DNA from: Rhizophagus irregularis
Taxonomy: Eukaryota
Assembly (NCBI RefSeq): GCF_026210795.1
Contig: NC_089429.1
Coordinates: forward strand, 1,798,001-1,862,000
Direction: 5' to 3'
Length of the DNA: 64,000 nt
In this document: positions 1 through 64,000 of the stretch, piece by piece
Layout: every line of letters starts with the position of its first letter
Position numbering within the stretch: position 1 is the stretch's first letter
Translations under genes and position numbers: made by a program
The notes under the pieces: generated by a model
Seen by the model: only the letters and a program-made list of their open reading frames with translations
Database searches by the model: none
What the model was told of the DNA's origin: nothing

Positions 1-2279
1 TCAACGTAATAATATCATCATCAATAAATTTCAATGGTTGGTAAAATCAAATGTACTATATTAATTCATTATAAATCAATATAAGCCTAAATTATAAGTA
101 AAACCGTTATAACAGCTATTTTCATCGAAAATTATTTATCTGTTATTGATAAAAAATGAAAAAAAAAATCGTAATGTTAACTTTTAAATAAAATTTGATT
201 ATTACAATAAATACTTCATGAGACTTTTATTCAATAACAACTTCAATAAATAATTTCAAAATATTGTAGTTAATTATTATGTTAGTATATATTGTATGAA
301 GGTTTGATAAAAAAAAAAAAGAATTTCTAATTCTTTTATTTTAAAATACGCTTCACAGTTAAGTAAAATTTTTCTCAAATAATTAAATCCTCAAATTTTT
401 TTAATTTTTTTTCATTACCCATATTAGGCTATAACAGCTATTAATTCCTTCATAATTTCTATAATTTGTACGAAAATAAGAAATGTCAGATGAGATGATA
501 ATCAGTTTCGAAACAATATTTTTTTTGTACGAAGTTTATATTGTACAATTACTAAATTAATAATGGCGTTTGCCTGTTTGTCTAAAAAAAATTTTTTTAT
601 TTGTAGCATTTCATTATTTGTGTAATAGTTAATGTGGTATCACAACTGTCACATAATAAAAGGTCAATCAGCGGGTTTAGCGGTTACACCATTTTTTCGA
701 TTGTTTACAAATTATTAAACACACTTCATAATAATTATGTCCACTATTCGAAGAGAACTAATAAGTGCAGCACTTAATAGAGCATTTACATCTCTTGACT
801 ATAGCATGATCAATAACTTTCATGAAGATTATGAATTTAGGAAACAAATACTTCTTGCTGATAATTCTCTTACAGAAGAGGAAAAAACTGAAGCAATAAG
901 ATTAAATAATAGAGATTATGATCGAGATAAAATTAAGTATAATTCAGGGACAAGAAGAGTTTGTGAAAATTGTAACCAAAAATGTTTAGCTACATTATAT
1001 TGTGAATTTTGTGTTCAAAATTATTTAAAAGTTAATTTATCAAATTGGACATCTGGAAATAATGATATTGATAATTTAATAAAAAATTGTCAAATGGAAA
1101 CACTTAGACCAAATGTTATTATTGAATGGATCCCATATAATAATTTACAAAATATTGAATATCTAACAAGAGGCGGTTTCTCTAAAATTTATATAGCAGA
1201 TTGGATTTATGGAAGATATGAAGAATGGGATTCTAAAGAACGAAAATTAATAAGATTTGGAACAATTAAAGTAATACTTAAACAATTAGAAAATGTTGAA
1301 AATGCAAGTCAAAGTTGGTTTGAAGAGGTTTGTAATCTAAAAAAATTTGATATTTTCTCTATTTATAAGAAACTAAAATTTAAAATCATCCTTTATATAT
1401 AGGCTAAATCACATTTAACAATAAGTAACAAATATGCTGAGATTGTTCAATGTTTTGGTTTAACACAAAATCCATCAAATGGAAATTATATGCTTGTTAT
1501 AAGGAAATGTGATGTAAATTTAAGAGAATATTTACAACAAAATCATAATCAACTTATATGGAATGAAAGAATTAAAATTACTTTTTTAATAATTAATGCA
1601 CTTTATAATATTCATGAAGAAAATTCAATTCATAGAGATTTGCATTCTGGAAATATATTATATTCACAGTTTAATAATTCCTGGCGTATTAGTGATCTTG
1701 GATTTTGTGGTCCTGCAAATAGATCATCAACAAGCATTTATGGAAATCTTCCTTACATAGCTCCTGAAGTTATTAATGGAAAAGGCTATACTTTTAAATC
1801 TGATATTTATAGTATTGCAATGCTTATGTGGGAAATTTCATTTGGACAGCCTCCATTTATGAATTATGAACATGATTGTATTTTTGCAATTAATATCATT
1901 GATGGTATAAGACCAAAAATTATATCAGAAATTCCTTCCGAATTTAAAAGTCTAATGGAATAATGTTGGGATGCTAATCCATTAAAAAGGCCTGATATTA
2001 ACACACTTTGTAATAAGATGAATGAAATTATGTCATATTATCGAAATAAACCTGATGAACTACCTCAAACAATAATACAAGTAGACAAAAAAACAAGCAG
2101 TATTATGAGTAGTAAAATATTTGCAAGTAAAATTCATAGTTTTGAAAATCTACCTGAACCAAAAAATGCAACAGAAGGTAAAGTAATTATTTTAATAATT
2201 ATTTGCCATTTAATACTTTCGTTTCTATTTTTAATAATATCATCTTTTCTAATTTGTGAAATAACAGAAGAACAAGAAG

Positions 2280-5200
2280 CACTGGTCGAAGTGGGATGAT
2301 TTGCATGAAGTTTATTGCCCATAAATAGCTTATAAATTTGGTGATCTCAATTACGATTAGGAAATCTCCATCAAATTTAATTTATAGATTGAAACAGTAA
2401 AATTTATTGTAAATTTTATGATTTTAAAATTAATTCGCTAATTTATAATGTATAAATTCTGAATAAATTTTAATTAAATTTAATATCAATGTATATTACA
2501 CATATTATAGCTTGAAATTTACTTGAAATATGATATTTAATTTGCGACAAGCCATCTACTTAAATTTTGCTATTACTTAAACAAAGTTTTATATCATTGC
2601 AAAATAACAAAAATAGCAGAGATAAATCATAAACTTCGTAGCCACGCTCAATTAAGGCAATGTATTACTGGACCTACACTAAAGATGACTTTAGCAAGGC
2701 TTTCTTTATGAATTAAAAGAAATTTCATACACTTTGCCAGCTGGTGAGAAAGCTTATGAACTCTGATAATTTCAAGTCAATTATACTAAAAAACCCAGAA
2801 TATAAATTTTTCTAGGATTTTTTTTTATATTAGATTGGTATAGTATAATGAATAGATATAAAAATTTTTTTGGAATTTTTTTAATAATAGATTGGTATAA
2901 ATATATTTTGAGATTTTTTTTAACAATAGAGTCAATAGAATAATGGATAGATATAAAAAGTTTGCTGGAATTTTTTAATACAATAAGTTGTTTTGCAAGA
3001 AATAATAACTAATTTGTCTGTTTATTATTTTGAAGAGTATAAAAGAAAAAATGCAAAGAAATTAAAAAAAAATTGATTAAAAATAGTTAAAATAGTTTAA
3101 CGGCTTTAACGCGTCCATCGCATCCTACATAAAATTAATGTCACGTGTATCACGTGATATAATGAAACTGATAGGCGCAGTTCAATGATAATCTTTAAAA
3201 AAAAGTTTACATTCTTGTCCTTCTTTCCCATAATTCCTTTCCCTCTTTCTCGTTCATTAATTTCTTTTTCACAACAGTAACATCAACAAGCTATTGATAT
3301 AAACAACTGACAAAAAATTAAAGGAATGAACAATGTTCCCAATGGTTTGAAGTTGAGGTTCAATTGAGAACGAACTGAACATTTCCACAAGTTAGTGCTC
3401 TCTTAGGTGATTTCTGATTTCTTTTTTATTTTTATCGATTATTAGATTTTTTTTTTGTTTTATTAACTAATAAATTTTCTTTTTTTCTTTTTATTTTTCA
3501 TAAAAATTTTTCCAAGCCTATGATAGCTGGACTTTGGAAATTAGTTTATAAACCATTGATTAGGCTACTGAAGAAAACAAAAGTAAAAATTATACTTTAC
3601 AAAAAACAAGAATCGGAAAACTAAAATAAACAGTAAGTTATTAATTTTGTTTTAATAGTTTATCATTAAGTGTTAGGAATGAATTTTCTTTTTTATTTCC
3701 TTCTTTTTTTGGTAGGTAATATTCTCTGGAGGAACTTTTGGATGGTAAGTAAATTTTTTGGGGAAGAGTTTCGCCATTATCTATGAGGAATGTATTAAAT
3801 TTTCCTTTTTTATTTTTTGTAGGTAATAACTTTCTCTGTGGAAGACTTTTGGATGGTGAGTTATTTCTTTTGAGAGGATTTCGTCATTTATCTATAAGAA
3901 ATGTCTGACACTTCTTTTTTTAATCTTTATAGGTTCTGTATTTCCAGACTCCAGTAAGCTATTTGAGTTCGGAATTGACTTTAAGAAACCTACTTTAAAA
4001 GAATTTTATTAATGAAACTTTTCTTTTTTTTATTTTTTAGCCTTAGGTTAATGTATTCTTTTAGATGACTGATATGGTACTTCGGATCTTTGAAGCAGAA
4101 TTTTGACAAGGGAAGACAAAGAAGTTTTTCACTTATTTTTAATGCTAGATTTTTTTGATACATGGACTTCTGGTAATTCTTTTTTAAAGTTCTTTTTTTT
4201 TAATTTAACGAAAGAAAAAGTGACTTTTAAATTATTCTAACAAAATTTTTTAAACTTTTTATTTTAACATAACATTAACTTAATGACTTCATTTTTCGTT
4301 ATTATTTAGATAAATCTTCAGCTTGCTCTTTGGATGCTGGTTTTGGTAAGATATTTTTTACTTTAATGTTAACAAACAATTACTAACTTTTTTTTCTTTT
4401 ATACTGTAGACAACTTGCTCTTTGGCTTCCAGGAATATCTTTGAACACAAATTTCGTAAGTTCAATTTTTTCTTTAATTTTTTCTTTTAACAACCGAATG
4501 ATCACTAATATTCATCATCTTTCTTTTTTCAGATGGTTGGTTCTTTGACTCTTTAAATGCATGAAAAACTTGATAAGATTTTGTTTCTAATTATGCATTT
4601 CAATGAAATGTTTTTACTAATGTTTAATTTTCTCTTTTTTTAGATGGTCTAGAATGTTTAGGAATCTTGTAAAAAAAAGGGGTTTAAGGTTAGAGATCAT
4701 AGGCTTTCTCACCAGCTGGCAAAGTGTATGAAATTTCTTTAATTCACAAAGAAAGCCTTACTAAAGTCATCTTTAGTGTAGGTCTAGTAATACATTGCCT
4801 TAATTGAGCGTGGCTACGAAGTTTATGATTCTTTAATAGGACTTTTGTCAAGTATCTTATTATACAACATTTTGTTTTATTAATTTTACAATGCATTTAA
4901 AGTGTTAGCGAAGTTTCTTTATAATATACATAAAATTTATATAGAATTTATAATAATTTATTGTATTTATTGTTAATATTTTAGCTATATATTTGCAAAT
5001 ATGAGCAGAATTTCTTTAACATTTCTTTATAATGCAAACAATTTCATTTTAATATGTTGTAAATTTAAATGATGTATAAATATGTTTTATTGCAATTTAA
5101 AATACATTTATATAATGGAAACTTGCAAATTTCAAAAGATATATACACTTCATGGAAATTGGACAAGTTTACAACTAATTTCTGTGACATACATTTTAAT

Positions 5201-5301
5201 CGGATTCAATTGAAATTACTAGTAAATCAATATGAAATGTGACGTGTGCGTAAAATTTCTCTGATGTAAATATATTGCACATCACCCCACTTTGACCAGT
5301 G
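2280..5301. mobile_element. Non-autonomous CACTA/CMC-type DNA transposon (CACTG termini, 3-bp TSD)
   Basis: Left end CACTGGTCGAAGTGGGATGATTTGCA (from 2280) vs reverse complement of right end CACTGGTCAAAGTGGGGTGATGTGCA (to 5301): 26 bp, 3 mismatches. AAG is duplicated at 2277-2279 and 5302-5304. Removing the element restores the exon/GT donor junction. No transposase ORF inside. Confidence 0.88.
2625..4830. repeat. Pair of ~140-bp inverted repeats nested in the CACTG element (2625-2764 and 4692-4830)
   Basis: aatcataaacttcgtagccacgctcaattaaggcaatg...gccagctggtgagaaagc at 2625 matches the reverse complement of 4692-4830 with few mismatches. No clear TSD. Confidence 0.85.
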
Positions 5302-6737
5302 AAGGTAATATAAAATTGATTTTTTTAGCTTTATTTATAAAATCTTCAATATAAAAAATATAAAAGGCCATTTTTTTTAATAGCATTTCATAGTAAATCA
5401 TATGATTTTAGTGTTCCTTATAATAGTAAGTAATTATTAAAGTTATATTAAATATTTGCATCGCTTAATAATAATTGTTTATTGTTTTTATTTTTAGTTG
5501 ATGATTTTGGCAAATCAAGTAATCGGAATACATCAAACATAAGTAATATTATCAAAGGTAATTTATTATTAATTTTAAAAAAGAATAAAATGAATATTAT
5601 ATAAAAAATTTACCAATTGATATTTTAAATTTTAGATAGTAGCAAAAAATTATCCAAAGTATTTAAAAAATTTCAAAGAATGGCAAGTAAAAATTTAATA
5701 AATTAATTCTAATTTAATTTAATAATAAAATAACATTTATTAAATTTGATTTGTTATAATAATTTTAATAATCACAGATAATCATAATAAAAAACATTGC
5801 TAACACAAAATCTTAATAATGAAGGTAAGCAAATTATCTATTGAGCTCCTTTTTAGATAATAAATTAACATTTTTTACCTTTGTTTCTATAGATGAAGAT
5901 GAAGTATATAATAATCCAATTCTTCATTCAGAGGAACAAGATGAATTTGAAATTCCTGATGGTTCGTCTATTCTTTCTATTCTTTAATATAAAATAATAA
6001 AATTTTTTATTTATTAATTAATTTATTTTGATAAGAATATCAGTCAATTATTGAATTATTTAAACACCAAGATTATATTATTAGGTAGTTTCTTAGTTTG
6101 TAATTTAAATAATTCTTTTTTTTTTGTATATGTATTAGAACTTATTCATTTATTAAATAAAAATACAAATTTATTATATATTATATACTACAAAATATTA
6201 TATGAACGTCGTATGATAAATTAATTTTAAGTATTAATATGCTATTTACTTAATAAGTATTTTAATTAAAAAAAATTGATAATCTAACAAATAATATAAA
6301 TTACTCATTCATTTCTAAAACATTTTCGCATCTTTTGCATAATTCACTTTCTGTGTGTGCATTATAATTCCAACATCTATAAATAAAGAAGCCCTTTTAA
6401 TTATAATCTTACAAATCCTATCAGATAAATCAACTTCATTAGTATATATCAAAGTATTATTTGAACAATTCTCAATCATTTCCGAAGACGAAGATATTGC
6501 TGCATTTGAAGTTGTAAAAAATAGATGGCTATCCACATCAGAGAAGATATTCTTAGTTTATTATTCCTCCATGTTCAAGATTATTTAATCAAAACAAAAG
6601 GAGACATAAAGAAAAGAGGTATCGGGTGAAAGAAAATATTCTTCAACCTTACAAAGTTTCAGAATGCCAGAAAAGGGAATTTATAATGAATATATTTTCC
6701 ATAAAGTAGTAATAAAATTTGAACCCTAAAAGAAAGC

Positions 6738-7800
6738 CTAATAAAGAGAAGACCTAGGCAGAGGAGATAAACCTAAAAAAAAAGATGAAAAAAAAATAAG
6801 ATGAACACTTCCAACCCACATACTACTTAAAGGAGGACGTAAAGAAAAAGGCCTAAAAAAAGACCTAATGAAGAGAAGACCTAGACAGAGAGAGGATAAA
6901 TCTAAAAAAAAAGATGACAAAAAAAAAAAATGATAAAACACCACACTCCCAAACCCACACTCCCACGCACCACACACTCCCACGCACCACTCCCAACCCA
7001 CACTCCCTCACTCCCTCACTCCACACTCCTACACTCCCCAACCCATACTCCCAACCCATATACCTAAAGGAGGATGTAAAGAAAAAGGCCTAAAAAAAGG
7101 CCTAATGAAGAGAAGACCTAGACAGAGAGAAGATAGAACTAAAAAAAAGTTGACGAAAAAAAATTAAATAAAACACCACACTCCCAAACCCACACTCCCA
7201 CGCACCACACACTCCCACGCACCACTCCCAACCCACACTCCCTCACTCCCTCACTCCACACTCCTACACTCCCCAACCCATACTCCCAACCCATATACCT
7301 AAAGGAGGATGTAAAGAAAAAGGCCTAAAAAAAGGCCTAATGAAGAGAAGACCTAGACAGAGAGAAGATAGAACTAAAAAAAAGTTGACGAAAAAAAATT
7401 AAATAAAACACCACACTCCCAAACCCACACTCCCACACACCACTCCCACACTCCCAACCCACACTTTCAACCCACATACCTAAAGGAGGAAGAAAAGGCC
7501 TAAAAAAGACCTAATAAAGAGAAGACCTAGACAGAGAGAAGATAGTCCTAAAAAAAAAAAGATGACGAAAAAATTAAAATAAAACACCACACACCCAAAC
7601 CCACCACGCTCCCACACTCACAACACTCACAACCCACACTCCTACACTCCCAACACTCCCAACACTCCCAACCCACACTCCCACACTCCCACACTCCCAA
7701 CCCACATACCTAAAGGAGGACGCAAAGAAAAAGGCCTGAAAGAAAACCTAATGAAGAGAAGACCTAGACAGAGAGAAGATAGACCTAAAAAAAAAGATGA
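6738..7800 (-). repeat. Tandem array of ~6 units (127-237 bp) with variable CCCACACT/ACTCCC micro-repeat tracts
   Basis: Conserved block ctaat(a/g)aagagaagacctag starts at ~6738, 6865, 7102, 7337, 7511 and 7747. Units differ mainly in the number of C/A-rich micro-repeats. Confidence 0.9.
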
Positions 7801-7899
7801 CAAAACAGTATATATTGTGTGTATATGTATATATAATATTGTTACTGAACTAGGAAAGAATAGCAGATAATCGCTTTATTAATTATTTTTATTTATCTA

Positions 7900-8850
7900 C
7901 AGTGGCCTACAAAAAGTCAGTGAGTACCTGTAAAATACAATAATCATTATGCAAATATGCTCTAATGTAAAGTTTTTTTTTTATTAATTGACCCACCTTT
8001 TGTATTATAAGTAAAGTTGATCACCAAGTTGAATTACACCTACTCTGAAAATTACACGAACTTCTAATTAAAATTGATTTTTGTATTTAAAATTTATTGG
8101 AAAAAAATTAGATTTTTAATAGAAATCTTTTAGTATTAATACAACGATAAACTAACTTATTTGATCATATTTTATTTTTTAAATAAATTATTTTCCATAA
8201 TTTATAACATTATATGAAGTATCTATCATCAGTATTAACGCAATGATCAGCAAGTTACAACATTTTTACTGGCATTTGCCGATCATTTGTAGATCACTAC
8301 CAGATTATTTACCGGAATTTAGCAAAACTAGTGCATTAAATTTAGCCAAATTTTTTTTGTATGAATGTTGGAAATTTTGACTATTTGTTTCTAACTTTTT
8401 TATTATAATCATAATATAAGATCATGATTTATTCTTTATTTAACAATTTACAAATAATTAATAGATGCCAAATATCTTTGCCAAACGTGTGTAACTTGCT
8501 AATTATTTTGTTAATGTTGATGATACTTCGTGATCATTATGCTGTAAATTATGACAAATAATTTTATTAAAAAAAAATTAAGTGTTTTAAAGCAAATATT
8601 TTAATGCTAAATTATTACCATAGATTTCCATTAAAATATCTAAATATTTTAATAAATTTCAAAATATAACAATTAATTTTAATCAGAAATTCATGTAATT
8701 TTCAGAGTAAGCATAATTCAACTTGGTAATCAACTTAACTTATAATACAAAAGGTGAGTCAATTAATAAAAAAAAAACTTTACATTGGAGCATATTTGTG
8801 TAATGATTATTATATTTTACGGGTACTCACTGACTTTTTGTAGGCCACTG
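7900..8850. mobile_element. Tc1/mariner-type MITE / fold-back element with TA TSD
   Basis: TA|CAGTGGCCTACAAAAAGTCAGTGAGTAC ... GTACTCACTGACTTTTTGTAGGCCACTG|TA (TA at 7898-7899 and 8851-8852). Inverted similarity continues inward for roughly 350-370 bp per arm. Confidence 0.92.
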
Positions 8851-10949
8851 TATAAGGCGTGGCTATATACAAATCACGTGATATAATCTTATATTTACTA
8901 AGGAGTGAATAAATTATAATCCCGTCTCGCGTCCCATTCAAAATTCCTAATAAGCATATTAAAAAATAAAAAATTTTTATTGAAAAGCAAGAAAAAAAAT
9001 ATTTTAGATCATGTAATAATGTTATAACAATTAATATTTTTATTGGTATGTAATAATTTGTATGTTTCACAAGAATTAACGTTTTTTTATTTGTAAAAAT
9101 TAAAATTTTTTATATTAATAATTTTAATAATTTTAATAATTTTAATAATAATACTTTAATAAATTATTATTAAATGTCATTATAAATAATAGTTATGGGG
9201 TAAAATATCGGTAACCCCGAATATCAGTCCGTCAAAATCTTATTAGACTGACCAATAATATAATGATATAATTTTTTTATTTTTAATATGCTGATTAAAA
9301 TTTAATAATATTAGTGTCGGGAAATGTCGTGGCTCGTGACTTTGAATTTTTGTGAAACGTCAGGTTTATTATAATGGGATCGGGAATTCGTAGTAAATCC
9401 GTAATAAGTAAGGTACGATGTGACAAACTTTTCCAGCGTAATCATGAAAATTGGCCAGAATTATGACATTTTACACTGTCGGAATAAATATATAATAAAA
9501 ATAAAAAAGTGTAGAATGTGATGCAGCGTGATGAATAATATGAATAGCGTGATTTATTAGCGTGATTTTATTACTCAGCAATATTAAATGAGTCTAAATT
9601 CTGGCGGGTATGATCTTATGTTCTTATGTAGATGGGTTCGTAACATACCTGCTGTAAATCTTGAAGTAATACAAAAAATTTTTTAAAATTGTTTTGGCCT
9701 GATTTGATTTGATTTCATTATGGTCTGAAATAATTATCGTACCGTAAAATTTTTAAGTGTACCTGATAAAAAAATACATAACAGCGCACTAAAATAACAA
9801 CGTAACTAAATACAGAATAACTCGAAATGAAGTTTCTCTGTTTCTGTTTGAAATTCTATTAGAGTATTTTTTCCAATAATATATACAATATTTCTTCAAC
9901 CGTAGTGTAGAAATCACTATTACGGCATTAACTTTTACCATTTTTCATAGTATTTATAGTATTTCCCAAGGGTAGTACAATTTATTATTATTATATTATT
10001 CACATATTTACTAAAATATTCCGGTTGAATAATATATATATATATATATAACAAGCTTTGTCTACAAGTACTAATATATCTAAATTGGAAATCGGAACCT
10101 TAAATTGTGATCAGTTAACACAGTTAACAATTTCCTACTATAATTGTACGCGACGCGTAACAGTCGTAGACTCATGATCATACGATCAATATATCCTCTT
10201 TCACTCATTCACTTGTCCTTTTTCCTTCTGCTTTTTGCTCACCTTTTCCCACTTTTGTCTGGATACCTCTTGGACAGAATTTCGAGATATATATATATGT
10301 ATAAGGTAAACTTACGAAATTCTGTTTTTTTTGTTTTTATTTATTTAGCAAAACGTTTACTAACGTTTCAGCTTTCTCTTTTGTAGGTTCTGGACGTTTC
10401 ATTTTGTCGTCTCTCCCCCTTCCTCTAGCCCATAATCAATTTTTATAACTTTCCTTTTCACCGTCTGTATATGGAAATATTTAAGTAGACTTCTAGGTAT
10501 TTTGTTGGGACCATATTAACTTTTTTTTGCAACACATTTCTTTTATTAAAATTAGTAAGAGTACATATATATAATATTTAGAATACTTAGAGATGCCAAC
10601 CAAATAAATAAACCTCGTTCTCTCTAGTCCTATGAAAAAACCGTATCTGGAGGAAGTGTGTGATCAACCAGACAAAATTACCAAACGGTCTACTCGCCCA
10701 GTTTTATCCCTCCTCTTTCCCATGGCCTTCCCTACAAAATGTAAATTAGTAAGTTTGTGAATTCTAAACTAATCAAGAACCCCTATGTTAAACACTAAGC
10801 TAAAAGCAAACGCGAGGGTCGTCAGTCCAAAATCCAGTCCCTCAATTCTGCATCCTAGTCATCACCATACCCCGCATAAAATTTGTTATCGGAAACTTTT
10901 TTATGTGAAATCACGTGACTTCGATTGCGAGATGCGACCCATTTATTGC

Positions 10950-11700
10950 TGTTTACTGTCTTCCTCCTTCTTTCCGTTCACCTTCCGTCTTTCTTTTCTC
11001 TTTCTCCTGCTCTCGCATCTCTCATCGCATTAATTCAAGCCACTGTATGGGCTCTCTGTCTTGGGTCTCTTTTCTCCTACCTCTTTCTCATCGGTCATAC
11101 AATTCTTCTTTGAGTCATTTTGTGAAATCGTCGTTCAACGTGGTGTATTCTTGCGAAATTTCACTTTATTCCGCTTTTATGACCTATCCTCAAGAAGTTG
11201 TTATGTTTCATAGCTCAGTCTTTCATCTGATCCAGGCTTCCTAGACCTTGTTCTTTGCTCAACGGTACAAAGTAATATGTTGCCATTCCATATCATTGGA
11301 AGTTGTTGTAAAGATCTCTTCCAGTTCTGTCAGCTTTACTTTTGCCTCTGCCATACCTTCAGATTCCTCGCTGAGCACTTGGTATCACACATACTCTATC
11401 TTTTTGGTCGCATGATAATCCTTTATGACCCCCACAACTTCTTCCGGCGCAATATTATCTTGTTTTTGAGTTTTGGTTGAGGCTTCAGCCTTAACTCTCC
11501 CGGTTTTTCATCAACCGAATCTGAATCCGAGTCTAAATCCTCTCCTAATTTCCAATTGATAATCATATCCACTATCACTTCTTCAGTTAAAGGTGTAGTT
11601 TTTTTGTATTTCTTGACCGCCATATTTGCTAACTCCATGTATATTCTATCAGGAGGTGTCAGTGGCGTAGAAATATTTGCCGAATGGTCAACTGGTGTTT
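10950..11700 (-). pseudogene. Degenerate coding relic of unknown family (probably repeat-associated)
   Basis: GC-richer, purine-rich minus strand with ORF fragment MELANMAVKKYKKTTPLTEEVIVDMIINWKLGEDLDSDSD... broken by stops. No recognisable domain. Confidence 0.35.
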
Positions 11701-11812
11701 GCGTATTAGGTGTTTTTGTCTTCTACCTTTTACCTTCTTCCAAGCCCTACCATTTCTGTATATCATTTTGAACTTCTAAATGTCTGGAAAGTAGTCTTTT
11801 GGGTATTTCGAT

Positions 11813-12783
11813 GGAGCAGCATGATGCTATACATGGGTGGGAGTATAGCGTGCTTACTTTGTAAGCCTGTGAGTACCAGCTTTTGCTGCAGTCTCATGGT
11901 AGGGCTGGTTGGGAACTTGGAGCGGTATAGTACTATGCGTGGGTTGGAGCATAGACGCTTACTTTTAGTAAGCTCGTGGGTACCAGTTTTTGCTGCAGTC
12001 CTGCGATAGGACCGAAGGTAAGTGCACTTTTTTTTGTTATTTTTCAGTTTTTTATTTTTTTTATGATTTTTTTTTATTTCTTCGTTATTTTTAGCTGGGT
12101 ATTTTATTGGAGCAGCATGATGCTATGCGTTGGGTGGGAGCATAGCATGCTTACTTTGTAAGCCTGTGAGTACCAGCTTTTGCTGCAGTCTCACAGTAGG
12201 GCTGGTTGGGAACTTGGAGCGGTATAGTACTATGCGAGGGTTAGAGCATAGACGCTTACTTTTAGTAAGCTCGTGGGTACCAGTTTTTGCTGCAGTCCTG
12301 CGATAGGACCGAAGGTAAGTGCACTTTTTTTTTATTTTTCGGTTTTTTTATTTTTTATTTTTTTATTTTTTTTTTTCTTCATTACATTTTTAGCTTTGGG
12401 TATTTCTTTTGGAGCAGCATGATGCTATGCGTTGGGTGGGAGCATAGTATGCTTACTTTGTAAGCCTGTGAGTACCAGCTTTTGCTGCAGTCTCGCAGTA
12501 GGGCTGCTGGACGAAAGGTAAGTGCACTTTTTTGTTATTTTCAGTTTTTCTTTTTATTTTTTTTATGATTTTTTTATTTCTTCATTATTATTAGCTTTGG
12601 GTATTTTTATTGGAGCAGCATGATACTATGCGTTGGGTGGGAGCATAGTGTGCTTATTTTGTAAGCCTGTGAGTACCAGCTATTGCTGCAGTCTCACAGT
12701 AGGGCTGCTGGACCAAAGGTAAGTGCACTTTTTGTTATTTTTCAGTTTTGCTTTTTATTTTTTTTATGATTTTTATTTCTTAG
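11813..12783 (+). ncRNA. Putative structured-RNA tandem array: six ~91-nt four-way-junction modules (A,B,A,B,A,A) separated by intron-like GTAAGT...TAG spacers
   Basis: Modules start at ~11817, 11923, 12113, 12220, 12415 and 12616. Stems: CAGC/GCTG (CGGT/ACCG in B), GCTATGC/GCATAGC (GCTATAC/GTATAGC in A1), GCTTAC/GTAAGC, CTGTGAG/CTCACAG, CAGC-TTTT-GCTG. Spacers at 12018-12094, 12315-12393, 12518-12594 and 12719-12783. The repeat itself is certain; RNA function is inferred. Confidence 0.6.
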
Positions 12784-14039
12784 TGCGCTTCTTAGGAAGT
12801 CCCTTGTGTCAGGGCCATAGTACTAAAATATATCTGAAAATAAAGATATTGAGAGATGTTATTAAGAAATTTTATTATAAATCTTGATCTTGAAAGCAAT
12901 AACATCTTAAAAAAAATATATAAATAAATACTATTTAATTATTATAATAGAAATTACAGAAATTATTTTGAAAAACTACATTATACTGTACCATTGAAAA
13001 TAATTTTCGTTATATAATATTTGAAATATGTGTAATATTGGAAATTTGATTGTGAATATTATATTATTTTTTCTTACATTCTATTAAACAAATAATCACC
13101 TATGTTAATGTGATCCCAAAATTTTCATTTTCCATAGGCGCAGTGTGATGGAAGATATTACATGATCTCCTGCTATGCTTCAAACAATTATGACTAACAA
13201 CAAGTAACTCTGTAAATCAATGTGTAGAAAAATTATTGTATCAAGACTTTAAATACATAGATGGAAACAAATTACAATAAAATCTTTGAAACAATTAGAT
13301 AAACTCTGTGAACCTTTACAATACGCGTCTAAAAATATTTTGATTTGTATTATGACATAATTTTTTTTGTTTTCAATAATATAAAAATACAATTAAATGT
13401 TTTAAACTTTTTATTGAATTTGTATTATACGTTGATACAGTATATGATAGCTTATCTGATTACATATAGTACTCATTGAAGAAAAATTCATGATTTTATT
13501 TAATAATTAAAGATCACTTTTATAATTAACGAAAATTCTAACATAATTTTTGGTCACAAAAAATTTTGTGACTTGAATTTTAATTGAGTCAGAAATCAGT
13601 ATTAATAATTTTGATTCACACGTCCTGGTTGTCAGCTTTACCTGGTTCGAAGATACCACGGTATTAATTTTTTTTTTCATTATTAAATAAAGAATAAAAT
13701 AATAAAAAATTTAGATTAAACTAACTTATAGCTAGCACCAATTCTACTATCCGTTTCTATATGTCCAACCCTATTAAACAACCGTAAATGGAAAGTTCAG
13801 GCTAACTTTATGGCATTAACCTTACACGTAATAAAGCAGTAAGCTAAGATTCCGAATCGATAGACTCCACAAAATCCGAAAAATGGCAATACTAAGACAA
13901 GTCTCGGGTTATTGAACGCTGCATTCGAAGACACGTAAAAAATTGATAATTCAATTCTTTAAATTTTAGTGGACGTAAAACATGGAATAAAATATTTAAA
14001 CCTGATGATTTCAATAGAATAAATAAATCCTGTTTAACC

Positions 14040-14360
14040 AATTATCTGTTAATGACATTATATATTTATATCGTATTTAAAATTGGTTAAAAGAAAATTT
14101 TTAAATTGAATCCCGGAAATGATTATATTGATAATTTATTACAAGAATGTCAAATAAAATCTTTGCGCAAGTTTAATAGATTCCATATACAAATAATTTA
14201 AAAATCTAACAAAAAGCAGAAACCTTGAAATTTATACAGCCAACGGGCTGGATTGATAGAAAATTTATTGAATGGGATCTTAATATTAAAAGTTAAAAGA
14301 CTTGGAAATCATAATACTATCCTAAATTATTAGAAAATGAAGTTTTGGAGAAGTTTGAAC
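14040..14360 (+). pseudogene. Heavily decayed kinase N-terminal fragment related to the gene at 737
   Basis: Frameshifted fragments LKENFLN..GNDYIDNLLQECQIK, IPY, EIYTA, WID, EWD, LKRLGNH parallel exon 1 of the first kinase. Confidence 0.55.
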
Positions 14361-17300
14361 ATTATTAATTGAAATATTATAATAAAGTATCTTTTAAAGG
14401 CTAAAGCACATTAAGTAATTAACTATGGTAAACTTAGACTCAATGTCAATGTAAATTAAATTCAACTTAATACAAAGTATCTACAAGTTAGACGTAAATA
14501 TCACGTGATTAGAGCCCAGAGTTGGTTGGTGTTGAATTGGTCTTGTTCACGAACCGATCCGGATCAAACCAATTTATATGATTTTTCTATTCAACAAAAA
14601 ATTACCAAATTTTGTTGTTCATCTACATTATTGCATTATAATTTTTCTCGTAAATTCATTTTTTTTATTAAAAAAAAAAAAATTTGAATTTAAATAAATT
14701 ATTTAGCTAAGATATTTCGTACCTAATATTTTTCTCCGATTGATTACTAAATCATAAAAATAACAACGAAAATTAAAAAGAAAAAATCATTCTTTTTTTT
14801 TGTAACCAATCAACAACTTTACCAAACTAATGAACTAAATATCCTGTCCTAACCCTAATACAATAATAACGCCACGCACTGACTCTAATCCTAACACAAT
14901 ATTACTAACCTTAATGCATATTATCCTTAACGATATTAACGTACGAACTGGCTGGAGTTAACGTTAGCGCCATCACGTGCAAATGTATGACCCCTATATT
15001 CTGGTAAGATGTACGTATACGTTAAGGACGCCAATTATCATGTACTTCATATTAATAATAAGATAAACAATTTCTTTATCATCTTTACATTCTTTTCAGG
15101 ACAATTTCGTGAATGATATGATTTACAAATAGAGCATTGTTTCTTATCCCTTTTTCTTTTTGTATCCTAAGCTTCTTCCTAAACATTTTCATTTCAGATT
15201 CATTGTCAATATCAGAATTCATTATCATTATCATCATATTATGGTATAGGAGAAAATCCTGGATATCGTTCATCTAGATAAATATGCTAATAAATTTATT
15301 TTAACAACTTAAATCAAGAAATTTTATAGGAAAAAAACAGCTAATAACATAAATGATTTAAGGGAAAGAACATTTATGAACGCGAAATTCAATATAAATG
15401 GATGGTATCCGATCTCGACAATCCAAAATCTCGGCAATCAAAATTCCGACAATCCAAAACCTGACAAGTCATTATATCGTTCAAATGATTTTCAACAAAG
15501 CGATCAAAAGTTGGCAAGAAATTAAGTGGCATCATCTTCATCGCCTTGGAAACTCTTTTGATCTAATCTATACTTGCAACAATTTTTATATTTCAAAAGT
15601 GGAATGGGTTTTAAGAGCCTTTGAAAGTTCATTAAGTGTATTTATTTCATTAGGAATTGATATCGGAGAATCAATATTTAATTTACATAATTTCAAAATA
15701 TCTCTTTCTTGTCTAATATTATTAATTAAAGAACTAGCTTTACCCATTCTTCAGGCGACGATCTCATTATACCGTATCTTGTTAATCAACTACTTTAATT
15801 CGTGATCCGTGAGTCAATTGCAAAAAAAATTCATATTTAATTTCTGCAAATATATATCAATCATTAGTAATTTTTTTCTGATACCCAATTTTCATTCCTT
15901 AAATAATGAAAACTAATATATTTTAATACATATTATTTATCCCAAAGTTTCAAATGGTTTGTTTTTAAAACAGTTTTTTCGCATAACTTTTAATTTATTT
16001 TGACGCCACGCCAGATTCCTAAAGCTGACTCATGAGATCGCGAATTAACGTTAAATTCGCAGAAATTGTTAAAAGATAATTTATATGTATTAATATAGAT
16101 AATGATTCTATGGACTTCTTGCAAATTAGATTTAAAATTCTAAAATAAACATTTTTATGATTGTAAACCAAAGAAGCCAATAATGTTAAGAGATTCGCCT
16201 CGATGGTCTGCCAATATTGAAGTTATTAAACAAAGAGCAATGAAAGGTACTTAGATCTAGCACTATAGTAATCATAGATGATATTTTTAAATTTTTACTT
16301 ATTAAAAGTTACTATATAGTATTTATTTTTAATATATTTATTCACCAATACTTAATTCCAAAAGAAATTTATAAAACGTTGGCGTAAGGTATAGTTAAAT
16401 TAAGATGGTGTTATAATTTGGTACATAGTATGCTCTTATGCAATATTTTAATTTGTAGGATGAAAAATGGAATTCATTAAACAAAAATATTAATTATCCT
16501 CTAAATTATAATATTTAAAAAAAACATTTTATTTGTATAAAGAAATATATTATGAAAAGCTTAGTGAATTTAGATCTTTCTCTTGAAAGACGAAGAAGAT
16601 TAATTTATGATAATAGTTATGATTTTGCAAATAATGTTGGATTTATTTATTAATAAAAATTTACTTTATAATTCTCCTATAAAGAGATATTATATACGAC
16701 AAACAGGGCGGGCATCTCTATTTCTTAATTAAGAATATGAAATTTTTTTCAAAAGGAGTGCAACATTTAACTAAAAAGATAATATAAATTAATATCTTTA
16801 CTTCTTTTTATAAAATTTGGATTTATTTAATTTATTTAGTATTTTTTAATTCGTAATCTATGAATCAACTGTAAAGAATTTACAGAAAATGGGATCAGGA
16901 AAAACAACCTATCTATAACTACACCTAGTACACTGTGTATAACCTATTAGCCTATTATCCACTATAATTAGAATTATTATTAACTGGCAAACAGTATGTA
17001 CTATCGGAATAATAGTTCTTGACAATTATGACATGAATACTCATCATTTTATTTACATTTTATACCAAGAACCAGGTGATGGAGGAATAGATTTGTTTGG
17101 TGGTCTTTTAGGAACTATTTATTTTACTTTTAAGCGAATAATAAATCGTATTCGCCATGTATATACCCGTTATTTGTGATCAGGAATTCTTTTTTGTATT
17201 TTTTCTTTATCTTGTTTATTTTTATTTTTCTTATATGGACGGGGTATACAAAGAAAATAGATATTAATTCTACCCAAAGAAAAAGACTATACTAAATATA

Positions 17301-19200
17301 TAAGTTACCACCTAACCTCCAGGCGAATTAGAGAGTCGCCTCGTTCGCTATTTACAAAAGAAATTAAATTTTTATTCATGTAGAATAATTACTATTAAAA
17401 AGTCACATTCGAAGAATGAGATTACTATTTACTACTGGAGCGAGAAAAATTTTGTGATCGAAACTTTTATGTAATTGTGCTCCTATTTTTAAATGGTTTG
17501 TCATAAAAAATTCTTATAATTTAACTATTTATACTGGAGTTCTAAAATGAATGGCAAATGTCTGGCAATTTACTTAGTATTTGCTATGTAATTGCTATAC
17601 CTATAAATCACCAGTTTAACACTCAAACTTCTATAAAAATGTTAATATTATGACTTCAAATTATCATCTTTAACTCATCTACATCATTTATTTCATTTAA
17701 TAAATGAAAAAAATAGTGCAATTACGGAAGTCATATTATTAGTTTATAGAATTAAATAACAGGGAACTAAAGGTAGTGGAGTACAGGGACAAAAAGAAAA
17801 AATGAAGTGGAGTCTGTGACAGTGTAAATCTAAAACACAAACAAACAACATTGTACTTATTTTATCACAAGTTTTCTTTTTTTTTAATTAAATCTAAGAG
17901 TGTGCAAATAAATATTTTTTGAATAATAAATAGTTAAAATTTAATAGTCATTTATTGTAAATACTAAAAATAAGATTTATTTAAATTAAAGCTAATAACT
18001 AAAAAATCTTACAACATACCAATCCTTACTGCAAAGTAATAGTTAAAGAATGGAATCTAAAAATAATAATATATAGTAAAATAGGTTAGAAGACTCGAGT
18101 ACTCTAAGTAAGCTTTGTAAAAAAGACAGATTCAAGCCCCCATGCCTACTATCAACTGACATTAACGATATATCGTGAGTGATCAAACTCGTGCAGAGGT
18201 ACTGTCACATTAATAATAAGACATAAGACCCACCACCAAAGGGAAGGGCCCCACATACAGAAGTCTGCGACATAGCTTGAGATATTATACAGTATTTTTC
18301 TCATTTAAGGTAACCAGACTACTAGAAGAGGAGGATAACCGAAGCACTCTAGGTGCACAAATCCCTTATACATCCCAGCTTAGTCATTTCCACTTACCGG
18401 AATAATAAATATTCAAGTTTGATGTTCATTTTGAACTTTTCTCTTCAAGACTTTGACTAAAAGTTGCTTAGGAGTGAGGCTCATATTTTTTGATATTATT
18501 TGTTTCTAAATAGAGAGTTAATATCTTGACTAGCAGCTGAAAGACTTAAAATGTTTTTACGTTTGTAATAAAAAAAAAAAAAGTTTATGCGTTATAGTAC
18601 ATATCTAAAGTTTAAGAAAAATAAGGAATGTTCATAATAAAAAAAAAAGTTTACGCGTTATAATAAATATTTAAAGTTTAAAAAATTACAAGTATTGAAG
18701 CGTGGGAAAAAGGATTTTTAAATATAAGTATTAAAGTTGTTGCAGTTGAGTTATTATTAGTAAAACTAATGGTTGTGATCAGATTTGAGGTTCCGATGAT
18801 TATTTGCATGAGTCATTTGATATATGTATCTATGTTGACTGATTATATTTACTTCGATTTTTCGATAATCATTATTTTTTAATCTATTTTTTTCATCAAA
18901 TTATTATCTAAGATAGTGTCAACACACACGCCTTAATATAGAATTTAAATAAGTTAAGAACAACTGACAATTTGATTGCTGCGTCTTACCTTTTACCATC
19001 ATATTTAACGATAAAAGGTGAAATAAAGTGATAAATTTTTTTATTATACTTATTATTATATAGAAAAAACTTTTAAAATGAATTCTCTAATTATACAAGC
19101 TTGCTAATTATGTTATAAATGGAAATAAAAAAAAAATTTTTTTATTAGAAATGTAAATATTATAATAATTAAAATTTTTTTTTTTTGATATTATAATTAC

Positions 19201-19420
19201 CTCACAAACAATCGCTTTAATTGTAGCATCATTTAAATTATAAAAAGATTTAAAGGCACAACATTTATGAGAATCCTTCCAATCTGCACGATAAACTTTT
19301 CTGAAGCCTCCAGAGCCAATTTCTTGAAGATTATAAAATTGGTCAAATTCATTAAATTTAATAAGTTTTATAGAAATTGCTTCTTCTATCTAATCACACT
19401 CATTTGAATTATTAATAAGT
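19201..19420 (-). pseudogene. Orphan first exon of a TKL-like kinase
   Basis: Minus-strand translation NECD*IEEAISIKLIKFNEFDQFYNLQEIGSGGFRKVYRADWKDSHKCCAFKSFYNLNDATIKAIVCE then a GT donor. Gly-rich loop present, one in-frame TAG, no downstream exons seen. Confidence 0.8.
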
Positions 19421-22349
19421 TCAGTGTTATTAGGTGCAGGAAAATTTTTACTGTGGAAATTAATTTTACGGTTTTATAAAGGTAGAATTTAAAAAAGAAA
19501 ATACAAATATTTTTACTATTTATAGATAGGATAGTATCACATGTCGAAAGTCCGCACGAAATTTGAGGAAAATAGTAATTCCTGGATAAATTTGGTAAAT
19601 GGAAAGTTTCACAAAATTAGAATTTTTTTTTAAAAAAATTAAATATAATATCTAGGTCTTTAGCAGATCAGAAAATTAAGATGGATGTTTATTTTAAATT
19701 ATCCGTAAATTATTACTTCCTCATTTTAAAGACAAAGATTTAGTAACTTTAGTCATTTTAACAGTATCTTTAAACGCTTACATAAATACAAAAAATTGTT
19801 ATTATTTCCAATAAATTATTAAATCTGTTTTCTGTTCCTAAATTTAAATTGAACATAATCTTAATTGAAATGTCATTTATCGATTTCTTGTATATAAAAT
19901 TCATTTAAAATATTTTTCATTGACAAATTTTGGTTCAATCATATTTCGGAACATGTTTAGATTCTCAATTTTTTGAATAATCGAAATGGAGATAAATAAT
20001 TTAACATTGTATATTTTTTTACTTGAGCATGCATTTTAACGTCTTGTATGATTGCAGTGAAATAATAAAATTTTTGACGAGATTATTTTACAAAATAATA
20101 TCCGTAATAGTACGTCATATAGGTTGTGCTGTTCTTTTCCAGCATCACTGATCATCATTCACGTTATCCAGGTAATTATTTTCGGTAACTGCTTTTTTTG
20201 TTTATTGTATTTACACAACACTAAAAAATCACAAAACTATACGAATAACAGAATGTACTGGGAATAATATTGTAGCTTTGTTTTATTATTACTAATACAA
20301 AAATGACAAACAATTATCTAACTGTAACGTAAAAATTTAAAAATAAAATATTGAGTTATTGGAGTAGTAATTCTAATATTAGAATGATTTACCGTAATTA
20401 TAATTGTTCGTAATACCATCTTTCATTTTTTCCAACAAATTGAAATTTGGCCGAATTTTCTTTAACCATAGATAACCTTTTGGTTTATTGCGTGATTCTT
20501 CTAACACCTTTGTCTTTAAATATAACAGTAAATTAAAAAATTAAAATTATTAATAAATGATCAAATAAATAGAATTTGAAGATACCTTATTTATTTCGTG
20601 CAAATAAGCTAAATCAGTTTCATAAATACGTCGTTCTACGTCGTCATCAAATTGAATCCTCCCAATAACATGTAAATACTTCAATAATTTTTTCATCATA
20701 TTTATATTTTATAAATAATACAATCCATTATCCGCAGCGGAAAGTACATTATAGCTGTAACTTAAATATGGAATAAAAAATTTCTCTGCAGTATTTCAGT
20801 GCATGACCAAAATCATCTTTTAATAGATTAATAATAAATTAAATCAAATTATGTGTTAAAATTCTTTTGAAAATCAAAAAAAAAAGAGGAAACCATTGAA
20901 TTTGAGTTAATAACGATTAGAGTTTTTGAAGGTATGTTTTTCTTCAGCTACCATAGGATATATTTTCTAATTACAATTGGGATACGTCTTTTGTGGTGCT
21001 AATATAGTGTACTTACAGTAAATCGTAGGATATCAGCAAAGTAGTAATGGAATCGACATTAGTGATATTAGAAAATCAACTGGATATTTAAGAATAACTG
21101 GGAAAATAAATCTATTTTAGAAAAATTCTTCGCCTTTGCGTGGTTTCTGAATATTCATTTGGTGAAGCCTGGCCTGACCTGCTCAATGATAAATCTTAAA
21201 ATTTGATGCTTGTTTCTTAGAAGAATTGTAATTTATTTACTTAAATATTACTCACGCATAATTTTTTAAAAAACTGATATTATATCGCCATATTATTTGC
21301 AATAATGTTCAGAAAATTCGGCCAACTTAAATCAATGATTCTTATATATTTTAGTATTTTTATTAAAGTTTTTAAGAGCTAAATAGTAAAATAGAGGACC
21401 CAAATATAAATAGTGATAAGTGAAGTGGATAGATAAGCGGTGTAACAAAACAAAATAAATAAAAGAACGAATTATCAACATTTATCCAACTTTTAATGTG
21501 TATATTTATGATTTAAAAATGACCCAAATCTTCCTTATTTTATGTCAATAAGATTTTCATTATACTATGCCATAAACATTCCATTTTTATGTGACTAGCT
21601 TGATAAAACTTTATCCAAGAGAGTGATTTTAATCTATTTATTATATCCGTACTTTTAAAATCAGATTTTATATTGCATGATGACGTGTAATATACTAAAT
21701 TAATTTTTTTATTTTACAAAAAAATTGTTTTATAAAGATATAAATTGTTATTAAAAATTTTGTCTTTTTTTTTGTAATATTTAATTAAAATAAGAATCAA
21801 CTAAAAATGTTCAATTTCCCTCACAAAATTATATTCTTTTTTTTTTATTCAATGTTTTATTTTTATGAGCATTTGCAAAATATTGAATCTATAATTCTAT
21901 AATCAAATTTATACAAGCAATAATAATTTATAATCCAGATAAATATCATTCTAATTAATCTTTTCACTATATTCCACACTTTATTGTGAAAGAATATACT
22001 CTATATCATCATTTTATTCATTTAATAAGTCTTTACGATTTGACTTTATTGCTCAATCACAAACTGATTTTGTTCATTTATAGTAAAAAAATTTTATAAT
22101 TACTAATTTGTTATTTTTCACTTTCATTTTCAATTGAAGCTCCTATAAAAAATTAAAAATTTAAAAGTTTTAACAATTTTTTTTTAATTTAAAAGAAAGT
22201 TTTTATTAGAAATAACATACTATGTAAAATCAATAACATCAACTGAAATTTGATTTATACTAAAATATATTTTATAATGTGGCTTATAAAAAAATTCTTA
22301 TGATGACGTCATTATACATACTGTGCGCGAAATAATTGCGGTACTGCGG

Positions 22350-22500
22350 TACTACGGCTAGATTTTGGAAGATCTTTTGTAAATGAATCATGTAATCGAG
22401 AAGTATTACAAGCTTGTGGATGAATAGATGATTGTTCATTTTCAACAGCTGGAAGGATGTGATTTGAATCCTGGTTATAGGGAACAAGAATATTATAGAA
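22350..22500 (-). pseudogene. Possible kinase C-terminal tail relic
   Basis: Translation ...ENEQSSIHPQACNTSRLHDSFTKDL resembles the HPQA.YTSRL tail motif I recall from Glomeromycotina kinases. Short and isolated. Confidence 0.4.
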
Positions 22501-24514
22501 TTAAATGAAAAATTTTCAGCTATATTATATAAAACGGAAATTTGGGTATAAAAATAAATGATTATACATATTTAAATCTAACGCTAATGCGAGTTCTGTT
22601 CTTCAAAGTTCAAAGTTAAAGATAATGATCTTTGTTTTTTATCAAAATATGATAATTGCGGATACTATTTCATCTTTTTGGCGAACATACAATCTATAAT
22701 ATAAATCACAGATGTAGCTGATCTTGACATGATATCTCAGTTGTTTCATGTAATATGTCGATATCTACTAATTTTTTCAATTAAATTGTTCATTTTATTA
22801 ACATGAAAAAATTATAATATAAAAAACAGTCTCATTATTAAAATACAGTATGATTTTATTAATGAAGTTCATCATTTATTGATTTTTTTAGTTGTTGCTA
22901 TGTTAATCTTACATTTCTGAAGAAATTTTGATAAAGCTATAAAGCTATAACAATTTACAACAACGTATATTTGTTTAGTTTGGCTATACCTGTGATAATA
23001 AAAAAGTTTGACTCACATGGTTGGCCACATCAGTAAAAATTTATAGCCGATCATCAATTAATCCATGTGATATTGCCCACATACTATAATACCTATAATA
23101 TTATTATTGTCTGGGCTATTAAAAAATAATCAATATCCGATATTAAATAATTTACAGTATATAGTTTATCCATTTAACTGATGCTATAAGCTATGTCACG
23201 GTCAAATAATATATTCCCAAGTATGTAACACTTATTATGATACCTCTATTATCTGTAATGTATAAATCTGTGTCATTATATATAATTGCTGGAAAAGCTT
23301 ATGCGGTGATAATTATATCGCTCAAAATTACTTGCAGCTAAATGTCCAAAGCAAAAATATAGTAAATATAGCAATATCTATCCTTTACCAATATTAATTT
23401 ACTTTAAATTTTATTATTTTTGATTATGGTATTTTAGAAAAAACTTGATAATTTTTTTTTTAATTAACTGTTAAGATTCATATTACAGTACAAGTTTCAG
23501 ATCAATTAGCTTATGAATCAATTGATGTGACAAATGTGACTCATCTTTATAAATATAAATCTACAATACTAATATGCTGATATGCTGATTTTTTACTGCA
23601 AAATATTATATAGGTTTACATTATATAAAGCTTATGTATAAGTGAATACATCAGTGCTACTGATTTATAGGGGGTAAATCATATTGTAACAAATGTGACT
23701 CATACATGATAATCTTTATTTTTTTTATGAGCTATCAAATGTTTTTACAAGTATATATACCCTCACTTCCTCAAGAAAAAATTCAAATTTCAAATATTAT
23801 TTTTCAAACTTTCAAATATTATTTTTCAAATCTCAAATATTATTTTTCTCTCAAATATTAATCTTCTATATCAACTGAAAATGTCTTATCAATTGTGTGC
23901 AAATATTATCTCTACTGTTTTCAATGAAATACCAATCAACAAATGCTATAATCTTCCTCAACAAATTGAAACTCCTCAACAAATTGAAATTCTTCAACAT
24001 CCATCATTATTTCAACATCTACCATTACTTCCATTACTTTTTTACATTCTTTTTATAATCCTTCTCATAAATACCAATCTCCTCAATCATATAATTGTTT
24101 TGTTTTTTATTTCATTGAAATACATAATTGCTATACTCTTTTTCATTCTCAAACATCTCCCTTCTCTTCCTTCATATCTTTATAATTTATTTTACTCTTT
24201 TAAAAATCTTTTGCTATATATATTATTATCATTTACTCTTTATATATTATCTACCTTATCATCAATTCTTCTTCATCTTCTTTATTTGCTTAATTGCATA
24301 ATTTATATTCTCCACTTTTTTTATTCTTTCCTTTATAAATTAACCTATTTATTAAATAATATTATCCTTTTAATTTCCCAATAGCTTAGTTACTATCTTT
24401 TTCTTTTCTTTTTTTCTTTCTCAATAATCTTATATTACGTAGCTAGGTCCATTGCTTACCAAATATAGCATGGAGACGTAATCTTTACCCTTTGGTCAAC
24501 TCGGGAATACTTGG

Positions 24515-24750
24515 CCATTCTTAGATAGATAATTTTTATAAGGGGATCGTTTGCATCGCCCATGAAGCATTGCACAGCGCTGATTGGTGTCAGAGAGATC
24601 CTTTGTCTTATAAAAATTTACCCTTTTTTGATCATTTGACCATTCTTAGATAGATAAATTTTACAATGCATCGCCCTTTTTGCACTATGCTAATTGGTGT
24701 CAGAGAGATCCTTTGTCTTGTAAAATTTACCTTTCTTGATCATTTGATCT
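24515..24750. repeat. Imperfect tandem duplication (~110-125 bp, 2 copies)
   Basis: ccattcttagatagataa...gcatcgccc...attggtgtcagagagatcctttgtctt...gatcatttga occurs twice in succession. Confidence 0.8.
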
Positions 24751-25944
24751 ATCTCATATGATTTCATTCTTCACATGTGATACCCTTTATTTCATTCCTT
24801 TGTTGAGTTCTTTCCTTAATAACTTATTAACTCAACATTATCCATCACCGTTGGTTCCACAATTTTTGTGTCCAAGTTCAATTCTTGGAGGTGATTTTCA
24901 TTTTCTTACTAATTAGTCTTTTTTTCAGTTTTCCATTGATGTGCGTGATATTTTAATAATGTTTGATGGGTGCAACAAAAACATGGGGGTCAAAAAATTG
25001 TAAGCTTTCTCTCTGGCGGTCACAACCAAAATGCCTTTGAAATGAATAACATTTCGCCAAAGGAAGCTGTTGAAGTCATAAAAGAGTATCGCGTGGACGG
25101 GAAAATAAAGTACATACAAAACAAAGTGACCGATGATACATCAGGTCTAAAAGAGGTAAACACTTTGAATAACTTATTTGATTTAAAAATGTAAAAAAAA
25201 TGGTAGATTTTTAGATAAACATAATTTTTTTAAAAAAAAAACGCAGCACAAAGATGTGATGCTACGATCGACAATGATCAACAAAATACGATTTAATAAT
25301 ATCGTAAACATTGGGAACTGAGTAAAAAAAATTATTTGAAAAATGAAATTTATATTTCAAATCTTTTGCGTTTAATATATTCTTAACTATTTAAAAACAA
25401 ATAATTTACTTCATTCTTTAATATAGTTGCTTATACGCGATTAAATGGAATTGAGTTTTAATTGAGAACATATTTTCTTAGCTATTAATATTTTACAAAA
25501 CGCATAACGATAAGAAATATATAATTTATTAAATCAGAAGATTAACAATTGTTTGCCATTATTTACTTTTTATAATAAAAAACTGATTTAGCATAACTAA
25601 TTTAAAAAATCAACTCTTTATTAGTTACATGGCGCAATATATGCGAGAGTAGTTGACATATCCTTATACTAACTTTTTTTCGACTAGAAAATTTAGCCTC
25701 TTTCAATTAGTTAGATTTTCGAGAAAAATTGAATTAATTATGCCATAGCATATTATGATGAATTGTAATTGTTCAAAAAAGAATTTTCTTTATCTATTAT
25801 TTCTATGCATTGGAAGTTAAATAAATAATACGCGTATTATAATATGTGTCAAATTAACTTCTTTTGTATTTATAAGTATTGTTTTACGCCAATAAATGAA
25901 CAGTATATATAGAGATTCTCTCCCCACATTTTTGCTCTTAAACT

Positions 25945-26633
25945 ATGATAAAAAAAACAAAAGAATCTTCAAGTATAGTAAGAATCAAGAAATTACAATC
26001 TTCTGTGCGAGATCAATCCAAATAATTAAATTTGCAAGAATTATTATCTCCTTCAAATGCAACAAGATCGAAAAGCATACCAAGACCTCAAAATCCATGG
26101 GTTCTATATCGAAAAAATATTTCAAAGGGATTAATAGGATTAAATATGTCAACTGGTGAAATTTCCGGTATTGCATCTAATTTTTGGAATGAAATACCTG
26201 AACGTGAATCGCAATTTTGGACTGAATTGTCTCATATCACTAAGGAAATTCATTCAATAGAATATCCTAATTATAAATATTCTCCTGTTAAATCTCATAA
26301 TCAAAATAAAAGTTCAAAAGAAGTCATTTCGCAAAATACTAATTTAGATACTTCGGTGTTGAAAGATTCTTCAGAAATTGTGTCACATACTACTTCGGAA
26401 ATTGATATAGATATGTCGGAAGTTGATATCGATATGGTACAGATCTTTTTCAAAGTGATTTTTTGGATGTTGATATGAATCCCTCCTTATTTATAGATCA
26501 ATCCTTGACAGATTCATCGTATACAGATCCATTCTTAATAGATCCATCATTAATAGACCCATCCTTCTCTTTTATCGATCCTTCTTTGATGGATTATTCC
26601 TTAGAATTTACTCAAGATAATTATAATTTGTAA
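25945..26633 (+). pseudogene. MATA-type HMG-box transcription factor gene, apparently disrupted
   Basis: HMG box IPRPQNPWVLYRK...GEISGIASNFWNE...FWTELS...IHSIEYPNYKYSP. ATG at 25945 is in frame but followed by TAA at 26023-26025. An acidic IDPS-repeat tail to TAA 26631-26633 lies beyond the ORF stop and needs a frameshift or an intron from ~26437. Confidence 0.8.
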
Positions 26634-27255
26634 TAAGTTGTCAAACGTGGTTTTATTTTTTATATGTTGTTCATTAAAACAAAGCACAAAATTGTTACAT
26701 CTAGGCATAAAAAAATTTTGTTTTAGTAAACCTATAGAATTAGAAAATAGTAGTACAGAAAATTGTTAATTACTTGTTAATTAATTTATATTAATTAATA
26801 ATTAGTATGTGGCGTAGATTGATGTGATGTGACTCTACCATCGAAAATTAGGCTAAATATTTATCTATAGAGATTGGGCTGAGGAAGTAAATAATACGCG
26901 TGTTATTTACGCGTTAATTATTTTCTTAGCTTTTAGTAAAAATTTACGCCGTATAAACTTATCATGATTACGATTATGAATAGAACATATACCAATTATT
27001 CATGGTGTCTATTTCATAGGTATAAAGAATGTCATGATTACCATTAATTTGTTAAATTGTTAGTGAAAACTGCAAATCAATTATACATCCAGTATACAAT
27101 TATACGATCATTTTTTGATTTGTTGTTCCGATATGATCCGATCAAGTGGTGATCATGTACAAATATATAAAAGACTGATCAACACATAAATTAATCATTT
27201 GGCGGGACTTTTAATTTCGGAAACTCCTTTCTCTTTTTTCTTTTCTCTTAACATA

Positions 27256-28848
27256 ATGGCATGTTCAAAATTATTTTCAGGAGATTTACCTCACGAGTTA
27301 TTAAACGAAGTTATACAAAATTTTCATTATGATTATAAAACATTACATTCGTGTATATTGGTTAATAGATTATGGTGTCGTTTAGTAATTCCATTATTAT
27401 GGGAAGACCCATTTTCAAAGGATTATCCCAAAAATTACCAATTCATTGAAATTTACTTTTCTAAATTAAATGAAGATGACAAAACAAAATTTAATGAATA
27501 TGGAATTAAATTTGATTTATTACATTCAAATACGTTATTCAATTATCCTAGTTTTATTAAATACTTGGATACAAATAAAATTCGTCATTCTATTGAAAAT
27601 TGGGCTGTTGGGGCAACAACAACTTCACGTTTACAAGTGTCAGACTTCACAAAATTAATTTTTAGGTTATTATTTGTAAAATTCATTGAAAATGAAGTAA
27701 ATTTGCATAGTTTTAAAGTTAGGCCATGTGCATGTTTTAATGAAATTTTAGGATTAATACAACAAAATCCAAAATTCATTTGTAATATTACAAATTTTAA
27801 ACTAGATTGGAGTAATTCATTTGATGACATAAGAGAAATTTTAAGAATCCTCTGTTCTAATTGTTATTCAATTTCATCACTTTATTTTTTTCCATTTCCA
27901 GAATATGCTAAGAATGAAAAAAGTTTATCGCAATTAATCAAATCTCAAAAAAATCTTCAGAAGATTTTATTTAGTTATAATCATGAATACACATTGTATC
28001 ATCCGTTATTATCATTACAAAATTCTAATTGTTCAAATACGTTAAATACAATTATTTTTTATCTTGTTGATTTTAAAAATATAGTTGTTTTAAGTGAAGT
28101 ATTTAATCAGTTGAATGTTTTAGAATCAATTCATATCGTTTATTGTTATTCCATGTATTCTAATTTTATTCATCAAATTAATAATATTACAAAACCATTT
28201 AAATTGAAAACTTTATTTTTGAATGAAATCATCTATGAATCGTTGGAACTGTTATTACAAAAGTCTGGCAATTATTTAGAAAATTTAAATTTTAGATACA
28301 CTAAACCACGACAATTCCAAAAATTACTACGATTACTTATAAAATATTGTAGTAATATTAGTAATATTAAATATATTGATTCTATTTGTGTATATAGTCA
28401 GAATAATTGTTATTTACTACTACTTAATTTAATTAAAAATATTACACAAAAACTTAATTATCTTACAATTACCGTATCTAATTCAATTTTATTGAAAAAT
28501 TTAGGACAAATTCTTCCTTTTAAATTAGAATATTTGGATCTGAGCCTTTTAAGTGATTTAGTTAATGCAAGTGATTTGGAAATATTCTTGAAAAAGTCTC
28601 AAAATACTTTTATTAAAAAATTGTTAATCAGTACTGATATAGGGAGAAAAGATGATGATATTTTACCTTATATAGAAGAACATATTATGAAAACGAAAAG
28701 AGTTAAATATTTAGCTTTAGAAGTTTGTCGTGAGGATTTGTTTTTTCAGACGGACAAAGTAAAGGAATTTGCATTACATAATATTTGTGTTTTTAAGTAT
28801 AATGATTTGAAATTTGATATAATTAATTTTCTAGAAGAAATTCATTAA
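27256..28848 (+). CDS. F-box-like domain protein (intronless paralogue 1)
   Basis: MACSKLFSGDLPHELLNEVIQ...TLHSCILVNRLWCRLVIPLLWEDPF N-terminus, followed by Leu-rich RNI-like repeats. Start set at ATG 27256 by alignment with paralogues. Confidence 0.9.
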   Translation: MACSKLFSGDLPHELLNEVIQNFHYDYKTLHSCILVNRLWCRLVIPLLWEDPFSKDYPKNYQFIEIYFSKLNEDDKTKFNEYGIKFDLLHSNTLFNYPSFIKYLDTNKIRHSIENWAVGATTTSRLQVSDFTKLIFRLLFVKFIENEVNLHSFKVRPCACFNEILGLIQQNPKFICNITNFKLDWSNSFDDIREILRILCSNCYSISSLYFFPFPEYAKNEKSLSQLIKSQKNLQKILFSYNHEYTLYHPLLSLQNSNCSNTLNTIIFYLVDFKNIVVLSEVFNQLNVLESIHIVYCYSMYSNFIHQINNITKPFKLKTLFLNEIIYESLELLLQKSGNYLENLNFRYTKPRQFQKLLRLLIKYCSNISNIKYIDSICVYSQNNCYLLLLNLIKNITQKLNYLTITVSNSILLKNLGQILPFKLEYLDLSLLSDLVNASDLEIFLKKSQNTFIKKLLISTDIGRKDDDILPYIEEHIMKTKRVKYLALEVCREDLFFQTDKVKEFALHNICVFKYNDLKFDIINFLEEIH

Positions 28849-29656
28849 TTATTCATGCAATTTAGATTGTTATAAATTAAGTTCTTTCAAGCATAAGAAT
28901 TTAAAGAGATAATTTCAATCTTACTATGCTTTATTTTATTGCATAGCAAATGAAGTATCATAGTCAATTAGATATTCTATTAATAAAATTGTTACATATT
29001 TTGGTAGTGATCAGTTAGATTATTATGCTTATAAATACTTATAAAGAAAACAGATTTTTTTATCATAATCAAGATATAATTATTTAATCTTAAAAATGAA
29101 TCTATAAAATATGTAATAGTTATTTCACGGGGAGTCATGATATTTATGCGACACGTCCAGTGGGGTTGCACTGTTAACTATGTAAATCAAAACTATATCA
29201 AGTCGTCTAAGATTTTTGTATAGTTAACATTTTAGAGTCTAAATTTATAGATGAAATTTTGATAATAAATTACTATAAAAAACAGCACATTTTTTTTAGA
29301 TGCACAGATCGAACAATTTCTTCTTTCTCAAATATTTTCACATTTATTAGCTTCTTCAAACTATCTTTACAAAATTACGAAGCTATTTTTTACATTTACT
29401 GGCATTTAAAATAAACATTCATTATGTGATAATGTGTGGTTATCTAGTTTATAGCTAACTATGAATACAATAATTAATAAATAACAAAAGGATAATTAAA
29501 ATATTCTTGATATTTTCAATGATTTTTTATACAATATAAATTATAGTAGAATTATTTATTTAAATTATTGTATTTTAATTTTATTCTTTAAGAATTAATA
29601 TGATAGCATGACTTTATTTATAGTGATAAAAAAAAATAATTTGAATACATAAATAA

Positions 29657-31261
29657 TTAATCAATTTCATTTATAAAATCATAAACATTTATAAACAAAT
29701 CATCATAATTTGAAACTTGAATATCATATAATTGAAATTCCTTTACTTTATCCTTCTGAGAAAACAAATCTTCACTTTTTCCATTACAAGTTTCTAAAAT
29801 AGCTAAATATTTAACTCTTTTCTTTTTCATAATATATTCTTTTATAGAAGGAAAAATATCTTGACTTTCTTCTTTCTTGTTATTTTTAATTAACAATTTT
29901 TTAATAAAAGTATTTTGAGAATTTTTCAAGAATACTTCTAAATCACTTGTTTTAGCTGAAAGACCCAGATTCAAATATTCCAATTTAAAAGGAAGAATTT
30001 GTCCCAAATTTTGTAATAAAATTGAAGTACCACGGTCATTAATTGTAAGATAATTAAGATTTTGTGTAATGTTTTCAATTAAACTAAGTAATATATTAAC
30101 ACTCTCATTATATGACCAAACAGGACCCAAATATTTAATCTTACTACAATATTTCACAATTAAATGTAATATTTGTTGTGATATATTGTCTGCAATTCCA
30201 AAATTTTCTAAATAATTTCCAGATTTTTGTATTAAGAATTTTAAGGATTCAATTTGCAATTCATTATGAAGAAATAAAGATTTTAATTTAAAAGGTTTGG
30301 TAATATTAATAATTTGTTGAATAAACTTAGAATCTAAAGAATGACAATAAATAATATGAATTGATTCTAAAACATTTAATTGATTGAAGATTTCAGCTAA
30401 AATACTTATATAATTAAAATCAATATTATGAAATATAATTGTGTTTAAAGTATTTGAACAATTATAATTTTTTAATGATAATAATAAATCGTATGAGGGA
30501 GAATAATTATGAGTAAAGGAAAGCTTTTTAAGATTCTCTTTAGATTTAATTATTTGTGATAAACTTTTTTCATAATATGTTGGTATAAATAGAATATAAA
30601 GTGATGAAATTGAATTACAATTAGAGTAAATAAAATTTAGAAAATTTGTCATGTTATTGGTTATTTTATAAACATTAATTTTAAGATGTTTAATATTACA
30701 AATGAAATTCGGATTTTGTAAAATTAATTCAATAATCAAATAAAAGTGATCTGTAGTCATTGTAACTTCAAAACTATGCAAATTTACTTCGTTCTCAATG
30801 AATATTAGAAATAATGACTTATAAATTAATTCTATAAGTGAATATAATAAAATTGTATCTCGTATGGAATAGCTAGAATATTGCTTTTCAGTTGTTGAAG
30901 ATTCAACAGTTGCAATCCATTTTTCAATAGAATTACAAACTTTTGATACATCTAAACGTTGAATGAAACTAGGATAATTAAATAATGTATTTGAAGGAAA
31001 TAAGTCATTATGAACTACGTATTCATTTAATTTTGTTTTATAATCATCATTTAAATTGCGTAAATAAATTTCAATAAATTGATAATTTTTAGGAAATTTA
31101 ATTGAAAATGGATCTTCCCATAATAATGGGATTGCTAAACGACACCATAATCTATTAACTAATATACATGAACGTAATGTTTTATGGTCATAACGAAAAT
31201 ATTGTATAACTTCGTCTATTAATTCAGGTAATTCTCCTGAAAATAACTTTGAACACGCCAT
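29657..31261 (-). CDS. F-box-like domain protein (paralogue 2)
   Basis: 534-aa ORF MACSKLFSGELPELIDEVIQYF...SCILVNRLWCRLAIPLLWEDPF, colinear with the other five copies. Confidence 0.9.
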   Translation of the reverse strand: MACSKLFSGELPELIDEVIQYFRYDHKTLRSCILVNRLWCRLAIPLLWEDPFSIKFPKNYQFIEIYLRNLNDDYKTKLNEYVVHNDLFPSNTLFNYPSFIQRLDVSKVCNSIEKWIATVESSTTEKQYSSYSIRDTILLYSLIELIYKSLFLIFIENEVNLHSFEVTMTTDHFYLIIELILQNPNFICNIKHLKINVYKITNNMTNFLNFIYSNCNSISSLYILFIPTYYEKSLSQIIKSKENLKKLSFTHNYSPSYDLLLSLKNYNCSNTLNTIIFHNIDFNYISILAEIFNQLNVLESIHIIYCHSLDSKFIQQIINITKPFKLKSLFLHNELQIESLKFLIQKSGNYLENFGIADNISQQILHLIVKYCSKIKYLGPVWSYNESVNILLSLIENITQNLNYLTINDRGTSILLQNLGQILPFKLEYLNLGLSAKTSDLEVFLKNSQNTFIKKLLIKNNKKEESQDIFPSIKEYIMKKKRVKYLAILETCNGKSEDLFSQKDKVKEFQLYDIQVSNYDDLFINVYDFINEID

Positions 31262-31450
31262 ATTAAGCGAAAAGTAAGAAGAAAGAAAAAGGATTCCGAA
31301 ATTAGAAATTACGTCAAAATATGAAGTAGGGATTAGTTATGTATCATATGATTTGTACATATGATCTACTTTGCTATAAAAAAAAAAAACTCTCTCCTGC
31401 ATAAATCGATTTTCATAAGAATCCGCAGCAAAATAAAATTTACTAGAAAT

Positions 31451-33565
31451 ATGGGTATAACACCGTCAAGAGAAGACTTCGTAGCCCTAGAAGGATACGC
31501 AAAAAAAAGCGAAGAAGAGCGCAGAGCAATAATACAAAACGCGGGAATGGAAATAACCGATAACGACAAAGAGATAGCACAATTTTTGGGTTCAGAAGAC
31601 GAAATACTAGGTTGTTTTATTAGGGGAATAATCACGATATGCTTAAGACACTTTAACAACCAAAGAACAAAAGAATTTAACGAATACATAGAAGATTACA
31701 AGACAGCAACAAACGATATGATACAACAAAAAACTGTAGAAATGAACGAATGGGCCCGACTAAAAGAAGAACAATGGAACATCAAAGAAGAATATTATTT
31801 CAAAAATACATCGATAAAAGCGCACCAAATACAAACCGAACTAGGAGCGGTAGATAACGAAGACAGGATAAGGATAGAAAAACAGGAAAAAGAGAAAATT
31901 ATGAATGAATGTAGAAAGATAACTATGAACAACCTCGACGAGGACAGCGACAAAGACGAAGAGATAATTCAACATACGTGGGAAATAGAAAGCAACACAC
32001 CCAGTGAAGAATCATGGGACGAAGGGAAAATGAACCAAAAATACCACGTTTACAACAATGCATCACACCAGACAAATGAAAACACCAATAATACTTCGAG
32101 AATGCAGGTCGAGAATAAAAATAGAAATTTTACAAAATCAAGAGACCAATCATTAACAATGGCGATCACTGCCGATCACAACATGGGAGAAAAATCTAAT
32201 AAAAGTAAAGAGTCCGTGCATCAACCAAAATCGGAAAAAGATCTGAAATATTTCGCAGGACTTTTTACAGTCCAAATAAGGGATGGACAAACTGACCAAT
32301 CGATAATAGATTATCTCAACACCAATAAAATTTTAGAATATCACGTGAACACACTAGGTAGAACTACTCATCACGGCAACGAATACACGTACTTAGGCTT
32401 TTTCACAGAAGCAGCGAAAAACGATTTTATAAACGACGGAAGAATATTGGGAACGATAGGAAAATTCAGAGATCTAGAATGGTTAAATAAATTGAACAAA
32501 ACAATCATCATATCAGCAACCGGAATAGACGGAGAAAACACAGATATCAACGAAGTTATCCAAGCAATAGAAGACAAATTAGGTAAACTCAAAAACGTAA
32601 CACAAAAAACAGGAAATGGAAAATGGATAAGTATGAAACTAGAAATGGACATTAAATGTACAGAGGACGAACTATTTAACACCTGGGGAGTCCTAGTCAA
32701 AAACAAAATGATAAAAATCGAACCAATGAATTACAAACATCATATAACCAAACAACGAGGAAGAATTATGGCGGAAATACTCGATATACCTAACGAAATC
32801 GATGAAACAACATTCTCAAAAATACTTAACACTACCAACGCAAGATATTGGTTCAAAACCAACAACAGGATGAAAGGAACATACAACATGAAAATATACT
32901 TCAACAACGATGAAGACAGAAAACAAGCAATTAACAAAAAAATCAAAATCGACGGAAAGATTTTTACTTGGTTTTTTCGGACTGGACCGGGAAGACAGAA
33001 TAATTTTCGTAATGAAAGAAGAAATGATAATGGATTTGGCAAACGATTTCAACAAGAAATGTACGATGGAAGAAAGACCGGAAGATCCAGATGTAATATA
33101 TGCAAAAGGAATAACCACATCACAGACGAATGTTATTTCAACAATAGAAACAGAACACATGAAAACAGAAGAAACTGGAACGACAACTGGAATGAAACAT
33201 ATAGATATAGAAAAGGTAGATACGACAATGAAGGAAAGTTCAGATATGACACGCAACAACAACAATTCAGTGATCACGACGATAACAGATACAACGCCTA
33301 CACCAACAGAGGAAAACAAATACACTCAAGAAGAAGATTCAACAACAACATTAACAGAGAAAATGGCAGAGATGAGACTAGAGGAAACCGACAAAGTTTT
33401 TACCACCAACAACAAAGATATAATGGATACAATAACCATAACAACAACGGTCACAACACAGAGAGATACAACGAGAATGGAAAGAACAACTACAACGGAT
33501 ACAACAGAGATTGGAATGAAGGAAACAGTTCCAATGATAGGCGTCGAATGGCTAGACGCTATTGA
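31451..33565 (+). CDS. LINE ORF1 (gag-like nucleic-acid-binding protein)
   Basis: CCHC knuckle CNICKRNNHITDEC, RRM-like region and N/R/G/Y-rich tail. First ATG inside the element is 31451. Confidence 0.85.
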   Translation: MGITPSREDFVALEGYAKKSEEERRAIIQNAGMEITDNDKEIAQFLGSEDEILGCFIRGIITICLRHFNNQRTKEFNEYIEDYKTATNDMIQQKTVEMNEWARLKEEQWNIKEEYYFKNTSIKAHQIQTELGAVDNEDRIRIEKQEKEKIMNECRKITMNNLDEDSDKDEEIIQHTWEIESNTPSEESWDEGKMNQKYHVYNNASHQTNENTNNTSRMQVENKNRNFTKSRDQSLTMAITADHNMGEKSNKSKESVHQPKSEKDLKYFAGLFTVQIRDGQTDQSIIDYLNTNKILEYHVNTLGRTTHHGNEYTYLGFFTEAAKNDFINDGRILGTIGKFRDLEWLNKLNKTIIISATGIDGENTDINEVIQAIEDKLGKLKNVTQKTGNGKWISMKLEMDIKCTEDELFNTWGVLVKNKMIKIEPMNYKHHITKQRGRIMAEILDIPNEIDETTFSKILNTTNARYWFKTNNRMKGTYNMKIYFNNDEDRKQAINKKIKIDGKIFTWFFRTGPGRQNNFRNERRNDNGFGKRFQQEMYDGRKTGRSRCNICKRNNHITDECYFNNRNRTHENRRNWNDNWNETYRYRKGRYDNEGKFRYDTQQQQFSDHDDNRYNAYTNRGKQIHSRRRFNNNINRENGRDETRGNRQSFYHQQQRYNGYNNHNNNGHNTERYNENGKNNYNGYNRDWNEGNSSNDRRRMARRY

Positions 33566-33624
33566 CCGGCAACTATACCAAAACACAACAACAGAAGAAG
33601 AAAATGAAGAAAAAAGAGGCGTAG

Positions 33625-36600
33625 GTGAAGAAAATTTTAAAAGAGAACGAAGAGGAAAACATCACAACAAATAAAACAAAAAAAGGAAAAACTTACATAA
33701 AACAAAAACAACAAGAAAATAATAAGAAAAAAGAAAAACATAACAAACTAAAAATAGGTTGTATAAACGTAAGGGGGATGAACGATACAAAAAAACAAGG
33801 CGATATAAGAAAATTTTTATCAAAAGAAAACTGGGATATAGCAATAATTAATGAAACTAAACTAAAAGAAGCAAAAGGTAAATATATATACAAAGGCTGG
33901 GATAAATACAAATGCATTAACAGTAGCTACAACAACGAAAACAACAAGAATGGAATAATAATAATGATAAGAAGAGATATCTACGATAGAGGATATAAGA
34001 TAGAAACAATCAACGGTCACGTGATTAAATTCGACTTATTATTCAAAGGAAATCAGAAAAACATAAGAATCATAGGAATATATAATCCAAATAACGACAA
34101 ACCAACTACGAATAACATAGAAAAACATTTGGCAAAATGGATGAACGAAGCAATAAACCTAGAATATGAAACGATAATTTTGGGAGATTTCAATGAATCA
34201 GCCAATAACAAGAAAAAATTAAAACCGTTAACAAACACAATCAAGAATCATGGCTTACAAGACATTCACGAAAGTTTAACAGTAGCGGAAGATAGACTAG
34301 ACACTTGGAAGAGTGGAGACAATTCATCCAGGATAGATTTTATTTTCGCAAGCGAAGGCTTTCAAGAAAGTATTATAAGTCATGAGATACTAGAAATAGA
34401 AGACTTCGACACAGATCACAAAGCACTAACAGTTAAAATAGAAATTAAAGAAAAATTAGGAATAAACAAACCCGGATTTATGAAAGAAATAAAAAAGGAA
34501 ATAAGACACATAAAATTAGAACAAGAAGATTGGAAAGAAATAGCAGAAGAAGTAGAAACAAGATTAGAAACGTTAGACCAGAATACAACACAACATTTAA
34601 ATCGAGAAATGATATGGAAAACGATAGTAGATATATACGACGAAGAAAAGAATAGACAACTAATTAAAATCAGAAAAAGAAAAGAAGATTCAAAAAAAGA
34701 TAGAGACGAAAGTTTAATGAAAACAAACGAAGAAAGATTAGAGGAATTAATCACAGAATACGAAAACTTAGAAAAAATTGATACAATAGAACATGGAATC
34801 AGTAAGATAACAGATAAAGTTATAAAGAAATTATGGCAAGATAGAAAAGCCTTTCAATACAAATATAATTTCAAAGAATTCGAAGAAACAATAATAATAG
34901 AGCAATGGGGAACAACGGACACAGGTAAACACAACGCGGTAAAACTAGGAAAATTAATCAACATACATGATAGACTCGAAAAAAACATTGAATACGGAAT
35001 CACGATAGATAAACTAAGAAAATATAGAAACCGCAAAGATTTAAAAGAAAGAAGAACAAAAAGAGCAGAAATTATGAGAAGCCTATATGTGGAAATTAAT
35101 AGCCTGAACATAGAAATAAACATAAGAAAACGCGAAACGTACCTAGAAGAAGACATAGGAAAAATGTTAAATAGAATTTTAGAAAAAAAGAGAGAGAAAA
35201 TTAATATGACAGGATTAGTAATAAAAGAGAATGGAAGAATCACGATAGAAAAAGACAAAAAAAAGATAAAAGATAAAGTATTAAAACATAACAAAGATTG
35301 GACAAAGAAAAGAGAAATAGACCTAGATGAACTAGAATATGATCCGGAGTGGAGAGAGATCTATACACCTAATGAAGATATAAACGAAAATATTTACAAA
35401 AATCTAATGACACCGATAAGGATGGAAGAACTAGAAAGGGTATTACAAAACCTAAAAACAAATAAAGCACCAGGATCAAGTGGTATAACTTACGACTTTT
35501 GGAAGAAAAGCGGAAACCTAACGAGGAATTTATTATTAAACATCTTTAACGACAGCATGGCCAAAGAGAACGTAACGGATGAATGGAAAAAAGGATTTAT
35601 ATATCCGATAAATAAAACTTCACGTTCAAATTGGAATCAAGATTTAAATTTGACGAGACCGATAGTGCTCTTAGAAACGGCAAGAAAAATTTGGTTTAAA
35701 ATATTGGTAAATAGATTAGGCGAAATTTTAACAAAAGAACAGATTTTGACAAATACGAATTTTGCAGCACTAAAAAACGAAAGCACCCTAGAGCCAATAA
35801 AAATCATCCAAGCAATAATAGAAGACGCTAATAATTACAAAAAAGAAGCATGGATACTATTGATGGATATATCCAAAGCTTACGATTCAGTAAATACAAC
35901 AATGCTAAAAAGAAGCCTGGAAAGAATTAAACTGCCACCAAATTTTATTAACATAGTTATGGACGTCAATTTAAATAGATTTAATAGGGTGCTAGTAAAC
36001 AACGAACTTACAGATGAATACCATGTAGAAGACGGTATCGACCAAGGTGAAGTATGGTCACCGATACTGTGGAGAATTTTTTATGACCCGCTTTTAAGTA
36101 GATTAAATGAAATGAAAGAGGAGACAGGTTACAACTTTTACGAGGAAAAATTAATCGATAATAATAAAAAAGATAAAGAAATACTTGAAATATCGATTAA
36201 CGTTACGGCATTTATGGACGATACAACGCTTATCAGTAAAAATAAAAAACAATTAGAAAAAATGATTGAGATATGTCATCAATTTTTTAATATAAATGAC
36301 ATAAAAGCAAACGTATCGAAATATGAACTTATAAAAATAAATAATGATAAAGAAGAACTTTTAATTAAAGGAGAATCAATCACAAAAACAAATAGTGAAG
36401 AAGGTAATCGTTACTTAGGAATATTTTTTAGATACGACAACAAAAGAGAAATATATAAAAAGAAAATAACATCAATAATCAATAACGCCTGCAATATATT
36501 TAATTGGAAAAGATTAAACGAAAAACAAATCATAGCGGTTTGGAATATAGTTATTATACCAAGGATAGAGTATCAGCTGGCAGCCATAGTCCTAAAGAAA

Positions 36601-39252
36601 TGGGAATGTGAGAAATTGATGACAAGAATAAATATGATAATCAAAAAAAGAGCTGGCCTAGCAAGATCAACTCCAAATTTTATAATTTATGATAAAGACA
36701 TTTTAGGTATAAAACATATTTACGACTTACAGATGGAAATGATATGTAAGAATTTGCTTTATCAGGCGAATGGAAATTACAAATTACAAATTTTATTTAA
36801 AATCAAAATGATCCAAGAACAGAAAAATATATGGACTTCGAGATGTCCTGGAGAAATAGAAATAACAAATTACAGGAAAAATAATTGGATCATATCAGCT
36901 CTAAAGGCGTTAAATAACGAAAAAATTAAAATATGTAATCATGAAATAAAAGATTTTAGAGAAAGCCACAGAATCAAAGGAGGAAAGACTGACCTAATTG
37001 ATTTAATGGAGTGTAAGGATTTTATAACAAGTACTCAATCAAGAAAAACAAAAAAAATAATGTTTTTAGAAGACATCCTAGAGGCAGACGGTATCACTTT
37101 ACTAAAATGGAAGCATTTATGTAAAGAAAGAGGAAAGAACACGAAAGGAAAATCGCCTAAATGGTTTAAAAAATTAGAATTGAAACTAATAGCAGACGAA
37201 AGTGGACAAGTAAGAAAAATAAGAAACGAGTTTATAGGACAAGCACAAAAAGAAAATATTCACATAAACTATTTTGATGAAGATGAAAAATCGGACAAAA
37301 ATAGTATTGTAACTTGGAACGACTACGGAGAATACCCGATATTTAGTATTAATAAAAAAAAATCGCAGAGTAAGAAATACAAAAGAATAGGAATACATTT
37401 AGAACTAGACGGAGATAGTTATGATCTAAACAATTCGCCTCAACTGAAGAAATGTCAAGGATGTTTTAGAAACATTAGTAAAAAAAAGGGGAGCAACGAA
37501 TGTCTAATATACATAGAAAACGAAATCTGTAGAAATTTAGATAGAAGAAAAGAAGAAGACTATATTAAACCGTACGAAACTCTAAATAATATTATAAAAA
37601 AGAATGAATGGTTACGAACGTATACAAAAGAAGATAAAAAAGATGAGTCATTTAACAAAAAAATAGAATTAATCGACAAAATAATTAACACGAATGACAA
37701 AAATTTTCTGGATATAATCAAAAACAGTATTTTCGAAGAAGAAGATAATTTGATTTCGATTACAAAACGAAGATTTTGTTTACTAATTAATACAAACAAA
37801 AAGAAATGGGAAATTAATAATAAAGGTAAAAGAGTTTATCGATATAATGTAGTATGGAAAATATTTGAACTGAATTACGAAGGAAAAGAGAGCGAGGAAG
37901 TGATCCTACTAGCGAGCTATGAATGTAATTACGAAAACGAATTCAAAATTATTCTTAGATGTATAATTTTAGGAATTATGATAATAAGTGAGAATAGCGA
38001 ATTAATTTTAGGAATAAACGAGAAAGTCAATAGACTAATAATTGAATTTACTAATAATTTTAGTAATAGGAAGAAAATAGATAGTGATTACTATTTAGAG
38101 CTTTTATTTTTAGAAAACTTTTTAGAAACAAATAATATTGAATTAATCGAAGGTAATGAGAAAATACAGAGAATCATAAAAGAAAAAAGAAAAGAGATGC
38201 AGGAAATGTTAAAGAACAATAAGATAGTAGATAAGATAAAATATAATTTTGAATTAATAGACGAAGGTTTAATTACGAATGAATATAATTTAATTTGGAA
38301 TAACAAATTAATAACAGGAGGATTCCGAGTTTGGAGGAAAGCAGTGACATTAGCAATTTGGAAAAATGAAATTTTAAACAGCGAGAGGTTAGAAGATCTA
38401 TTTATGTACAATTATAGAAACGAATTCGACTGGATCGCAAGTCTTGAATTTATTAGTAATAGAGTTAAATTTTCGCAAAGACAATGTGGTGATAGAGACA
38501 CAATTGAACGCTCATACAGAATCAAAAATTTACTTAAAGAATTGCCCACATATAACACTTTATTTAAAAGAAACACGAACAAAATTGATACAGATAAATG
38601 TATAAGATGTGGGAAAATCTTCACGGAAGATTGGGAACACATATGGATATGTGAAGATAACGATATATCAATTGATGAAATCATACGAGAATCACCATAT
38701 AATTTCGAAAAAGTTTTGGATAACTCTAACCAAACCGAAGAACTAAATATTTTAAGAAACTACAATTGTGAATTTATTAATATAATTGAAAGTCCTTCAA
38801 ATATTTTGTTGGGGAAAAGCAGAAAATGGGAATTATTAAGAGGGATTTATAATAATAAATTCAATGATTTATCTAAAGAGAAAAAAGTTAAAGATCTAAT
38901 CAAAAAGCTTTGGATGTTCACGTATGACGAGATTAAGAAACGAATATGGATACCACGATGCGAAGAAATTAAAAGATTAGAAGAAAGAGAACAAATTAAA
39001 AAAATAGATCTTAGAAGGAGAAGAGCCGCAAACGATGATATAGTAGAAGATGAAATCGACAAGGATATATTACCAGGAAAAATGAAAAAACAAAAAACAA
39101 AAGAAAATTTAGTTAAAAAAGAAAAAAATACAAATATAAATAGACAAATTAGCTTAGTAACGTTAGATAAATTGAAAGGATTAATCACAGAAGGTATTAA
39201 TATAGCTAAATCTTGGAATTCAACAATTAAATTAACGAACGCTCTAGTTTAG
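33625..39252 (+). CDS. LINE ORF2: AP endonuclease, reverse transcriptase, degenerate RNase H-like region and C-terminal zinc finger
   Basis: APE motifs INVRG, ETK, GDFN, SRIDFI, TDH. RT motifs KAPG, RPIVL, DISKAYDSV, GIDQG, AFMDD, YLG. C-terminal CIRC...HIWIC. Start uncertain (see findings). Confidence 0.95.
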   Translation: MKKILKENEEENITTNKTKKGKTYIKQKQQENNKKKEKHNKLKIGCINVRGMNDTKKQGDIRKFLSKENWDIAIINETKLKEAKGKYIYKGWDKYKCINSSYNNENNKNGIIIMIRRDIYDRGYKIETINGHVIKFDLLFKGNQKNIRIIGIYNPNNDKPTTNNIEKHLAKWMNEAINLEYETIILGDFNESANNKKKLKPLTNTIKNHGLQDIHESLTVAEDRLDTWKSGDNSSRIDFIFASEGFQESIISHEILEIEDFDTDHKALTVKIEIKEKLGINKPGFMKEIKKEIRHIKLEQEDWKEIAEEVETRLETLDQNTTQHLNREMIWKTIVDIYDEEKNRQLIKIRKRKEDSKKDRDESLMKTNEERLEELITEYENLEKIDTIEHGISKITDKVIKKLWQDRKAFQYKYNFKEFEETIIIEQWGTTDTGKHNAVKLGKLINIHDRLEKNIEYGITIDKLRKYRNRKDLKERRTKRAEIMRSLYVEINSLNIEINIRKRETYLEEDIGKMLNRILEKKREKINMTGLVIKENGRITIEKDKKKIKDKVLKHNKDWTKKREIDLDELEYDPEWREIYTPNEDINENIYKNLMTPIRMEELERVLQNLKTNKAPGSSGITYDFWKKSGNLTRNLLLNIFNDSMAKENVTDEWKKGFIYPINKTSRSNWNQDLNLTRPIVLLETARKIWFKILVNRLGEILTKEQILTNTNFAALKNESTLEPIKIIQAIIEDANNYKKEAWILLMDISKAYDSVNTTMLKRSLERIKLPPNFINIVMDVNLNRFNRVLVNNELTDEYHVEDGIDQGEVWSPILWRIFYDPLLSRLNEMKEETGYNFYEEKLIDNNKKDKEILEISINVTAFMDDTTLISKNKKQLEKMIEICHQFFNINDIKANVSKYELIKINNDKEELLIKGESITKTNSEEGNRYLGIFFRYDNKREIYKKKITSIINNACNIFNWKRLNEKQIIAVWNIVIIPRIEYQLAAIVLKKWECEKLMTRINMIIKKRAGLARSTPNFIIYDKDILGIKHIYDLQMEMICKNLLYQANGNYKLQILFKIKMIQEQKNIWTSRCPGEIEITNYRKNNWIISALKALNNEKIKICNHEIKDFRESHRIKGGKTDLIDLMECKDFITSTQSRKTKKIMFLEDILEADGITLLKWKHLCKERGKNTKGKSPKWFKKLELKLIADESGQVRKIRNEFIGQAQKENIHINYFDEDEKSDKNSIVTWNDYGEYPIFSINKKKSQSKKYKRIGIHLELDGDSYDLNNSPQLKKCQGCFRNISKKKGSNECLIYIENEICRNLDRRKEEDYIKPYETLNNIIKKNEWLRTYTKEDKKDESFNKKIELIDKIINTNDKNFLDIIKNSIFEEEDNLISITKRRFCLLINTNKKKWEINNKGKRVYRYNVVWKIFELNYEGKESEEVILLASYECNYENEFKIILRCIILGIMIISENSELILGINEKVNRLIIEFTNNFSNRKKIDSDYYLELLFLENFLETNNIELIEGNEKIQRIIKEKRKEMQEMLKNNKIVDKIKYNFELIDEGLITNEYNLIWNNKLITGGFRVWRKAVTLAIWKNEILNSERLEDLFMYNYRNEFDWIASLEFISNRVKFSQRQCGDRDTIERSYRIKNLLKELPTYNTLFKRNTNKIDTDKCIRCGKIFTEDWEHIWICEDNDISIDEIIRESPYNFEKVLDNSNQTEELNILRNYNCEFINIIESPSNILLGKSRKWELLRGIYNNKFNDLSKEKKVKDLIKKLWMFTYDEIKKRIWIPRCEEIKRLEEREQIKKIDLRRRRAANDDIVEDEIDKDILPGKMKKQKTKENLVKKEKNTNINRQISLVTLDKLKGLITEGINIAKSWNSTIKLTNALV

Positions 39253-39879
39253 ATTTAGTTTAGCGATATTTAGATATAGCGTGAAATTTTTATTACGATT
39301 TTTACGATAGATTTAGGTGATTTAGTTATAGTTCGATAAATACTTAGTTATAGGGTTTGAATTTTTCAAGCTCTAGGTGTTTACTTTTAATTATGTAATT
39401 TATTGTATAAATTCAAATAATTAATAAACGCGTTACTATTTAAAAAAAAAAAAAAAAAAATCTACTTTGCTATATAAAAAATATTGTGCGACAGAGTGCG
39501 ACAAATATCGGAGATACAGTATGTATATCTTTTATATAATCACCAAATTTGTGATCATACAGAGGGCAGAACGTATTCATTAATTTAAAAAAAGTTATTA
39601 ATCATATTAATTCACCATTTCTTTTTTTTTTGTTTTAAATGGTATTTATTACCGAATTTTATTAGTATAAGATGCAGAACTTACACCGGAAAACCCGTAT
39701 AACCTACATTTATGCGCATCGAATAGATGTCACCCCTGTGATACCACGCCATTGTTATCCTAACTACGAACAATGTTACCGACCTACTCCTTTAGTTCGG
39801 CTATTGTAAAAAATAACAGTTACACCTTTTTTACTTAGAATTAAATTAACCCCAAAAATAATAACAATACACAAATTTG

Positions 39880-41430
39880 AAATGGTCATTTTGCTAGCTA
39901 AATTTGACATCGTGGTACATACGTACATTTTTTGTAAAAAATTACCATCTACGATACCTAGAAAAACCTACATTCACGAAAACTATCCTAAAAACTTACC
40001 ACCCTTTAAATACCCGATAACACTACGCATGTGTCACTCATCAAAAAAATTTTTTCGAGATAACATTTTTCAAAACTCATCTTCCGTTCCCACCTCATCA
40101 TCGACGCCTCATGACAAAGTTTGGCACGCCAATCAAGTATATAATAAATGGCGTTCCAAAAAGAAAACTCAAGTTTTTTTCAAATAGACTCGGTATATCG
40201 TATATGGTCTCGTACCGACCAATAAATACAAAAAGTAGTTGACCAAGGTTCGCGTTATATGTACAAAAAATTTTTTGATGGCTTCAAATGCCTATCACCG
40301 ACCAAATCACGTACAAAGAAAAGACAAGACAAGCGCTTCGAACGTCATTGTAGAAGAATCTTCAAACCTTCGAACAATACATCTCTTTCATCCTTGGATG
40401 ATCGTATATTTCAAGCTCGTAAACATCGTCTTATTCCTTGAATCACAATACATAGCAAAACCTATACAACATCTTAAATCCTACAAGTCGTCGGATGTTG
40501 TTAAACAAAACCAAAAGAGTACCCGTTTAAGACGCCTCTCTACGCTCTCAAAGCAGGTCCACGTCCTCCACTAGCCAAGAATATCGAAGCTACCTTACCG
40601 GACTCTACTAATACTTTTAAGACATCAAGCCCAAGTACTAGTACAACCAGTAACACCCCTTCTTTCTCGGAGATAGTTTCAACCAACAACGGAGTTTGAC
40701 TCTGATATACCACTTGAAGTCTACGCCGCGATGGAGCTTGCTCAGAATGATCGAGGTATAGCCTTAGATAAAATTGATGCCCGAGACTTTGGCACCTCGT
40801 ACAAACACTATTTTTACCGAATGTACCACTAAACCTGGAAAACGAGCACGGCTAGAAGAGGAATTCAAATAATTTACTACAAATTACCGTACAATTTTTA
40901 ATGAAGAAATCTTCTCTGACACATCAGAGGAAACAGCGACGTTAGAATATCGTCCCCTCAAACAACCACAACTAATAATTCAATTTGGATTCACATATTC
41001 TCGATCACCAACTAAAGAAACTATGTCCAGCTATTGATATCTCAGAAGATGACTTGACGATCGCTGGACCTTCATAATTATCCCTTTTTAAGTCACATCA
41101 TACCCTATAGTCTATTTTTTTAACGGTTAATTTTATCACTTTTAACAAACAACTTAAAATAGTGTGAATCATTTTACCTCTTGCCGTATTTACAGGTAAC
41201 GTCCTCGGGTGAAAGAAAAATAGGGTCCCTAGGTCTTTAGTCTTGGATTGTTTCCTCTAGTTTGTTCTTATAGCGTAGTTCTATTTTTTCAAACATTTTT
41301 AAATCGAAGGGTGAGGTCCTCTCTTGGGGGGATGACGACCACCGATCTACTACTTAGATAGTCATTTTGTATCCAATACTTGACCTTTAAATGTATTAAA
41401 CCTTTGTTACTACTCTTTTAGAAATAAAAA
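39880..41430 (+). pseudogene. Frameshifted relic of a probably multi-copy, retroelement-associated hypothetical gene
   Basis: Colinear fragments in different frames: WHANQVYNKW.., RLGISY.., MYKKFFDGF...RQDKRFERHCRRIF...ARKHR, LFLESQYIAKPIQHLK. C-rich composition and a GC-rich 3' stem-loop near 41310-41345. Family assignment is from recall only. Confidence 0.55.
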
Positions 41431-41988
41431 ATTGCACTATTTGATTGGCCAATAAATATCGTCATCATATGGCAACTAAACGTGACGAACAGACGCACGA
41501 AATAAAGAAAGCAGTTAATATCTTCCATAACTATACAAAAAATACGAAAAATTGGGAGGGAAAAAAATCAGAAGAGATAATTCAATCCTTAAAATTTAGT
41601 GATGAATAATCATTCTTGCTGCGGCAAGTATGTCAAGTATGTTCAACTGCTTTTTAAGCCAAAAGTAAAAAAAGAGATCGGCGTTTAAATTTTTTTATCA
41701 ATTATGCAAAACTTGAAATACTGATTATTTTTTGTGTCACTCCATACAGACTTTTTATAAGGAATTTGTGTTTGGGCATTTTATTTTATTTTATTTTTTT
41801 TTAAAAAAAAAAAGAAAAAATGTTTAAATAATAATAACAATACTTAGAATTATACATTTGTTTACGATGAGATATTCCTTGTTCGACATATTAATTTTGT
41901 ACGACCACGGAATTACAATTCCGATAATTCCGAACCGATATAATATGAAATTAAACAATTTCCTCCCTTTCCTTCCGTCATTTGCAAT

Positions 41989-43509
41989 ATGGCACGTTCG
42001 AAAATATTTTCAGGAGATTTACCTGAATTATTAGATAAAATTATGAGATATTGTAATGATATTTCAACTTTATATTCATGTATTTTAGTTAATAGAACAT
42101 GGTGTCGTATAGCAATCCCATTATTATGGGAAGATCCATTTTCTTTTCATGATCATCGTATTATTGATTGTCATTTACGCAATTCAAGTGAAAATGATAA
42201 AATGAAATTAAAAGAATATGGAATTAAAAATGATTTGTCTTCAAATACATTATTTAATTATCCGAGTTTTATTAAATGTTTAGACACGCAGGATTTACTT
42301 TACTGTATTAATAAATGGGTTGTATCTACCAGTAGTACCTTAATAAATTCTTTAAATTTAACAAGGTTAATTTATAAGTTATTATTTGAAATATTCATTG
42401 AAAATGAAGCAAATTTGCATACCTTTAAAGTTGAAATAGGTAGAGATAGAAATCTCATCGAATTAATATTACAAAATTCAAATTTTATTAATAATGTTAA
42501 AAATTTAATAATTCAAGTTTTTCCTAGAAATGCTGATAATTTAACAAAGACTGAAAAGGATATTATTATTGAACATACATCTCGTATGATTAATTCACAA
42601 AAGAATCTCAAAAAAATTAATTTTCGTTCTATTGAATCTTTTTTATATGATTCATTATTATCATTGAAAAATTCTAATTGTTCAAATACTTTAAAAACTA
42701 TTATGTTTTATAATGTTAATTTTGGTAATATTTTAATTCTTAAAGAAGTAATTGAACATTTAAACGTTTTAGAATCTATTCATATGATTTATTGTCGATC
42801 TTTAAATTCTGGTTTTATTCAACAAATTAATAATATCAACAAACCATTTAAATTAAGGTCTTTATTTATAGGAAATAGTAGATCATATCAAATTAATTCA
42901 ATTCAATTATTATTACAAAAATCTGGTATTTATTTAGAAAATTTTGGATTTAATTTTGAATATAATGGATCAAAAAAAATACTTAAATTAATTACAAAAT
43001 ATTGTACAAGAATTAAATTTTTAGAATTACCAGGATTTATTAATCGAAAAATTTATTCTGTATTTGATTTAATTAAAAGTATTGGACAAAATCTTAATTA
43101 TCTTGATATTATTTTTCATGGAATGTATATTGATTATTATGGTGAAGAGTTAACTAAGATTAGTTCAACCATATTAAAAAGTTTAGGAAAATTTCTCCCT
43201 CTTAGAATAAAATATTTACATTTATTTCTTTATGATATTACAGCGAAAGATTTCGAAATATTTTTAAGAAGTTCTCATAAAACTTTTATTGAAAAATTAT
43301 TAATCAATTATATTAAAACGGAAGATAAAGATATTTTACCTAATTTATTAGATAAATATATTATAAAAAGGAAAAGAGTCAGTTATTTGGGATTTATAGA
43401 TGATTTATTTTATTTAGAAGAGGAATACAAGTCATATAATGTTATAATTAAGGATTACTATGATTTAGTACATACCGGATTTTATGACTGTATAAATGAG
43501 TGGTATTGA
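41989..43509 (+). CDS. F-box-like domain protein (paralogue 3)
   Basis: 506-aa ORF MARSKIFSGDLPELLDKIM...SCILVNRTWCRIAIPLLWEDPF. Confidence 0.9.
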   Translation: MARSKIFSGDLPELLDKIMRYCNDISTLYSCILVNRTWCRIAIPLLWEDPFSFHDHRIIDCHLRNSSENDKMKLKEYGIKNDLSSNTLFNYPSFIKCLDTQDLLYCINKWVVSTSSTLINSLNLTRLIYKLLFEIFIENEANLHTFKVEIGRDRNLIELILQNSNFINNVKNLIIQVFPRNADNLTKTEKDIIIEHTSRMINSQKNLKKINFRSIESFLYDSLLSLKNSNCSNTLKTIMFYNVNFGNILILKEVIEHLNVLESIHMIYCRSLNSGFIQQINNINKPFKLRSLFIGNSRSYQINSIQLLLQKSGIYLENFGFNFEYNGSKKILKLITKYCTRIKFLELPGFINRKIYSVFDLIKSIGQNLNYLDIIFHGMYIDYYGEELTKISSTILKSLGKFLPLRIKYLHLFLYDITAKDFEIFLRSSHKTFIEKLLINYIKTEDKDILPNLLDKYIIKRKRVSYLGFIDDLFYLEEEYKSYNVIIKDYYDLVHTGFYDCINEWY

Positions 43510-43769
43510 ATATCATTATTTCCGTCTTTGTAATTTAACTTTTTTATATAAATAAAATAAATTTCAATTTTGAAAATTCTATTCATATGGGTAATAGTAG
43601 AATATACAGTGTAAATAAAATCTATCAGACTGACTTGTCTAACCGTCACCGACCACGTGATTGACGAGATCGCGTTGCTTATATTTATCTCAGCGACTTT
43701 TTTTTTTGAGTGATGCCTATTCGCCCATTCGCCACCACGTAAGTGTATTTATTTGAATGCGATTACAGT

Positions 43770-44030
43770 ATAACAGGACCCGAAATATATATGTAGAATT
43801 TAATAGCTGTACGCATATTTTTCAGGGCCGAAATTATGTTAATGTCAGTCAGTTATTAAAATAGATAATAAATTTTGACTGGAATTATCTAAAAGAGGAA
43901 GATCTACGCGATTTTTGTTGGGAGTCGATAATTGAAAAAAAAAATACATGAACATCACAAAATGAAAGAGATCGGCGGGCTGAAATAAAAATAAAAGAAA
44001 TGATCTACATGTTATTTTTGGTTCTATTGT
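43770..44030 (+). promoter_or_regulatory. Conserved upstream module shared by F-box-like paralogues
   Basis: aggaccc..atatata / ttcagggccgaaattatg / gatctac / gagatcggc blocks recur at 61920-62045 (upstream of paralogue 6) and at 47440-47570 (no adjacent gene). Confidence 0.5.
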
Positions 44031-44118
44031 TGTCTTTTTATGGAATACTAAAATTGTACAACTTCGAAAAATTATATAATGAAACTTTATAAAAATCATA
44101 ACATCCTTCTTTTTCAAT

Positions 44119-45756
44119 ATGGCATGCTCAAAAATATTTTCAGGAGATTTACCTGAATTAACAAAAGAAATTATACAATATTTTAGAAAAGATTTTTTAA
44201 CATTACATTCATGTATTTTAGTTAATAGACTATGGTGTCGTTTAGCCATTCCATTATTATGGGAAGATCCATTTTCAAAGGATTATCCCAAAAATTACCA
44301 CTTCATTGAAATTTACTTTTCTAAATTAAATGAAAATGATAAAACAAAATTTAATGAATATGGAATTAAATTTGATTTATTACATTCAAATACGTTATTC
44401 AATTATCCTAGTTTTATTAAATACTTGGATACAAATAAAATTTGGCATTCTATTAAATATTGGGTTGATCTCTTAGTGGATGAATATGGTGGTGAGCTAG
44501 AAAATAAGTTACTAAACTTAGTTTATAGGTCATTATTTAAAGTGTTTATTGAAAATGAAGGAAATTTATATTCTTTTGAAATTAGTCGTTGTTATGATAA
44601 ATATCTTAATGATAATATAGACTTGATTTTACAAAATCCAAATTTAACATACAATATAAGAAATTTAAGATTATCTAATGATTCTATTTCATTTCAAAAT
44701 ATTATTCCATTTTTTAAATTTTTATGTTTTAATTGCAACTCAATCTCATCAATTGTTTTTGAATTTCTTACCAACAATAGTTCAATAATTGAACATTTAT
44801 CACAAATTATTATTCCACAAAATAATCTTAAAAAAATTTCATTTGAACTTAATACTAGTACTTTATATAAACCATTTTTATCATTAAAAACTTCTAATTG
44901 TTCAAATACTTTAAATATAATTATATTTTATTATATTGATTTTAAGAATATAATTAGTATTTTACAAGAGGTTTTTAATCAATTGAATGTTTTAGAATCC
45001 ATCCATATTCTTTATTGTGGGTCTTTAAATTCTGATTTTGTTCAACAAATTATTAAGGTTATTAAACCTTTTAAATTGAGATCTTTGTTTATGAATGATA
45101 TATTAAATGTTGAACCATTACAATTACTATTACAGAAATTTGGTGATTGTTTAGAAAATTTTGGATTTGAAGTTAATAGTCGTTACAGAGATGATAGCAA
45201 AGATTACGAACAAGAAGATAACCAACGACAATTATTTAAATTAATTATGAAATATTGTACAAAGATTAGATATCTTAATTCGAGTATACCTTATGATAAT
45301 AATATTTATCCATTCATTGAAAATAATCAACATAATATTAATTATATTACTATTGAAAAAGATTATTTAGATGAAGATACTAATTATAGTTCAACTGTAT
45401 TACAAAATTTAGGTCAGGTTCTTCCTTCTAAATTAGAATATTTATATTTAGGCTTTACTTTTAGGACAGATGATCTGGAAATATTTTTAAATTATTCACA
45501 AAATACTTTTATTAAGAAATTATTAATTAAAGATAAAGGTTTACATATAAATGAAGATATTTTATCTTGTATAAAGAAATATATTATTGAGAAGGAAAGG
45601 GTTAAATATTTGGCTATTTCTCCTAATATCACGAATTATGAATTGTTTTCTTTAAAAAACGAAGTAAATGAATTTAAATTACATAATATTATAGTTCAAA
45701 GATTCCTTGATTTATATACTGATGCATATAGTTTAATAAATGATCATTTACTATAA
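44119..45756 (+). CDS. F-box-like domain protein (paralogue 4)
   Basis: 545-aa ORF MACSKIFSGDLPELTKEIIQYF...SCILVNRLWCRLAIPLLWEDPF. Confidence 0.9.
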   Translation: MACSKIFSGDLPELTKEIIQYFRKDFLTLHSCILVNRLWCRLAIPLLWEDPFSKDYPKNYHFIEIYFSKLNENDKTKFNEYGIKFDLLHSNTLFNYPSFIKYLDTNKIWHSIKYWVDLLVDEYGGELENKLLNLVYRSLFKVFIENEGNLYSFEISRCYDKYLNDNIDLILQNPNLTYNIRNLRLSNDSISFQNIIPFFKFLCFNCNSISSIVFEFLTNNSSIIEHLSQIIIPQNNLKKISFELNTSTLYKPFLSLKTSNCSNTLNIIIFYYIDFKNIISILQEVFNQLNVLESIHILYCGSLNSDFVQQIIKVIKPFKLRSLFMNDILNVEPLQLLLQKFGDCLENFGFEVNSRYRDDSKDYEQEDNQRQLFKLIMKYCTKIRYLNSSIPYDNNIYPFIENNQHNINYITIEKDYLDEDTNYSSTVLQNLGQVLPSKLEYLYLGFTFRTDDLEIFLNYSQNTFIKKLLIKDKGLHINEDILSCIKKYIIEKERVKYLAISPNITNYELFSLKNEVNEFKLHNIIVQRFLDLYTDAYSLINDHLL

Positions 45757-48750
45757 TTTTAATAAATAAAGACTTGCGTATTTTATTTTAAAAATAAAAG
45801 TTGTATTCCAATTTATTAATGTGAATATGGAAAAAACCTCTAGATTCCCAACCAATCCTAATTGGCGCTAAATGAACAGTACCCGCCGCAACAAATCCGT
45901 GTTATGTTTGATTATGAAAAAGCAAGCCTTTTATTTACATTTATTAAAGTAAACCACTAAAATTATTTAATATAAAAATCAGCACCAAAGTATATAGAAT
46001 GTCTAGTAACTCAAGAAACATATAAATAATTTGCAAGTGTGTGTTATTAAAATTAATCATTATTAAAAATGAACATTGGCATCTTTTGCATTATATTATT
46101 ACTAAGCAAGTGGAAAAGCCATATTTAACATCTTGTTACCATTAATTCTTTCTAATCGTATGTCCCGATTTTCCACTATATTTTATTATTTTATACAGTA
46201 TCTATCTAGAACCACCATCACTCTTAATTTATGTCGTCTCTTTTTCTCTTTTTCTAGAATCTATTATGATGAATATTAGATTTAGATCGGGTCGCGGTCA
46301 GGCCCGGTCCAAAAAAGACCAGTCTATCGATCTTTTGACCATTCGTAAGACTGACTAGTCCTTAAAATATTTTATTTATAACAGCGGTATAATTAGGTTG
46401 ATCAGCAAGAAAAAATTTTTCTTATTCATAATAAAATATTGAAATTAATTTGTTATACAAAATTTCGAAAAATATGATAAGATTTTTATTACTAAACGTT
46501 CTAATTGAATCAAGAATCTTTTTTTTTTTTAAAAAAAAATAATATTCTTACGCTTAATATTGTTTATTTTTTTTATTTTGTAAATTTCTTAATAACCTAT
46601 CTATAATAGATAGAGCGGGGAGAATAATGAATAGAACGGAAGTTAGTACACAACTTTAATTAAATATTAAATAAATTTATTCAAAATAATAATATTTTTC
46701 TGCTCATAAATTTCATTTGATCTATATCAGATATCAAAATATCAATTGACTGCGCTAGTGAATTAATTTAAACAATATTATATTAAAATGACAAATTAAA
46801 AACATTATCCTTGCTTAAATAATACAAATATCTGTAGCGAGTCTAAATACTCAAACAATATGAAAAAAATTGAAAAAAAGCAAATATTCGTAATAACTTT
46901 TTTCTTTTAGGTAATGCCACCCAGATCTACTGGCTTGGCCAGAATTAAGATAATTGTATCTAAAATCCGCATCTTAACACTAACGCGTGTCAGTAATTTA
47001 ATGAGGCTGGAGACTGGACTATATCTCTATATAGCATACAATTTACAAATTCAACACATATTTTTAATGTAATATCTAAATTTAATAAATATTTTTATGA
47101 ATTTCACACAATATAATAAAGTAACATGAGAAAATTTTTCAAAATCATCACCATAACATGAAGTTTTGACCACAAAAAGCAGAGCATCATAAACGATTCC
47201 AGGATCTTAATAGAACATCATCAATTTAAGAACTAAATTAAGGTCAGAAGAATCTAATTTTACTGTACCATTTTAATTTACAAATATATGACGCGTGGTT
47301 CAAGCCGAATAACAGTTTAACATTGATCAGCAATGCAATGAAATAAGGCCGCACTAAAATTTGTCATTAATTTATTATTTATTACCTTTACTTTCATTGT
47401 AATCTAAGTATGGCTATATTTACTAAATAAAGTTGTATAACTAGGCCCGAGTTATATATATATAGGTCAGGGGAGATCGGCACACATTTACTACGCATTT
47501 CTTCAGGGCCGGCACTATGTAATGCTGGCGGCATTAACCACAAATGGAAACGATCTACATGATTTTGGCTCATTCTGAGCAAATAGGTCCTGTATAACTA
47601 TTGCTCAACAATTATATAAACTTTTTTTAATCTAGATTGGGAGGTATTAAAGTAAACCTTTGACGCTCCAAACCTAAAATTTAAACGATTTTAAAAAGTT
47701 TTTTTAGAACTCGAGCTAATATAAAATATTGAACAAGAAAAAATTCTCACTTTAGTAGAATCATAAAAGTTTTCTTTTATAGCGGAAGCATTAGAAAATT
47801 AGAAGCTATTCATACTGAAAAGAACCATATTCATCCACCACATTTAACTAATAAAAATATGAACAATCTGAACTTTTGTTATCAACAAACAATTATGAAT
47901 TAATATCGAAAATATCATTAATTTAAATCATTGTTTCTTCGGTTATAACTGCATTATTGCTTTCGCAAATTTTACGAGCGAATTTACGTTTTAAAATTTT
48001 AAGAGACTTAGAGAAGAATTTTTTGACCTTATTATGTGATTTATATTGTTTAGGCCAGAATTCATTACCATCTAGTTTCTGGGAAATTTCGGCAGGATGA
48101 GAATGATCATTTTGTGTAATAATAAATTCAGGGATGAATTTTTTATCAAAGATCGAAAAGTTGATATTGAAAATATTAGTTTGCATATTAATGAGAATTT
48201 CCAAAAAGAATTTTGCAAAAGCAGTGCTTTCTTTTATAACTATTTTTTTTGGTTTTTGTTCTCATTAAAAAAGAAAACTTTGTTCCAAGTTTATCAAGAA
48301 GCTATTATTATTTCCGAACAAAAAGAAAATCATACATAAATATTTGTAAGCTACAAGCTACAGTATTACAAACAGTATACGGTACTTTTAAATATTTTGA
48401 AGTAATTCATTATTAAATTATTTAGGAGGTTCTTGTTAAGATGACAGAATTACCATGTAGATTTTTCCTTTTTTGAATAATTCCGACCAGAATTATACGT
48501 CGCTTGCCCTTCTGGGACATGATTTTATTTAAATGTCACAGATCTGCTCGGGTCCCGGCCAAAGTTCAGGTTTTAATGTAATCGTTTTCGAGTTAATTAA
48601 TAAAGTAATCATATAAGGCGAATAAAAGTGAGAGATAATTGATCAATTACATTGTTAAACCTTATTATATTGTACTTGTGAATTTAAGTGTTTCTTGTTA
48701 TATATTAAAAATATTGCGTTAAATCATTTATATTTCTTTGTTAAAAATTA

Positions 48751-48905
48751 TAGTGTTCCGAAAGGGACGGGTCGAACCCGGGTTATCCGAGTTAGACTAT
48801 AATCGGATCAAGTCGAATCCGGGTCATTACTTTTACACTTGGATCGAGTTCGAGACTTCGAATAGACCTCAAAACCCGACCCGACTCGACCCTTTTGGAA
48901 CACTA
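48751..48905. mobile_element. 155-bp hAT-like MITE
   Basis: TAGTGTTCCGAAAGGGACGGGTCG vs reverse complement of right end TAGTGTTCCAAAAGGGTCGAGTCG. Internal ACCCG/GTCG motifs. GTTAAAAA at 48740-48747 and 48906-48913 is a possible 8-bp TSD, offset by 3 nt on the left. Confidence 0.8.
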
Positions 48906-49474
48906 GTTAAAAAAAAAGAAAATTTCATCGTTATAAAATTTTATACATTAAAAAACAAATTTAAAATCATTTACATATTGCTCGAAAATTATCAGAATGG
49001 TTACCTTCTAAAACTTTTTTTTTTCATTAAAATTTATAACGCTTTTATATTTGGATTAATATTTAATATTTAACCCACTATATATTTCATAATTATCTTA
49101 ATAAAATATTTACGAACATTGCAAAATATAAAGGAATTTTTAAGTCGTAACATTAGTTTTATGCCCATACGAAGTAAATCAATAAAATAAATAATAATTA
49201 AAAGTTTCTAGGTTTATACAATATTCTCATTGGCTCATTATTAAATTTAAAGTTGGTTGATGGAAAAGTATAGTATTTAAAATTTATTTTTATTCAAATC
49301 TTTTTATAATAAAGAATTTTTTCTAACGAACGAATATCAAGTAAAATACTTCTGTTAGTTTTATATAACAAATAGTAAAATTTTACTGTCTTAACTTCAT
49401 TAAACTGATTGTATGGTATCCATTCAAGCACTATATCATAATCATCAATTTCTAACTGCATTTCTTGAATGAAC

Positions 49475-50947
49475 TCATCTTATCACTTGGAATACTTCAT
49501 AATTTTCTACTATAAAATTTCCTGGAATACCTATCTTAGGATAATAATTACTATTATAGCAAGACCAATTATTAGAACCCGGGCAATATAAATCACCTGT
49601 ATATGGCCCATAATCACTATAGCAGAAAATAGCACAATCTGTATTATTAACATAACCTAATTTTGCCGTAGAAATATCTTTTCCATCTGTAAAATTAAAT
49701 AAAAAACTATCTGCAGTTTTTTTCCATTGATGTCCATTCCAATCAAGAGGATTATACCCTCCAATTAATTGCGTTGAGCCTTGAATTTTTGCTACCCAAA
49801 TAGTAGCTCCTTTATTATCACAATTTTTATGAAAAGTCTTACCATTAAATCCATCTCTACTTGAACGATATAATAATTTAAATTCATAAGGGATCTCATT
49901 TTTATTATAAGAGGAATCCTTTTTATCAATCCATGAAGCGAATAAAGGAATGTGATTTGATTCAATTAATGTTGAATCAAGTTTAAATTTCAAGTTTAGT
50001 TTTCTTGAAGGTGCTACATTAGTTTTGGGTTTCATATTAGGAACTATATGAAATTCCAAAAGATTATGAATTAAATCCTGAGGCAATACTTCTTTATAAC
50101 AATAAACTTTGTAAAAGAAATCTGCAGGTTCAATATCATAAAATCTAATTAAAGGAATAAATCTATGTAGTGACCTTTCAATCTTTGTAATATCTTCCTT
50201 ATTCCATTTTGTTGGATCATTTATGATATTTTGTTGAGAAAAACACCATTTTAATAAACTTTCCCAAATTACAATTTCATCTGTATTTAAGTCATCTCGT
50301 TTTAATAATAATTCCAACAAAGGAGCCTTTAAATTGATAAATTTATCTGAATTAAATAAAATTTCAGGTTCTTCACAAATTTTTTCAAGACAAAAATTCC
50401 ATAAATCAGTAAATGTTTCATGTTGATAAATAACTTCAAGAATACCAGTTGGATTTTGATTCAAAAATTCAGTTTGATGTTCGATCAAATATTCTTGAAT
50501 ATGAGAAACCAATTGTTGAATATTAAGCTCATCAACAGCTATCAAAAGTTTCAATACTTCAGGACCTTGTAAATTCTTTAATTCAATATTTCCACAATAA
50601 ATAAATCTATTGTTAAAAGATAATTAATTATAAATAAATATAATGCATAAATAAATGTTAAAGAAAATTTTCATTATTAATATTATAAATTACCTGAGAA
50701 TGATATTAAATAAGTGAGACGAAATATTTGGTTTCTTTAAAATAAATTTCCCATCTTTTTTCTCGGCCCACTCATTAGAAAATGCGGAACGAAAATATTG
50801 AGACCTGATACACAAAATATTAGAATGAGCATGAATTTCTTTGACGTTTGGTTCTTCTCCAGCATAAATGATAATATCGTATCCTAATTCCGTTTCAAAA
50901 AGTTTTTCATAATCACTAGATAACTCTGTCAAAAATTTCGAAGACAT
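49475..50947 (-). CDS. BTB/POZ-BACK-TLDc domain protein (two exons)
   Basis: Exon 1 50947-50694 (YDIIIYAG...HAHSNILCIRSQYF). GT-AG intron 50693-50607. Exon 2 50606-49475 continues in frame (R-FIYCGNIEL...), with TLDc motifs LLYRSSRDG, FHKNCDNKGAT, IGGYNP, YEVFQV. Confidence 0.93.
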
Positions 50948-53081
50948 TGTTGTTTAAAATGATGTTTAGGGAGGAAAAAAAATTTTGTAATGTAATACAA
51001 TTTAATAAAATTTGTACTAGTAACAAGTTAATGCAGTTGGGCTAAAAATTATGCGCATTGTCAATCCATGAACACAAATCATATGTATAATGATATTCTG
51101 TACATTCAGTTATTAATTAAAGCTTGTGGCAAGACGTCCTCAACCCAGAAGGTTTGTTGGTAATAAACCCGGTATAATAGTGATATAATGGTAGAGAATC
51201 AAGATAGAGAACGTAAATCATCCACTACGTGGAATTATTTATTAAGAACTAGATCAGGTTGATGCGTGGCAACTTCATTGCCACCAGATAGATTATTGTC
51301 AAAAACATAATCTTTGTTCACAATTATTTTATTTATTTTAAAAAAAAAATTGTAATTCCAAAAACTATAAAAAGTTTTGAAATAAATAATAACAAATTTA
51401 TTTATTTTTTATTTATAAAATTGATAAAAACATTCGCAAATATAAAATGAATATTAAAAATTATAAAAGTTGCTACTGGTTAGATTTTTTATAATAAAAT
51501 TTGCCAAAACCTGGTTAAAAAAACTGATTATTAAAATCGGAAAAAGTTGCTATTAGTCAGTAATGAATATGGTGAACATTAGTTTATTTGAACTACTATC
51601 ATATAATTTAATCAATTAAAAATCATTTTATCCCAAGATGAATTGTTTTTAGTTAGTAAAAAAATAAATATTTTATTAGTGATTTGTAATAAATAATTAG
51701 TAATTAATTTAACAAAAATTTTATCATTTACCAAGATATTTACTAAATTGCCAATGTGATCTATTAGTATTGTCCTATTTCAGTCAGTTCAAGAATAAAC
51801 ATAAATGGTAGAAAAAGAAGTGGCTTGATTAATAATATTCGAAGAAAAGAAAAATAATATTGTTAAACGAATGATTGTCAAAATGTTATTTACCAATAAA
51901 GTCACAAGATCAAATCTAAAATGGTAAATCAATTTTAGATTAGTAAACTAATCAGGACACTATTATAGTTTAAAATAAAATTAGTTAATTAAAAAAAAAT
52001 TGTTTAAAATAAAATTGGTTAATTAAAAAAATTGGCAAAAAACAAATTAGTCATCGGTAAATATGCTGATCTACAAATTACTCCAAATCAGCCGCATTTC
52101 CCATTAGTCACTGGGTGATCTGCAATTTTTTTTTTTTTATAAAAAATAACTTTAATTCGCAAAAAAAATTACAGAATCAGTATCTCTGAATCAGAATCTG
52201 AATCAGATACTGAATCAGATACTGAATATAATACAATATAATAATAATGAACGGTCATTTAGGTTACACAAACTTCTAAAAAAGGTGATTTTTTTTGGAA
52301 AAAGGAAATTGTTTATTACACTAAAAACGATGTACATATATAAAATTATATTTGTTAAGGTAATACAAATCTCTTGGCGAACCATCCTTAATTATATTAT
52401 GTTAATTAAAATTATTGTCCGGAGTGTAGCGAAAGACATTCTATTGTTATGCACTACTAGATGATTTGTATTTCCTTCATTTTCCCCTTTTCCTTTCTTT
52501 TCCCTTTCCCCGATCACCTCAACGTGGTGACCAAGTGACACCAAGTTTCTTAAGAAACTTGGCTAAGTCATAATTACATATTACATTAAGTCATAAATTC
52601 AGCAGTAGGTGGTTTAGCGACATACGTAATTGAATTTATTTTTTCTTAGGAGGGTTAGCTTTTAAAATTTTCTTTGGATTATTTGATAGTCTTTCTGATA
52701 ATCTTTCACTTAAAGTTCCTTCGAGTGGTTTTTTGAAGTTTTCACCCTTAAGGTTTTTCAAGCGGTTTTTTTTTTTGTTGAAAAAAATATTGCAAATTTC
52801 ACTGCGCATGACCATTGTACAGTAAGTGTTGACATAGTCTCCGTGTTTCTTGACCGCCATGTAGATAATATTGTGCTTATTCGACACTATTTGCTATAAA
52901 TTTCAATAAAAAATTAATTTGCTTAACTTATTCTTTACAATTTATATTAAAATTAATTTTATTGTTTTCATTTCAAACTTTTTTATTTATTCGTTTATTT
53001 TACTTTTGATCATCTCATGTAATAATAAGCCATTAAAATTTTGTAAATAAATTTATTTAAAAATCATAAGCATTTACATAT

Positions 53082-54629
53082 TTAGTAATACAATTTATTT
53101 ATAAAATCATGAACTTTAATACATAAATTATCATAACTTGTAACTTGAATATCATAAAATTTAAACTCTTCTACTTCATCTTTTAAATGAAACAGTTCTT
53201 TCCTTACATTATTAGAGTAATAAAGAAGACTTTCTATAGCTAAATTTGCGATCCTTTTTTCTTTCATGGCATATTTTTTAATACATGGTAATATTTCTTC
53301 ACTTTCTTGATACATCTTATTCCTGATTAATAATTTCTTAATAAAAGTATTTTTAGAATTCTTAAAAAATACTTCCAAATCATTTATATTGAATTTAAGA
53401 GCCAAACTTAAATATTCTAATCTATAAGGTAGAATCTGTCCTAAATTTTGTAATACAATTGAACTAAGTTTATCATCATAACTTAATTGATAACAACCAA
53501 ATTGACAAAAATTGATAGAAAGATAATTAAGATTATGTTGAATATTTTTCATTAAATTAAATGATGAATAAATATTTTGATCATCAAATTCAAGTATTTC
53601 TAGAAATTTGATTTTATTACAATAGATTTTTGCTAAATTAAATAATTGAAATTTAAATTCATGATCTATTGAAGATTCAAATCCAATATTTTCCAAGTAA
53701 TTACCAAATTTTTGTAATAATAATTCTAATGACTCAATTTGTGATACAGGGCCTTCATCCATAAATAAAGATTTTAGTTTAAATGGTTTAGTTAGATTAA
53801 TAATTTGTTGAATAAAAGCAGAATTTAAAGGATAACAATAAAGAATATGAATTGAATCTAAAACATTTAGTTGTTCAAATACTTCATTAAAATTAACTTC
53901 CCAATTATTTAAATAAACTTTATGAAATATAATTATTTTTAAGGTATTAGAACAATTAGAATATTTTAAACTTGTTAAAGGATAACTACTATAATCAAAA
54001 AAAATTGTTTTGAGATTTTGTTGAGAATTGAATATTTTGTGAAAATCTTGAAATGATAATAAATTATTACTATAATTCATACGTAAACTTTTAATATTAA
54101 AAATGAAATTTGGATTTTGTAGAATTAATTGTAAGAAAGATTTGAAAGAATCACCATCAATCATTCCTAAAGTAGTTGAAATTTCAAAAGTATGTAAATT
54201 AGCTTCATTTTTGATGAATATTTTGATTAATGACAAGAAAATAAATTTTGACAATTTAAAATCTTTGTTAAATTTTGAATCCCTTGCATTATCAATCCAG
54301 TTTGAAATAGAACAACTAAAGGTTCGTGTACTTAAACATTTAATAAAACTAGGATAATTAAATAGTGTACTCGAAGGAAATATGATTCCATATTCATTCA
54401 ATTTTATTTTATCATCTTCATTTAATTTATTCAAGTAAATGTCAATAAAGTAATAGTTTTTAGGACAATTTTTCGAAAACGGGTCTTCCCACAATAAAGG
54501 AATTGCTAGACGACACCATAATCTATTAACTAGAATACATGAATGTAACGTTGAAAAATCATTCTGAAGATACTGTATAATTTCACTTGTTATTTCAGGC
54601 AAACCAGAAAATATTTTTGAGCATCCCAT
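53082..54629 (-). CDS. F-box-like domain protein (paralogue 5)
   Basis: 515-aa ORF MGCSKIFSGLPEITSEIIQYL...SCILVNRLWCRLAIPLLWEDPF. Confidence 0.9.
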   Translation of the reverse strand: MGCSKIFSGLPEITSEIIQYLQNDFSTLHSCILVNRLWCRLAIPLLWEDPFSKNCPKNYYFIDIYLNKLNEDDKIKLNEYGIIFPSSTLFNYPSFIKCLSTRTFSCSISNWIDNARDSKFNKDFKLSKFIFLSLIKIFIKNEANLHTFEISTTLGMIDGDSFKSFLQLILQNPNFIFNIKSLRMNYSNNLLSFQDFHKIFNSQQNLKTIFFDYSSYPLTSLKYSNCSNTLKIIIFHKVYLNNWEVNFNEVFEQLNVLDSIHILYCYPLNSAFIQQIINLTKPFKLKSLFMDEGPVSQIESLELLLQKFGNYLENIGFESSIDHEFKFQLFNLAKIYCNKIKFLEILEFDDQNIYSSFNLMKNIQHNLNYLSINFCQFGCYQLSYDDKLSSIVLQNLGQILPYRLEYLSLALKFNINDLEVFFKNSKNTFIKKLLIRNKMYQESEEILPCIKKYAMKEKRIANLAIESLLYYSNNVRKELFHLKDEVEEFKFYDIQVTSYDNLCIKVHDFINKLYY

Positions 54630-56096
54630 AATGTTAAGAGAAAAGGGGGAAGGATATCCTGTTTAAAATGTTCAAACAAGGCAGTTTATACTTTTCGGAT
54701 ATTCGGAGTTGCTATTCCGATATTGAACACAGCAGATCAGCTGATTGCAAACATCATTTCCACGTGATTTAAGTGCATCTAAATTTTTATTGGCGTAATG
54801 TTTGGTATATAACATGTGACTCGGAATATTTCCGTCTCCCGATGTCATCAAGACCAACGTCTCCACTTGTTGTCGCGATTTGGTTAATGTTAGAATTATT
54901 TTTGGCTTCTTTATTAATTAGTCCCTATAATTTGTACTGCGACTTTGTATATTTTGTGAGATAAATAAAAATAACAAGTATATAACATGTGACTTATCAG
55001 TTTACAGTTTTATATTTGTATTACTCTCGATTCTATTATATAATATCTTTGTAATCGTTACTGAAACTTTATTCTGTTAAATAAAAATAAAAATAAAAGG
55101 TTTCCAAGGTTTCGTATATAACATTTACAGTGTAATACCTATGCCCGTGATAAATCACGTTGCCACCATAGATATTAACAAAATAATACTTTATTAATAA
55201 TATAAATAAATACAATAATATGCTTGGTTTAATAATGTTAAATAATGGTTAAACTTTTATCCTTATTTTTCTAAATAATTTCAAAGAATTCGTAACCTCA
55301 TTTTTAAGTCAAAATCTTCCCATATTTATATTAATCTTTATATGGCGACCTACTGGATTATCCTTTACCTTTTCAGTGTCTCAAAAATATTTAAGTGTTA
55401 AAAACATTGCTCAAAAATAAATATTTGCCCACAACAAAAACGTTGTTCCACTTCATTCAAACAATGTCCACCATCACCACTTTTCCACTTCGATCTACAA
55501 ATTAGTCATATTTGTAATCCTTTAATAATCAACTAAATTAAATATACGTCATGATCTACAAATTAATCACCTGACATTCCAATCACTTGACTCATTAATT
55601 CACTTTAACGTCATCGCGGACGTTATATACTATTGGTTGGTAGTTTAATGTCATTCCGGACCAATTAAAATACAAATTTAAACTACTAAAATTTATATAC
55701 TAATATTAAATATAATACTGCGCCCCACAATTCATAAATTTACTAGGTAAGTACTATTGAGTATTGCTCTCTCATTCGTTTGTTCCGAACGTATATGATC
55801 AGTTTGAATGTTTCTCTGCTGATTTCCCACGCTCCCTCCAAATCGGCCAAATACGAGAAATTTAAAATTAGAAATGATTATTTCATTAAAATATATCTGA
55901 TATTGTATTTTGCTTTGATATTATTATTTTATCAATTATTTTCTCAATTATAATTAATAAATAAACAAAAATATTTGTAAGGTAATGGAAAAATTTTAAT
56001 AACGTTTAATACCAATAAGCACGTGATAAAAAAAATTGATTAATAATTTTTTAACAATTTTTTAAAATTAATTACACAATAAAATATGATATATAT

Positions 56097-56520
56097 TTTT
56101 CTTTCTTGTTAATCCGCAAAATTTTAAAGATCTCCATAAAGTAATTAAAGTACTGTATGTATAGAAACCTCTTTTCCAATTTTATTAATCATCTCTCCAC
56201 CAAATTTCATTCAAATAATGATTAGGATATTCATTGGTAATTTTCTGTAAAATCTAAAAATAAAATAGATTAACTGTCAATACTAGTTACAAAATTATAT
56301 TGATATAATTAACCAACCTTCATACCAGAACCTCTAAAAAAAATTTTCTCCTTACTTTTATCACAAAAGGTGGATTTGTTACGAATCTCCATTTTTGATT
56401 ACATTTAAGAATTCTGTATACTGTTGGAATATATACTGCTGATTCTTAGTTATTGTCGTCACAAAATAAATACAGTACTCTCCACCTTAAATCCTCATTT
56501 AAATACGTCCTATTTCTGAA
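56097..56520 (-). mobile_element. Relic of a Tc1/IS630-like transposase N-terminal (HTH) region
   Basis: Fragments NEDLRWRVLYL..PTVYRILK..KW and, after a short intron, ILQKITNEYPNHYLNEI..GKEVSI..TLWRSLKFCGLTRKK, with stops and frameshifts. Confidence 0.65.
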
Positions 56521-57053
56521 AAAATGCTAGTTAAAGTGTGATTCTTGTGTGATTTGCAAATTTATATTGTAGTGTTCGTAAAATGATAACTGCAAATATA
56601 GAGTTTTTTTAGTTTCGCAAAAAAAACCTGACCATAAAACATTAGGTGACAAATAAAGAATTGTGTCACAGCTATTTTGTGCGTTCAATTTCTTTTTTCT
56701 TAAAGTATCAAAATATTTCGCGAAAAAGCGTGTGAATGAATGACCATTATGGCCAACAAAACGATTTTGTTATGAACATACTAAATATTATTGTAGAATG
56801 TTTTGGAGATGAAGTTGAATAAACTATAAGGTAATTTCATTAAATAATTTTATACAATTTAACGTAATTCTAATTTAAAGAAAAATTATTATTACTTTAC
56901 ATATATAATATTATTAAAAAAAAACTTCCCCTATAATTATTTAAAAAACTTTGCTTAATTAACTACAAATAAAAAATTTATATATATATTTGAATCATAT
57001 CATAAGGTAAGTTACATTGCTTCTTTTCCCTGATATATAAATAATAAGATAAA

Positions 57054-57300
57054 CTATGAGAATGGAGAACCAGTATCAGCTATTGCCAATCCGGCTTCTG
57101 CGTCCCGCATCACGTTTCCAAATAGGAACATATCGACGTCTCAATCCCCCGGTGCTGCATCTGCTAATTTAAATTATCATTAAAAGAACCCTTAATATTA
57201 ATATGAATAAAAAAAGAAAAATTTCTTTTAAAGTGATAATTTATTTACCCGCTAAAACAATAGTAATGGCGAAAATTAACAATAAGTATTTGAATTTCAT
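57054..57300 (-). pseudogene. Two-exon small secreted-peptide precursor gene with an internal stop
   Basis: Exon 1 57300-57249 MKFKYLLLIFAITIVLA (signal-peptide-like). Phase-1 intron 57248-57164 (GTAAAT...TAG). GC-rich exon 2 57163-57054 ADAAPGD*DVDMFLFGNVMRDAEAGLAIADTGSPFS*. TATATAAAA ~95 nt upstream. Confidence 0.6.
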
Positions 57301-57465
57301 TATTGACTTTATTTGTAATTGTGATATATATAATTTTTAATTCGTTGTTTATTAATTTATTTAAAGAAATTTCTCACCTCTTTCTCAAAGTGTTTTATAT
57401 AAGAAAATTTTTTATAATAACACTATTTCAAATTATTTCATGAATCAATGAAGGCGAGGTGTACT

Positions 57466-57835
57466 AGAGTATTTTTCCACGTTTTTCTATATTGCGCCAT
57501 AGCTATGTTAAAATTTACAATTGAAGAGCAGAGCAACATGAGGAAATGTGAAATTTTGATATTAATAATATTTTTAGCCGCGATCATTTGTAAAATCGCG
57601 TTATTAATGAGGGCAAAGTAAAAACATACAAGAGTATTTTTGACACGTTTTTTGCATTGTGCCATGTTAAAATTTACAATTGGAGAGCAGCCACTTTAAA
57701 TTAATAATGAGTAAAATCGAGGTTTTGATGTCAATAATTATTTTCAACCGCAATTATCTGTAAAATTATTTTTTTTTGTTGATTGTGGTGAAGCAAAAGA
57801 GAGTATTTTGCCACGTTTTTTTACATCGAGCCACA
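57466..57835. repeat. Degenerate tandem repeat, ~165-bp period, ~2.3 copies
   Basis: agagtatttt..cacgttttt...gcca at ~57466, 57632 and 57800. atgttaaaatttacaattg.agagcag is present in the first two units. Confidence 0.7.
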
Positions 57836-58249
57836 ATCGGAACGAATGGTGCAATAGACGAGATCTATCTTTTTTTTTTTAAAAAAAAAAGAATAAATAA
57901 ATAAAAATATATAGTATATATTGTTCAAAGTGGTAACTAAGATCAGGAAAGTATAACTCATTTCTTTTATCTAATCAATAAAAAATGAGGACCAGTCACA
58001 ATGAGTCACATTACCGACAATCAAATGATCGACACAGATGGGTGATTGACGCAGCAAAATTATATTAAACACACTTCGTACCTTTACACATATATTAATT
58101 TATTCTGTTTAATAATTATAAATTAACTGTTAATGCTTTATAATTATATAAATCGAAGTTTATCAGTTATTTTTTATTCAATATAAATTTGTAATCATAA
58201 TACAAGTAAAAAAATAATAGTTTGAGTTAAAACTACAATGAATGATGAT

Positions 58250-58548
58250 TATGAGCAATGCCTCGCAAAAAATCTAAGACTGGCCTATCATCATATACCC
58301 TTTGAATTCAGGATTCACGCTCACGATCTTTTTTTTTAGGTAAATTTCGTCGTAAAATTGGTTCCATTTCTAATTGAACCCTATTTTGCTCTTTCTGAAT
58401 TTCTTTTATTATTTTAAATACGCCTACATGTGCATGACCTACTAATGTCTTCAACATTATTTTGAGTTCAATGAAAAGCATGTTCAATATTATCAACACT
58501 AGACCACAGTGAAGGTGGAAATAAAGGTTCAGATCAAATAACATTTCC
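58250..58548 (-). mobile_element. Relic of a MULE-like transposase C-terminus
   Basis: Fragments EPLFPPSLWS..NIEHAF..TQNNVE, TLVGHAHVGVFKIIKEIQKEQ, DRERES*IQRVYDDR, DFLRGIAHN, with frameshifts. Confidence 0.7.
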
Positions 58549-59671
58549 ACTAATTAAGATGCTAAAAAATTTGCATAATTAATTCAATTATGGTCAAAAA
58601 ATATTTATTATAAATTCGAATGTCATGTTTTATTAGAAATTAGCAAGTTCAAAATAAATCAAATTTCATATATTTTACATTTTATAATCCTAACTCCAAC
58701 ATGAATTCTTGTTCTATAAACGTAGATCAAACATATGAATATAATTTTATTTATATGTTATACACGTCTATATTTAACATGGTGAGTCAACTGAGCCATG
58801 TTAGTTGATGTTATTTAAATGGTTTCAATAAAATAATAAAAGATTATCTCCCGTTAATTAAATTCCCTTTATACTGTATATTCAAAATTAGATAACTCAA
58901 ATTATTAATTAGATTAGTTGCTCCAATACTCTATGGAAAAAGAAGTAAATAATATTATAATAGCAATATTTGTAACATCAAGGCCGTAAATTAAGGGTGA
59001 TATTTATTTTGGATACAAAATATAGTGGAGGATCGGAGAATATTGATGAGGAAAAGATAAAGATGCGAAATATAGTTTTTCCTCTTGCTTAAATAAATGT
59101 TTAACTGAACATTTATGTCATTTTTCGTTCTTGATACGTTATAAATAGTTGTAATTTATATGAAAAACAATTTCTTTTTGGAATACTACATATATATATA
59201 TATATACTGTATATATATAAATAAATTATATACAAGAAATTCCTTTCCCCGCAGATTTACATTAAAGTTTTAATTAAATAATCGACTAGCAAATCTTTAG
59301 TCTTTGTAAAATCAATAACCTCAATCTTACATATAGGATGAAGTTTGAAGTGTATCCTGCGAAAAAAAAAATCATTTAACGAAATGTGTTGTAGTAAAAT
59401 AATTTAAATATTTTTATTTTCAGTTTATATAATTATCTCGAAATTAAATGAAATGATAAGCCTTTATTATTCCAATTTACTCATCCATTATTTCTTATAA
59501 TAACAAAATGCAAGATAACAAAAATATATGAATGGAAGAAATTATCAATAAGAGAAAGAATAAATTCTTATCAGTTAGCAAGAAAATGACTCTCTTATTA
59601 TAATTAGGTTAATTTGTTTAAAGCAACTAAATCAGTGAATATGAATCTAGAATTATAAGAACGTCATAATT

Positions 59672-59979
59672 TCATTTCCGACAAAAAGGAGGACACTTCC
59701 AAGCTTGAAAAATAAATTATTATATTTTTAGAAAAAGGAAAAGAAAAACAAAATTAAACAGTAATAAAATAATGAGTTTAATTATTTACCTTCAGGGTTC
59801 GGTTCAGGGTCCGGTAGAGCTTGAAAAAATAAATTATTATATTTTTAAAAAAAGGAAAAGAGTAATAAAACAGTAATAAAATAATAAGTTTTATTTGATT
59901 ATTTACCTTCAGAAACCGACGCTAGGGTTGAAATGATTACGACCACGAAGATACTAGTAAAAAGGGCTTTGACATTCAT
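59672..59979 (-). CDS. 44-aa secreted peptide precursor (signal peptide, X-P/X-A dipeptide spacer, WKCPPFCRK), three exons
   Basis: Exons 59979-59907, 59819-59790 and 59703-59672. Two phase-1 GTAAAT...AAG introns (87 and 86 nt). Spliced product MNVKALFTSIFVVVIISTLASVSE-ALPDPEPNPE-AWKCPPFCRK*. A-rich context before the ATG; TATAAA at 60088-60083. Exons are GC-richer than the introns. Confidence 0.82.
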
Positions 59980-60126
59980 TTTTTCAATTATTATTGAGAT
60001 TGTTTATTGAATTATTGAAATATGAAAATTTAGAATATTTCACAAAATGTATTACGTCCTAACACCAAGTAAATATAACGTCTTTATATTCAACAAATAA
60101 TGTGGCGTAGTAATTTAATAAATTAT

Positions 60127-60560
60127 GCATGTCTGAAATGTGTGCCAGGTTGATGGCGCAGTGTGGCGCAGCGATTTTTCCAAAAAAAATTAAATTGCAA
60201 TTTTTTTTTAAAAAAAATAAAACCTTTAAATCCTGCACTAGGTGTATTTTCGTCCGCTCTGCAAATTTACTTAGAGCATATACAGGTGGTTTAGAAGGCC
60301 ATTTTCGAGTTATTTAACAAAAACTGTTCTTTCGACAAATCCAATTTGGAAATGATCGGCAAAGACGATAAAATCGGTTGTTATATACTAAAGTCAAAAT
60401 CTAATACTTTCATTTATAAGTGAATTTTGTAAAATAGATGAAAATACATCCAATGTGTAAATTTGAAAGCTTTACATTAAAAAGAAAATCTTTAACTTAA
60501 ATCTTTTTGAAATTACTGCGCCACACTGCGCCGTCAACCTGGCACACATTTCAGACGTGC
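60127..60560. mobile_element. Mutator-like MITE (434 bp) with 9-bp TSD
   Basis: TIR GCA(T/C)GTCTGAAATGTGTGCCAGGTTGA(T/C)GGCGCAGTGTGGCGCAG at both ends. ATAAATTAT is duplicated at 60118-60126 and 60561-60569. Confidence 0.92.
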
Positions 60561-62269
60561 ATAAATTATATCATAATTAAATAAGCCTAAAAACTCGCGA
60601 ATAAGCCACGTTTATTTATTTATATACGTGGCATTAATTTCTTTACTAAGCCATGCGTTCTAAATAATCAATAAATTGAAGATTGCCACGTTAGCCACTG
60701 CTAGATACAACTAAGCCATTCGCAGTTTGTTATGATTTTATGACTTAATCAGATTAACCAGCCTTCTTGAATGATGCAATATTTTATACTTATTCAGCTT
60801 AGGCGCTTAGAAAAATCATAAGCCTACATTATTTACGTACGTGGCATAATATATAAAATTTATATTAAATTATGTAAAAAGTTTCTAAATTAACTTCATT
60901 TGTTCTTATAATAAGTTCCAATATATAAAAAATTTTCTAATGTTGCCTTCATGGCTATGTATTTGTTTAGCAAAATACAATTTTAAATACGATTTACAAT
61001 AATACTAAAGGATATTTTTTTTTCTCATATAGTCAAGGAGCAAGTCACTATGCAGTATGAAACTTTCGGATACATTTGGAATTCCGAAAAATTATTATCA
61101 GATATCTATCAGAAAATAAGAAAAGTGCCCAACCTCGGCTTCAAATAATGCAAATCATGTGAGGAAAATTTGATTATGAGCAATAAATTAAATTATATTC
61201 TCTTGATTTTATTATGTTTTAGTTTATAAAATTACATTACAAACACAGTAATATCATATTATATAAGTGAATAAGTAATTGAAGCAATAAGAAAATTATT
61301 CCATAGTAAAAAGATAATTGAAAATTCGGCGTTTAACGGTAAAATGATGAAGGAAGATTATAATCTTTATAATATACGTAAGAATAAACGAATTAATGTA
61401 GATCGCTTAAATTTCACTTTAAGTCACATTTTTTCACCTTTTAGTACCTTCCATTCTTTTTACTATCTGCTGAGCCATTTTATCACCTTTAAGCCTTTTT
61501 TATAATTTTTACTGTAATAACATGTCTTATTTGTCTAGAAAATATATATAACTTGGAGCACGTCATTAATATGTGAATCACGTGAGCTACAAAAAAAAAT
61601 TACTGCGCCCTATGAATTACGACATTTCCAATGTTTTTTTTCACTTACATAAATCAAATATTGCAGTGGTATGAATAACTTCTTGAGGTTTAGGTTAATA
61701 TCTTTCCCTTGTTGAAGATAACCAAAAGGATTATTTTAATATAATATAAAAGCCTCGCTGTCATCATAATTATTATACAATATGGTATGTAATGTTCTTA
61801 ATAAATTTTCTTCATTAAAATTTATTTTAAAATCACAAACACATCTTGATCATGGATCAACGGACAATTTGTCAACTTTTCGGTGATCAATTTGTCTAGG
61901 TGATAAGTCGTCCTGCACCAATAGGACCCAAATAATATATAAATAGATAACAAGAGATCGGCACTCATTTCTTTAGGACCAGAATTACGTTATGCCGCTG
62001 TCATTATCCAATAAAGGAAGGAACTGTATATATTTTGGTTATATTGCTACCTTTTTATGTATTTTGCTCGGGCCCTGCGCTAATAGTTACCCAATCATCT
62101 ACGAAATGATCAACATTGATTAATAAAAAAACTTGTGGCGTAAAATGTAATCGATCGACAAATAATTGTGTAACTGTGTACGAAAAATGGATAAATTTAC
62201 TCCCATTTTGAGTAAATTTTAAAAAACAAACTTTTTTCCTTTCCCTCTTTTTTTCTTTCTTCATTAAAT

Positions 62270-63913
62270 ATGGCATGTTCAAAAATATGTTCAGGAAATT
62301 TAGTTGAATTAGCGGAAGAAATTATTCAATATTTGAGAGACGATATATCGTCATTATATTCATGTATTTTAGTTAATAGATTATGGTGTCGTATAGCAAT
62401 TCCATTATTATGGGAAGATCCATTTTCGGTTCCTACACAAAAATTTGATTTTATTAAAATTTTATTACGTAGTTTAAATGATGAAGATAAAACAAGATTA
62501 ATTGTAAAATATGGATTTAATAATAATGAATTTTCCCCTAAAACATTATTTAATTACCCTGGTTTTATTAAACGTTTAAATACACAAAACATTAGATTTT
62601 GTATTGAAAATTGGGTTCCAAATTTAACAAATAATTTTGCAAATTCAGCAAATTTATTTTATTGGTTATTATTTAAAACTTTTATTAAAAATGAAATAAA
62701 TTTAAATTCTTTTGAAATAGTAATGCTCATAAGTAGAGATCATAAATATTTTAATGAAGTATTTGATTTAATATTAAAAAATCCGAAATTTATTTATAAT
62801 ATTAAAAATTTAATACTTCATCTTAACTTACTTCCAGGTGTAATGAATATCGTTCCTTTTTTAAATTTTTTAATTTCTAATTGTAATTCAATTTCAACAA
62901 TTTATTTTAAAATTAATAGATGTTTTATTTCATCAATTGAAAAATATTTATCAGAAATTATTCTTTCACAAAAAAATCTTTTAAAAATTTCATTTGAATA
63001 TAAAACTCTTACTTTATATGATTCATTATTATTAACATTGAAAAATCAAAATTGTTCAAACACTTTAAATACAATTATATTTTATTGTATTGATTTTGAA
63101 AATATAATTGATAATTTAAAAGTAATTAATAATTTGAATGTTTTAGATACAATTCATATTCTTTATTGTCATTCTTTAAATTCTAATTTCATTCAACAAA
63201 TAATTAGTATTACCAAGTCATTTAAATTGAAATCTTTATTTATGAGTAAAATATTACAAATAGATTCATTACAATTATTATTACAAAAATTTGGTAATTA
63301 TTTAGAAAATTTTGGATTTGAATTTGGAGATGATGAATATAGTGAACCAAAACGTCAATTACTTGAATTGGTCGTAAAATATTGTACAAAAATTAAATAT
63401 TTTGATTTGGCAGGACCTGATGATAATAATATTAATCCAACATTTAATTTAATTAAGAATAATATGCAAAATCTTAATCATCTTTTTATAGAATTTGATC
63501 TTGAATTTGATGATTATAATTTAAGTGATGATGTTATTAAAATTAGTTCAATTATATTACAAAATTTAGGTCAAATCCTTCCTTCTAGATTAGAATATTT
63601 ATGTTTGGAACTTAGTTTTAATATGAATGATTTGGAAATATTTTTAAATAATTCTCAGAATACTTTTATTAAAAAATTATTAATTAAAAATATAGTACAA
63701 GATGGAAATGATAATCATATTTTATCTTTTATAAAAGATTTTATAAAGAAAAAGAATATGGTTAAATATTTGGCTTTTTCAGAATTTTTGGATGATAATT
63801 ATAATGATTTGTTTTCTTTAAAAGATGAAGTAAATGAATTTAAATCATATAATATAGAAGTTCAAAAGTATAGTGATTTATATATTCGTACTTATGATTT
63901 TGTAAATAATTAA
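62270..63913 (+). CDS. F-box-like domain protein (paralogue 6)
   Basis: 547-aa ORF MACSKICSGNLVELAEEIIQYL...SCILVNRLWCRIAIPLLWEDPF. Confidence 0.9.
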   Translation: MACSKICSGNLVELAEEIIQYLRDDISSLYSCILVNRLWCRIAIPLLWEDPFSVPTQKFDFIKILLRSLNDEDKTRLIVKYGFNNNEFSPKTLFNYPGFIKRLNTQNIRFCIENWVPNLTNNFANSANLFYWLLFKTFIKNEINLNSFEIVMLISRDHKYFNEVFDLILKNPKFIYNIKNLILHLNLLPGVMNIVPFLNFLISNCNSISTIYFKINRCFISSIEKYLSEIILSQKNLLKISFEYKTLTLYDSLLLTLKNQNCSNTLNTIIFYCIDFENIIDNLKVINNLNVLDTIHILYCHSLNSNFIQQIISITKSFKLKSLFMSKILQIDSLQLLLQKFGNYLENFGFEFGDDEYSEPKRQLLELVVKYCTKIKYFDLAGPDDNNINPTFNLIKNNMQNLNHLFIEFDLEFDDYNLSDDVIKISSIILQNLGQILPSRLEYLCLELSFNMNDLEIFLNNSQNTFIKKLLIKNIVQDGNDNHILSFIKDFIKKKNMVKYLAFSEFLDDNYNDLFSLKDEVNEFKSYNIEVQKYSDLYIRTYDFVNN

Positions 63914-64000
63914 TGGGTAACGATTCTGAAGGTATATATGATATATATTAATACAATTCTGATATAAATAAAAAAGGTATATATAAGTTTTATATGATAA

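Follow-up and report, generated by a model that had tools for sequence, protein, structure and literature searches.

The window analysed here, a 64-kb stretch of the Rhizophagus irregularis genome, contains an array of short tandem modules whose four-way-junction fold is real and is kept by selection on the plus strand. The modules apparently form an undescribed family of structured RNAs in fungal repeat arrays. New conserved RNA folds are rare in eukaryotes; one fungal RNA-structure screen is confined to Ascomycota (PMC8216456), and another never names Glomeromycota in its main text (PMC5640933). Uncharacterised repeats are put at about 24% of the R. irregularis genome (PMC8647823), and the present finding indicates that some uncharacterised repeat DNA can carry selected RNA structure.

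Layout of the array and its four-way junction

The array, at 11813-12817, consists of six modules of about 92 nt, of types A and B, and a broken seventh of type C (Table 1). Its order is A-B-spacer-A-B-spacer-A-spacer-A-spacer, followed by the 3' half of type C. Each module runs through GGAG, P1, AUR, P2 with a purine-rich loop, P3, P4, UAGR and the returning strand of P1. The six modules and their P1-P4 helices, first predicted from the letters alone, were confirmed, and five of the six plus-strand segments fold on their own into the four-way junction; the segment for the sixth, B1, ended within P1, and when its ends are complete the mean probability of its consensus pairs is 0.76. The linker described as TAGG is present, but its place is within the junction, where it connects P4 to the 3' strand of P1, and it reads TAGA in 2 of 15 modules. 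The TAC/CAGT loop, claimed to be invariant, is absent from type C (4 of 15 modules), and T can replace its first C in reads. Where the type C module of the window is broken, other copies in the sequencing runs carry intact GTGG-TAGG letters at the place of 12809-12810, and a module covariance model found no further modules in the window. Coding DNA was considered and rejected for the array: stops occur in every plus-strand frame, and the few stop-free stretches of 99-119 residues resemble repeat translation.

Table 1. Positions in the window of the array, its spacers and the upstream leader
Feature	Position	Strand	Remarks
Multicopy leader	10306..10502	+	About 13-fold depth at 10333-10554
Leader intron	10306-10386	+	Canonical GT...TACTAAC...AG
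Module A1	11813..11907 (P1 11817-11907)	+	GGAG leader, P1 CAGC/GCTG, AUG, P2 with G-rich loop, P3, P4 with TAC/CAGT loop, UAGG
Module B1	11919..12014 (P1 11923-12014)	+	P1 CGGT/ACCG, P4 TCGTGGG/CCTGCGA
Spacer 1	12018..12094	+	77 nt, GT...AG, 69% T, no CTRAY; RNA reads span it unspliced
Module A2	12109..12204 (P1 12113-12204)	+	
Module B2	12216..12311 (P1 12220-12311)	+	
Spacer 2	12315..12393	+	79 nt, GT...AG, no CTRAY
Module A3	12411..12508 (P1 12415-12506)	+	P1 lengthened to 6 bp
Spacer 3	12518..12594	+	77 nt, GT...AG, no CTRAY
Module A4	12612..12709 (P1 12616-12707)	+	P1 lengthened to 6 bp
Spacer 4	12719..12783	+	65 nt, GT...AG, no CTRAY
Broken type C module, 3' half, short P4	12781..12817	+	Alignment to L001, 0/300 shuffles

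Because single modules reach stability z-scores of only -1.0 to -2.5, the evidence for the fold is covariation rather than stability. With further copies collected and a covariance model built, as the original prediction had proposed, covariation holds over an alignment of 15 modules (six from the window and nine from three metagenome contigs, L001-L003) that covers 30 pairs and 420 pair cells. Pairing is kept in 97.6% of these cells, the compensatory swaps in P1, P2 and P4 are as first described, and changes on both sides occur in 17 of the 30 pairs, in all five helices. None of 500 shuffles reached the observed pairing or covariation, and slid registers pair in 23-44%; a measure of further pair types was not above shuffles (194/500). 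RNAalifold returned the same four-way junction with a covariation term of -3.5 kcal/mol, and in L002 one helix, P4b, is shifted yet intact. By the tree, about seven independent lineages stand behind the 15 modules, so the shuffle controls are not probabilities, and the consensus structure was drawn from the same sequences as those tested.

The direction of the remaining changes identifies the folded strand. In keeping with the plus-strand G-U wobbles of the original prediction, G-U pairs outnumber A-C pairs on that strand, by 13 to 0 in the six window copies and by 42 to 4 in the 420 cells of the 15 modules. Variants in other copies were drawn from the best 40 of 67 variant rows, of which 32 were scored and 8, in a spacer T-run, omitted. 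Among the variants listed, Watson-Crick pairs became G-U 12 times and A-C never (p=0.0002), from which we take the plus strand to be the one that folds; the remaining stem variants were 2 changes to other mismatches and 3 from G-U to Watson-Crick. Since the same transitions at unpaired sites split 9 to 6 among the variants listed (Fisher p=0.017), mutation bias alone is insufficient to account for the G-U excess.

Few unpaired positions are invariant in all 15 modules: the leader G.G, AU, two loop Gs, one U and UAG. P4 length and the P4 internal loop are dispensable across the family, and because type C has a short P4 without the internal loop, it is the junction that makes up the family core. 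No pseudoknot is conserved in the 15 modules, the best loop-loop pairing being 3 bp in 8 of them. The splice-donor word GUAAG lies in the 3' strand of P3, for example at 12158-12162, and likewise does not vary among the 15 modules, although part of it is poorly paired in type C; no joint from this GUAAG to the junction UAG occurs among the joints listed.

Relatives, copy number and genomic setting

The nine further modules came from one metagenome scan. Contigs L001 and L003 have the layout A-C, and L002 has A-B'-C and B'-C, so that three module types occur in the fixed order A-B-C. Modules range from 75 to 100 nt across the family (77-78 nt for type C with flanks), and, compared across types, contig modules share 55-92% identity with window modules or with one another. 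Spacer sequences are not alike between loci. In L002:118-858, an acceptor-like TAG stands ahead of each module cluster, several short GT-AG stretches unlike the window spacers lie between clusters, and TACTAAT follows each type C module. Part of the stretch is present in 20 of 24 listed sequencing runs from 12 studies with several organism labels. Three specific patterns gave no matches in viral contigs; among 120 viral loci found with a loose pattern, the 100 scored with the covariance model reached at best 12.7 bits, against 55-120 for true modules. Searches of prokaryote genomes gave 0 and 2 pattern matches, both due to chance.

Read depth suggests 13-22 copies or more in each genome. Module B lies at single-contig depths equivalent to about 13 (run X7) and 15-22 (run X14) near-identical copies relative to an inferred single-copy depth, and type A is deeper than module B in the sequencing runs. 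Run X6, at first taken for RNA, looks like DNA and contributed to the copy-number estimate alone; its depth is about 17 on unique flanks, about 230 on the leader at 10333-10554 and 290-2370 on the array, the last being an overstated sum over overlapping contigs. A metatranscriptome, X18, gave three contigs that cover T-rich stretches and part of one module; it did not enter the analysis.

Upstream, a joint between 10502 and 11811 in X6 connects the leader directly to module A in another copy. The intervening 10503-11810 is a single-copy insert of 1.3 kb in this window, bordered by a worn direct repeat (0/300 shuffles). It contains a broken minus-strand frame, a 99-residue fragment with no Pfam match and no longer homologue. 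We ruled out that the array is a leader of this adjoining frame, because the region of the fragment is single copy. CpG observed/expected exceeds 1 at 8750-10250, upstream of the leader, and falls to 0.3-0.7 over the arrays; the CpG-rich region is a possible promoter region.

The window has a G+C content of about 25%. Its tyrosine-kinase-like exons, several F-box/leucine-rich genes, a BACK-TLDc gene, an HMG box and a full LINE form a combination characteristic of Glomeromycota such as Rhizophagus. The LINE, at 31352-39252, is apparently intact, with an ORF1 of 737 residues and an ORF2 of 1875 residues that encodes an endonuclease-reverse transcriptase. Six F-box/leucine-rich paralogues lie in both orientations between 27190 and 63913, with a DNA-level likeness of 67-74%. 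A MITE-like element at 7898-8852 has inverted repeats of 360 bp that are 82% alike. A second tandem array, at 6725-7805 on the minus strand, has units of about 235 and about 174 nt that combine G-rich GGGAGTGT-type repeats with pyrimidine tracts; signals resembling splice donors and acceptors lie on one of its strands. The G-rich word of this array is similar to the P2 loop of the modules; kinship of this array with the module spacers was rejected as not significant (16-63/300 shuffles).

RNA reads and competing interpretations

Two poly(A) RNA runs, both unstranded, gave 744 and 700 reads over 10000-13300, nearly all of them mapping to the array and the majority derived from other copies. RNA from the family is supported because reads fall on the modules (570 and 532 on one A-B module pair) while depth is 0 at 10999-11664 and 12997-13300 in both runs. 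However, the reads peak on the spacers, in a pattern that would be expected from antisense RNA caught by A-rich tracts, or from DNA carry-over, and the zero depth of the flanks may reflect a strain that lacks this locus. Unstranded poly(A) data would miss a processed plus-strand RNA that carries no poly(A).

With these data in view, we tentatively read the array as the locus of a multicopy non-coding element whose tandem modules may well bind protein through their invariant junction strands. RNA polymerase II would transcribe the plus strand from the intron-bearing leader, giving a multimeric RNA in which each module is a candidate protein-binding domain that presents the junction strands AUR and UAGR together with the purine-rich loop. 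The domains could bind protein within the long RNA, as a scaffold or sponge, or could instead serve there as a handle for the element's copying machinery; as another option, they could be trimmed out as small stable RNAs closed by P1 and then bind protein. A protein-binding domain suits the family because unpaired invariant bases are few, arms vary, a pseudoknot is absent and units are repeated. Against this reading, in modules L1A and L3A, by exception, the minus strand folds slightly better (-32.9 versus -30.1 kcal/mol), and they carry an A-C pair; near-identical groups of 13-22 copies would fit a selfish element too.

An unlikely but serious alternative would make each module a new kind of self-cleaving ribozyme with its cut at the foot of P1, the arrays being retrozyme-like, non-autonomous elements that are processed to monomers and that a retroelement copies. 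Conservation of one fold over dispersed and tandem copies matches the layout described for non-LTR retrozymes (bioRxiv 10.64898/2026.07.22.740005), and in hatchet and HDV-like ribozymes the cut falls at the 5' end of P1 (PMC8495972). Read ends do gather at P1 feet: in run X23, molecules stop at 12615 in 10 of 45 and 6 of 28 cases and start at 11922 in 6 of 9, the consensus of 69 loose ends shows GGAG running into adapter at the position of 12112, and in both poly(A) runs inserts start at 12311-12314. These ends are a lead only, since reverse-transcriptase stops at folded RNA and priming beside helices explain them as well as cleavage does; the GGAG end is absent from X24, two of the end positions differ by one base, and on the A-B pair no pile-up reaching one-fifth of depth occurs among the read ends listed. 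The scarcity of invariant unpaired bases and the absence of a pseudoknot and of any known catalytic motif also count against cleavage, and the array showed neither a poly(A) tail nor a target duplication, nor a partner retroelement. In its boldest form, which is improbable, this alternative would have a compact four-way-junction ribozyme power the ongoing multiplication of retrozyme-like arrays in arbuscular mycorrhizal fungi. The original prediction made the product a spliced, multimeric structured RNA, and of this the multimeric plus-strand structure, under selection, has stood while the splicing has found no support. All four predicted spacers of the form AAG-GTAAGT, T-rich tract and TAG exist, each with a GT donor and a YAG acceptor, but their splicing is not supported in these unstranded data, because 256 and 167 reads in the two runs cross a spacer unspliced, no donor-to-acceptor joint occurs among those listed (11 over the array; the best 15 of 31 on the A-B pair) and a CTRAY branch site is lacking in all four, a degenerate site being possible, whereas the leader intron has TACTAAC. 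True introns, with a spliced concatemer or circle as product and with the P3 GUAAG and junction UAG perhaps as splice sites masked by the fold, are thus distinctly improbable. Donor and acceptor consensus does lie on the module strand in four loci, with donor-like signals, counted with the GUAAG inside P3, numbering 9 versus 0, 9 versus 1, 13 versus 0 and 7 versus 0 on the module and the other strand; acceptor-like TAGs precede module clusters in the window as in L002, the GUAAG is kept where its pairing is poor, and the spacer GT has no variants among those listed. On the other hand, L001, L003 and some X7 copies have no AG at the corresponding site.

It is also quite unlikely, if a little less so than true introns, that the fold acts in single-stranded DNA, as a recognition or termination structure of a rolling-circle element of the Helitron/Helentron type, with RNA as a by-product. 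DNA, too, tolerates G-T better than A-C, and copies are both tandem and dispersed. Elements of this type have TC...hairpin-CTRR termini and insert at A-T, or carry sub-terminal inverted repeats; at the end of type C, a short hairpin stands about 14 nt before CTAA in both the window and L002. Because the sequence past this CTAA is common to the tandem units of L002, CTAA is probably no terminus. In 13 of 15 modules RNA parameters define the fold better than DNA parameters do, and with DNA parameters it is weakened most in types B and C, which lose it (P1 probability 0.32-0.36 in B); about 10% wobble pairs and co-oriented splice signals likewise suit RNA. A neutral, palindrome-rich satellite whose structure is not selected is hardly credible and already largely refuted. 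The copies are related and single modules are only modestly more stable than shuffles, as such a satellite would allow, but it does not account for double changes in every helix, for the shifted but intact P4b or for the one-sided strand bias. The protein-binding reading stays the one we prefer, and the family could turn out to define a new class of ribozyme or a new family of small RNAs in the chief root symbionts of land plants, with type C as a 75-nt minimal form that is cheap to assay for cleavage or protein binding.

Comparison with known RNA families and elements

Rfam 15 covariance models at gathering score gave no matches in the window, as the original prediction would lead one to expect, and at E values up to 10 only seven low-scoring matches that lie in spacers or are due to chance; the L001-L003 modules had no match. 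No description of the family was found in literature listings, and it may sit in repeat libraries or supplements as an unclassified repeat. Searches that covered all but one file of the small-RNA and transposon supplements of PMC6399891, PMC9757828 and PMC8647823 found no module motifs; files of this kind may give coordinates instead of letters. Hatchet, U11, tRNA-His, SECIS, IRE1 sites, telomeric repeats and REP hairpins were considered, and none holds over the 15 modules by eye or in Rfam.

The mismatch to hammerhead, hairpin and tRNA consensus sequences that was first noted by eye was borne out when motif letters for ribozymes, snoRNAs, tRNAs and snRNAs were sought in the 15 modules. Like the hairpin ribozyme and four-way twister-sister, the modules join four helices at one junction and have an internal-loop arm that contains CAGUC. 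The hairpin ribozyme relies on G8 and G+1 in loop A and on A38 and C25 in loop B (PMC8216279). On the plus strand, RGAA occurs in 1 of 15 modules and the loop B motif in none. Unlike that ribozyme, the modules have at most one internal loop, which type C lacks, with GUAC rather than RGAA as the partner strand of loop A and no loop B. Twister-sister places its cleavage loop between P1 and P2 and has a conserved terminal loop (PMC8495972), whereas the internal loop of the modules is in P4, and the twister-sister loop motif occurs in none of the 15. The pseudoknots of HDV-like, twister and pistol ribozymes have no counterpart beyond the 3-bp loop-loop pairing noted above.

Among non-catalytic RNAs, box C of C/D snoRNAs occurs in 0 of 15 modules and CUGA in 2, and the H/ACA layout was ruled out, the modules being a closed four-way junction. 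The T-loop or B box and the A box of tRNAs and tRNA-derived SINEs occur in none, and ARAGORN found no tRNA. With U1 and U11 snRNA and the tRNA cloverleaf the modules share a closing helix and three hairpins, but they have different linker lengths and no T-loop, and the Sm site and U1-70K loop occur in 0 of 15, with no Rfam match to these snRNAs.

The closest likenesses are in layout. The hammerhead core consists of CUGANGA and GAAA on a three-way junction, and CUGANGA occurs in none of the 15 modules on either strand. Nevertheless, like non-LTR retrozymes and the pLTR arrays of Penelope-like elements, in which each unit carries a type I hammerhead, the array is intergenic, exists as monomers and multimers in tandem and dispersed copies, and has one conserved fold per unit; it differs in its four-way junction, in its three types in fixed order and in its U-rich spacers with splice signals. 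Polycistronic clusters of small non-coding RNAs include snoRNA clusters, nematode sbRNAs and Dictyostelium class I RNAs, and with these the modules share terminal-stem units, short linkers, a multigene family and a host transcript with intron signals. They differ from such clusters in having no C/D boxes, H/ACA layout or polymerase III boxes. The modules are a member of neither group, and it is the layout of non-LTR retrozymes or of polycistronic small-RNA clusters that they resemble.
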